Source: Carcharhinus amblyrhynchos (lineage: Eukaryota). Taken from it: 64,000 nt of DNA. Positions 1 to 64,000 of the stretch are shown here, piece by piece. The position numbers were made by a program, and so were the translations under genes. Every line of letters starts with the position of its first letter. The first letter of the stretch is position 1. The DNA is taken from NCBI GenBank assembly GCA_965287045.1, contig OZ336890.1:39556001-39620000 (forward strand). Reading direction: 5' to 3'. The notes below the pieces were generated by a model. The model saw only the letters and a program-made list of their open reading frames with translations. It did not search any database and had not been told where the DNA came from.

Positions 1-1269
1 CTTAAAGCAACTGCCCCAACACTCGAAAACATCGAGACAGGATGGCTGAAGCCAAATACTGTGAATAAAGGATTAGCATTTGAATCACGTACCACGCCGA
101 AGTTCAGGTATAACTGTAGCCTGTTGCGGAGGAGTCTTTAGTGTGCTTTCGGGACAGTCCGATTGTGTGTTCTGACTGCACCTCCGTCGATGTAAAAGAA
201 AATAAAGCTGTGCCGCTATTGAACTTCACCCTGAGTGCGTAGTGGTCATTTCGCCCACTCGCGCTAACATGCTCTATATTCAGGGTAAATATGCACTCTG
301 TGAGAATCAACTGGAAAACTATGGTCAGTCAAAGTAAATGACAGATGTGACTAAAGCAACTTCCATGGATTTTTTAACCCACCCAAACATTTGTCATACT
401 GTGAGCCAACAGGCCTCACGAAACATCTGTTTTCTCACCAGGGTTTCCAATCTCCACATTTGAAGAACTTGTCTTGGAATTCTCTCCAAAAGTCATTCCA
501 GCTCAGTTGGCTTCAACAAGGATCCGCCTCCAGGGTGGATCCGAGACTTCTTTCCCCAGACCTCCGAGTATACTCAAACTTCATCTTTCAAGCACGCTGT
601 CAGGTCTCCAGCTGTGCCAAGCAGAACATCACTGCTTCAAAAGGGTACCTTTGCCCTTATGGCCCGCAGCACAGAATCATCAATGTTCAGCAGCTCTCTC
701 AGATCTTGAGCCTTTCTTTCAAGCTTGCTTCACTTCAACTCTAATCCCTGCAGCTCTATCTATAAACTTGGAGTCTTTTTTGAGTCAGTGGGATCTATCT
801 CTGATCCCTGTCTTTGTCATGGCTTCAATGTTCTTTTGGAACATCTTTCTGCCCCCAGCCCCTGGTTTGAGACCTTTGCCCTCACCCCCTCCTGCTCCCT
901 GCGACACATTGAGCACAATGGCACTCTGGTTCAGGTCACCCAATATGTCCTTTTGCATCAATTATCGTCTTTATTTGCTTTTCTTCTGCTTAAGTGTGCA
1001 GGGTCAGATGCCGGCCTAAAGAACACAAAAAAACTAACTGTGCATGCGTTCCCGTTCCTGTCCAGTGGATACGTGAAAGACCCGAAATACATTTAAAAAA
1101 CCTGAACTGCACATTTCTTTTATTCCTTCAAGGGATGTGGATGTTACTGGCTATGCCAGTATTTGGTGCCCATCCCTAATGGCCAATGGTAGCTGCTTAG
1201 AGAGTGAGAGATTCATGGCCAGCCGCATGTGGCAAGATAATTGAAGCCTCCACTGTCACTATACACAGA

Positions 1270-1429
1270 GTAAGAAGTCTCACAACACCAGGTTAAAGAC
1301 TACACCAGCATCCCTCACAATGATGGCATTGCTGCAACTGCCGCAGTACTCAACGCCAACCTTTCACCTGGTGTTGTGAGACTTCTTACTGCGTTTACCC
1401 CAGTCCAACATTGGCATCTCCACATCATG
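1270..1429 (+). mobile_element. Internally deleted Penelope-like element (inverted terminal arms + RT fragment)
   Basis: 30-bp inverted repeats at 1269-1298 and 1361-1390. The interior 1301-1360 translates YTSIPHNDGIAATAAVLNAN, like the PLE RT motif SLYTxIPH. 12-bp flanking duplication actatacacaga/actattcacaga. Confidence 0.75.
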
Positions 1430-2104
1430 ACTATTCACAGAACCAGACTACAACATACATGTAAAAAACACATGTTGCCAGAACTACAAGGACTCAAACC
1501 ACCACCAACCATCACAAACCTGTTCAGCCACTACCATAATGCCACACAAAACACAAAATTCTGACATGTGTCATCAAGCTATTAAAATGGTGCTGGTAAA
1601 AAAGAGGTCAAAACACATAGCGTCATATTGCTGGATCAGGAGGCCCTGTGGTGCAGCGGTAGCACCTCTACTGCTGGACCAGAGGTTCCAGGTTCGAATC
1701 CAATGCCTGGACTTGATGGCCATGGAAGGAGCATTCAACGCAGTTCAGCAAGCTGATAGTCAGCTCGGAAATCCTTCCACCACTTTTCTCCAAAGTGTAA
1801 AACAGACAGTTTGGTTGTGACGGTACACCAAGAACAACTGTTGGACTTTATTGTGTAATTAGTTTTCGAGTAATCTCTGGCCTTGATTATTATCTTACCA
1901 TTTTATCAAACCCATGTCATATTTTACATTCAAGCTAAAAAGGTTTAAAGATAAAATTTATTTATTGTTGTTACAAGTAGGCTTACATTAACACTGCAAT
2001 GGAGAATCCCCTAGTTGCCACACTTTGGTGCCTGTTCATGTACACTGAGAGGTAATTTAGCACGGACAACGCACCTAACCAGCACATCTTTCGGACTGTG
2101 GGAG

Positions 2105-2419
2105 TGTTCGAATGTAACTGGTGACAACTTTGATTGGATGTAATGGGACCAATGGAAACATAATGTAAGGGTCAGCTGACCTAGTAAAACATGGAACCAA
2201 TTACAGAGTGATGTAGTAGTCAGCTGACCAGCTGATTCATTATGAATAAGGAACTATGTAGAATTGTGGAGTGCTTGGAGTGGCCCAGGCCAAGGCCAAG
2301 GCACTAAGTTTGGAGTAATGATGTTTCTTCATTAAACCCTTTCTTTGATTTATTAATTGGAGTAAGTTTTGTTGTATTTTTATTAGCTGCATTTTGAAGA
2401 GTTCCTTCTCAGGAAATGA
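2105..2419 (+). mobile_element. Solo-LTR-like insertion splitting a V-SINE
   Basis: Starts TGTT and is flanked by ggag/ggag (2101-2104, 2420-2423). The SINE is contiguous once it is removed. Similar to 62697-63007. Confidence 0.6.
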
Positions 2420-3346
2420 GGAGGAAACTGGAGCACCAGGAGGAGACCCACGCTGACAAAGGGAGAACATGCAGATTCCGCACAGAAGTGACGCAAGCTG
2501 GGAATCAAATCCGGGCACTGTGAGGCTGCAGAGCTAACCAGTGTACCACTGTGCCACCCCTCAAGAGTCCCGAGAATCTATATTCTGTCAAAGGCTGAAT
2601 CATTACCTTTCAGCACATTTGCATTCTGATTGCTCTAGGATTGCTGCTGAAGGAACAAAACTCCCCAAGCACCAAACATTTATTGACCAAATTAGCATTA
2701 TCTTCCATGCACAATAAAGCCCACTGAGTGTTAAAAACGATCAAGAACGCTTCCATTAATTTAATTTACAGGAGTTTGCATTCTCCCCTGCTGCATTCGC
2801 ATGTTCCAAATTCCAAAAGCAAGATGTTGAAACTATTTCTTTTGTTTTACATCCTTCTGATCTTCTTCGGGGGATGTAATGTCTTTTACTGATAATGCGG
2901 GTGAAAAGGATTTCTAAATTTTAAAATGTAACACAGACTGAAAGATTAATTATCTAAGAGTTGAATACCCTAACTAAATTACAGAAATCACGTTGCAAAT
3001 ACTCCTTTCCAAGATTTCAACATCACTTGAGCGAAAAGCCACAGAACCTACAATACCAATCAAACTTCCTCCCTGAATCTTGAGCAGGAACACTGTGTGA
3101 GGTGTTTTATTCTTCAGTAAGTATGTGCTCATTGAAATCCACCACCTGTTACAGCCCAGGCTTGGAACAGATTAAGGACCATGTTGCCAGTGGCAATTAA
3201 GTTAACTCTCACCAAGGACTTTTATGCACCTGGTTCCATCCAGACTGGGACTCGTGATAATTGCAGCATTTCAGTCTGTTGTTCGCTGTTGCGCAAGAAA
3301 TATCACAGAGGGTCTCTACTCGAAGGGAACTAACTACATTTCATAC

Positions 3347-4213
3347 TGTGATGATACTGTGCCTTTAAGAAATGTATTTGTGTCATGTTTCTTGTGCAGG
3401 ATTTGTTTTAGCTATCAGCTCTATTTACCAGTGCCCCTTTGTCTGTAACCGACAGCCCCTATTGTTACTGCAGCAGCATAATTGACCTTAATTACTCGAA
3501 TGTTTGTTTTAATCTGGGTTCTATTATTTTAATGTATTTCTTTGAGGAACCTTTTTCAGATTATGGCATGATTAGGTTGAATGACAGGAAAAATCATGCG
3601 ACTGGGCAGGTCAAGACTTACACAGAGAAATAAGCTCAGTTGCTGCTTAGCACCTTAAAAGACAGGCAGCTCTTTCTGTGTCTATTTCTCACGTTCTGGA
3701 TTTGGAGACTGGGATCTGCCAGGAAATAAGTATTTTCCTCTGGAGGCTGCTCAATGGGAGTCAGAAGATATGCACCTTTCTGTACCTGTCCAAAAGGAAT
3801 TAAAAGGCTGGAAACTGAGACCCCACATGAGGTATATGTATTTTTTTATTCATTTGCAGGACATGGATGTCACTGGCCGGCCAGTATTTATTGCCCGCCC
3901 CCTAAGTTTTTACGTTGATTCTGAAGAAGATGTATGTCTCTGGGGATATTGCTTAAATTGAAACTATAGAGATAGCTAGCTGTTGTACCTTGTCATGTTT
4001 AAGTATTTCAATTAGTAAAAGTTATGCTAATTCTTCTTGTTATATTTTAACTGTTGTTAAACAAAGTTTGTTTTAATGAAAGCTTCCTAGTGGGTCAATA
4101 GAATCACACTTGGAGTGAAACGCCTTATGCTCGCCCTCATGTCAAAGTCAAACAAGTTGGGGTCTAGGCTAACTTCGTAATATACATTGGAGTTTCTGAT
4201 CTGATCCCTAACA
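3347..4213 (+). mobile_element. Probable long solo LTR (Gypsy-like) with an inserted SINE tail at about 3840-3905
   Basis: Begins TGTGATGATACTGTGCCTTTAAG and ends ...CCCTAACA. No matching target-site duplication. Confidence 0.4.
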
Positions 4214-5245
4214 ATTGTCACTTAACTTGGACATGCAGACAGACCGAAAATGTGGGTTGCAGGTTTCCCCAAGCACAGGGTAACGGTGATGGCACATGCA
4301 TTACTTTGCAAGTGGCAGACAATTTTTACATTACCTAAGTGCCAGGCAATAACCACTACCAGTAATACGTGGCCCAATTACTTTTCATAACCTTGAAACC
4401 CATCTACATTGCTGCATCTCCTAAAGTGTCAATGCCATGAATGCATGGGGCATGCCAGCTGCTAGATACTCTATGATGGTTCGCACCTTTCTTGAATGGT
4501 TCTCCAACATGTACAAAGTTTAAATCAGGAATGTGATGAAAAACTCAGCATACACCAAGTGCAGCTGAGACATTAAAAAATTTTAGCACCTTTCAAGATG
4601 AAACAATTCACTTGACTGGCACCTCTCCAACTGATCGCTACATCTCCTCACTCCTGCACTGACAAACTTGGCTGCAATAGGTACTATCCACAAGATGCAC
4701 TGCAACAACATGTCGAATTTCTTCTCACAGTTCGAAAGACGTGCTGGTTAGATGCATTGGCTGTGCTAAATTCTCCCTCAGTGTATCCAAACAGGCGCTG
4801 GAGTGTGACGACTAAGGGATTTTCACAGTAGTTGCCTTTGATGACAGCCACTTTTTAAAATGATTATCCATCTCAATTTACAGGGATAATTGCACCATTT
4901 ACCATCAATTTAATCTGCATTTCCACTGGTTGGAATACCTCCAATCCAACTCAACTTCAAATCCCTCCATTATTGCATTAATGGTTCCTTTAATGACATT
5001 TTTCATTGCACTCCTGGTTATTTCTCACCGTGAAACATTACCCTGCCCTTTCTACTACCCCTATTTACATACTATTTGTTCCCATATCATTAAGTGCACC
5101 CCACCCCTCATCTCAGGATTCAGTGGGTAAGTAAGTATTCCCAAACCTCAAGCTATGTCACTCTCAACGCAAAGATTTTACTCGTTGTTTTGGCTCACTG
5201 CCACTCTTAACAACCATTTCGGGATGTCACAGGGCTGAGAAAGTA

Positions 5246-5500
5246 GGCTCGGTGGCACTGCTGCTTTACAGCGCCAGGGACCTGGGTTCGATTCCTGGTT
5301 TAGGACACTGTGCAGAGACTGCACATTCTCCCTGGATCTGCGTGGGTTTCCTTGGGGTCCTCCTAGTATGCTAGTTAGTTGCATTGGCCATGCTAAATTA
5401 TCCCTCAGTTACCTGGAGTATGGCAACGAGGGGATTTTCACAGTAACTTTACTGCAGTGTTAATGTAAGCCTACTTGTGAAACTAATAAATAAACTTTAA
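5246..5500 (+). mobile_element. V-SINE variant with an alternative tail. Also about 1960-2559 (-), 4728-4830 (+), 33905-34050 (-), 48268-48536 (-) and 50022-50305 (+).
   Basis: Same head and V-domain, but ends gggattttcacagtaactt.a.tgcagtgttaatgtaagcctacttgtga.actaataaataaac. Confidence 0.8.
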
Positions 5501-5789
5501 ACTTTAGTTCATCGAGCGCCTATGCCTCCCCTGCACTGTCATCGGGACTGGTGACACATTCCCTCCTGGCTCTGCCTTAGCTGATGAGGTGGCAGTGTCT
5601 GGGTATCTGTCAGACAGAATTGAAGGGTTTGGGTGAGGGAAGGAGGATAGGGGAGTAAAGTCAAGCTCTATGAAGCATCTCCAGTTTCGATTTGATGCCA
5701 CAGTAAGAGGATGAGGAGAGAATTGGAAAGGCACCAAACGTTGTCACCTTGGACAGCCTGAGCAGTGGTGCGTGCCAAGGATTGTGTTG

Positions 5790-6200
5790 CTTCTGGATCT
5801 AGGATCCTGAGCACCGATGTCTCAGATTACGAAGCCATGCAAACAAGCAATGATTCCCACCCCACCAACACCTGCCCTTTAGTTTTTCAGCTCTCCCTGG
5901 CATTGTCTGCAGTTTTCTTCTGCAAAGCAATCAGAGATGGTGTGGCACTGTGAGCGTGTGGGAGAACGCAATCACTTACATTATCTTGACTACCTATGTA
6001 GGTCATTGTACTTTTTCTGGACCTTCTGTCATGCCAATGGCCCTGGACTTTGAGAATTACCCACTCCTTCCTCCTCCTGCTGGTGTGCAAGAGCTTTCTG
6101 TCCTCCTGCAGCCTTGTCTCACTGATCAGAGCCTCCAGGATGGTATTACCAAGCCTGTGAGCATTTTCCTTTGTGTACTGTAGCATTCTGCTTTCTGCCA
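5790..6200 (-). pseudogene. Degenerate PIF/Harbinger Myb/SANT-like partner gene remnant
   Basis: AHRLGNTILEALISE...QKKYNDL...EKTADNARES*KT resembles RF..LE.L.....KK.NDL..K..HN.RE..TGGG. Contains frameshifts and stops. Confidence 0.45.
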
Positions 6201-7283
6201 TCTTCCCAATTGATTGACCAGCAGCCTTCTCTTCAGCAGTACATTGGATGGTTATTTGAAACAAAAAGAAAAAAAAACTGGGAAAGGCAGGGAAATGGGG
6301 AAGTTTTAGGATGCGATCTTACTGACCGTTCATGCCCCACTCCTACTACAGCCAGGACGGAGAAGTTGGCACGCAGCCAAATCTCTGTTCACTGCAGTGG
6401 GACCAGAAAATCCCACCGGTGTGAACAGAGGTCAGATTCTGGCCATAACGCCCAATTAGAGAGCCAGTGCAGACATGATGGGCTGAATGGCCTCCTTCTG
6501 CACCATGACAATTCTGTGATCCCCTTTAATAGGAAATCTGCCTTTGAGGAGGGTAGGCAGGCAGGCTGGACCGGATGGTTTGTTAACAAAAGGGTCCTCA
6601 CCCACACACCATCCATCTCCAGCAGAGTGTAAAGGCTGCGGGGACTGTTTAGCAGAAAAGATCAGCTTGGGGGCTCTTTTCAGGCCAATGCCACAAGTGC
6701 TTCAGATGATGCGGGTGCAGCGAGCTTGTTTGTTGCCTATCGCAATCCAAACGTACAGGGGCAAGTCGTGAACAGCAAATCTCCACGCACAAAACTAATA
6801 AGCAATTCCAGGCTCCAAGTCAGAAATCCCTCTACACAGTACACCCTCATTTCTTTCTGCATTTTCCTTGAGTTTGCACCAATTTGGTACCCATTCCTGT
6901 CCCAATGATTGGATCTTTTCTAATCATTTGTTTTATTTATTCAATTTCAGATAGAATTCATCACATATTAAAGCCTGGACAACAGTTTTGCTCAAATCGA
7001 AAAATCAATTTGTTCGAATCAAGGAAAACAGTCTTTCCCAAAAGATCAGTTAGTTTCAAAACACTTTCCCAATATGAGCTATAACATTCATGTTATGAAG
7101 ACAGTAACTCATTACAGAGCGTCGATAAAATTGCTGTGTCCCTGAGGAGAAATAGCCCATTTATACTGGGTAGCAAAGAAATACTTATTCCTGTAATACA
7201 AATCCAACCCTCATGCACATGAGAAATCTCCTACTGTTATTATCAATGTCATCAGAATGAATCAACCACCCTCACTTCTAACA

Positions 7284-7602
7284 GGGCGATACAGTGGCAC
7301 AGTGATGAACCAGGTTCAATGCTGGCCTTGGTCGACTGCCTGCGTGGAGTCTGAACGTTTGTTCCGTGTCTGCGTGGGTTTGCTCCGGGTGCTCCAGTTT
7401 CCTCCCACTGTCCAAAGATGTGCAGGTTAGGTGGATTGGCCATGCTAAATTGCTCCTTAGTGTGCCAAGAAATAGATTAGGTGGATTGGCGGGGTAAATA
7501 CATGGGGTTATGTGTATCGGGCCCAGATGAGATGCCCTGTCAGAGAGTCAGTGCAGACTCCTTGGGCTAAGTGGCCTCCTTTGCACTATCGGGGTTCTAT
7601 GA
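7284..7602 (+). mobile_element. HE1-type V-SINE with CR1-like tail
   Basis: tRNA-like head, V-domain ccgtgtctgcgtgggttt.ctccgggtgctcc.gtttcctccca, and tail gggc..a.tggcctcctt..gcact. Confidence 0.85.
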
Positions 7603-8139
7603 ATTAAAATGGATGGCACAAATTGTGGTCAACAGGCATGACCAGATCCCTTACGTGGATCCATGCAAGCCTTGAAAACTTTAATTCGCCTATCTTCATA
7701 GTTTACTGAGGAGTGAGTTCAGATATCAACTAGCCTGCATGAAAAGAACAATTCTAACTTTCACTATCCAATGCCCTAGCTCTAATCTCTTTTGTGGAAG
7801 CTTATCCAATGCCTCCTAAAGAACTATAGAGACAACTTCCACTGGCGTTCTCCTATCCACCATCCTACATGGCCTTCCTTTCAAAAATCTATGTTAACCC
7901 TCTTTTAGCTGAGACATTTCTAAAGTGACCAACTGTCCCTCTAATAATAGACTCCCACAAATTCCTCATATCTTGTCTATCTCAAGTCAAAATATTTTTC
8001 CAAGGCAATTGTTTATTTGGAGAGCTGGCGCAGACGCAATGGGCCAAATGCCCTCCATCTGCTTTGTAACAATTCTGTGATTGAATTGATTAAGTAACAT
8101 TATTTTTGGCTCAGTGTATAGCACTGTAATTTTCAGAAT

Positions 8140-10070
8140 CACATATCACAAAATTGTGCAGGAGGCTGCCAGTTGGCCCATTGTATCAACACTGGCTCTC
8201 CAAATAATTATTGTAACTTAGTGCCATTCCCCTGCCTTTTCCCAGTACTCTTGTACATTGATTCTATTCAAGTAGTCATCTAATGCCCTCTTCAATGGCT
8301 CTATTGAATCTGCCTCCACCGTACTTCCATGCAGAGTATTCCAGACCCAAATAACTCCTTGAAAAAGCTTTCCCTTACATCACATTTGCTTCTTCTGCAA
8401 ATCATTTCAAATCCGAGCTCTCGCGTTCTCGATCCTTTTACGAGCAGAAACAGCTTTTCCCTTTCTACTCTGTCCAGCCCCACTATGATTTTGAACAACT
8501 CTATCAAATCTCCTCTTAGCCTTCTTCGCTCCAAGAACAGCTCCAGCCTCTCCAATCTGTCCTCATAATTGAAGCTTCTAATCACCGGGATCTTCTTGTA
8601 AACCTCCTCTGCACTCTCTACAATGCATTCACATCCTTTGTGTAATGTGATGCTGAGAACTGTACAGAGATTCCAGCTGAGGATGAACTAGTATCCTGTA
8701 TAAGTTCAGCATTAACTCCTTGCCCTTGTACAATATGCCACTATTAATAAAGCCCAGGATATTAGACAGTTTGTTAACGGCTCTCTCCATTGCCACTGCC
8801 CAATGATCTATGCACACATACACCCAGCACCCCTTTTAGAATTGTACCCCTTTATTTTACATTGTTTTTCTATGGTCTTCCTTCCAAAATGTATCACTTC
8901 ACCCTTCTCTGTATTGAACGTCATCTGCTACTTATCTGCCCATTCCACTAACTTGGCTATATATTTTTTTTTAAGTTCTACATTGTCCTCAAAAAGTTTT
9001 CAATACTTCCAAGTGTTTTGTCATCCACAAACTTTGAAAATTTTCTCCTGCACATCAAGATCTGGATCATTAATATATATCAGGAAAAGCAGGAGCTCCA
9101 ATACCGACACCGAACACCAATACAAACATTCCACTAGCCCGAGAAAAGATCCATTGACCATTACTCTCTGCCTCCTATTATTCAGCTAATTTTGTTTCCA
9201 TTTTGCTACTGTCCCTTTTATTCCACAAGCTATAACTTTCCACACAAGTCTATTGCTGCAACTGTATTGAATGTCTTCTGAAAGTCCATATACATCATAT
9301 CAACAGCATTACCCTCATCAACCCTTTCTGTTAACTCCTCAAAAAATTCCAGCTAGTTAAACACAATTTCCCTTGAGAAATCCATGCTGGCAATTTTTAA
9401 TCAACATACATTTTTCCATGTGACTATTACATCTCAAATAATTGTTTCTAGAAGCTTGTTCACCACTGATGCTAATCTGGTCTGTAATTTCTGGGGCTAT
9501 CCTTACAACCTTTTTGGGGTGGCACAGCAGCTAGCACTGCTGCCTCACAGCGCCAAGGACCTGGATTCAATCCCAGCCTCGGGTCACGGTGTGGGGTTTG
9601 CACATTCTCACCGTGTCTGCGTGGGTTTCCTCCCAGTGCTCCGTTTGCCTCCCACAATCCAAAGACGTGCAGGTTTAATGTTGATTGGCTATGCTAAATT
9701 GATCCTAGTGTCAGGGGATTAACAGGGGTTATGGGAATAGGACCTGGGTGGGATTGTGATTGGTGCAGACTTAATGGGCTGAATGGCCTCTTTCTGTGCT
9801 GTAGGAATTCTAAGGGCATGGTTTTTGCAATCGTCCAGTCCTCTGGCAGCTCTGCTAAATCTAGAGAAGACTGGAAAATGATGGCCGCTGCCCATTCCCA
9901 CTTCCTTCAAGATCCTTGGATGCATCCGATCTGGTCCAGATGCCATGTCAACTTTCATCATCAACTATCTTTCCAACATTTTAGCCCCGTTGTCCCACTA
10001 TGAAAATGGATGCAAAGTACTGATTTTAAAAACCTACCATTTTTCAATCGTCCATTATAGTCCCTCCTTC
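8140..10070 (-). mobile_element. Old CR1 ORF2/3' fragment with an HE1 SINE inserted at about 9517-9813
   Basis: YEDRLERLELF.ERRRLRGDLIELFKI, LGFINSGILYKGKE.MLNLYR.LV.PQLE, SGPDRMHPRILKEV. Confidence 0.85.
9517..9813 (+). mobile_element. HE1-type V-SINE
   Basis: Head, V-domain and CR1-like tail. Confidence 0.85.
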
Positions 10071-10149
10071 TCTTCCCTGTTGTGAATCAGTCATTTACCA
10101 CTTCTGACCACCTCTACCAACCCCATCCCCTCCCAACCCTCCTGGCTAA

Positions 10150-10451
10150 AACCTTCAGGTTGGTAACCAAGATGTCATCTAAGTTACACTGGACTCGGTC
10201 TAATCCACTTAGAATTTGGTCCACAGTTCGTTGGAAAAACACTGATATGGAAATCATGCCAAATTGTAATCTTTTAAAATGAAACAGCCCTTTGTGTGTT
10301 ATAATCATCAGGAACCAGTGTGAATCTGTTTTACAACACCCCCAGCTCTGAATATGTTGTTACAGGATACTTGTTACTCACAGTGCTCCCAGTACAGGTA
10401 TATATCATTTCAGGCAGAGCACGTGGCAAACATTTTTTTCCAAAGTTGTTT
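10150..10451 (-). pseudogene. Ty3/Gypsy reverse transcriptase fragment
   Basis: IITHKGLFHFKRLQFGMISISVFFQRTVDQILSGLDRVQCNLDDILVT, like THKGLFxYxRLPFG..FQR.M..IL..YLDDILV. Confidence 0.75.
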
Positions 10452-10550
10452 TAAGAACATAAGAACATAAGAAATAGGAGCAGGAGTAGGCCATCTGGCC
10501 CTTCGAGCCTGCCCCGCCATTCAATAAGATCATGGCTGATCTGTCGTGGC

Positions 10551-13391
10551 TCAGTTCCACTTTCCCGCCCTCTCCCCATAACCCTTAATCCCCTCTCTTA
10601 TCAAAAACCCATCAACCCGCTTCTTAAAAATATTTAGCGAGGCAGCCTCCACCACTTCAACGGGCAGAGAATTCCAGAGATTCACCACCCTTTGAGTGAA
10701 GAAGTTCCTCCTCAACTCCGTTCTGAACCGCCCCCCCTTTATCTTGAGGCTGTGCCCCCTAGTCCTACTGTCTTTTTTGAGCAGGAAGAGTCTTTCCACC
10801 TCTATCCTATCCATCCCATTCATCATCTTATACGTCTCAATGAGATCTCCCCTCATTCTTCTAAACTCTAACGAGTACAAGCCTAGTTTATTCAGCCTCT
10901 CCTCATAGCTCAACCCCCTCAACTCCGGTATCAGCCTAGTAAACCTCCTCTGCACTCCCTCCAGGGCCAAAATATCCTTGCGCAGGTGCGGCGCCCAAAA
11001 CTGCACACAGTACTCCAGCTGCGGCCTCACCAATGCCCTATACAGCTGCAGCAAGACCTCCCTACTTTTATATTCAATCCCCCTCGCTATGAAGGCCAGC
11101 ATCCCATTCGCCTTCCTGACCACCTGCTGCACTTGCAGGCTGGGTTTTTGCGACTCATGCACAAGGACCCCGAGGTCCCTCTGCACCGTCGCCTGCTGCA
11201 GTTTTTCGCCACGTAAGTAATAGTCCTTCCTACCATTCTTCCTACCAAAGTGGACCACCTCACACTTGCCAACATTAAATTCCATTTGCCATTTCCTGGC
11301 CCATTCGCCCAGCCTATCTAGATCCTTCTGCAGACTCTCCACACCCTCCGCACAATTTGCCTTTCCCCCAATCTTGGTGTCATCAGCAAATTTCAACACC
11401 CTACACTCGGTTCCCTCCTCCAGATCATCTATATAAATGGTAAATAGCTGAGGCCCCAGCACCGACCCCTGGGGCACCCCACTAGTCACCAACCGCCAAT
11501 CCGAATAGCACCCATTGACCCCCACTCTCTGCCTCCTATTTGACAACCAATCCTCTATCCACGCTAACACCCTACCCCCAACTCCATGTCCTCTGACCTT
11601 CTGCAGTAACCTCTTGTGAGGTACCTTATCAAACGCCTTCTGAAAATCCAGAAAGACCACATCCACCGGCTCTCCTCTATCCACCGCCCTAGACACATCC
11701 TCATAGAACTCCAGTAAATTTGCCAGACACGACTTCCCTTTAATGAAACCGTGTTGCGTCTGCCCTATCAAGCAATTCCCTTCAAGATGCCTCGCAATTT
11801 CCTCCTTAATGACGGATTCTAACATTTTACCTACCACAGACGTTAAACTAACCGGCCTGTAATTCCCCGCCTTTTGCCTGGCACCCTTCTTAAACAACGG
11901 CGTAACATTAGCCGTTTTCCAATCCTCCGGCACTTCCCCGGAATCCAGCGACGTCTGGAAAATAACCACCAAGGCATCCACTATCACCTCCGCCATTTCT
12001 TTCAGAACCCTCGGATGCATTCCATCCGGTCCTGGGGACTTGTCCACAATCAGCCCCTCCAGTCTGTCGCGCACCACCTCTCTAGTAACAGTAATGTCAT
12101 TAAGACCCTCCAGTCCTACCACCTTTCCATCGCTAACACCCGGCAAATTATTCACGTCCTCCTCCGTGAAGACAGAAACAAAAAAGTTATTCAAGACCTT
12201 AGCCATATCCCCATCCCCTACCACTAGGTCCCCTTTCTCATCCGCTAAGGGACCAACGTTCACCCTAGCCAGCCTCTTCCTTTTTATATATTTATAAAAA
12301 CTCTTGCTATCCTTTTTTATATTAAGCGCTAGCCCAGCTTCATAGCTTCTTCTACCCTCCTTTATCAACTTTTTTGTCAATCTTTGTTGACATTTAAACC
12401 TTTCCCAATCCTCTTCTCGCCCACTGCTCTTAGTTACTCTAAATTCCTCCGCTTTTAATTTAACACTTTCCTTCACCTCCTTCGTTATCCACGGCTTATT
12501 ACCTCTCTTCCTACTGTCCTTTTTAACCATCGGAATAAATTTCTGCTGAGCACCAAGAAAGATCTCCTTAAAGATCCTCCACTGCTCCTCAGCAGACCTA
12601 CCTTCCAACGCGCTCCCCCAGTCCACATTCGCCAATTCTTCTCTCATCCTACCGTACTCCCCTCTATTCAAACAAAGGACACGTGTCCGGGAACCCACTT
12701 TCTCCTCCTCCATCTGCAACAGAAACTCCACCATACAATGATCACTCTCTCCAAGAGGATCCTTCACCTCAAGGTCCCTAATTCTACCCGCCTCATTACA
12801 TAGCACCAGATCCAAGACAGCTCGCTCCCTCGTCGGCTCCAACACACACTGTTCCAGGAAACTATCCCGGCAGCATTCCAAGAACTCCTCCTCGAGCCCA
12901 CCTCGTCCAACATGGGTCGACCAATCAATATGCAGATTGAAATCCCCCATAACTACTGCCGTCCCATTCCTGCACGCCGCACTTATTTGCGCGTTAACAG
13001 CCCGCCCCACCTCCAGATCATTATTCGGGGGCCTATAGACGACACCCACCAGCGTCTTCCTCCCTTTGCTGTTCCTAACCTCCACCCACAACGATTCCAC
13101 TTTCTGCTCTTTGGCTCCGATATCATCCCTTGCTACCACCTTGATGCTGTCCTTAATCAGCAGAGCTACGCCACCCCCTCTTTCCTCCTGCCTATCCTTC
13201 CTAAACACTTGATAGCCCTGTACATTCATCTCCCAGTCCCTGTCACCTTGCAGCCACGTCTCTGTAATGGCCACCAGATCGTATCCATTTGTGTCGATCT
13301 GCGCCACCAGCTCATCCACTTTATTCCGAATGCTTCGTGCATTCAGATAAAGCGCTTTCATCACAGCCTTCTTCTGGACCCTATTTGCCAT
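10551..13391 (-). CDS. CR1 ORF2p: APE endonuclease + reverse transcriptase. 946 aa from the first ATG; the frame stays open upstream through the ORF1 stop.
   Basis: APE motifs YLNARS, AITETW, GDFN, LDLV, SDH. RT motifs KSPGPDG, NYRPVSLTS, DFQKAFDKVPH, GVPQGSVLGP, KFADDTK, RDLGV. No stops or frameshifts. Confidence 0.95.
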   Translation of the reverse strand: MANRVQKKAVMKALYLNARSIRNKVDELVAQIDTNGYDLVAITETWLQGDRDWEMNVQGYQVFRKDRQEERGGGVALLIKDSIKVVARDDIGAKEQKVESLWVEVRNSKGRKTLVGVVYRPPNNDLEVGRAVNAQISAACRNGTAVVMGDFNLHIDWSTHVGRGGLEEEFLECCRDSFLEQCVLEPTRERAVLDLVLCNEAGRIRDLEVKDPLGESDHCMVEFLLQMEEEKVGSRTRVLCLNRGEYGRMREELANVDWGSALEGRSAEEQWRIFKEIFLGAQQKFIPMVKKDSRKRGNKPWITKEVKESVKLKAEEFRVTKSSGREEDWERFKCQQRLTKKLIKEGRRSYEAGLALNIKKDSKSFYKYIKRKRLARVNVGPLADEKGDLVVGDGDMAKVLNNFFVSVFTEEDVNNLPGVSDGKVVGLEGLNDITVTREVVRDRLEGLIVDKSPGPDGMHPRVLKEMAEVIVDALVVIFQTSLDSGEVPEDWKTANVTPLFKKGARQKAGNYRPVSLTSVVGKMLESVIKEEIARHLEGNCLIGQTQHGFIKGKSCLANLLEFYEDVSRAVDRGEPVDVVFLDFQKAFDKVPHKRLLQKVRGHGVGGRVLAWIEDWLSNRRQRVGVNGCYSDWRLVTSGVPQGSVLGPQLFTIYIDDLEEGTECRVLKFADDTKIGGKANCAEGVESLQKDLDRLGEWARKWQMEFNVGKCEVVHFGRKNGRKDYYLRGEKLQQATVQRDLGVLVHESQKPSLQVQQVVRKANGMLAFIARGIEYKSREVLLQLYRALVRPQLEYCVQFWAPHLRKDILALEGVQRRFTRLIPELRGLSYEERLNKLGLYSLEFRRMRGDLIETYKMMNGMDRIEVERLFLLKKDSRTRGHSLKIKGGRFRTELRRNFFTQRVVNLWNSLPVEVVEAASLNIFKKRVDGFLIREGIKGYGERAGKWN

Positions 13392-13465
13392 AACGCCACC
13401 ACTTGGGACATCCTCAGCCTCTTCCCTTACCTGTACCCTATCCTTAACTGTAGACCTCCTAACAT

Positions 13466-13505
13466 CACCTACCCTCGCACCCTCCCCCCCCCTAATTAGT
13501 TTAAA
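13466..13505 (-). promoter_or_regulatory. Candidate -1 programmed ribosomal frameshift signal (U_UUA_AAC + 6-nt spacer + G-quadruplex-capable tract)
   Basis: Minus strand reads GC[T TTA AAC] TAA TTA GGGGGGGGG A GGG TGCGA GGG TA GG. The heptamer (13505-13499) is phased in ORF1 and ORF2 is in the -1 frame. Function is inferred. Confidence 0.6.
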
Positions 13506-14428
13506 GCCCTGTCTACAGTCCTCTTTACTCGATTCGCCAGCACTCTGGTCCCAGCACGATTCAGACCAACCCCATCCCGCCCGAACAAGTCCCACCTACC
13601 CCAATACTGGTGCCAATGCCCCATAAATTCGATCCCATTCCTCCCACACCAATCTCTGAGCCACCCATTCACTTCCTTTATCCTGTCAACCCTACGCCCG
13701 TCTGCACTCGGTTCAGGCAGTAGCCCAGAGAAGACCACCTTGTCGGTTCTACTTTTTAATTCCATTCCCAGCTTCTCATACTCCCTCCCCAGATCCTCAG
13801 TCCGCACTTTGCCTACGTCGCTGGCACCCACATGTACCACCACAACTGGGTTCTCACCCTCCCACTCCAGATTCCTCTGCAGCCCAGCTGCGACATCCTG
13901 TACCCGAGCACCAGGCAGACAACACACCCTTCTGTGCACTTTGTCATTGTGACAAAGGACAGTGTCAATACCCTTCACCCCACTATCTCCAATCACTACT
14001 ACGTTCCTTTTCCCCTTCTCTTTGCCTATGTCCTGCTGCATCACTGTACCGTGTGCAGTTTGCTCACCAACCTCACCTGCCTCGTCCTCTTCCAGAGTGG
14101 AAGCAAGAACCTCAAACCTGTTATGCAGATTAAGAGGCTGAGGCCTCCGCTCCTCACCCCCCTTCCTCCTCCCAGCAGCCCCCTTTTGTTCCTGACCCTT
14201 AGATTTAGACAGTCTAGAGGGGGTGGATGTCACTTGCACCCCATTGACAATGGCACCCTCTCTCCCCCTGATGAGCCTCAGTGTCTGTAGCTCAGAGGCC
14301 AGCTCATCCACCTTGAGCTGGAGCTCCTCCAGCAACCTGCACTTACTGCAGACATGGTCACTGGGAAGGACCCTGGGGTCCACCAGTTCCCACATCATAC
14401 AGGAACCGCACATCACATGCCCCTCCAT
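13496..14428 (-). CDS. CR1 ORF1p: CxxC..CxxC zinc finger, leucine zipper and SGNH/GDSL esterase-fold domain (310 aa)
   Basis: CGSCMMW...CSKC, LEELQLKVDELASELQTL heptads, VVIGDS, CLPGARV, VVVHVGASD, FGRDGVGLN. Ends RALN-stop. Confidence 0.92.
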   Translation of the reverse strand: MEGHVMCGSCMMWELVDPRVLPSDHVCSKCRLLEELQLKVDELASELQTLRLIRGREGAIVNGVQVTSTPSRLSKSKGQEQKGAAGRRKGGEERRPQPLNLHNRFEVLASTLEEDEAGEVGEQTAHGTVMQQDIGKEKGKRNVVVIGDSGVKGIDTVLCHNDKVHRRVCCLPGARVQDVAAGLQRNLEWEGENPVVVVHVGASDVGKVRTEDLGREYEKLGMELKSRTDKVVFSGLLPEPSADGRRVDRIKEVNGWLRDWCGRNGIEFMGHWHQYWGRWDLFGRDGVGLNRAGTRVLANRVKRTVDRALN

Positions 14429-15259
14429 TATTCAATATAATTTGTTGTAGGAAAAAATTTTTTCCTTGTTTCTTGCTGTAGTAGTTTTGAAAAAAAATTT
14501 TTTTTTTTTCCTTGTTCTTTCCACCTGGCCTTTTTACCTTCCAGCCCTTTTTGATATTAAGCCCTAATAGCTCACTCTGCTTCCCTCTCACTCCGCTGCC
14601 CGCTCCGACGCTGCCCGCTATCTACACCAGGCCTCCTTTTAAACTTGGCGCTGATTTAAAGCTGATGGGCCACAACTGCCTGATAATCACTCCCTCACAA
14701 TTCTTAAAGCAGTAAATACAATAAGTAAATGCTTTAAACAGTTCTACAAAGAACAAAGTGCTTTAAACTTATTTTAAACAGGTTTTTAACAGGTAAAGTC
14801 TTAGCTTTCTCTCTGATGCTCCTTCCTCGTCTGCTCCAGCAAACAATGTAAGGCCTTTATATTCCTCAATGATCTTCCAGTTCCTCTGATGGCTGCAACA
14901 GTTGTTTGACTCCCCCATTACTAGTATTGTGTAGCAATGAGTTTAATCTGTAATTTTTCATTTTGGGTGCCTATAAAGGCCTTTTGACTTTCCTTTCCTC
15001 AGATGCCTCAAATACTGTTTGTCTACCTCGTTGCCAGTTTTTATCTGGTGGTTTTAAAAGGACGCCTGAGGCCTACTCAGAGGTGCAAACAAAAAGCTTT
15101 ACTTAGAAGATGTTAACACAACAGACTGCAATATTACACTGCCCATAAGCCCACACAAATGGCCAATGATGTCAAATGATCAGCCTCTAGCAGGCTTGCC
15201 ATGGAACAGAGGGGCACTTTAAGTGAGGAAACAATACCATCGAACCTGCCAGTAGGGGC

Positions 15260-18090
15260 TTGGGAGAATGATTTTCCTTTCACAAAACCAGATGGACTCT
15301 GCCTGATTATCTTGGGTTTATTTAAGCATCCTGTTATAATATATTCAATAATAGCTTCTAGCATTTTCCCTCTGACAGATGTTAATCCAATCAGCCTATA
15401 GTTACCTGATTTTTCTCTTCTCCCATTTTTGAATAAAGGAATTACATTGCCTATTTTCCAATTATGTGGACCATTCCCAGAATCTAGTGAATTTTGGAAA
15501 ATTAAAACCAACGCAGCAACCAGCTCAACACAAAAAACAGAAAATGCTGGAAAATCTCAACAATCGCAAAAACCCAGCTTGCAGGTGCAGCAGGTGGTCA
15601 GGAAGGCGAATGGGATGCTGGCCTTCATAGCGAGGGGGATTGAATATAAAAGTAGGGAGGTCTTGCTGCAGCTGTATAGGGCATTGGTGAGGCCGCAGCT
15701 GGAGTACTGTGTGCAGTTTTGGGCGCCGCACCTGCGCAAGGATATTTTGGCCCTGGAGGGAGTGCAGAGGAGGTTTACTAGGCTGATACCGGAGTTGAGG
15801 GGATTGAGCTATGAGGAGAGGCTGAATAAACTAGGCTTGTACTCGTTAGAGTTTAGAAGAATGAGGGGAGATCTCATTGAGACGTATAAGATGATGAATG
15901 GGATGGATAGGATAGAGGTGGAGAGACTCTTCCCGCTCAAAAAAGACAGTAGGACTAGGGGGCACAGCCTCAAGATAAAGGGGAGGCGGTTTAGAACGGA
16001 GTTGAGGAGGAACTTCTTCACTCAAAGGGTGGTGAATCTCTGGAATTCTCTGCCCGTTGAAGTGGTGGAGGCTGCCTCGCTAAATATTTTTAAGAAGCGG
16101 GTTGATGGGTTCTTGATAAGAGAGGGGATTAAGGGTTATGGGGAGAGGGCGGGAAAGTGGAACTGAGCCACAACAGATCAGCCATGATCTTATTGAATGG
16201 CGGGGCAGGTTCGAAGGGCTAGATGGCCTACTCCTGCTCCTATTTCTTATGTTCTTATTTCTTATGTTCTAACAGATCTGACAACATCTGTGTAGGGAGA
16301 ATAGAGCTAATATTTTGAGTCTGGATGACCCTTTGTCACAGTTTCACAACCTCAACGAGCTCATTAGTCACTTCTTTTAAGACCCAAGAATGAAATCCAC
16401 CAGGACTCGGGGACCTGTCAATTCACAGATCCAACACTTCCTCGCTGATTGGAATTTTCTCGAGTTCCTCTCTTCCTTCCAATTTCTGATTTACAGCTAT
16501 TTCTGGGATGTTACTTGTTTCCTACATGGTGAAGATGATGCAAAATGTCTTACCAATTCATCCACCATCTGCTATTTTCCATTATTAATTCCCCAGACTC
16601 AGTTTCCATCGGACCAATGTTCACTTTATCAACTCTTTTTTATCAAATTGCGATGGAAACTCTTACCATCTGTCTTTATAGAAACACAGAAGATAAGAAC
16701 AGGAGAAGCCATTTGGCCCTTCGAGTCTGTTCCGTCATTAATCAAGATCATGGCTGATCATCCAACTCAATAGCCTAATTTTGTTTTCTTCCCATTATCT
16801 TTGATCCCATTCACCCCACGTGCTACATTTAGCCGCCTCTTAAATACATTCAATGTTTTGGCATTAACTACTTCCTGTGGTAATGAATTCCACAGGCTCA
16901 CCACTCTTTGGGTGAAGAAATTTCTACTCACCTCCATCCTAAATGGTCTACTCTGAATCCTCAGACTGTGACCCCTAGTTCTGGCCAACACCCACCATCG
17001 GGAACATTCTCCCTGCATCCACTCTGTCTGGTCCTGTCAATATTTTAAAAGTCTCTACAAGACTCCCCCCTCATTCATCTGAATTCCAGCCAAAACAATC
17101 CTAATCTAGTCAATCTCTCCTCGTACATCAGTCCCGCCATCCCCCTTTCTAGCTAGTTTTCTCTAGTATTCTAATTTTTCTCTCCATATTAATCTTTCAG
17201 TCATTTTTTGCCGTTTTTGATATTCTGCCCAATTTTCTGACAGGCCACCTTTGCTGAATTATATGCTTTTTTTCTTTAGTTTTGATACGATCTTTAAGTT
17301 TTTAGTTCATCACAGATGGTGGGTCCTTCCATTGGAACTTTTCTTCCTTGTTGGAATGTGTATTCTGAAATATTCCCTTAAATGTCTGCAACTGCATCTC
17401 TAATGACCTTTCCTTAATCTAAATTGACAGTTCATTTTTGCTACATCTGCATTGATGCCTTCATAATTGCCCTTATTAAAGTTTAAAATACTAGTCCTAG
17501 ACCCGCTCTTCTCTCCCTCAAAATGACAATAAAATCAATCACATTGTGATCACTGCCACCTCAGAGCACCTGGGATTTTCACAGTAACTTCACTGCAGTG
17601 TTAATGTAAATCCACTCGTGACACTAATAAACAGTAAAACTTCATTGCAATGTCATTAATTAGCCCTATTGTATTGCACAACACGAGGTCTGGTATAGCT
17701 TGTTCCCTGATCGGCTCCATAACATGCTGATCCAAGAATTGTGCCAAAAAGATTCTATGAGTATATTGTCTATGCTACCTTTATCTGATTACTTATTGAT
17801 TAAGATCTGCCATGACTTCTCTGACAAGCTCCCACTTTTCTTCCTTGGATACTCCGTCCAGCAGTGTGATTACTATTAAGGAGCTAACCTATTCCTGCAA
17901 GTGACTATTCACCTTTTCATTCCTCATCTACCCAACTACTTCAATATCGAGTTTCTTGAATTTAGGTCATCTCTCTCTAATATGCGCGTCATCATTAATT
18001 AACAGAACATCCCCTCCATTTTATCCAAATTTCCTACCCTTCCTAAAAGGCAAGTTCACTTCAGTATTTCAGTCCCAGTCCACGCCATCC
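15260..18090 (-). mobile_element. Old degenerate CR1 ORF2 interrupted by a Penelope-like fragment, the young CR1 copy, another CR1 3' end (about 16680-17145) and a SINE tail (about 17570-17640)
   Basis: Decayed motifs VLIFQNSLDSG..WKIGNVIPLFK..GNYRLIGLTSV..GFVKGKS on the left of the inserts. The reading continues upstream on the right. Confidence 0.8.
15564..16270 (+). mobile_element. 5'-truncated young CR1 copy of the same family as the full-length element, in inverted orientation
   Basis: About 11 substitutions by eye versus the reverse complement of 10452-11153. Same tail. AACA duplication at 15559-15562 and 16271-16274. Confidence 0.95.
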
Positions 18091-18174
18091 TGCAGACACA
18101 GAGTGGAATTTCATTTTTTTTTGACTATGTCTCAACTCAGGCAGTTTGTAATCCGCCACTGCTGGCTTTTGAAT

Positions 18175-18490
18175 CATACAATCCCTACGATGCAGGAAGA
18201 GGCCATTCAGCCCATCAAGTCTGCACCAACCACAATCCCATCCCAGCCGTATTCCCGTAACTTCACATATTTACCTCGCTAATCCCCCGACACTAAGGGG
18301 TGATTTAGCATGGCCCAATCAACCTAATCCGCACATCTTTGGATTGTGGGAGGAAACTGGAGCACCCGGAGGAAAACCATGCAGACATGGGGAGAACGTG
18401 CAAACTCCATACAAACAGTGACCTGAAGCTGGAATTGGACCCAGTACCTGGCGCTGTGTGAGGCAGCAATGCTAACCACTGTGCCACCCC
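18175..18490 (-). mobile_element. HE1-type V-SINE
   Basis: Reverse-complement head, V-domain and tail. Confidence 0.85.
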
Positions 18491-19032
18491 AAATTTTCCC
18501 ACAATACTTTATGACACTTGGTCAACAAAACATAAAATGATGGCACAGCGCCAGTGGATGGTGCCAAGGCACTGCAAGAGGCACTCCCCCAAGCACCGTC
18601 AGGGTACTGCACAGCCATGACCCTCCCCTGTACTTATACTGACAGGTTCCCTTCGCCGGGTCCATGCTGGTCAAAAGCTGTTGTAAACCCCATTGGCGGT
18701 GGACACATAGGCAGGGTAGAGAGTGGAGAGGGGCAATCCAAAGGTGGGGGGAGTAATAGAGTGAAGAAACCTGCTAATTACATTAAAATGTATGATAATA
18801 ATGTTCCCGACCCTTCGGGGACGGGACCCATTACTGCATTAATATGGGGTGGGGACTATGGGAATGGGAAATTCTGACAGTGTAAAAGCCGATTGATTCT
18901 CTAGTTCCCTGCTGCCATTCCCACTTGCTGAAAATGGGGTGGGAGTGGGGGATCCTGGCCATGGTCTCTGTAATGGCTGTTAAATTGTTCTTATTAGTTT
19001 CTATCAGTTCATTTATTTTGGCTGTAATTTTA

Positions 19033-19350
19033 GAATCATCAAATTCCTGCTGTGCAGAAGGAGGCTATTTGGCCCATCTAGCCTGCACTGACAACAATCC
19101 CACACCCAGGCCCTATTCCCTTAAGCCCTCATGTTTACCTTGCTAGCCCCTCTAACGCTAAGCATGGCCAACCAACCTGAACCGCACATCTTTGCACTGT
19201 GTGGGAGGAAACTGGAGCAGTCGGAGGAGAGCCATGCAGGCAGGGGGAGTGTGTAGATTCCACACAGACAGTGACCTGAGGCTGGAATTGAACCTGGGTC
19301 CCCGGCGCTGTGAGGCAGCAGTACTAACCACTGTGCTAGCGAGCCGTCCT
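19033..19350 (-). mobile_element. HE1-type V-SINE
   Basis: Reverse-complement head, V-domain and tail. Confidence 0.85.
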
Positions 19351-19899
19351 GCCTGACCCTTTTGTTCTCCCGTGCTTGAGGATGCAAGCCACAGAAAAAC
19401 TCATCGACATCAGGACCACCAGGAGATCCTGCTCTCGGCCAATGGCAGGCTGCCTCTGCTGCAACAAAACATGCCATCAGCAGCGGGGTGGGGGAGGGGG
19501 GCGTTTTTCGGATGCTACATGCAATCAGGCACAGAACTTTAAGATTTGTTCTGATTTTTTAAGCAATGTCTAGCCATATCTGTTGATTTACTCTTAAATT
19601 TGTAATCTTTAACCCTCCCTGTCACAGTCTGTTCATCATTTTCCATATTAATATGGCAATCTGTGATACTTTCATGATCACCATTACTCAGAACAGGGGT
19701 AAAATTTTATGACCTTCTTACGGTGAGCAATTCAGATGTCCCCGAAATCCGATGGGATGTGTTGTAAAAATCCGCCCTAGGTTTCTATTCCGAATTTTCA
19801 TCATTGAATTTAATTAATTCCACCAGTTGCCATGGTGCAATTTAAATTTATGATACATAGGATTATCTTGTGCTTCTAGATTACTAGTTCATATTATTA

Positions 19900-20212
19900 G
19901 GCAGCACAGTGGCACACTGGTTAGCATTGTTGTCTCACACTGCCAGGGACCCGGGTTCGATTCCTGGCTTGGGTCACTGTCTGCGAGCACATTCTCCCCA
20001 TGTCTGCGTGGGTGTCCTCCGAGTGCTCCGGTTTTCTCCCACAGTCCAAAGATATGCGGATTAGGTTGATTGGCCATGCTAAACTGACCCTTAGTGTCAA
20101 GGGGATTAGCAGAGTAACTACGTGGGGTTATAGGGGTAGGGTTGGGTGGGATTATTGTCTGTGCAGGCTCGATGGGCCAAATGACCTTTTTCTGCACTGC
20201 AGGAATTCTATG
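19900..20212 (+). mobile_element. HE1-type V-SINE
   Basis: A-box tggcacactgg, B-box ggttcgattcc, V-domain and tail. Confidence 0.85.
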
Positions 20213-22229
20213 ATGATTCACTGAGATACACTTCCAGTTAGTGAGATCAAGAACCGGAATAGGAAATTATGAAATGCGATTCATTAAATATACAGTCCTA
20301 CAATCTGAATGCTTGATTGAGGTGAGGGAAAAAGACTTGGTCTTATTTTGTCCACAAGAACCACTTAAGAATCCAGGTAAACATGTTGGAGACAGAATAA
20401 CTGATTTACCACCATTAAAATGATGGTGTTTGTAAATTATCATTTCATTATGATGTTGCAGTATTTGGCAAACAAAAGTTTACCAAATGCCATCCAGAAT
20501 AACATTGCTTTAATATTTAATAAAAGATAGTTGCAGCCATGTTAATTTATTTTGCTGCTTTTTTTTTATAAATAACTTATGCTCTGTGCCGCTTTCTCAA
20601 AGTGATAATCACTGCGTGGGAAATAATTGGATTTCAACCTCCTTCATGCAGCTAATAGAGGACACAAGAAAGAAAACTGCATTTTTATTATTTACAACTG
20701 CGTCACAGGGAGTTCACCTGGGCCATATGTACAACAAAACGCTATGATTACATTCTAGCTCATTCATTAACATCCAGCCTGAAAGTTTAAGCAAGGTGAG
20801 TCATCATCCGACTCCCCATGTGTTCCTCTGGTATGTCAAGATTATTTTAAACAAAAAAATTGCTTCTTTTCATTACCTCGCTCGATGGTTCTCATTCTGC
20901 ACACAACGACAATCTGAGCTAATGGATTAAATTTTCTATTGTGTCAGGTGCGAAACATGGTGCGCAGCCCACCGTCTTCACGGTCAGCGTTTCTCGCTAT
21001 GTTTTCCAACACTTTAAAAAGAAATGCTGGAGGGGAGTCGCACACCAGCCCGACCCCCCCCCCCAGCAACATTGGCCTTCCAGAGATTAGGGTACCCTTC
21101 AAATCAGACAGAACTAAAAATGGAAACCAAGGTCTTCTCAGAGGACACACGGAGACCTTCTCCTACACACATGGGGAACATTTCCCAACTCACAGGGCAG
21201 TCAGTGCCGGGGGCAGTGCCAAGGAGTTATGCCAAAGGGCAGAGCCAAGGAGCTGTCCCAAGGCATTTCCTGGGCACGTTCCACTCCCTGCTGGGGGCTC
21301 TACACGCCTGGGCGTCCCTGGTGGGCTCCTTTTCACCTAGTTCACGTTGGTCTAGATCTGTCGTATACCAAGTTGACGTTACATCATGCCAATGAGAAGA
21401 GAAATCCGAATGTGGCAGAGTAATGATACAGCTGGGAAGCCTGCGAATGATATGAAATTGTATTTAAGTGACGGGAACCCCATTACTGGCAGGTACGAAT
21501 GCATTGCAAGATCTCGCTACCAGAAAGCTAGTTGTTCCTTTGCAGCATGTACAGATCATTCAGAACCATTGTATTGCAAAGGGAGTTGGGGAAGGATTGA
21601 ACGACAGGAGTTTTCAATCTTCCTTTCCAAATGCTCTTCATGCTCCCATTGCCTCTCCTTAGGTCTAACCAAGACTGGAAAGTCACTGTGCCAAATTGCA
21701 GCCATAATTGCAACTACTGCTGTGGTACACTTAAGATAGGGTTTAGAATCTAGATCTGCCTGACTGAATTAGCAATAGGTTAATGGCAGTAAAACAAGAT
21801 TGGTCTAACTGAACATTGCATAGTGCCTCCCGGCCAAAAAGGTCCTTTTGCAGACATTGAACGGGATTTTACAGCCTTGCTCGGGCGTGACTGAAAATTC
21901 CTACCCAAGGTGAACAAAGATTTCCGTTGTTGAACCCCGGCATGCTCCGATTCTGGGCGGGCAAGGTAGTAGAATTCTGGCCATTGTGCGAAGGTTCTCA
22001 AGGATTTCTATAACTGAAAATGTTACAGAACTTTACAGCAAAGGAGATCATTTAGGCCATCATTCCCAATCAGGCTCTTTGAAAGAGTTAACTCCTCTTC
22101 TCCCATTGACCTGCAAGCATTTCCCCTTCAGCCAGTTTTCCTTCAAATGTTATGACTTAATCTACTTTCTTTGGTGCTGTTCCAACTCACAGAATCACAG
22201 AAACCCTACAGTGTTGGACGATTCCATTT

Positions 22230-22680
22230 AGAACATAGAGCATTACAGCGCAGTACAGGCCCTTCGGCCCTCGATGTTGTGCCGACCAGTGGAACCAATC
22301 TAATGACCCTCTAACCTAAACTATTCCAATATTATCCATATGCCTATCCACTGACCATTTGAACGCCCTTAAAGTTGATGAGTCCACAACTGCTGCAGGC
22401 AGGGCATTCCACGCCCTTACTACCCTCTGAATAAAGAACCTACCGCTGACATCTGTCCTATATTTATCACCCCTCAATTTAAAGCTATGTCCCCTCATGT
22501 TAGCCATCACCATCCAAGGAAAAAGGCTCTCACTGTCCACCTTAACTAAACCTCTGATCATCTTGTATACCTCAATTAAGTCACCTCTTAACTTTCTTCT
22601 CTCTAACGAAAACAACCTCAAATCCCTCAGCCTTTCCTCATAAGACCTTCCGACCATGCCAGGCAACATCCTGGTAAAAA
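22230..22680 (-). mobile_element. 5'-truncated CR1 inserted in the tail of an HE1 SINE
   Basis: FTRMLPGM..RSYEERLRDLRLFSLERRKLRGDLIEVYKM. The SINE tail lies at about 22190-22229 and its body at 22681-22980. Confidence 0.85.
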
Positions 22681-24189
22681 TTTGGCCCATCAAAACGACA
22701 CCGACAATCTCACCCAAGCCCTATCCCCACGTAGTCACCCTGCTAATCCCTCTAACCTATCACAACCCGGGACACTAAGGGTTAATTTTAGCATGCCCAG
22801 TCAACCTAACTCGCACATCTTTAGACTGTGGGAAGAAACCGGAGCATTCCGGAGGAAACCAATGCAGACACGGGGAGAATGTGCAAACTCCACACTGACC
22901 GTGATCTAAGTTGGGAATCGAACCCAGGTCTCTAGAGCTGTGAGGCAGCAATGCTAACCACTGTGCCACCGTGCCGCCCCATCCAGTGCTGTAACATATA
23001 AGATCCTGTGAGGGGACTTGAAAGGGTGGATGCTGAGAGGATGTCTCCCCTGATGGGGAAGTCTGGAACTATAGGAACATTGGAGTCTCCCATTGAAGAC
23101 TAAGGTGAGGAGGAACCAGCTGTCTGTTTTACACCTCACCCAATTGTCTCTTTTCCATCGGTTTCAATGAAAAGTAAAATAGGGAATTGGTTGGGGCACA
23201 CAACTTCCAATTTGCTGTCACCTTGTTTCTCATCCAGTGCTAAAAATCAGAACGACCTTTCTTTTTGCAGTTGTTTTGTCGACCGACTAATTTTTTTTTT
23301 GCCAAACTCTGGCTCTGCAGCTTTGAACGATGTCAGGGTAACATTCCAATCCAGAGCTGAGGGAAATCGCTGATGGCAGAGGTGTCAAACTTTGATTAAA
23401 ATCAAGGCCCTGTCTGGCTGCTCTGTTGATTAAAAAAGAAGTCAACCGTCCCGCTCAAAGTGTGTTTGTTTTCTTGGTGTCCTGGTCAACATTCTTGCCT
23501 CAAATAATACCACCGACAGCAGATTAAATAATCATTCATCTCATTATAACCTGTTGGTGCTTGCTGTGTGATAATCCACCGTCACTAAACAGTTCTTTAG
23601 GCAATATATGTGTACACACCTCCCGTTCCTCAGCAAGAAACAGGTCTCAAAGGAAAACGGACTCCCCTCACCACTCATCCCTCTGTTGGGCTGACAGCTT
23701 TTTCCAATTTATCTCAGGAACTGGCAAAGTCACTGAAACTGGTCACAGATAAATAGCTGTTGGCATCGCCTTTGTGTACTATAAACAGACAAGTGATGTT
23801 AGTGAACAGATGTACAACCCTAACCCTCTGTCTCGTAGGAGCCTGAACACCTGTCAGTTGCCTTTACAGATTAGTGTCAAGGCCACGCATCCGCCCAAGT
23901 AGAGAAAACCTGTTTATCTTCTGCAACCCGAGAAATGGATTCTTCTCTACAATATTACTTCAACTTTTAAAGAGGTTGAGTGTCATTTCTTTTGTTTTAT
24001 AATGGTCAACATTGGCTGCATGTTGTACCACTCCACTAAAGTAAGGTCCCTGCCCATACCCCACAACAGAAAAATGTGTATCAGGCATTTTGGCACATCA
24101 GTTGGAGAAAGTGCTGGAATAATGCTGGAATAAGGTCAGGTAGTCAGGTCTTCCCTCCTACGCATCCACATGAGGCAACAAATTATGCT

Positions 24190-24763
24190 GATCTCTCCAC
24201 GCTGAAGCTGTAGTTAAGAAAGCCCACCAAAATCTCTACTTTCTCAGGAGGCGAAGGAAATTTGGCATGTCCACTATGACTCTCACCAACTTTTACAGAT
24301 GCACCATAGAAGACATCTTTTCTTTGCATCACAGCTTGGTATGGCTCTGACTCTGACCAAGACCAGAAGAAAGGTTGAGAATGAAGCCCAGTCCATCATG
24401 CAAACCAGCCTCCCATCCATTGACTGTTACATTTCCTGCTGCCTCGGAAAAGCAAGTAATCAAGGGCCCCCATGCAACCCGAGCATCCTCTCTTCCATCT
24501 TCTCCTGTTGGGAAAAAGATACTAAAGTCTGAGGTCATGTACCAACTGACTCAAGAACAGCTTCTTCCCTGCTGCCATCAGACTTTTGAATGGACCTACA
24601 TTGTACGAAGTTGCTCTTTCTCTATGCTCTAGCTGTGACAGTAACACCACATTCTCCATTCTCCTCTTCTTCCCTTTGAATGGTATGTTTTGTCTGTATA
24701 GCGCACAAGAAACAATATTTTTCACTATATACCAATACATGTGACAATCATAAATCAAATCAA
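24190..24763 (+). mobile_element. Rex1/Babar-like LINE 3' fragment (a second 3' end lies at about 51260-51440)
   Basis: VVKKAHQNLYFLRRRRKFGMSTMTLTNFYRCTIE. Ends catgtgacaatcataaatcaaatcaaa. Confidence 0.7.
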
Positions 24764-24902
24764 AGGCAAGTCAAGGTAGTATGTGAGAATACAGGCCCAC
24801 ACATTCCAGGCAGTACAAAAAGAGCGATTCAGCTCAATGGTGCTGCCATCACTAAATCCCCCACTGTCAACATCCTTACGGTTACCATTGACCAGAAACT
24901 CA

Positions 24903-25175
24903 ACTGCTGCCTCAAGGCGCAAGGGACCCAGGGTCAATTCCCAGCTTGGATTACTGTATGCTGTTTGCATGTTCTCCCCATATCTGCATGGGTTTCCTTC
25001 CACAGTCCAAAGATGTGCAGGTTGGGTGAATTGGCCATGCTAAATTGCCCATTCGTGTCAGAGGGACGAGCTGGGATAAATGCATGGGCTTATGGGGGAT
25101 AGGGCCTGGGTGGGATTATGGTCGGTGCAGGCTCGATGGGCCGAATGGGCTCCTTCTGCACTGTAGCATTCTATG
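24903..25175 (+). mobile_element. HE1-type V-SINE (5'-clipped)
   Basis: V-domain and tail. Confidence 0.8.
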
Positions 25176-25914
25176 ACTGACAGTTTAGATTGTCACCTTC
25201 GCCTGGCTCGCCTGTCAAAAAATACACAAATCCTAAAACATGCAACCACACCTGAACTGGTACACACAACACCCACAGGCTCATCACATCAACATCAGAT
25301 GCAGGAAATGCTGTGTATAAAAATGATAACTGCTGTCAGAATAGGTAAATCAGTTTGAAATGAGGGGACTGTCTATCAGTCAGGAGACACTGATTCTTGG
25401 CCAACTTAGCTTCTATAACATCTCCACTCTGATTCTCAACAGCCTATTTAACTGTGAGGGGATTTATAACTCATCCTGATCCAGCCAATGATTACATCCT
25501 TCAGCGGGGAATAACTGTTAAACCCCTGGAAGATTTTCCCTTCACAAAACCCAACCATGCATTAATCTCCTTCTGTAGTCTAAGAGTGTTGACACTAAAT
25601 GCAAAACATGCCTACTGACAACACAGTTATGTTTCAGACAATTCAGCAGTCTGGGGTCAAACTGGGACTTCCCTGTCCTCTGATACTCAGCTATTGTTGA
25701 TCACATATGCCAGTAGGTCCAACACCATTAGTTGCAACAAACCACACCCCCCCAGCCCGCACCCCATCCATGAACGTGGGAGGGGATTTTGGGCTCATGA
25801 CCTCGGAGACCATATGGTGCCTATGGAGTGGTACCGTGCCAGTAAAGATAGCGATTCACCCCGAGGCCCCAACGCACGGGCGCCTGAATTTAATTACCAC
25901 CTGAGCCATTAAGT

Positions 25915-26232
25915 CATAGAATCCTACAGTGCAGGAGGCCGTTCGGCCCATTTAGTCTATGTCAATGACAACCCCACCCAGGGCCTATCCCCACAACACC
26001 ATACATTCACCATAGCTAGTCCTCTTGACACTAAGGGGCAATTTAGCATGGCCAATCCACCTAACCTGCACATCTTTGGAAAGTGAGAGGAAACCAGAGC
26101 ACCCAGAGGATACCCACGAAGATACGGGGAGAATGGGCAAACTCCACACAGACAGTGACTCAAGCCGGGAATCGAACTTGAGTCTATGGTGCTGTGAGGC
26201 AGCAGTGCGAACCACTGTGCCACTACGCTGCC
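25915..26232 (-). mobile_element. HE1-type V-SINE
   Basis: Reverse-complement full unit. Confidence 0.85.
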
Positions 26233-26852
26233 CGGGAGAAGTAAGTCACTGAGCTATGCAAAGACAGCCTGAGTGTCTGCCAAGAGTGCACCTCTTTTCT
26301 GGTGTTTCCTCAGTGCCCCCTACTCAACCCTGCCAAATTTCAAATCTTTGGGGACACAAAATGAGATCACACGGGAAAACGTTTGGGAAGCATTGGGATA
26401 TACTCCATGTAGCATCCTGTGAGCTGGTCAATGGTTCAGGTGAAGTGAGCAAAACGCCATATTCAAGAGAGGGCCCATTATGCAAATGTTCAAATTGTCA
26501 ACAGTGACTGGTGATACGCATTTCACCCAAGTGTCTCCAAAGGGTGTTATACCTGAGACACGAGAGGTTAACCTTTTGTCTGAACTTCCTGGATAGGAGG
26601 CTAGCAGAGCAGGTTGGCTCCCATTATATAAGCTACCCAATTTTCAGAGTGGAAATTAGACAGCTGCGACAGTGGACAAATGATCCACTCTGCCACAGGC
26701 GATAAAGATCTGGCTGTCAGCACCAAAGTGTCACTGAAGGTATTTGCGGAACTCTTTTGATCAAAACTTGGCTCCGTTCTTTTTGTAGCATCAAGTGTGC
26801 CAGTGGACCTGTCTTCCAGAATGGCAGAAACATAGGAGTGAGAAATTGATAC

Positions 26853-26975
26853 CTTTATGCCACCCCATGAGTGGTTGGAAAGGAAATCCACAGGGCTCGA
26901 GACTCCCGGCTGGGCTGGGTACCGAAGCAGGAAGTCCAGCTCCTTTGCATTTATTTCTTTATTAGTCAGAAGAAC
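26853..26975 (-). CDS. dnah9: DNAH9-like coding exon 7 of 7 (123 nt, phase 0 to 0)
   Basis: Acceptor caattctgacag| and donor |gtatca. Translates VLLTNKEINAKELDFLLRYPAQPGVSSPVDFLSNHSWGGIK (ELDFLLR and SPVDFL motifs). Confidence 0.93.
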
Positions 26976-27684
26976 CTGTCAGAATTGAGGGGAACAGAAA
27001 AAGACAGAAGAATTAGAGGAATCTATTCACACCTCCGCAGTATCTATCCAATAAAACCCATCAGAGCCTATGCGTCCCACACAAATTGAATTTAATTGAC
27101 AACAGGCCAGGTAAATCTGCCCTGGTGCAGCCTTCTTTCTGTTGGGTTCCATCATTTTAACTGATGGTAAATGCTAATGCAGTGTAAACGTCTCACTTTT
27201 TGATCTTGTGCACATTCCTTTTTCATTTAATTCTAACATTCTTACCTGATCACCGACAGCACCAAGCCTGTGACTCATGGCTGACATTTTATGAGCACTC
27301 AGCATGGCTCCTCTCAAATGATCTCAAAAACGGAAGGTTACTCAGTGGAACTGCACGCTCCAAAATATTCCTTTTCAACTTTTTTTAACATTTTAAATTA
27401 AGAGCCACTTTAAATGCCAGGGGAAGTCTTGCTTTTGGTGCAGTTCTGTCACGATGAGGGTACATGTGCTCAGCTGGTCGGTCCCTGAGCTGCATTCGTA
27501 AAGCCCAATGCTGGTGAGGCTGGAGGCGAGGGGGCAGAACAAGCATCACCTTGGGCAAACAGCACATCCATATCACAGTATTAACGCCCCCTCCCCATGG
27601 CTAATTTATAAGCTGCCACAATTAGTCTGTGACACCCACGCAACTAAAGCAGAGGGAGCAAATAGCAGCCACTGTCAGTGCAGC

Positions 27685-27970
27685 AACAACGGAAAATGCT
27701 GGAAAATCTCAGCAGGTCTGACAGCACCTGTGGAGAGAGAACAAGAGTCGACGTTGAGATGACCCTTCGCCACAACCATTGACAAACAACCTAGGACGAG
27801 ATTTATCCTGTAAGGGTGGCGGGGGAGGGGGGGATATTTCAGCAAGGTGTCATAGATGAAGAGAATGTTAATGGTAGTGATAAAGGCTGGGAATGGTGCT
27901 AATAGTGTCCATTAAGAGATTGAGAATGGAGCTGATAGCATCCATTAATCAGCATTTTGCTTTTATCTTA
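27685..27970. mobile_element. Second Penelope-like terminal-repeat family fragment (also about 15530-15562 + 16271-16345 and about 44925-45030)
   Basis: Shared aaaatgctggaaaatctcagcaggtctgacagca.ctgtggagagaga motif. Decayed CUGA..GAAAC-like remnants on the opposite strand. Family assignment is from memory. Confidence 0.5.
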
Positions 27971-28459
27971 GTCTCTTGCATTTATTATAGCTGTGACTGC
28001 AGTCTGCCCCGTGGAGAGGTTCCCCTTCCAGAATGCTGATCTGGCAGCCACAGCTATTTTTAATTTTGGCAGTTATAAAAGTGCCGAGAGATTGCTTCCA
28101 TCTTGAAGCATCCTCTCTTTTCCTTAAATGTATCGACAGACTGCTGTCTCTTGATGCAGGAGTGTCTCCAATTGTCCCTCCAGTGCTGTCTGCCATCTTT
28201 CACTGGCTTCCCAGCCCATCCTCTGTCTGCTATTTAGCCAATCCTGTAAAAATTATGTGTAGTAATTATTCCTGACATGATGTGGGGGTCGGGAAAGCAC
28301 AGTTGATCCCAAAATCCGGGTGTCGACCCAAAATAGAAAATTTAGCCTCTGACGTCAGAATTCTTGGTCCTTTGAGTGCCAATTCAAATCAAATTCCCAA
28401 TAAACAACATCAGAGAGTATTCACAGGTCAAGTTGTTCTCTCATACCTCACCTCCATGA

Positions 28460-28775
28460 GGCGGCACGCTGGCACAGTGGTTAGCACTGCTGCCTCCCAG
28501 CGCCAGGAACCCAGGTTCAATTCCTGCCTCGGGTCACTGTCTGTGTGGAATTTCATGTTCGTCCTGCATCTGCATGGGTTTCTTCCGGGTGCTCCGGTTT
28601 CCTCCCACAGTCTAAAGATGTGCAAGTTAGGTTGATTGGCCATGCTAAATTGCCCCTTATCGTAGGAGGATTAGGAGGGTAAATGAGGGTTACGGAAATA
28701 GGGCCTGGGTGAGACTGTGGTTAGTACAGACTCGATGGGTCAAATGGCCTCCTTCTGTACTGTGGGGGATTTTAT
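28460..28775 (+). mobile_element. HE1-type V-SINE
   Basis: Full unit. Confidence 0.85.
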
Positions 28776-29384
28776 GTTTCTGTGACTCTTCTTATGGCCC
28801 ATGTTCCAAAGCAGTTTCATAGACAACTCTTTGACGTTTTGTAGGCATTCTCCAGGTGTGAGCTTATAAATGTGGCTGTTTGCGCAGGGTAATATCTTCA
28901 AGTTGACCCCGTCCTTGTCTGCCACCACACACAGATGCTTATTGGTGGTAATGACTGAATAGTGATCAGGAGAAGAAACTCTGCCAGACCTTTCATCTCC
29001 TTGTGCCCAAGGCAATGATGGTAAACCACCACACCAGCTGATATCAGTTAATTCAGCACACTGGAGCCAATTCCAGAATGCAGTGCAATTTTCCAATCTA
29101 ACTGGATTGTTCCCAGCGTCGACTTATTGTTGAATGCTGATAGGCCACAAGACAGCAATAAGGAACAGAAATTGCAGACATGCACTGAACCCTGTTCTCC
29201 TTTTAAGTTCACTGGAAGACTAACCTCTCCATTTCTGATATTGCCTGGCCCGCTAGTTATCTCCATCATGTTTAAGTTCTTTTATTTCATATTTCCAACT
29301 TGGCCAACTCTCTGACAATTCAGTCTGTCCAAACTCATCGTGCAAGCTGGCAGGTAGTCATAACCAATTTTCACACAATGACAA

Positions 29385-29690
29385 TGAACGTAGGAACATA
29401 GGAATTAGGAGCAGAAGTAGGCAAATCCAACCCTTCGAGCCTGCTTCGCCATTCATTCAGGTCATGATTGATCTCTCCCTGCTCTCAAATCCACCTCCCC
29501 ACCTATTCCCCCTATCCCCTTATCCCTTTTTTTTATTAGAAATACATCTATCTCCTTCTTGAAACCATTCAACGATTTAGACTTCACCGTTCTCTGGGGC
29601 AGCAAGTTCCAGAAATTCATCCCCTCTGCGAGTAGTTCCTCCTCATTCAGTTTTAAATCTACACCTCTCAAACTATACCTGTGACCTGTC
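29385..29690 (-). mobile_element. CR1 3' end fragment. Others lie at about 40582-40760 (-), 50695-50960 (-), 54555-54885 (+) and 59435-59775 (+).
   Basis: NFWNLLPQ..V...SLNGFKKEID.FL plus an 8-bp-repeat tail (aggaacataggaa). Confidence 0.75.
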
Positions 29691-31536
29691 ACCTGAATAT
29701 TGTTAGATTACATTGCACACTTAATCCCATTGTTACAAACCAATTGACAACAATTAATGCATAAATCGAACCATGAACAGTTGAAGGTAGTCTTGATTGT
29801 CGCAAGTTTTTGCGCTAACAACAAACGCTTTACTGTCAAGTGTGTCCGTCTCTCTCAGTATCTCCTTGGCTACTTTTAAGACTATATCTATGCACAATAA
29901 ATGCATACCTAAAATTAAACAGTGAGTGCAGTCAATGTCATCAGTGTCAGTGACTTGGAACAGAGAGCAAAAAGTAACCTGCAGCGATGAGATCCCTGAA
30001 ACACCCGGGGCTAAAGTTTATCTCATGCCCTTAATTAATTCCACAGTTGGCATCAGTAATCCTCCTGTTATTTTATCAATATTTTAAACTAGGCTATTCA
30101 CACAGAGCAACAGAAATATCCTTTAGTAACATTTAAGTGGAGCGGCGTTGTTTAAATTCGAATAAGAAGGGTAAGATCAGGAGCTGATATGTAGGTTAAT
30201 GCTGCTCAGGGAGACCCTGTGGTCAAACTTAAATAGATCCAGTGTCATTAAATGGAGAGGTGTACTGGGGCACAGGAATGTAGGTCACTAAGGAAACTCC
30301 AGTTCAGGAACTAGCTTTCTTTGTCAGCCATTTTTTTGTACAACAATGAATAAAGCTGCATTCTGAAGCTTAATAGAAGAAAAGGAACTGAATATTATAA
30401 TTTGGCAAGTCTTGTAGCGTTAGTTCGATTCAGTGTCGAATGGCGACACAGGCTCGAAGGGTTGGATTTGCCAACTTCTGCATTCCTATGTTCCTACTTT
30501 CAGAGTCTTGTCTTCAAACAAGACTTTCAGCGATTCCATAGTTAGCAATGTCTTGAGGGTATCGTATGCTGGATTTTCATCCCGTGAATGCCAGGGATTT
30601 GGAGGTGGACATGCTCACAATTTCATTCCACTGGCCAGTCCACTGCCATGTTTCCATTTCTGGCCTATTTCGAAAGAGGCGAGTTCCAGCCTCCAGCAGT
30701 GAGTAACTTTCAAGACTAGTGAACATGAGGAATGAGGATGCTCTTCGGAAACTGCCTGGAATTTTCCAGTTGGCATATGGGCTGAGGCCAAAGGCCAGCA
30801 GACAGGTGGAGATGGCCTCCGGGTGGTGGGCTGAGGGGCCAGCAATGCCTCATCTAAGTCCATCACCCCACCCCTTACAGTGGCGATTGCCAGAGCTACT
30901 GATTCCACATCATGTTAGGGAAGGGTTCACCTCTCCACAATGCTAGTCTGGCAGCTGTGGTTACACTACACTGTTACACACTGAAATGTTTCAAAGGGTA
31001 CCTTCATTTGAGATGCCCTCTCGTTCTCCCACCTGCACCAGCTATGCCACCTCTCCTTGGCCGCCCAGTGCCTTGGGCACTCCGATTGGATGGAGAGCCT
31101 ACTCACCACCCTTAATTGGAGGGGTTTCTTGAACACAGCCCCTTAGTTGGCTGCCTCCGCCCAATTCTTCCATTGGCATTCTAGGTGCCCAACAAGATTT
31201 GGTCCCTCAGTAACAAAAATCCAGCCCCTTATTTCTGATGTGGCCTGTGGTAACAAAGATGAGGATTGGCATGTTCAGGGCAAGAAAATATCCACCTCCA
31301 TTTTAATTAGCCTTGCTGAGGTGGAAACTCAGCAAAATGAGCCTCGCATTTTGCTCTATAGTACATTTGTGATCGCTATATGTCTCCAATAACACTTCAA
31401 CCTCAAACTATACAAAACACCCGGAACTCTGAAGCAGTTCCAGTAACTATCTCAGCCGTCAATATTGTCCTTCCAAGAGAAGTTGTCCAATGAACATTAT
31501 GCATAATTTTGTATTGATTATTTCGGGACAATGTAT

Positions 31537-31862
31537 CATAGAATCCCGACTGTGCAGAGGCAGGCCATTCAGCCCATCGATTCTGCACTGACTCTCCAAA
31601 GTCCCACTCAGGTCACATCCCCATAATCCCACATATTTATCCCACTAATCCACATAACTTACACATCTTTGGACACTAAAGGGCAATTTAGCATGGCCAA
31701 TCCACCTAACATATACATTTTTGGACCGTGGGAAGATACTGGAGCACCCAGACGAAACCCATGCAGACAGAGTGAGAATGTGCAGACTCTGCACACAGAC
31801 AATCACCCAGATCCTTCGCGCTGTGAGGCAGCAGTGCTAACCACTGTGCCACCATGCCACCC
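31537..31862 (-). mobile_element. HE1-type V-SINE
   Basis: Reverse-complement full unit. Confidence 0.85.
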
Positions 31863-33574
31863 TGGAATGCATTGGCACTCTCAACCAAGCATCAGAGGCA
31901 ACAATGCAGATCTAATTATCCAGGCTTAATCTAAGTGACAAAATAGAAGCCCCTGTTTATGAAAAGCACTTTCAGGAATAAAAACAGCTGTTATCAATGC
32001 TGCTCAAATGGTTTGATGGTTACTGTTTCTTTAACTCCTTCAGTGGTAGGGCTGTGCCTTGGCGGAACACTACTAAAAGCTCACCACACTGCGTCACCAG
32101 GAGGCAAAATGTCGTTTGAGGTTGTCTTTGGACAACACAGCCAGAGACTCAGGCACAAGTTTTGTTGGTCACTCATTCCCCAATCAGTTACGTGTTTTGC
32201 CAGCTACAAACTTGATTTCCACACTGTTTGGAGATCAGCTTCCCCTCCATAGAAGTGGGGGAGAAACAGCTTTAACTGCCTCCTGAAGTCACTCTGAAAT
32301 ACTCCCAGTCAGTTATTGTAAGACATTCGCAGAAGACAATTTACCCTAACACCATCGATCCCACCTACACTGCAAAAATCACTCATACCTTTGCCTTGGT
32401 ACGGGAAGATATAACTGGAAAAGAATTTGAGTTAGAATTAGAGAAGGCTTATTTCCAACCTAGCAATGGTTTATAGGAGCACTGATCTCACGATGTGTCA
32501 GGATCCCATAGGGTCACACGAAAGCGACGTTTTACAGCAACTAAAGCAGTACAAACTGCAGGCATTCAGCTCCATGTTGTGTGCTCCATGGGACTGGTAT
32601 ATTCCTTTCTGCACTGTTGAGCATTACTTAATGTTAACAACGAAAGATACTGAAGCAGAACAACATGAATCATTTTGAGTTCAATGACTTTTCAGATCCT
32701 GAAATGGTATTCAGGCTAATCCAGTACGGGTACAATAATGTTTTTGTGCCTGAGTTAAGAGTCAGGGCACTGAATATTTCAGTCTGCCATCATTGATTCA
32801 AGCTGATGTTAAAAAAAAACATGTTGCAGGAACATTTAGTGAAGTTGGGCTCATGACACGTGATATCAGATAGCGCAAGCATTGATACTTCCAGCTATTC
32901 AGGCATTTGCAGAATGCTGCGTTTTATTAAGTTTTTGAAGTTGTTTTATTTAAAAGAATCCATAATCTTAAAGAAGTGATGCTGTACACACCACCTCCAG
33001 CTATGCAGAATGGGTGATGTCCAGTGCGCTAACAGAACTGCAGGGATAATAACTACTGCTGTTCAGCTTGCTTCCAATAGTCATCCAAATCTTTGATTGG
33101 AGTAAACATTGTGATGATATTGTACTATTCTGCTATATTTTGTGTTTAAGGTGGGGTTGCTTTACGAGGCAGTGTTTTGTTACAGGAGTTAATTTGTCAG
33201 GTAAGCATTCTGCAGATGCTAAGAATGCAAGCTAAAAATTGTTTTTCGGTAGGACTGTGTTGCTTTGTAGAGTTGATGGACATTTTATTTATTTAAGTTC
33301 TCCTGGGATTTCAACTAGATATACAGTCATATGGTTAATGGAAGGAACTCAGTTTGCAGGGGGGCAATACTGTTACAATTTCATTTTAAACTACAAGCAG
33401 ATGCTGTCTGGACTGTCAGAGGAAAACAGGTGTCTCCCCATCTCGCTCTGAAATGACCTCCCTGAGGTAGTAACCTAAGTCACAGGAAATATGTCTGTAT
33501 TTTGCTAACTAGTTTTAAAGAGGGGATTTAAGTTTAAAAGAGAAATATTGCTTGATAGGAGCTCAAGGCAAGAG

Positions 33575-33780
33575 GTTAGCAGGTAAAACTTGCATCTTGT
33601 CATGGTTAAGGGGAGCAGACGCGTTCCACCTGGAGTCCTGGCCAATATTTCCCTCTCAACCAACATCACAAAAACAGATTTTCTTGTCATTATCACATTT
33701 CGGGGCTTGCTGTGCTTTCTACATTACAGTAGTGACGACACTTGATAAAGTACTCCATTAATTGTAAAGTGCTTTTGGTT
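33575..33780 (+). mobile_element. Ancient DeuSINE-like remnant (second copy at about 23350-23570)
   Basis: gtcctggccaatattt.cctctcaaccaacatcac.aaaacagatt..tcattatcacatt..cttgctgtg..gtaaagtgcttt. The two copies resemble each other. Family assignment is from memory. Confidence 0.5.
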
Positions 33781-35056
33781 TGATTGCAGTGCAATAGGTT
33801 TTCCAAGATTCCAAGCTTGATTTGCGACATTCTCGATTTTTTGATAGTTTAGATTAACATTAAGGGTTTGTTGAACTGACAGCAGTGATCCCCATGGCTG
33901 ATTTAAGTTTAAGTTTGTTTATTAGCGTCACAAGTAGACCTGCATTGACACTGCAATAAAGTTACTGTGAAAATCCCCTAGTCGCCACACCCTGCTGCCT
34001 GTGCGGTACACTGAGGGAGAATTTAACATGGCCAGCACGTCTTTTGGACTTACCAAGCAGCACCCTGGCAGACTGTGATTCCTGGCAGGCATGGAGTCAC
34101 AGAAAGTTTATCATATTTTGTGCTAAATTCTATAAAATCATTCTAAAGTAGGCATGGACAAACAGGTAGAGTGAAAAAAGATCAAGTGAAAAAAATAGCA
34201 CGGCTGGAAACCAGAAGTAAAAAGAGAAGGTTGGTAAAACTAGGATTCTCAGCAGAGTGTCTGACGTAAATGGAGTGATGATTATTATTTTAAAAGGGAG
34301 CTACGATAATAATTTTCAGGTTATCTGATCAAAATTCTATGATCATTCAACACTTTTGATTTTAATACTGCATTATAGGCTATTACACAATTCAACAATG
34401 GTTCAGAACAAATGTGCTTTTCTCTGTAATCACATTGTCAGCAATGATTCACAACACAAATTACATGTGCTTCCTCCAGAAAATATCCCAAACACAGAAC
34501 AAAAGGTTAGATAAGAAGGACTTAAACTACAGTTCAGATTCTCTCGGTACACATATCTGCCACTGCCATAAGATAGTGACTTGCTGTGGTAAGGTTATGT
34601 ATGGCACTGGAGAATTTTTTGGTACATCCACCCAGTTGGTCATTCTTCATGTCCAGGTATGACCTCAGCTATTCAACGGCAGAGACCTTGATGTCCAAGT
34701 TCCTACCCTCATCCAATGCCCACACACACATACTTACTTCTTAAGTATGAGGCACCCAATGGCAATAAGAAGAAAGAACTTTTTTCATTTGTTTGTGGGA
34801 TACGAGAATTGCTGGCTGGCCAACATTTATTGCCCATCTCAAGTTGCCCTTGAACTGAGTGGCTTGCTAGGCCATTTCAGAAGGCACTTAAGAGTCAACC
34901 TGTGGCTTAAGAGTCAACCTGTAGCTGTGGCTCTGGATTCACGTCGGCCAAACCAGAAAAAACGGCAGATTTCCTTCCCTAAAGGACATTAGTGAACCAG
35001 ATGGGCTTTTTTGACAGTTGATGGTGGGGTTCATGGTCATTAGTAGACTCTTAATT

Positions 35057-35300
35057 AGAACCATAGAACCCTACAGTGCAGAAAGAGGCCCTTCCGCCTA
35101 TCGAGTCTGCACTGAACACAATCCTACCCAAGCCCTACCCCCATATCCCTACATACTATACCCACTAATCCCTCTAACCTACGTACCCCTGGACACTAAG
35201 GAGCAATTTCTTAGCATGGCCAATCAACCTAACCTGCACATCTTTGGACTGTGGGAGGAAACCCACGCAGACATGAGGCGAATGTACAAACTCCACACAG
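35057..35300 (-). mobile_element. HE1-type V-SINE nested in a second-family SINE (about 34780-35425)
   Basis: Tail and V-domain present. The host SINE resumes on both sides. Confidence 0.8.
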
Positions 35301-35631
35301 AAAATAGCAGCAGAATTTAATTCTAGATTAAATCCATCATTCCACCAATGACAGGATTCAAACCCAGGTCCTCAGAAGATTAGCTGAGTTTCTGGATTAA
35401 TAGTCTAACAATAACACCACGAGGCGAAAAAGTGGCTCCATTTAACTCTCGATAGCCCTGGCTACGATCAGCAAGCACTGAGCAAAAAGGAATTCTAGTC
35501 ACTGCGGGCACTGTTTTTATCCAGAATGTTACTGGGGAAGCCAGGCTCTAACTTACAGAGATGGCTTTGTAAGGGCTAGTGTTAAAATGGACGTGGATTA
35601 AACGAAGAGTTGTGGAATAGCTTTTATTTAC

Positions 35632-35802
35632 CTGGAAGGTAACCTGAGCTGTATAGGTCAGTTTATCGCACTCAAACAGTCCTCTTGTTGTGTACTGGAA
35701 TACGGAAAACGTGATGCTGTCAATCAAATTGGCCACTCTCTGCTTTAGCACTTCATCGGCTGGCGCCCTTTTCACAGCCATTTGGAACACAACACTAAAA
35801 GC
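35632..35802 (-). CDS. dnah9: DNAH9-like coding exon 6 of 7 (171 nt, phase 0 to 0)
   Basis: Acceptor ttttcttccag| and donor |gtaaat. Translates AFSVVFQMAVKRAPADEVLKQRVANLIDSITFSVFQYTTRGLFECDKLTYTAQVTFQ (RGLFExDKL motif). Confidence 0.95.
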
Positions 35803-36228
35803 CTGGAAGAAAATAGCAGCAGAATTTATGAGCAAATTATGTTATTGAACATTATATCACCAGCAATAAAATCCTCATTCTATAAACATGCCAAAGTCTA
35901 GATTAGATTTAGCTCTTTATTCCTCGCTGGCAATTTAATACCGAAAAGTGGTTACTTTCTGAAAGGTAAAATGAGTCGCGTAAAATCCCCAGGGAGTAAT
36001 TCTTTGATCACTATCTAGAGCAATGAATTTTGCACTTGATGGTTTTTCTTATCGAATCTGGTACAGTTATTTGACACCCGACCTTTTGTTTTCAACACAA
36101 ATCATGTGAAAGGATTTAGAACAATGGGGAACACATTTAAAAACCAAGACTGTTTATTGAAGCTGTTCATCAGCTCAACTGACCAAGAGGGAGTGGAGGA
36201 AGCAGCTGGTGGGCTTGTACTGGCATAC

Positions 36229-36369
36229 CTTCAGAGAGAATTGGTACATGGGATGGATTTTATTGAGGTCATTCATTATGAAGTAGAGTAGAGAAGCTCG
36301 GCCTGCAGCCAGTCGGTAGTGTTCACGCGCCTCGTTGATCTTAAGCTCCGTTACCTTGGCCTCTTTAAC
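36229..36369 (-). CDS. dnah9: DNAH9-like coding exon 5 of 7 (141 nt, phase 0 to 0)
   Basis: Acceptor tttttaatacag| and donor |gtatgc. Translates [47 protein letters not shown] (PMYQFSL motif). Not in the ORF track. Confidence 0.94.
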
Positions 36370-36667
36370 CTGTATTAAAAAGGAGACAGGCCAACAGTGA
36401 GAATGGGTGATTCAGAAAAGAAACAAAATCGATTTATTCACAGAATGTGACCACAGACAGGCAGGGCAGCGTTTTATTAGAATCAGCTCATTTGCAGTGG
36501 GTGAGTCCTACGTGTGGACCCGGAAGATGATCGTTGCGGCTGCAGACTTTGCCCTAGCTCTTCAACTCGACCATTGTATTAGCGCTCTGCCTTCGAGTTT
36601 CCCAATCAATCACAGAATGCTGCCTCTGATATGAATCATGTCTGTTCATGAGAGAACCTCTATTTAA

Positions 36668-36817
36668 AGGGTTCAATTCCGGCCTCAGGTGACTGGCAAT
36701 GTGGAGTCTGCATGTTGTCCCCATTTGGGTCATGGGGATAGGGCCTGGGTGGGATTGTGGTCGGTGCAGATGCGATGGGCCAAATGGCCTCCTTCTGCAC
36801 TGTAAGGGTCCTATGAT
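36668..36817 (+). mobile_element. Internally deleted HE1-type V-SINE
   Basis: B-box ggttcaattcc followed by a jump to the tail. Confidence 0.75.
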
Positions 36818-37799
36818 CCTAAAGGGATCCCAGCGGGGTTCAGTTTGGCTGCATTCTGCACTGGATCAGGATTGTTTTGCATGCAAAGCAATGGAAGTGA
36901 GGCACGTGAAGGTCACACTCAGTGCAAAGTGCCCAACTCCATTCCTTCTCATTGTAATTCTTTAACTTTTTCCTGAAGATGCTGCCAAATGGCGTAGGGG
37001 GTATCACCTACTACCACTGCAAATATTTACCGTCCCCACCCCCTGCCCCACCACACGAATGGCTTCCTCTACCGTGGTGCCTTATCAGTTTGTTCATCCA
37101 CACTGCAGCCCCTGCTCTGATCCATACAAGCTGCAAGAACCTCAAATCTTTTGTAAAAGCGGAGGCTCGTCCACTTCCATCTCGGCCTCAGTCACAGTCA
37201 CATTCCCCTGTTTCTGTTGCCTGCGTAAATCAGCTGACCTTATCCTGAAGCGTGTGACTGCTTTTTGGAACAAAGCATGCAGGTAACCTTCTCCCTCCCT
37301 GATACATCACAGTTCCACAGCTTGGCCCACAGCTCATTGAATCTGAGCTAAAGTTCTTCAAGCCACAGGCACTTGCTGCAGATGTTGGCGCTGTGGATTT
37401 TACCAGCATCCATGAGCCTTCTATATACTGCAGCTGCAATACATCACCTGCTCCGCCCTCCGTATTATGTTTGAGTTAACCAATTAATTCCTTAATCAAC
37501 TTTGCCCCCAGAACCAAATGGGCAATTGCCTTCAAAAGAATGGTTTGATCTGAGCAGAGGATGAGCAAAGGGTGTGAGTGAGAGGGAAGGATTTTCACTT
37601 GCAGGAGTGATATGTGTTGAGGATGGAGTAAGCAGCAGCAGGTTTCATATTGGAGTGCCTTAGGTTTCACCTACTCAGTTTACCGGAAACATGAGGTGGA
37701 CTCAGGCTTCCCTGACCACCAGGTAAGCAGAGACATTTGGTTCCCCCATCCTTCCAATCCTCCGAGATTGCCAAGGGGCTAGCTCCCTTCCTCTACCCT

Positions 37800-38430
37800 G
37801 CGGCTCTACTCCTTTTTCCTGTGGTATTTTGTGCATGGTATAACAAATCGCTACCATTCTGGAAACTTTGCTGGTATCGAATGGTACCCTAGATCTGTCC
37901 GTGCCACACAATCCCATCTTTGGCAACGTATTGGTTTGCTCGATAACTGTGCTGGTCCTCCTCTGGCTCTTGTCCTTTCTTTCTCCATATCAGTAAAGGG
38001 TTCCTTGCAAATGTCATCAACCAAGTCCTCATAGCGACCCTCGCAGAATGAAATAATTCATGGCAGCTTCCAGGATATTTTGCATGGACTTGCATAAAGA
38101 CTTTTGTTGGTCACATTACTGCAGGGCATTGATGGAGCAGAATCCCTTCCTTTTGATAAATTCTCCAAAATGATCTGAGGGTGCCTCGATTCCCAGACAT
38201 GTGTGGTCAATGACTCCCTGTACCCGAGGGAATTCAGTCACTGCAGAAAAAGCGAGATCCCGCTGTGTCTGATTGACTTCATCAACATCAAAGTGGGCAT
38301 AAGTGGTGACCTTGGCAAATATGGCATCAGCAAGAGATGGTTGTGGACAGCAGGTTATGCAATCCTGCTTATATCACCAACAGATTCCGGAAAAGCAGAA
38401 ATTCAGAACTGTGGTGACCTTGATGGCTGC
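37800..38430 (-). pseudogene. Degenerate PIF/Harbinger (HARBI1-like) DDE transposase
   Basis: Ordered decayed motifs IKVTTVLNF, ESVGDIS, FPRVQGVIDHT, MQVHAKYPGSCH, WLMT, VIEQT..KM...DRS...VSRMVAICYTMH. Confidence 0.75.
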
Positions 38431-38597
38431 AATATGTATAGGTGACATAATGGTTAGCACTGTTGCCTCACAGTGCCAGGGACCCAGATTCGAATCCCAG
38501 CTTGGGTCACTGTCTGTGTGGAGTTTGCAAGTTGTCCTGTGTCTGCGTGGGTTTCCTCTGGGTACTCCAGTTTGCTCCCACAGTCTAAAAGACACTG

Positions 38598-40290
38598 AAA
38601 CATATAAAATAGGTACAGAGTAGGCCGTTCGGCCCTTCGAGCCTGCCCCACCATTCAATATGATCATGGTTGATCACGCACCATCAGTTTCCCCACTCCT
38701 GCTTTCTCTCCATACCCTGTGACCCTTTTAGCCACAAGGGCCACGTCCAACTCCCTCTTGAACACATTTAACAAAGCAGCCCTGATAGCTTTCTGTGGTA
38801 GAGAATTCCACAGGTTCACAACTGGCTGAGTGAAGAAGTTCTTCCTCATCTCAATCCTGAATGATTTACCCCTTATTCTTAGACTGTGATCCCTAGTTCT
38901 GGATTTCCCAACATCGGGAACATTCTTCCCGCATTTGGCCTGTTCAGTCCCATTAGGATTTTATACTTTCTATGAAATCCCCTCTCATTCTTCTAAATTC
39001 CAGTGAGAACAAGCCCAGTCAATCTAGTGTCTCTTCATATATCAGTCCTGCCATTCAAGAAATCAGTCTGTTGAACCTTCGCTGGACTCCCTCAATAGTA
39101 AGAATTCCCTTCCTCAGTCTAGGAGACCAAAACTGCACACAATACTCAAGGTGTGGCCTCACCAAGGTTCTGTATAACTGCAGCAAGGCATCCTTACTCC
39201 TCTACTCAATTCCTCTTGCTATGAAGGATAGCATACCATCAGCTTTCCTCACCGCCTGCTGTACTTGCATGCCAACTGTTAGCGACTGTTCCACCATGAC
39301 ACCCAGGTCACGTTGCACTTCCACTTTTCCTAAACTTCCACCATTCAGATAATCATTTTCCTTCCTGTTTTTGCAACCAAAGTGGATAACTTCACATTTA
39401 TATACATTTTATTGCATTTCCCAAGTGTTTGCCCACTCAGCCGACCTGTCCCAGTCACCCTGCAGTCTCTTAGCATCCTCCTCACAGCACACACTGCCAC
39501 CCAGCTTAGTGTCATCTGCAAATTTGGAGATATTGCATCCAATTCCTTCGTTGATATCATTATGTATATTGTAAATAGCTGAGGTCCCAGCACTGATACC
39601 TGCAGGACCCTACTAGTCACTGCCTGCCAGTCTGAAAAGGATCCATTTATTCCCACTCTCTGCTTCCTGTCTGCCAACCAGTTCTCTATCCACATCAATA
39701 CATTAACCCCAATTCCAAGTGCTTCAATTTTGCTCACTACTCTCTTGTGTGGGACCCTATCAAAAGCCTTTTAAAAGTCCAGATACACAACATTCACTGG
39801 TTCACCCTTGCCAACTCTACTGGTCACATCCTCAAAAAACTCCAGAAGATTTGTCAAGCACAAGTTCCCTTTAGAGAATCCATGCTGAGTTGGACTGATC
39901 CTGTCACCACTTTCCAAATGCTCAGTTATTGCATCCTTAATAATTGACTCCAACATCTTTCCACCTCCGATGTCAGGCTAACTGGCCTATAATTCCTGGT
40001 TTTCTCTCTCCCTTTTTTCTTAAAAAGTGGGGTCACATTATCAACCTCCCAATCCACTGGAACTCTTTCAGAGTCTATAAGACTGCTGGAAAATGATCAC
40101 CAGTGTGTCCACTATTTCTATGGCACTCCAGTGTGAAACTTGCTGCCCCTTGCTCTATACTCAACACATATCATTCCTTTGCAATTGGAAATCCTTCCAT
40201 CTCATTCACTATTTCAGAGCCACTTCCTTGAGTACTTTGGAATGCAGAACATCAGGCCCTGGGGACTTATCGTATTTTAATCCCAGCAAA
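38598..40290 (-). mobile_element. Degenerate CR1 RT/3' fragment (about 1.7 kb)
   Basis: MLESIIKD..QHGF.KG..CLTNLLEFFEDVT, WIENWLADRKQRVGING, SVLGPQLFTIY, and a CR1 3' end at about 38600. Confidence 0.9.
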
Positions 40291-42832
40291 TGAGCAGAAC
40301 CCTGGACAATGCCAGATAACTGTCAGAGTTCACATGAGCATTTTTCTTTTGCTCTGCAATTTGTCTGTCAAAAAACTCTCCAATCGAGTTAACTCTGAGC
40401 AGTTTGTAAAGACACCTTTTAGTAACATTAAGGCTATCAGCAAGAAAAGGTTAGGGGGAGGGGGGGAGAGAAATCTTCCCTCATCATCTTGTCTTCACAT
40501 TCCTGGCCCTACTTAATAAAAACATCCATTAGATCTTTGAAATAAGCCCAATTTTGCTCTGGGCATGCTTGCCAAAGTCAGAACATAAGAACATAAGAAA
40601 TAGGAGCAGGAGTAGGCCACCTAGCCCTTCGAGCCTGCCCCACCATTCAATAAGATCATGGCTGATCCAAAGTGGATCAGTTCCACTTTCCCGCTTTCTC
40701 CCCATAACCCTTAATTCCCTTGTCTATCAGAAACCTATCTATCCGTGACTTAAATAAACTCAGACTCAGGTTATATCCATTTTGTCTGAATATCTCTCCA
40801 ATGCAAAACACGCGACCACTTAGAATGTCAAAGCAGATAAAATGCAGCCAAATACCAAAGAAAAGAAATGAGCACACAAAGATCCTGGGAAGAATCTTCC
40901 CATCCCATCCACCATGGGAATCATAGTGGGCGGAACAGGACCATGCAAAGATCTGCTGACCTCGGGTGGGAATTTCTGGCCTCAGAGCGATCACAGCCGG
41001 AAAATCCCATCCTGTGTCTCAATGGAATATAAATGCTCGACACAATTTCTATTTGATACAGCTCCACTAAAGTAGTGCAGAGGAATCACACGCGAGCGGA
41101 GTACGATTAGGACAATTCTCACTGCATAATTCTGGGACCCATGAGAATGAGGTCGAATGTCCAATCACTCCTAAAGAGTAGCTGACACATATAAATGACC
41201 TAGAAACAAACGGCATGGTCAAATGAGTCAACAGAGAAAGCCTGCTTCACGATTCCACTGCAATTTATTATCTTAATAAAACTCATGGTAAACTGATCGA
41301 TCCTTAACTTTATTGTAAATTTTGGGGGAAGTAAATCTGCGTGTCAGGGCTGTTAGATGTTCCTTATCATCAATACAGCTTCCGCTGCTCTTTTGAAGGA
41401 GTATTTCTTAAATTTGTCCTGCTCATAAAATAGCACCTGCTCTCCCCCCCCCCACAGGGGAAAGCCCACAATGACTCGGGCTCAGGTGGCTGAGATGGGA
41501 GGGGAAGGGTGTTGTGGTCCCTCCATCTGCAGCCCCCATTTAATACTGGTCAGCCACCCCTTGAGGTCTGGCAACCCCGCAGGGCCTCCATCCCTCTCTC
41601 CGCTGACATCCCAATTCCACATTATCCATCCTCAAGCCACCCCGAGACTACCTAAACGTAACCTCTTCCTGCAATTCTGGGATTTAGGCTTTAGGGGTTG
41701 CTTGCAGTGCCAGTCCTGGCCACTGCAGCCTCTGGTGCTGTGGGGACTAGAGGGCTGCATGCCAATCAGGTTGAGTAGCAGCTCACTGAGGCGGGAGCTA
41801 TGCCTGAGTGAGGAATGGAAGTCCCACCTTCAGCTAATTAATACTTGTTGGAGTGTAAAATCTCTGCGGAGGCAGGCAGTGTTGGGGCAGGGGAGGAGAG
41901 TGTGTGGTCTCTTCGAACAACAGGAAGGGAAACCTCACCATCCGAAAAACCCTGGCCTTGCTCTTTATTGATGGATTTATCTAACTGGAGACAGCGCAAG
42001 GGGAATGGATTAAAACGGGGCTTCCAATGGTCACCTTCACAACTCTAGAAGTGACTACAGAGTTTCACGACTGAATACTTAACGCACTTATATGATGGTC
42101 AGGATTCTCCGGCCGTTCGTGCCGGCGGTCCCAAAGGCAGTGCACCCCTGCCGAAGGGTTTCCTGCCCGTGTGGGGTGGTGTCAACGGGAGTTCCCATTG
42201 AGAGCGGCGGGACTGGAGAAATCTGCCACTCGGCTTAGCAGGCCGGAGAATCTCGCTCAACATCCCCGTATCTGTGCGATCTTACCCTGACTTTGAAACA
42301 ACTGAAGTAAAACGGAGTGAGAATTTTTTCACTTGCAATTTCTACCCTTTGATCGCAATCAGAAAATAACATTTTTTTTTTAAAATGGGAGTTTTAAAAT
42401 ATTTTCGATGAGTTAATCCTAACACAAAAAAAAGCAAAAATTGCATTTTATGCAACAAATTTAGAAAACTATTAATTTTTTCATATGTTATGATGCGAAC
42501 TGGCTGTTTTATTAAATAGGATAGAGGACAGTTGGAATTTAGATGTTAAATAGGCCAGATGTGTTTTGAAGAGAAAATTACGCTTATATTCAAATATTGC
42601 TAATCCACATAGTAATCGGAATTCACAAACATGTCGCTTTCTGGACTGAGCTCTGAGGAATTTGGATCGTTGGCTTTGACAGAAGCTAAGGTAAATCACA
42701 GTGTTCAACAAGTTTCTCAAACAGATTGAGAATTAATATGTCCCCTTTCTTCTCATAAATCACTTCCGAATGTGTCTGCGGGCTTGTTCTCTGCCTGAAT
42801 GACATTCACATCGGTGCCTGAAATGGGCTCAC

Positions 42833-42997
42833 CTTCTCCTCAATCTCCGCCGCGGTCCTCTTGGTAGTTTCCAGGTTCTCTACCAAGGCCGTGTCCCCGA
42901 GGAAGTTCCCAGAGGCAGAGGAAAGGCGGGAAAGCAGGTTGTCCTCCAAGGTTTTCAAGGTGATTTTGAAGCCGTTTTGCTGCTTTGTGAGGTTGGA
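42833..42997 (-). CDS. dnah9: DNAH9-like coding exon 4 of 7 (165 nt, phase 0 to 0), buttress coiled coil
   Basis: Acceptor tcttttgcag| and donor |gtgagc. Translates [55 protein letters not shown]. Confidence 0.95.
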
Positions 42998-45439
42998 CTG
43001 CAAAAGACAATACCACAGAGACCTCCGTCATATTTTAAGCACATTGCCTGCACCGCTGGAGCAGAAGTTGCACGGAGATGAGCTTTCTATGAAAGCCCCG
43101 GTCGATTAAAACTACAAACGGCTGAAAAATGAGGTTACCGTCTGCACGATGCAGTGCGGGATTGGTGATTTCATTCTAACATCACTCCTGTGACCTAATT
43201 AAAAGATCAGAGCAATTACAAAAGTACAGAAATTTTATTACTGTGCTAATGAGAATGAGGTCAATAATATATTATTCATATCTTCACTGGAGTGGAACAG
43301 CACTTTGGGGAGGGAAGGAATACATGATTTACATCTGTTCTAATATCGAATGAATCGCAATTAAATGACAAGCCACAACGTAAATCTGAAGTATTGCCTT
43401 CTTGGGTAAGGAGATAAGACAGTGGAGTTCTACATAGGATCTATGGTACACACACATACACACAGGCAACCCGGTCCAGCAGGTTTGTTCCCACTCTAAT
43501 TACCTCTCAATACCCTGTGTCTTTTCAAAGAAGAAAAAAATACAGCACAGGAACAGGCCCTTCTGCCCTCCATGCCCAGTTCCTCCTAAGCATCAGGCCT
43601 CCCCTTAAGTTGGCCAATGGTACCCACGTCACCAGCAACAGTGAGTTCCACCTATTCACCACTCTGTTCATTTTTAAATTCTTTATTCAACCAACCTGTG
43701 ATTCTCTTTGATCTGTGTAGCATCCTTCCGGTTCATTCAGAAGTGGAAAAGTGTCCATACACTTTGCCCACCATAATCTGAAAGATCTCTATCAGACCCA
43801 CTCTTACCGTTCTCAATTTCTAGAGGAAAGTGACCCTGGGGTGAAATCCACTCCTCATCACTGGTGGGTTTGAAAAATCTAGTGGGTGCTGGGCTGCCAC
43901 CTACTGCCCGACTCTGCCCCCTCCACAGTTACACGTGGGATGGGAGGATCGCCAGGTAGTCCACTGATTGAGGCCTTAAGTGACCAGTTAGTAACCAATT
44001 AAGAGCTTCATCCAACTGTTGTGATGTGTGTATGCCAATTCAGCAGAGACATGTACCTTTAAGTAGCTGCGTAGGGATATCACCAAGACATTCCCATGGG
44101 TAACATTAGAGGATAAAAAAGGCACACCCTCTGTGTTAAATGTTCACTGTTGCCTGTGATCCCTACCACAGACACTCATTACTGTCTGTGACTCTGTATC
44201 TGTGAGACTTCATGTATACCTAATGGGTCAGGCATAGAGTCAAGTAATCAGCTAATAGGATGCACACTGGATCAGGGCCTGTGCAGAACTGTTTATGGTT
44301 GTTGCAAGGAATAAACTTCAGGGAATTGTGTTCAGTCAGAATCCTCATCATTCTCAGCATCATGCTTAGCAGCCACAGCATTGAGGCAAATCCTTTGAGG
44401 TCTAAAATCAAGAGCCTCAGCATATATGAGACCACGGCCCCCGCTGCCACTGGTAGCTTTCCCACGCTGGCAAGCCAGGCAGCTTTAGGCTTGCTGATGT
44501 CAGGTAAAGAGTGGGGTGACTTCCTTTGTGAGCCCCCTGGGCACACTGGAGAACCCCTTCAAGTCATAGCACCTGCCCTCCCCCCACACTGTATCTTCTC
44601 CCCCTCCTCTCAAACCTGGCTTCTACCCTGCTCACTCTGATCTTTCAGTACGAGCTGACCAAAGCAATGGATGAGATTTTCTACCCTCTGCCGCCCCCTC
44701 CTTCTTCCCGCACCCCACACCACCACACCCCCCCCGCCAACCCACACACACACACCCCCACCAGCAGAGGCAACCTGCCATTGGCTGACAGCACCGTTAA
44801 TGGGATTTCCCATTGCTTGCATCCTCCACTGCTGGTGATCCCGCTGGCAGGAACAGTCGGAAAATCCTGCCTAATCAACTTTTTTTTTTGACTCCAGGCT
44901 CCTCTGATGGAGATACAACAGAGGACCCTGGAAAAACTCAGCAGGTCAGCCAGCGTCTACTAGGAGAGAAACAGAGTTAACGTTTCAAATCCTTCGACTC
45001 TTAGCCAGGACAGAAGGGAAGGAGAATGTGGCAGAGCTGCAGAAAATGCAACAAAAAGTAGCAATGACCAGCTGTGGTCTCAGCATTGCTGACCGCTGCT
45101 CCCAGTGCTGCTGCTGGGAATCGAGAGTCGCTGGTCAATCAGATTAACCAATTCTCCGAGGTGGGACTATGTTCGGAGATGGCGGGGGTGGCGGGGGGGG
45201 GGAAGGCCCAGCTTCACCCACCTAACACTAATTCCAGTGTTAAATGATAGCAGGACTGGGAGCAGTTGCAGGCTTCCCTGGCCTTTATGTCGAGGGTGCA
45301 TCGACCACTCAGTCTCATTAATTCCAGTTGTCATGATCTTCCCTGATGGTTCCATCATCTGAGTCCTGCAACATCCTTATGAATTTCTTCTGCATTTTCT
45401 CCTTGGCTTCAATTTCCTCTTCGCGTTTTGGAGAGCAGA

Positions 45440-45555
45440 AATGCTCTGCTAGCTTCTGGATGATGTTGGCTCTGGCATTGACCTTTTGGGTGACCCTTTT
45501 CAGGTGCTCACGGTACAGGACCCTGCAGTCCAGGGTGATTCCCACCCTGGGAAAG
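45440..45555 (-). pseudogene. Non-LTR RT thumb fragment (Ingi/Vingi-like)
   Basis: VGITLDCRVLYREHLKRVTQKVNARANIIQKLA, like LGVTLDR.L.Y.EHL....K...R.NII.KLAG. Confidence 0.45.
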
Positions 45556-46197
45556 TCCATCAGGCAAGATTCTTGTGCTGCCTTCGCTTTCATGTGAAAC
45601 CCTGGGTGGAATTTTCCCACCCTGCACCCCACAGGAACTGTAGCGGTTTGGGGAGGGACGGACGATGCAAAGGTCCATTAATGGGACTTTCCGGTCTTAG
45701 GGCAAGCGCGACCAGAAAACCCTATCCCTTGTGCCTTCAGTTGTATTAAATTAAGGACAAGGATTGCTACCCGGCACTGGGGAAGTCTGGAAGCTTCTAA
45801 CAGAAAACAATGACACCCACCACACAGTGTCACATGCTGATGATAGGTTGATATGCTTAATAGCTTGCTTGCACATGTGTTAATTCAACTGTGACCCTTC
45901 TCGTAATATATGAAGAACTCTTTTGCCAATGAAATGTGGAAGATGTGTCACAAGCAAAGTGTGACAACCAGTCATGAATTGGCAAAGGCAATGTAGTTGA
46001 TGTTCATATTCTCCAAGAGACACACATTGATGAAGCTAGCACCTATAAGCTTTGTATGTGTGGCTTCAAGTTTATTGCAGCAGTGCACCATGCCAAGAAT
46101 GGAATTGTAGCTGACTTACACCACAGCCTAACCAACTTTTCCATTCTGACATTAATAAAGTCTTCATAGCCACTGTGAAAGTTGGAGTGCAACAAAT

Positions 46198-46500
46198 GGG
46201 GAGGTGGTGGCATTATGGTGTCATCGCTGGACTAGTAATCCAGAGAACCAGGATAATATGCTCTGGGGACCTGGGTTTGAATCCCACCATGGCAGATTCA
46301 ATAAAATCTGGAACTAAAAGTCTAATGATGACCATGAAACCATCTGGTTCACTCACGTCCTTTAGGGAAGGAAATCTGCTACCTTACTTGGTCCGTCTAT
46401 AGACCCAAGGCAACGTGGTTGACTCTTAAATGCTCTCAGGGATGGGTAATAAATGATGGCCCAGCCAATGACACCCATGTCCCATGAACAAAAATAAAAT
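46198..46500 (+). mobile_element. Second tRNA-derived SINE family. Also about 49658-50010 (+), 34780-35425 (-) and 59320-59925 (-, split by a CR1).
   Basis: ggggaggtggtgg..ggactagtaatccagag..gggtttgaatcccaccatggcag..ggatggg.aataaatg..aaaa, repeated across copies. Confidence 0.7.
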
Positions 46501-46899
46501 CACCATCATGTCCAAATGACCTAAGGTTAGACGGCACCTTTCAATATTATCCATTACGATTCATCGTGAAGTCTATGGTGATGAATACAACAGCCAACAC
46601 AGGGATACAATCACAGAATGAAGCAGATGAACAACCAGTGGCCTGACCCTCTGCTGGAGATCACCAACTCCTTCACGATGCTAATTAACCAGCTATATTC
46701 CACTCCATGTTGTTGGAGGGAGAACTGCACTCTGGATCTCAGTTCCATTTCCAGGGATGGTGATGGATGTCCCCTTCATGCACTGCGCAAAGTCCTTCCT
46801 CACATCCCACACAATCTTGACTCACATTGGAACAGTGATACATCCAAACCTAATCCCACTGGAAGCCAATGGGAATGGACCCACAGCAGAGCAGAATTT

Positions 46900-47690
46900 G
46901 CAGATTCTGAATTTGTGTACCGTGCACCAAGGTCTAGGTCATTAATATACATCAGGAGAAGCAAGCATCCCAGCACTGACCCTTGAAGAGCTCCAGTACA
47001 AACCTTCCTCCAGCCCAAAATAAAAATCCATCAGCCACTACTTGTTGTTTCCTGTCACTCAATCAATTTCATATTCATGTGATTGGATGGCATGGTGGCA
47101 GAGTGGTTAGCACTGCAGCCTCACAACACTAAGGACCTGGGTTTGATTCCCAGCTTGGGTCACCGTCTGCATGGAGTTTGCACATTCTCCCAGTGTGTGC
47201 GTGGGTTTTCTCTGGGTGCTCTGGTTTCCTTCCACATTCTAAAGGTGCGCGGGTTAGGTTGATTGGCCATGCTAAATTGACCCTAGTGTCAGGGGGATTA
47301 GCAGGGTAAATATGTGGGGTTACGGGAAGAGGGCCTGAGTGGGATTGTGGTCAGTGCAGAATCGATGGGCCGAATGGCACTGTCAGGATTCTATGATGCT
47401 TCATTCGCTTTTATCCCATGAGCTAAAAGTTTGCCCACAATTCCATTACGCGGAACTTTATCAAATGTTTTCTGGAAGTTTGTGTATACTACATCAACAG
47501 CACCATCTTTACCAACTCTCTCCGTCAACTTCTCAAGAAACTCAAGCAACTTGGGCAAACATAATTTTCCCTTCAGAAATCCATGTTGGCTCTCCTTAAT
47601 TAACCTGCATTTGCCCATAAGAGTGTTAATTTTGTCCTGAATGATTCTTTCTCCATGTGTTCCTATCACCAGGGTTAAACTGACTGCTCT
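46900..47690 (-). mobile_element. CR1 RT fragment with an HE1 SINE inserted at about 47085-47396
   Basis: ESQHGFLKGKLCL.KLLEF..VDVVYTNFQKTFDKVP and QGSVLG.LL.LMYINDLD. Confidence 0.8.
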
Positions 47691-49409
47691 GTGTCTTACT
47701 CCCTTGCAGCCTCTCAGTTATCTGATTCTTGATATCATGCATGTGTCACCCACCAACAACAACATGGTCTCATTAATATAACCATTAAGCCATTACTCCA
47801 AATTTTCACAAATCTGGAGCACCACTACGCACTGGTTTTATGAAACGTGAGCAGCTTTTTAAAAGGCCACTTGTTCCACGACATCAAACAGAGTGGATCC
47901 GGTGTCAGATCAGCATCTGCTGCTGACTCTTGATGCCATGTATGCCTACCTTGCAAATTACCAGTGCACATTCATACCACTTGCATTAGTGGTCTCACTA
48001 AGTTGGCATCAAACGCAGGCAGCAGTGGTACTGATGGCTGCAGGATTTTGTTACTAAAGTGGCATCTTCAGCAATGAAAATTCACAGTGCAGAAGGAAGT
48101 CCATTGACTGTGTTCTGACTCCACATCTAACCCGGGCCCACACACCCCACCCACTCAATCCCCGTAACCCCTAATCCACTTTAGCCACACAACCTACTGG
48201 CAACACAGAGTTTGATCCTGCGGCTGACAAATTGATTAGGTTATGGTCTGCTTTAATGTCAAGGTTTTAAGTGTGTCGTAAGTAACACTGCAAAAAATTG
48301 ACTGTGAAAATTCCTGAGTCACCATATTCTGGCACCTGTTCGGGTAAACTGAGGGAGAATTTAGCATGGCCAATACACCAGCATATCTTTTGGACAGTGG
48401 TTAGAAACCAGAGCACCCGGAAAAACCGACGCAGACACAGGGAGAACATGCAAACACCACACAGATAGTGAGCCAAGCTGGGAATCGAACCCGGGTCCCT
48501 GACGCTGTGAGGCAGCAGTGCTAACCCACTGTGCCATTTCACAATGGACTATGACGACAGCAGAGTCGCTTAAAGTGGCTAGGTGCCCTTTGAACTTTAT
48601 CATCTGTTTCTACTACAAGTAGTAGGAAGGAAATACAAAAGAGAAATACATTCTTAATTTTCTGCTACCTATAAGCTCTCAAATGTCAGATGTGTGTATC
48701 TTTGCCTGAAGGTGATTCAGTCTCTGACTGAGGTTCTGTGGAATCTTTTTTCAATAACTTTCACAATCCCCAGAAGCAGAGAACATAGAATAATGATTAT
48801 AATGTTCGCAAGTGTCGTTGTCAAGGTGTGGAAATTAATTGCTGAACGCTGCATGGGTCGACTTCTCTGAAGGGAAAGAGCTAATATTACAACTCTAAGA
48901 TACTGCAATTATTGATACAGCAGCTGGGATACAGGTAGGGATCTGAAGCAATTGAATTCCCTCAATGATTTGGGGTCTTGGACGGAGTCATGCAGAGAAA
49001 CAAGATGGATGACAGACTGGATGTTACAATTGACTTCAGAGCCTCTGGGTGAGTGATGGGCAATGTATTCCCCATTCCTGACCTCTATACAATGACACTA
49101 AGCACAGCCACTAGTGGGTCTCTTTATCACTAAGATTGAGACCATTCATTTAGCTGCTTCTGCAATTTTGCTCCTTTCCCTTGGCCCACATTTCTCCAAA
49201 GGTTCCTCCTGTCCTAGCCCCAAGAACTTGCAACTTCCTCCAATTTCTCTCCCACGTCCTTTCATTCCCTTTCCAAGCGCATCTTGCCTACGAGACACAG
49301 GTGAGCTTCTGAACACACATCAGTGCCATCACAGACTGCTTACTTCCACATCTGTAACATTCTGCCTAAAATCCCACCTGCCGAAACACTACTGGCTTCC
49401 TTTGCTGGT

Positions 49410-50600
49410 TACACCTCACCTTGGCCTTTTCAGCATTCTTCCAGACAACCTCCAATCTTCCACTCAACCTGAGCTCATCCAAAACTCCATTGCATATATC
49501 CGACTCACTCAAATCTCATTCAGCGTCACGCTTGTAGTTGTTGATGTCTATTCATTTCTGGCCTGCCCTAGATTTTAAAATCCTCATCCTTTATTTCAAA
49601 TCCCTCAAATCTTCCTGCCCTACAACTCTACAACCATCTGAGATTTCTGTGCCTCCTGGGGAGGTGGTGGTATTGTCACTGGACAATCGATCTAGAGACC
49701 CAAGGTTATGCACTGAGGACCCAGCTTTGAATCCCACCACGGCAGTGGTGACATTTGAATTCAATAAAAATCTGGAATTATAAATTTAATAATGATAGTG
49801 AAATAATTTTTGATTTTCATTTTAAAAAATCTGGTTCACTAATGTTCTTTAAGGAAGGAAATCTGCCGTTCTTATTTGGTCTGGCCTACATATGACTCCA
49901 AACCCACAGCAATGTCGTTGACTCTGAAATGGCCCAACAAGCCATTCAGTTCAAGAGTAATTAGGATGGGCAATAAATGCTACCACTTGCCAGTGATGCT
50001 CACATCCCAAAAAGTAGTGACTTAGCACAGTGGTTAACACTAATGCCTCACATTCGATTTCCAGCTCGGGTTTCTATGTAGAGTCTGCATGTTCACCTCG
50101 TGTCAGCCTGGGTTTCCAGCGGGTGCTCCAGTTTCCTCCCACAGTCCAAAAGACATGCTGATTAGGTGCACTGGCCATGCTAAATTCTCCCTCTGTATAT
50201 CTGAACAGACACTGGTGCAGGGGGAACGAGGGGATTTTCACAGTAACTTCATTGCAGTGTTAATGTCAGGCTACTTGTGACACTCATAAATAAACTATAA
50301 TCTAAACTATAAAAAAAACTTCTAGTCTTCTGTTCATTCCTGGATTTCACCAACTGGCGACTGTGCCTTCAGCTGCCTCCATTGTAAACACTGGAATATC
50401 GTCTCTAAAGATCCCTGCCTCTGTACTTCTCTCTTCTTCAAGACTTCCTTAAAACTTAACTTGTTTTTACCAAGCTTCTGGTCATCTGTTTCATATCTTC
50501 TCATATGTCTCAGAATCAGATGATGTTTGATAAAGTTTCTGAGAAGTACTTGGGATGTTTTATACTGGTAAAGGTGTTGTACAAATCTAGTTCATAACTG
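49410..50600 (+). mobile_element. L2-like LINE 3' fragment split by two SINEs (about 49658-50010 and 50022-50305)
   Basis: PELIQNS..., LDFKILILYFKSL, then a GDCAFSC..WN-like segment and a ttcaagacttccttaaaac 3' region. Confidence 0.6.
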
Positions 50601-52260
50601 CTGTTGTTATTGAAAGAGTTGGATTCAGCTACAATATCAAATCCAATTGAATTCCTTGCTATTAAGGCTCATACATGAACAGCAGTTAAGATATCACAGA
50701 ATCCTACAGTGCAGTGCAGGCAATTGAGTCTGCACCAATGCATGAAAGGCCCTGATCTCCCATCTAATCTCACTTGTCAGCAGTTTGCCCATAGCCTTCA
50801 ATGTTATGGTATGCCAAGTACTCATCCAGGTACTTTTTAAAGGATGTGAGGCATCCCGCCTCCACCACCATCCCAGGCAGTGCATTCCAGATCCTCACTA
50901 CCCTCTGAGTGAAAATGTTTCTCCTCAAATCCCCCTCTAAACCTCCCACCTGCTCACTTTTTACTTTTAAGCTAGTGGATGGTTGCTGCTATTCTGTGGG
51001 ACTGTGTCTCAACAAGAGTTGGATGACTTTTGAGGAGTTCAGTACATTGAGAAAACAAACAGATGGGAAGGGAGAGGAAGCAACATTCATCATGGTTGCT
51101 CCATGATTTAGTTTATCTCATGAATTAAGTTCAATGTAAGTTACTCAAGAAAAAGAGACCCTTGATCCATTTGACTTTAATTTAGGAGCTGCTACAGCAG
51201 AGAGCAGTGCCAAGCTTTGCTTTGAACTTTGGCCCATACCAATCCCTTATGGACCTACCAAATAGTTGAATGGATCTATCATGTACTAAGCTGATCTTTC
51301 TCTAGCTGTGACTGTGACACTGCACTCTCCTTTCCTTCTCCCCAATGTACTCCATGAATGTTATGTTTTGTCTATGTAGCACGCAAGAAACAATACTTTT
51401 CACTGTATCCCAATACATGCAACAATAATAAATCAAATAAGGATCTCATGCCTGAATGGACATTTCCCTGTTTAGATGGGAGACCAGGTCGTTAAGAGTA
51501 CAAATGGAATTACGCTGAGTGTAATTTCCAACGTGCACACAGCTTTGTATATTAACTATGTCTAATGTATGTATGCAAAATTGAATCATTAACATATAGA
51601 TTTTTCCATTAAAACCGCGAACTGTGCATTTGCAAAACCTGAAAATTATTTGGACTGCTGGAAGAATATATCGACAAATTATGCTAATGGGTCAAACTTG
51701 ACTATTTATGTTAATAGCCTAGCAATATCACAATTAAGAAGCAGACAATTTTTTTTAAAACTTAATTTAGGAATAGCAGGAGCTACGTTCGTGAAACTTT
51801 AGTGGCCTCATTGGAACGCTCATAAGGGAAGCATTTTGCCAATTAGACAACATTTGCATTTCAAAATTACTTGTCTCCTGCAATTCACAACATATCTTAA
51901 AGCGGTGCGAGGTAGGGGAGACTACCTTGATGATCCAGTGTTCATTAGAGGAAAGAAAGCGCATTTCAATATGACGAAACTCAAATATTTACATTTCTGA
52001 TATCGTTACATCAAGCAGGGAGATTCCCATAGATTATAAAGCTTGCATTTCTCGCTCTCCTCCTACTAGCACTGGATTTCTTTCAGGAGTTTTTGTTGTT
52101 CTTCTCAAGAAATTGCTTACAGGGTTGGTGGGGGTGGGGAGGTATATGGAATCGGAGAGTGGGGGGCATGAATAAGGCGCATCGTGTCAGTGCTGTCCCA
52201 GTTTTTGAGAGTGTGCAGCAGTTTTGACAGACCAGCCAATCTGCTCCTGCCTGTCATTTT

Positions 52261-52580
52261 GTGGCACGGTAGCACAGTGGTTAGTGTTGCTGCCTCACAG
52301 CGCCAGGGACCTGGGTTCGATTCCCAGCGTGGGTCACCGTCTGTGTAGAGTTTGCACATTCTCCCCCTCTCTGTGTGGGTTTCCACTGGGTGCTCCTGTT
52401 TCCCCTCACACTTCAAAGATGTGTGGGTTAAGTAGATCGGCCATGCTAAACTGCCCCTTTGTGTCAGGGGGACTAGCTAGGGTAAATACATGGGGTTATG
52501 GGGATAGGGTTTGGGTGGGATTGTGGTCGGTGCAGACTCGATGAACCGAATGGGCTCCTTCTGCACTGGAGGATTCTATG
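52261..52580 (+). mobile_element. HE1-type V-SINE. Further copies at about 38441-38597 (+), 47085-47396 (+), 58672-58935 (-), 60770-60990 (-) and 63546-63863 (+).
   Basis: Well-preserved full unit. Confidence 0.88.
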
Positions 52581-53003
52581 GATTGTATAATTTTCATTTG
52601 ACACGTTAATCATAACAAGTCAGAGAAATATTTGATCCCAGGTGTCAGCATTCTGATCCGATTCAAAATGGCGGAACAGCAGCCGATTCATTATTTTACA
52701 CAGGAAAGAATTGGTCAACTTTGACGTTTCTCGTTATGAAATGCCGGCAATACAATCGTTATCTCAGGCTGCTGGATTGGACGTGTACTTGAAATGGAAA
52801 GTGTTACACAGTTGTGGGGAAAAGAACAGGGAAGTGAACCATTGGATAGCTCCTTCAAACAGATAATACAGCCATGGCGGGCAAAAAAAACTTCATCTGT
52901 ACTGTAAGTCAAATAAATCAACGAGCAGATACACCCTTTGGGCAATGAAAACGTGTTGTGCCATACAGTGTTTCGATAAATAATGAAGTTAGATTTGGTT
53001 TAC

Positions 53004-53208
53004 CTTCAATTCCTCCAAGTCTGGCCTCTCCATACTGACTACAGCAGCCAGGAGTTGGTCCTCTAAGCCGTCTCTGGTAACAGTGAAGTTAATGAGAGTA
53101 CACTGGGCTTGCATCTCAGGCTGGTAGTGAGGATTTGCTAGTTTAGTGTGGAGGATGAGACGGAAGCTGGAGTTGTATTCACATTCCTTGTCACCAATTT
53201 TAATGCAC
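53004..53208 (-). CDS. dnah9: DNAH9-like coding exon 3 of 7 (205 nt, phase 2 to 0)
   Basis: Acceptor ttttctcaccag| and donor |gtaaac. Translates [68 protein letters not shown] (NPHY and INFTVT..GLEDQLL motifs). [12 protein letters not shown] matches DNAH9 as I recall it. Confidence 0.95.
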
Positions 53209-53574
53209 CTGGTGAGAAAAGGCCCCTCGTTAGCCTCAATCACAAAGAACATTGATACAATTCAAACTCCTATCACTCTGATCATTGCCAGTGAGATAAG
53301 AAGCTGGTACTTCAGTCCAGGATTGGGGACCTGACACACGGGACAGTCTGAGTCCTGACTCCAAGCTGTGCCAGTGCCAGTGATGCAATGTGATTTTAAA
53401 TGCAAACAACCCCTAATTGATCCTGGGGTGAGTTCGATGCCAGGGGCATACTGGGTGGTTATGGGGTAAGGACCTCTTGATATGGTGCATTGGCTCCATG
53501 GGGCTGGCTAGAAAGACCAAGGGTGCAATGTAGCAGCCCCATTAGCTATGGGCGCAAATCCTATAATGGCTGCT

Positions 53575-54140
53575 ATTTTGGCATTGTGGTGAGTGGGTGG
53601 AGGGGAGCGGGGTGCCCCAGTGTTGGTGTTATAGTGGGTGGCTGGTTGGGGGAGTGCCCTGATGTTAACATTGTGGTGTGTGTGTGTGTGTGTGGAGGGA
53701 GAGGAGGGGAAGAGTTAGGAATGTTGCTCTGGTGTTGGTGTTATAGTGGATGGAGGGGGTGGTGCTCTGATGATGGCATTGTGGTGGGTAAGGGGAGTAA
53801 GAGTGGTGGGTGTCTCAATCTAAGTATTGTGGTGGGTTGGGGGGGAGGGGGAGTCACCCCAGTATTGGTGTTATGGTGGATGGGGGGTGGGGGGGGGTGC
53901 CCTGATGATGGCATTGTGGTAGATGTCTCGATCTAAGTGTTGTGGTGGGTTGGGGGTTGCCCTAGTATTGGTGCTATGGTGGGGGGGAGGGGGAGGGGGA
54001 GGGGAGGTTGTGCCCCGATGATGGCATTGTGGTGGGTAAGGGGGATGAGGGTAGTGGGTGTCTTGATCTAAGTGTTGTGGTGGGTTGGGTGGTGTCCCGA
54101 TGTCATGGTGTGATGGTTGGGGGGTGGGGGGTGGGGGGTA
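53575..54140 (+). repeat. G-rich degenerate minisatellite with a (GT)n tract
   Basis: Recurring tgatgatggcattgtggt / atctaagt.ttgtggtgggttggg / agtattggtg units in three about 110-135 bp higher-order copies starting near 53761, 53897 and 54010. Confidence 0.8.
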
Positions 54141-54983
54141 GGGTCTGTTGAGGGGGTAGGTGCTTAAATGTAACCTTGAGATTGGGGCTCCCTTTAAAAC
54201 TGGCTTTGCCAGCGTGTTCAGCCATCCACCCTCGGCTGGCTCTACGATACTCGCCAGAATTTTGAAATAGCGTAGAGTGCTGTTTAATTGGGTGAGCAAA
54301 GGTGTCTGTGAAGCGAGTGAGATTCACACAGCATCTCCTGCCTGATCCAGCACTCTGTGCAATTGTGGGAAGATCCCAGCCCAGCTTTTTCACTGATGAG
54401 CTTTTGCCTGTTGAGATCATTCGCAAAGTCAAGCTTCAGATGTTAAATCCTTTTTGATATGTATTAAAAGAAAACATGGTTCACAAAGAATCAGAGTTCA
54501 AGAAGTATTAACGCCATGACTGAGAGCTAAACTTGCACCAAAACATTCACGTCAACATCTTTTCTAGAAGGTAGGGGAGTCTAAAACTAAAGGGCATACG
54601 TTTAAGGTGAGAGGGGAGAGATACAAAAGGGTCCAGAGGGGCAGTGTTTTCACTCAGTGAGTGGCGAGTGTCTGAAAAGAACTGCCAGAGGCAGCACCAG
54701 AGGCGGGTACAATTTTGTCTTTTAAAATCATCTAGACAGTCTAGACAGTTACATGGGTACGATGGGTATAGAGGGATATGGACCAAATGCAGGCAATTGG
54801 CTCTAGCTTAGTGGTAAAAACTGAGCAGGATGGACAAGTTGGGCTGAAGGGCCTGTTTCCATGCTGTAAACCTCTACGACTCTATGTGCGCCTTTACCAC
54901 AAAGGCTTCGGAATGAGACTTCAGATGTTCCTCAGAAATGGCAAAGAACAATGCATGTTAAGTCTGTCCCCTCATGTTCTTAC

Positions 54984-55106
54984 CTGCCCTTTTTAATGGT
55001 TTCGCGACCCAATAAAGGTCCCAACACAGGATCCACAGATTCTTCTAGGTTTTCAATTAGTACAGCTTCACCAGCACCAAGAGCATGTTCCATGATATCC
55101 AAATAC
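54984..55106 (-). CDS. dnah9: DNAH9-like coding exon 2 of 7 (123 nt, phase 2 to 2)
   Basis: Acceptor gattttaag| and donor |gtaaga. Translates [40 protein letters not shown](R). Phase matches both neighbours. Not in the ORF track. Confidence 0.93.
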
Positions 55107-55919
55107 CTTAAAATCAAATCAGAAACGCACTAAAATGAATCCTACTCCTCTTCATTTACCATAATTCAATGATTCATTATCACTCTACCTCACACAGACT
55201 TATTGTGCCTTAGTTATTGTTTGAAATAGATAACTGTCTTTGCCTGGAGGGCTTTCAAAAATCTAACCATCTTAACGTTATCTTCTGCTCAATGAATCTC
55301 TCACATTAATTCAAGCTGAGTGGTTTAAAGCAGTATTACTCACAAAAAAAGAACTGTGCCGGACGTTCGATGTATCCTCCGATTTTATTTGTGAAACACA
55401 TTACAAAATTAATCTGAGAATGATAATACGCCCAAAAGCTGCCCAGAGTCCGAAGAGTTAGAATCTGGTTGTTCAGCGAAATGCACACGATTGAACATAT
55501 ACACCCTCCACTTCTATTGAGTGCGAGATGTTCCAGTTCATAGCATTTTATTATTCATTATATTATATCAGAATTATTACTTAAGTGTCAAATTATGGAG
55601 TATTTATATCAATGCCTGCAGGCACGTGAGTAACTCACAAGGCAAATAATTAACTACTGCGTTTAGAAATTGGTAAGAAATATCTATTTCTTACTTTATT
55701 AATCTCTGCCTTTAAAATGTTAAGGTGTGGAGATGCCGGCGTTGGACTGGGATAAACACAGTAAGAAGTCTCACAACACCAGGTTAAAGTCCAACAGGTT
55801 TATTTGGTAGCAAAAGCCAGTGGCTTTCAGCATTCCAACCATTATTTCGCTTTCTAACCGTTGTTTTGTAAATTGAGTTTGTGTCTTTATACACCATGCT
55901 TGTGAACAGAACTCCCACT

Positions 55920-55954
55920 CACCTGATGAAGGAGCAGCGTTCTGAAAGCTAGTG
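55920..55954 (+). ncRNA. Minimal type I hammerhead ribozyme motif (PLE-associated, dimer type)
   Basis: CAC-CUGAUGA-A-GGAGC(AGC)GUUCU-GAAAGCU-A-GUG. Core boxes intact, stem II with 2 G-U pairs, palindromic AGCU in place of stem III, stem I CAC/GUG, predicted cleavage after CUA. Confidence 0.65.
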
Positions 55955-56087
55955 GCTTTTGCTACCAAATAAACCTGTTGGACTTTAACCTGGTGTTGTG
56001 AGACTTCTTACTGTATTTAAATGTTCACACAGTAAGAAGTCTCACAACACCAGGTTAAAGTCCAACCAATTTATTTGATAGTAATCC

Positions 56088-56122
56088 CACTAGCTTTCGG
56101 GGCTTTTCCCCTTTGTCAGGTG
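56088..56122 (-). ncRNA. Degenerate minimal hammerhead motif (core G8 to A)
   Basis: Minus strand CAC-CUGACAA-A-GGGG(AAAAG)CCCC-GAAAGCU-A-GUG. Stem II has a different sequence but is fully paired. Confidence 0.5.
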
Positions 56123-56424
56123 AGTGGGAGTTCCAATCACAAACAGGGCATATAAAGACACAAACTCAATTTACAGAGTAATGATTAAAATGTGAGTCTT
56201 TACAGCTAATCAAGTCCTGTACCTGTACATCATGACTTTAAATGTTAATGCACTGACCATCCAAAGTTTTTTGCAGCCGAGAATTCCAGATTTCCATAGT
56301 TCTTTGTGTGAAAAAAAATGCTTCCTGACTTAATTTCTGAATGGTCTAACTCTAATTATTAGACTATTACACCATGGCCTGGATTACCCAACAGAGAACA
56401 CTGTTCGCATCAACTGAAAAGATA

Positions 56425-56645
56425 AAAATGACCTTAGGCTGCTGTCCCCTTTGAGGGGGTGGGGGGAAGAGAATGGACTAGTGGTGATTTGAACCTGATG
56501 GTCACTACACCTTAGGCGAGGGGCAAGGTTGAAAAGGGAGGCCTGCATAAATAACCTCAGCTGGTACGGGAATCAAACCATTGCTGCTGGTGTCGCTCTG
56601 CACCACTAATCAGCTGTCCAGCCAACTGAGCTAACTGACTCCCCT
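56425..56645 (-). mobile_element. Third tRNA-derived SINE family
   Basis: Minus strand ggggagtcagttagctcagttggctggacag...ggtttgattcccgtacc (A/B boxes) followed by a non-tRNA body. Confidence 0.6.
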
Positions 56646-56719
56646 TCAATTATATCCAATCTCTTTATCGTTTTAAGGCCCTTGATTAGAGCCCACCCCA
56701 ACCATCACTACTCGTGATA

Positions 56720-57490
56720 GTGAAATCGGAGAATACAGGAGATAAATGCATGACTCAAGAGTTGGTGCAGGAGGGAAGGTTTTAGATTCTTGGATTACTG
56801 GGGCCATTTATGGGGAAGGTGGGAGAGGTACAACTGGGACGGTCTAGATCTAGACCAGAACGGGACCAACGTCCCTGCAGGTGAGCTTGCTAGTGCTCTT
56901 GGGGGGAGTTCAAAGTAATTCAGTAGTGGTGCGAACTAGAGCATTAGTACAATAGAGGTGCAGTATACTTGAATTTCAAGGGAGTAAGCATGGCTGGATA
57001 GCCTCTAATGCTAGGAGTGTTATAGGTAAAATTGATAAGTTGAGGATGTTGATTGACACATGGATTGTGATATTGTTGCCATCACAGAAATGTGAGTGAG
57101 TGGCTGGATTGGCACCTCAGCATTTCAGTGTAGAGGATCATTGGGCAAGCATAGAGGAGGGTGTAAGGAAGAGGTGATACTGCATTATTAATTAAGGAGT
57201 CAGTTACTGCAGCGAGGAGGGATGATATCTTGGAACGGTCTTCAAAAGAGGTTTGTGGATAGAGCTTAGGAATAAAAAGAGGGTGACAGGCGGTCTAATG
57301 TACTGCCTGGGAGGACAGTAGAGGCAGGAAACTTCATAACTTTTAAAAAGTATATGGATGAGCACGTAAAGTGTTGTAACATTCAATGTTATGGGTCAAA
57401 TGTTGAAAAGTGGGATTAGTGTACATTCAGTGCGGTTTTGTTGATGCAGACTCGATGGGCTGATGAGCCTCGTCTGCACTGTATAACTCT
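56720..57490 (+). mobile_element. Internally deleted old CR1 (ORF1 end, ORF2 start and 3' end)
   Basis: WCRREGFRFLDYWGHLWGRWERYNWDGL, then NARSVIGKIDKL..DIVAITE, then a jump near 57290 to the CR1 3' end. Confidence 0.8.
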
Positions 57491-58087
57491 CCAACAGAAA
57501 CGGCAAAATAAACATGCAGAGTAGTGACAGAGTGGCTTCCGTATTCAATACCTTCAGTTTGTTCTTAGCTGGACTGATCAGTTAAGACATGCGCCACATG
57601 TCCCACCTTATCATGTAACAGGCGCAACACATGGTGGTTATTAATGATGATGCTTGAACAGTGTGTCGAAATGGCCTTCAGCTCCCACTCGAAGAAGGAT
57701 AGAGACACCACAAAGAGGGAAGGGATAAGGCTGTGATCAGTATCTACAACAGCATTTCTTCAAGTATCGTTGTGTCACTTGACAGTGCCATCAAAACGTA
57801 TCACAAAGGATAACTGATTGATTAAGTGGATTGTAGTACACGGATTTAAACAGGTGGGATGGCACAGCAAACACCCTATAGATAAATGATAGGGGAGCAA
57901 ATCAAATCCCTGTACACTTCAAAGCAGCTCAGCTAGAGAGCTTCTAACAACATCACCGCCTCCCTGCTTCCAGCTCAGGACAGCTGCATGACGATTAGTG
58001 GGTGGAGGAATTAAAATTTTAATGGTGATTTTGGCTCGCTGCCAAACGCAAGTGATCAAGATGAATCTGAAACTGCACTGCCAGTTT

Positions 58088-58209
58088 AGCCCGATGAAGG
58101 AGCAGCGCTCCGAAAGCTCGTGATTCCAAATAAACCTGTTGGACTTCAACCTGGCGTTGAGAGACTTCTTATTGTGCCCACCCCAGCCCAATGCTGGCAT
58201 CTCCACACC
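58088..58209 (+). mobile_element. Penelope-like pLTR fragment with a mutated hammerhead (CCGAUGA core)
   Basis: ccgatgaaggagcagcgctccgaaagctcgtg followed by the same terminal arm as 55942-56014. Confidence 0.7.
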
Positions 58210-59939
58210 AAGTATTAGCCTGTGCATGGGATGCCACCTTCGGTGATGGAGTTGAAGCCATCATGAGGAATGGCTACCCTGAGGATCATTAAGGGGCTGA
58301 TTGACAATTAAATTGTCAGCTAGTGTTCATTAAAGAGGTTTAATGCAATTTGGAGGATTCCACTTCATTTAATGACCTCTCCTACAGTAACCAGCGGAAC
58401 AGGAGTGAACCAGTCATTGTTGAGTATTTTGAGTGATCCTTAAAGCACAGCTCAACTTGTACTATTCACTTGCTGTTTGGGGTTGACTGATTTTGTTTGA
58501 AGGGAGCTTTTGAACACATCAGTCAATGTTCTGGGCACTTTGTTGAGATTTCATCAAATCTCAAGCTACATTTGATCCCTGCATTCTTTCATTTCTTCAT
58601 CTAAAAGACTGACTGCTCTGTTATTTAGCTTTTTAGGCATCTTACAGGTGTTGCTAAGATTGGAGAGCAGATAGAACCATACAGGAGATCATTCAGCCCG
58701 AGTCTGGACCAACTCCAAAACAGCATCTTACCAAGATCCACCCCCTTGCCCTATCACTGTAACCCTTTGCATTTACTGTGGCTAATCCACTTGACCTGCA
58801 CATCTTTGGACACTAAGGGGCAATTTAGCTTGGCTAATTCACCCAACCTGTGGGACTATGGGAGGAAACCAGAGCACCTGAAGGAAACCCAAGGATGGAA
58901 TTGAACCCAGGTCCCTGGCGCTATGAGGCAACAGGGCTAACGACTGTGCCACCCACTTCTAGATCCCCTTTGCTTTCTCCATAGCAACACCTTGACCAGA
59001 GATGGCTTACCAACCAATCAACACCTCTTTGTTCTGCCGTATAAATTGTTGCGATTGTTAGAAAGTTGGCATTCATGTGTTTTCTCGAACGACTGCAAGT
59101 TGAAAAGCTTTAACAACATGTCTCCCTTTTCAGTAATAGGCAAGGAATGGTTGTTTATGGACATCTTGCTAGAATCTCCATTTAGTCTGCAGGAGGAGGT
59201 GAGGGCCAGCCAGAGAAACACCAGCTGCTATAGGAACGAGGGACTGGGGTCTCAGGTGAGTGAGGATGGCTCTTAGCAGACAACACTCACAGGATCTTCA
59301 GAGGTCTGTACTCCTACATTGACATAAGCCATTTCAGAAGGCAGTTAAGAGTAAACTACATTATTGTGGGCCTGGAATCTTGAGTAGGCAGGCCGGATAA
59401 GAGCAGAGTTCCTTCCCTAAAGGGCATTATTCTATAAAATAATGAGAGGCAAAGATAGATAATCAACATCTTTTCCCAAAGACAGGGGAGTCTAAAACTA
59501 GGGAACATAGGTCTAAAGGGAGGGATACAAAAGGGTCCAGAGAGTTAATTTTTCACACACAGGATTGAGAGTGCCTGGAACAGTTTCCAGGGGCAGTAGT
59601 GGAGGTGGGTACTATTTTGTTTTTTAAAAAGGCATTTAGATAGTTACATGGGTAAGATGGCTAGAGAGGGATATGGGCCAAGCATGGGCAATTGGGACTG
59701 GCTTAATGGTAAAAACTGGGTGGCACGGACAAGTTGGGCCAAAGGGCCTGTTTCCATGCTGTAAACCGCTATGACACTAATGAACCAAATAGGTTTTTTA
59801 CAACAATCAATGATACTGGGATTAGCTTTCAATTCCAGATTTATTAGCTGCATGGTGGAATTTTTTACTCATCTCCCCAGACCTTTAGCCTAGGTCTTTG
59901 GACCAATCACTGGGTCCAGTGATTTCACTAAGCCAACAT

Positions 59940-60460
59940 GTCTTTCACTTGGAGGGGAATTAAGACTTGCAGGGGACCTTGCAGCTGGTGGGGTTCCCAG
60001 GCACCTGCTGCCCTTTTAGGTAGTGAAGGTTGCAGGTACTGGTGAAGGAGTCTTGGTGAGTTGCTGCACTGCATCTCTAGATGGTATACGCTACTGCCAC
60101 TGTGCATCAGTGGCGGAGTGTGTGAATATCTAAGGTGGTAGATGGGCTGCCAATCAAGCTCCTGCTTTGTCCTGGGTGATGTTGAGCTTCTTGAGTGTTG
60201 TTGGAGCTGCACCAATTCAGGCAAGTGGAGAATATTCCTATACACTCCTGACTTGTGTTTTGTAGATGGTGGATAGGCTTTTGGGGAGTCAGAAGGTGAG
60301 TTACTCACCACAGAATTCTCAGCCTCTGTCCTATTCTTGTAGCCATAGTATTGATATTGCTAGTCCAGTTCAGTTTCTGGTCAACAGTAACCCTCCAGGA
60401 TATTTATAGACAGTGGGGGATTCCGCCATGGGCTTGCTGGTGAATGTGAAGTGGGGACAA
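59940..60460 (-). mobile_element. Divergent CR1/L2-group LINE 3' fragment (related pieces at about 4270-4730 + and 61200-61560 -)
   Basis: Shared tgcagctccaacaacactcaagaagctc..catc and tgtaccatcta..agatgca.tgcagcaactcaccaag motifs across the three copies. Confidence 0.6.
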
Positions 60461-61757
60461 CTATCACATTGATTCCCCTTCGTTCTTACCTTTAATGGTT
60501 AACCAGAACTATTTGCATTATCAAGGTCACTACAAAGTGCAATCCCAGCGACAGCAGCAGGAGAGGTGGATGGCTACTGACAATCTGAAGAGGGAAGTTT
60601 ACATCCTCCTGGGACTACCTCCAGATGCTGCGGCTCCATCTCACCGTTTCTGTATGGGTTTCAGTAGCCTTCACTACCTGGCTGAACGGCAAGGACAAAG
60701 GCAATGTGGAGTGGCAGGGAGTGCAGCATCCAGGAAGAAGCCAATATGCTCCTGCACCATTATTTCCATGCCACAATCCCTCTAACCTACACATCTCAGG
60801 ACACCAAGGGGCAATTTTAGCATGGCCAATCAACTTAACCCACACGTCTTTGGACTGTGGGAGGAAACCGGAGCACCCGGAAGAAACCCACAAGGAGAAT
60901 GTGCAAATTCCACACAGTGATCCAAGCTGGGAATCGAATCCGGTTCCTGGAGCTGTGAAGCAGAGTGCAAATCACTGTCCTTCCGTGCCGGAGAGGAGAA
61001 GAGAGGAGAGAGCTAAACTTTGAAAGGGCTTCTCACAGCATCTAAGGGTGGGTAGTATATGCACCCATGCCCGCCTCACCCACGTCCCAGGAGGGGAACC
61101 ATGGTTGCAGCGGGTAGCACTAGTGATGTGTGAGGCACTGACAACTGCACCTAGCGCAGAGCGAGCGGCTCTGTGCATCAACGTAGGAAGGACCAAACGT
61201 TCAAGTTGGTGCATGGGGTGCAAATTAAGTGGGTTGCTTTGACTTGTCTGGTGTTGAGCCTCTTGAATGTTGTTGGAGCTGCACTCAATCAGGCAAGGGG
61301 AGAGTATGCCATCACACTCCAATTGTGCCTTGTAGATTGTGGACAGACCTTGAGGAGTCAGGAGGTGAATTATTCACTTCAGAATTCGCAGCTTCTGAAC
61401 TGCTCTTGTAGCCACAACATTTACGTGGCTAGTCCAGTTCAGGTGTAGATCACTGGATGTTGCTAGCAGGCAATTGCGTGATAGTAATGCCATTGAATAT
61501 CAAAGGGATATGGTTAGGTTCTCCCTTGCTGTAGATGGTCATTGCCTAGCACTTATATAGTGCAAACAATGCTTGCTGCATGTCCGAAGCCTGAAGAAAT
61601 TATACAATTGTACTTTGAGACATTTGTACATAGGGCACAAGGAACCAAGACTGAGACATTGCATTGTCAGGTTGAAAACATATATCCTCACAAGAATTCC
61701 CCACCAATGTCAACCAGTCGGTTTCATTACAAGTAAGAAAATAACGAAATGACTTAC

Positions 61758-61993
61758 CCTCTCTGGCCAATCCTCACAACTCGTAGATCTTCCCCATACT
61801 TGTTCTTGATCCATTTGATACCTTGCAACTGGGGATCAATCATAAGGGGCCAGCGTTCACAGTTGGTCAGGATGGTAGCGTTCTCGGTTGACATCCTGTC
61901 CGCAGGGAGGCCTTCATTCTGCCAGGCTGCAACATCTGCATCATCTGTCAGCATGATCAAAGGGTCCAAATCGGAAGTTATTGGTATTGGGAC
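61758..61993 (-). CDS. dnah9: Axonemal dynein heavy chain (DNAH9-like) coding exon, first of 7 in window (236 nt, phase 0 to 2)
   Basis: Acceptor ttcccatgtttag| and donor |gtaagt. Translates [78 protein letters not shown](G), containing the WPLxIDPQxQ motif at the start of dynein AAA5. Confidence 0.95.
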
Positions 61994-62696
61994 CTAAACA
62001 TGGGAAAAACATAGCTTCAGATTCACTAGCGTCAAAACCATTAAAACACACGGCTTTTCATTTCTTTCTAACAGTTGTTCTGTTTTTATCCACTTAGTCT
62101 TTTGAAGCTGATACATCTACTGCATTTCCAGAAAGTAACAGAGATGGATTTTCTGAAAGCAATCAATAAGGTTTCTCACACGAGTTTTGTTAATAACATA
62201 TGATAAATGACAGACATGAAAAGACTTGCTGCTCATTCAAACCAGCCTCGTGCATTACACGCACATAAGGCACCTTTCCCCACTCAGAGCCAGTGAAACT
62301 CCCAGAAATGAAAACCCAGGTTAATAAGGGGGGAAAGATTTGTCCAATCCATCTCCAACTCCCTGAGGTGATTGAACCTTGTACAGAAGACCCAGCTTGC
62401 ATTACAAGACTGGGACAAAGCACCAGGTTAAAGGTGCAAGGGGAAAATGCATTGGCGTATCATAGCAACTTGAACAAGAAACAAGATTGAACAAGAAACA
62501 AAGAGTTAGGGGAAGGGGGCATTGCAGTGATTCAAAAAGGGTTGGAAATGGAACACCACGGAAATTATCAGTGCTGGGTTCATTTTTCTTTAACGCACAT
62601 TAAAGACAATTAGAAATGTGGATCAGGATGGACAACCCCAAAATTTGCTAATACCACAGAAGTTGAGCGTTTGAAAAATGGGGAAGAGGACAGGAA

Positions 62697-63007
62697 TGTT
62701 ATCATGTAACCAATGGTAACATTGGAATCTGTTGTAATGTATCCAATCCTAACATGCTGTGGGGGCCAACTGACCAGCTGACCCAATAGACAATGTATCC
62801 AATGGGAAAGTGATGTGGTGGTCAGCCAACCAACCGACCCAGTATAAATAGAAAGCTAATGGGGATTGTGAGAGGCTGTGTGGCCCAGGGTGTAGGCTGA
62901 GTGTTGGTGTAATGAAGGTTCTTCATTAAACCTTTCTATTTGATTTACTTTGAGAAGTTAGCTCCTTTATTGCTTGCTACTTAATTATCCTCACTGCCAA
63001 ATGAACA
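62697..63007 (+). mobile_element. Solo LTR (TGTT...AACA) inside an old CR1 RT fragment
   Basis: TG...CA ends, CCAAT boxes, TATAAATA and an ATTAAA polyA-like signal. Related to 2105-2419. No clear target-site duplication. Confidence 0.6.
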
Positions 63008-63298
63008 TGTAAAAGACCTCAGGAATATAAAGGACAGTTTAATTTGAATGGGCCAAAGGTTGGTAGTTGTAATTTAGTGTGGAATGGTGTAGACAGTACA
63101 GCTGGGGAGGAAAAACAAGAAATGTGATTCTACCATCAACTGAAGGTATAGACCAACAAAGAGATCTCAAACTTCAAATATTTAATTCTCTGAAAGTAGA
63201 AGTGCAATAAAAAAAGCTTTTTAAAAAATATATAAACAGTAGCATTATCATTACTTCTGGAAACTAACTGATACAAGAGAGTTGTTGGAACATATTTA

Positions 63299-63415
63299 GG
63301 CTGGAATTTTACCAGCATGCCAGCCCTGATTCCAGGGGCAGGCTCAGCTCAGAGAATGGCATTCTCCGTTGGCCTCGTGCGAAACTTGGGCAGACGTGCC
63401 AGTAAAATTCCACCC
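63299..63415. mobile_element. PIF/Harbinger-type MITE
   Basis: TIRs GGCTGGAATTTTAC / GTAAAATTCCACCC (13/14) with a TTA duplication on both sides. Related TIR elements at about 19698-19778, 21860-21982, 30568-31228, 40886-41012, 42097-42258, 44668-44871 and 45604-45728. Confidence 0.75.
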
Positions 63416-64000
63416 TTAGAGTACTCTGTGCAGTTTTGGAACTCACTTTTCAAAAGGCATTAAAGAAATTGTTCAACACGATAAAGCAAGGGAAGAGAAA
63501 CTGTGGTTGTGAGGAGATTCCCAAGACATGAATTATACACACTAAGGTGGCACAGTGTCAGAGCAGTTAGCACTGCTGCCTCGCAGCGCCAGGGACCCAG
63601 GTTCAATTCCAGCCTTGGGCAACTGTCTGTGTGGAGTTTGCACATTCTCCCTGTGTCTATGTGGGTTTCCTCCAGTTTCCTCCCACAGTTCAAAGATGTG
63701 CGGGTTAGGTTGTTTGGCCATGCTAAAATTGTCCCTTAGTGTAAGGGGGGGCTAACTAGGGTAAGTAAATATGTGGGATTAAGGGGAAAGGGCCTGAGCG
63801 GAATTGTCATCAGCTCAGGTTCAATGGGCCGAATTGCCTCCTTCTGCACTGTAGGAATTCTAAGATTTCCAGTGAAAGAAAGAGGGTTAAGATAGAATTA
63901 ATAGAAGCTTTTTTTTGAATAAGGAGGATTTTGATAGGCAAGAATACAGAAAGACTTCTGGTTGGGAAGTTATGATTAAGAGTGAGAGAGGGGTTAGGAG

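Follow-up and report, generated by a model that had tools for sequence, protein, structure and literature searches.

The window (the whole 64 000-nucleotide stretch of DNA analysed) contains a young full-length CR1-type LINE copy of about 4.4 kb on its minus strand (10453–14854), in which the frame encoding the endonuclease and reverse transcriptase lies at −1 relative to the frame that precedes it, and the question that this locus raises is how that second frame comes to be translated. Long matches to other copies number 36, with a median identity of 99.3%, and nine of them place the 5′ end at 14854. The 3′ end (about 10500–10453) comprises a hairpin plus TTCTTATG repeats. CR1-clade elements are defined at this end by a hairpin and a short octamer-type repeat with poly(A) absent, and this is the arrangement found here. 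ORF1 (13496–14428, minus strand) encodes 310 residues (14428–13499) followed by TAA, with Cys motifs in the N-terminal part, an SGNH esterase in the C-terminal part and Ala-Leu-Asn as its last residues; its match to the Pfam SGNH esterase family PF13472 (E = 5.8e-6) falls under the curated cut-off. An SGNH esterase is one of the CR1 ORF1 types described in part of PMC3905857. Homologues annotated as SGNH esterases occur in sharks, birds and turtles, and the closest named proteins come from sharks and rays. The ORF2 body (10551–13358, minus strand) contains an APE endonuclease and a reverse transcriptase (PF03372, PF14529 and PF00078). The ORF2 domains, the ORF1 esterase and the 3′ hairpin and repeats are the basis for assigning the element to the CR1 clade of non-LTR retrotransposons. 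All 150 scored matches to the C-terminal half of ORF1, from 34,347 genome candidates, are 99–100% identical and stop-free, which marks a very young, abundant family that should be well suited as starting material for a functional CR1 assay. Two further remnants lie on the plus strand of the window: a 5′-truncated copy of the same family (15558–16163; 98% to ORF2 residues 737–938), which sits within an older CR1 fragment (15269–15523), and a decayed ORF1 end (56730–56930) with its junction eroded to GAG TTC AAA GTA and an endonuclease remnant after it.

On the minus strand ORF1 ends AGG GCT TTA AAC TAA. As an earlier note on this DNA had claimed, the slippery heptamer U_UUA_AAC (13505–13499) is in the X_XXY_YYZ phase with ORF1 and abuts the stop codon TAA (13498–13496), where the −1 frame reads Leu; the stop in other lineages is TAA, TAG or TGA. 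The −1 frame is free of stops from 13595 to the ORF2 stop at 10551, in agreement with the same note, and between the heptamer and the endonuclease it forms an open linker of 47 codons (13359–13499, minus strand). The predicted fusion length and junction are likewise reproduced, since 310 codons of ORF1 and 982 codons in the −1 frame after a slip amount to 1292 residues with the junction DRALN-LIRGGEGAR. A G-rich block, G9-A-GGG-TGCGA-GGG-TA-GG (13468–13492, minus strand), begins 6 nt past the heptamer and is a candidate stimulator; the G9 run starts at 13492, and G9-A-GGG-TGCGA-GGG has room for the four G3 tracts that had been pointed out. Three features expected of a canonical −1 signal are found together, namely an in-phase X_XXY_YYZ heptamer, an open −1 reading frame and a heptamer that is conserved beyond the needs of the protein. 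According to part of the review of Atkins et al. (2016; PMC5009743), U_UUA_AAC is among the most shifty heptamers listed.

We propose, with a probability of about 0.85 as judged from sequence comparison, that ORF2 is made by programmed −1 frameshifting as an ORF1–ORF2 fusion; the fixed heptamer, the −1 phase, the open linker and the exchange of one heptamer for another make this the likely route. At the TAA adjoining the heptamer, translation would end for most ribosomes, with release of the 310-residue esterase protein. A minority would slip by −1, with tRNA-Leu moving from UUA to UUU and tRNA-Asn from AAC to AAA, and would read on across the junction to give an esterase–linker–endonuclease–reverse transcriptase fusion, so that the frequency of slipping would set a gag-pol-like ratio of ORF1p to fusion. 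The G-rich block at 7–21 nt downstream would be the likely stimulator, and the adjacent stop codon may add a pause.

Copies of the junction were collected from the host genome using protein queries (the window ORF1 half, P0002, P0011, P0012, P0013, P0054 and P0057). These searches and 60 fetched stretches, mostly picked among stop-free matches, gave 200 loci, which were reduced to 191 by dropping nine same-place duplicates; the sample is small and search-ranked, comes from tens of thousands of candidates and was selected by ORF1 protein similarity. Clustering at 90% on the ORF1 end minus its last 12 nt produced 30 lineages (86, 30, 24, 22 and 4 copies and 25 singletons), which share ancestry and of which 25 are single old copies. 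TTTAAAC is present in register in 165 of the 191 copies and within 3 nt in six more; the other 20 differ, mostly by one base, and five of these share a single change and are all located on contig C41. Contigs C41, C46 and C52 hold clusters of near-identical broken CR1 copies, the five C41 copies having TTTAATC in common, and these clusters resemble tandem or segmental duplications more than insertions.

When the commonest letter is taken for each lineage, the seven positions read T in 29, T in 30, T in 29, A in 30, A in 30, A in 29 and C in 29 of the 30 lineages (eight copies had to be re-anchored to a heptamer close by; for two of these, which are single-copy lineages, the count is circular). 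The first T fills the third position of seven different codons (GGT in 14 lineages, GAT in four, GCT, ACT and AGT in three each, TGT and GTT in one each; one lineage has GAC), which encode Gly, Asp, Ala, Thr, Ser, Cys or Val and whose background use of T-ending codons is 20–52%. The Leu codon of the heptamer is TTA, which accounts for 14% of Leu codons in the background; AAC accounts for 43% of Asn codons. Synonymous sites were compared in 14 of the 30 lineages, those with stops or re-anchoring (16) being set aside. All four synonymous positions of the heptamer agree in 14 of 14 lineages, compared with 275 of 547 (50%) for neighbouring fourfold sites in the preceding 23 codons, which places the constraint on the nucleotides; ORF1 protein identity between these lineages is 39–79% (median 56%). 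The residues of the DGxHL block (D, G, L and T) are conserved in the same lineages, yet their codons vary. The check proposed in the earlier note, that the nucleotides TTTAAAC and not merely Leu-Asn should be invariant, therefore came out in its favour, and its statement that CR1 ORF1 proteins often end in Leu-Asn is borne out by 63 of 173 homologous proteins, among them named shark, ray, bird, snake, lizard and turtle proteins. Because the heptamer is conserved across lineages by these counts, the junction signal is not a chance occurrence.

The linker was analysed in 177 copies, after 14 without a mapped endonuclease start had been left out. Its length spans 108–351 nt, and the distance from heptamer to endonuclease is a multiple of three in 109 copies, compared with 32 and 36 in the other two phases. 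Among the nine clusters of at least three copies the modal distance is divisible by three in seven (108, 108, 123 and, four times, 141) and not in two (172 and 350); of the single copies, 20 of 35 are in the −1 phase. Stops at +6 to +50, counted in 44 copies, one per cluster, number four in the −1 frame versus 20 and 51 in the others. At the far end of the linker, next to the endonuclease, the same count gives 26 versus 65 and 105 and, for comparison, 5, 73 and 123 inside the endonuclease. All 30 young copies of the window family are in phase and open. Of the 20 older copies whose ORF2 is long and open, 14 have the −1 phase and 13 lack stops from the heptamer onwards; L123 has a complete 921-residue ORF2 with its linker off-phase. 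The expectation in the earlier note that ORF2 is always open and at −1 is thus upheld for the modal phase (seven of nine clusters) and for the depletion of −1 stops, but not for every copy, as 68 of the 177 are out of phase; by eye, G runs that changed in length after insertion seem to explain many of these. The G run after the heptamer reaches about 20 G, is a mutation hotspot and often dephases older copies (L088, L095, L096, L169, L203 and others). The run may be a point at which inactivation is built into the element.

More distant junctions were sought in one metagenome scan, which gave five loci, four of them reaching the junction (L084 ends before it; L083 and L085 end 29 and 11 nt past it). 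Three of the four (L082, L083 and L085) carry G_GGA_AAC, with TAG next in two, and the fourth (L086) has an imperfect site, G_AAU_UUU, followed by TAG. L082 and L086 both have ORF2 in the −1 frame, with 930+ and 1032 open codons, respectively, and these ORF2s are 42–43% alike to that of the window element. The supposition in the earlier note that the signal is conserved across the clade thus gains from relatives that have exchanged U_UUA_AAC for another canonical heptamer. At the protein level, a slippery-compatible dipeptide is found 22–29 residues past DGxH in 98 of 113 anchored homologues (control mean 18, maximum 31), and in 43 of the 58 that do not end in Leu-Asn (control 11.0, s.d. 2.9, maximum 22), with GN in ten, KN in nine and GF in five; this interval was chosen after inspection of the data, 56 proteins lacking the anchor motif and four that were too short were left out, and the evidence for KN, GF, birds and reptiles is at the protein level only. 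The GN, KN and GF endings appear to match other top mammalian slippery heptamers. The ORF1 proteins of one clade (P0114, P0119, P0128, P0139, P0150, P0157, P0159 and P0161) have K-N fixed 10–12 residues before the stop, a pattern that would be expected for an A_AAA_AAC site not adjoining the stop. A search for GN-type lineages in the host genome with a GN-type query returned 118 scored matches, all to known families, and among contigs searched for the junction DNA of distant relatives, viral contigs gave unrelated or weak matches only (L061 and L207) and genome contigs none. One ORF1 homologue (P0015; 35%) that ends in ILN is labelled as being from the flatworm Protopolystoma xenopodis.

Longer proteins were also searched for natural in-frame ORF1–ORF2 fusions; the search gave 11 bird gene models, which are not clean fusions. 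Five of these 11 (stork gene models) contain FKLD(L/S)KGEG about 95 residues before the endonuclease, which is the −1 reading of RALN-stop and implies TTTAAAC and the −1 phase if the stretches are contiguous DNA. Bird gene models such as P0211, P0213 and P0215–P0218 join CR1 ORF1 to ORF2, probably via invented introns at the frame change, and may in this way mask the frameshift signal in annotations.

The G-rich block varies in detail around a clade-wide core of G5–6, a gap of 1–3 nt and GGG at +11 to +21. Across the 30 lineages, G is kept at +7 and +8 in 24, at +11 to +15 in 25–27 and at +18 to +20 in 24–27, and A at +21 in 25. Within it, GGG makes up 23 of 25 and 20 of 24 Gly codons (43 of 49 together; background 33%), and G5-N(1–4)-GGG is present in 18 of 30 junctions compared with 1.7% of background windows. 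Of the G-rich element for which the earlier note proposed a check at 5–9 nt, a linear G5-N-GGG block at +11 to +21 is kept across the clade. A local stem-loop was considered as stimulator and rejected: the first 60 nt beyond the stop show no conserved one across 33 junctions (mean z +0.2, with no junction under −2), and several lineages have almost no C in this region, the G-rich block occupying the usual place of a stem-loop. Pairing of the block with the 3′ UTR or ORF1 was rejected as well; no conserved long-range partner was found in 17 elements, the best partners being scattered at unrelated places and often in flanking DNA.

The stimulator may instead be an RNA G-quadruplex, with three tiers in the window family and two (GG-NN-GG-G-GG-NN-GG) elsewhere. 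In the window this variant of the frameshift proposal is consistent with the four G3 tracts located exactly 6 nt past the heptamer and with the ViennaRNA energies (−21.2 kcal/mol with a quadruplex, −2.1 kcal/mol without), and the two-tier pattern is found in 16 of 33 junctions versus 11% of 1100 background windows. Against it, four G3 tracts are present in only two of the 33 junctions, and three multi-copy lineages (L152, L109 and L052, with 30, 24 and four copies) lack the two-tier pattern within 35 nt and nevertheless keep the heptamer and phase. These three lineages, which could not form a local quadruplex, favour a linear motif across the clade, recognized by a G-tract-binding protein, ORF1p or rRNA; we slightly favour this reading, tentatively, and regard the quadruplex as plausible in the window family, though somewhat doubtful as the general stimulator. 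Protein-stimulated frameshifting in arteriviruses and cardioviruses uses a short linear motif about 10 nt past the shift site and no stable structure. The CR1 junctions are similar in that a linear motif takes the place of a stable structure, the CR1 motif being G-rich. For quadruplexes, a portion of Yu et al. (2014; PMC3919603) reports stimulation of −1 shifts on UUUAAAC, up to 7%, with an optimum spacer of 6–8 nt, and the consulted part of PMC5009743 (2016) calls natural G-quadruplex stimulators not yet known but anticipated. Taken as a whole, the earlier note is supported by the comparative tests as regards a frameshift fusion with a conserved signal, and its three-tier quadruplex fits the window family only.

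Among other explanations for ORF2 expression, the one that survives best is termination followed by re-initiation as in L1 and SART1, in which ribosomes restart at an ORF2 AUG (13391 or 13361) or a near-cognate codon and produce a free ORF2p. This is the mechanism stated for studied LINEs in part of PMC2881922, and L1 initiation is described as AUG-independent in a section of PMC5009743. The first ORF2-frame ATG (13389–13391, minus strand) is not conserved, occurring in 13 of 83 copies of its lineage, and in contigs of three public runs, whose type is guessed and which have no bearing on expression level or frame, it reads ACG in most or all of the depth and in most matching contigs, with no difference listed within the heptamer. 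A second ATG (13359–13361, minus strand), which the earlier note did not list alongside 13391, precedes the first strand of the endonuclease by four codons and would be enough for a complete ORF2; it is present in 54 of 83 copies of the window lineage (ATA in 25), and with it re-initiation could operate beside frameshifting in the window family. At the equivalent of 13361, Met is found in just two of 22 lineages. No ATG precedes the first strand of the endonuclease in the L152 family (13 of 13 in-frame copies), in L072 (three of four) or in L040, L048, L058, L107 and L157, and the first Met of L086 is at codon 160, so that an AUG is dispensable in several lineages. The window junction reads TAATT and lacks the SART1-type UAAUG stop-start. 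Over the stop, ATG is found in three of 30 lineages and ATT or ATA in eight, which would suit re-initiation, as opposed to GTT, GAA or GAT in 15. The three with UAAUG (L051, L111 and L122) have the AUG in the ORF2 frame, the heptamer and a SART1-like stop-start thus coexisting. Re-initiation leaves unexplained the fixed synonymous bases of the heptamer, the open linkers that vary in length yet keep to the −1 phase and the exchange to G_GGA_AAC, and as a replacement for frameshifting we consider it improbable.

It is very unlikely that the ending is kept only as protein, with Leu-Asn packing on the esterase and codons retained by descent or codon bias. Leu-Asn does end the last helix in the 63 homologues counted above, and the lineages are related; however, the DGxHL codons vary in the same lineages, fourfold sites are half alike whereas heptamer sites are invariant, the third base of the preceding codon is fixed while its residue varies, and elsewhere the site is GN, KN or GF. 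Similarly remote is an element acting at the DNA level, such as a splice signal or an internal promoter, that would give a separate ORF2 message, for although TTTAAA is TATA-like and AACTAA resembles a branch point, there is no pyrimidine tract, AG is absent in the TAA and TGA lineages, contigs of four runs show no joints over 13250–13750 (a weak observation, from contigs only), the G_GGA_AAC relatives have neither feature and a phase relative to ORF1 codons would be needless.

A −1 frameshift at the CR1 junction would have several counterparts. The coronavirus ORF1a/1b site, as described for IBV in part of PMC5009743, has the same heptamer in the same phase, with a downstream element 6 nt later in both; the CR1 site differs in having no conserved stem-loop in 33 junctions and probably no pseudoknot, in the stop that abuts the heptamer and in belonging to a non-LTR retrotransposon and not a virus. 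Lacking a paired stimulator, the CR1 junction is not classed as a canonical pseudoknot signal. Retroviral and LTR gag-pol arrangements (RSV and PEG10, from the same portion of PMC5009743) also place a structural ORF before a polymerase ORF in the −1 frame and make the fusion as a minority product, and the esterase ORF1p has been proposed in a passage of PMC3905857 to be Gag-like in membrane binding. In contrast, CR1 is an APE-type LINE whose candidate stimulator is G-rich and not paired, and the element has no protease, so that a fusion would remain in one piece unless cleaved by the host. For TRE5-A and TRE3-A of Dictyostelium, the relevant statement of a review (PMC5911963) is that a −1 frameshift is required for ORF2; we liken them to the window CR1 on that statement, both being APE-RT LINEs that differ in clade and ORF1. 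L1 and SART1 are bicistronic LINEs with ORF2 dependent on ORF1 translation, as proposed for CR1, but according to parts of PMC2881922 and PMC5009743 they make a free ORF2p, with no fusion and no slippery heptamer, and for Paramecium elements a portion of PMC5405496 suggests +1 shifting or read-through.

A search of titles and abstracts, which took in neither subscription papers nor the notes in Repbase nor the first reports of CR1, found no description of CR1 frameshifting. The word ‘frameshift’ is absent from the esterase structure paper (PMC3905857), the main text of Galbraith et al. (2021; PMC8665684) mentions neither frameshift nor ORF1 nor ORF2, and matches in the searched part of the supplement of Suh et al. 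(2014; PMC4316615) lie in the ORF2 3′ end, with none at the junction. For −1 frameshifting in non-LTR LINEs, TRE5-A is a stated precedent (PMC5911963).

Explanations of how LINEs translate ORF2 come mainly from L1 and SART1, and invoke re-initiation. If CR1 does use a conserved −1 frameshift, this would be a second explanation, akin to that of retroviruses and applying to a large clade, as well as a new natural frameshift signal without a paired stimulator. At its broadest, a reading to which we give a little less than even odds, the proposal would extend to CR1 LINEs of the esterase type throughout the animals, among them the retrotransposons that dominate in sharks, reptiles and birds: their reverse transcriptase would be made as a Gag-Pol-like fusion, all four top eukaryotic heptamers would be interchangeable at the junction and the conserved G-rich stimulator would be the first natural frameshift signal of the G-quadruplex or G-tract-binding-protein kind. 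The frameshift would predict a reverse transcriptase tethered to an esterase, and the ORF2 protein would begin at the AUG of ORF1, which would bear on CR1 retrotransposition assays and on the annotation of ORF2.
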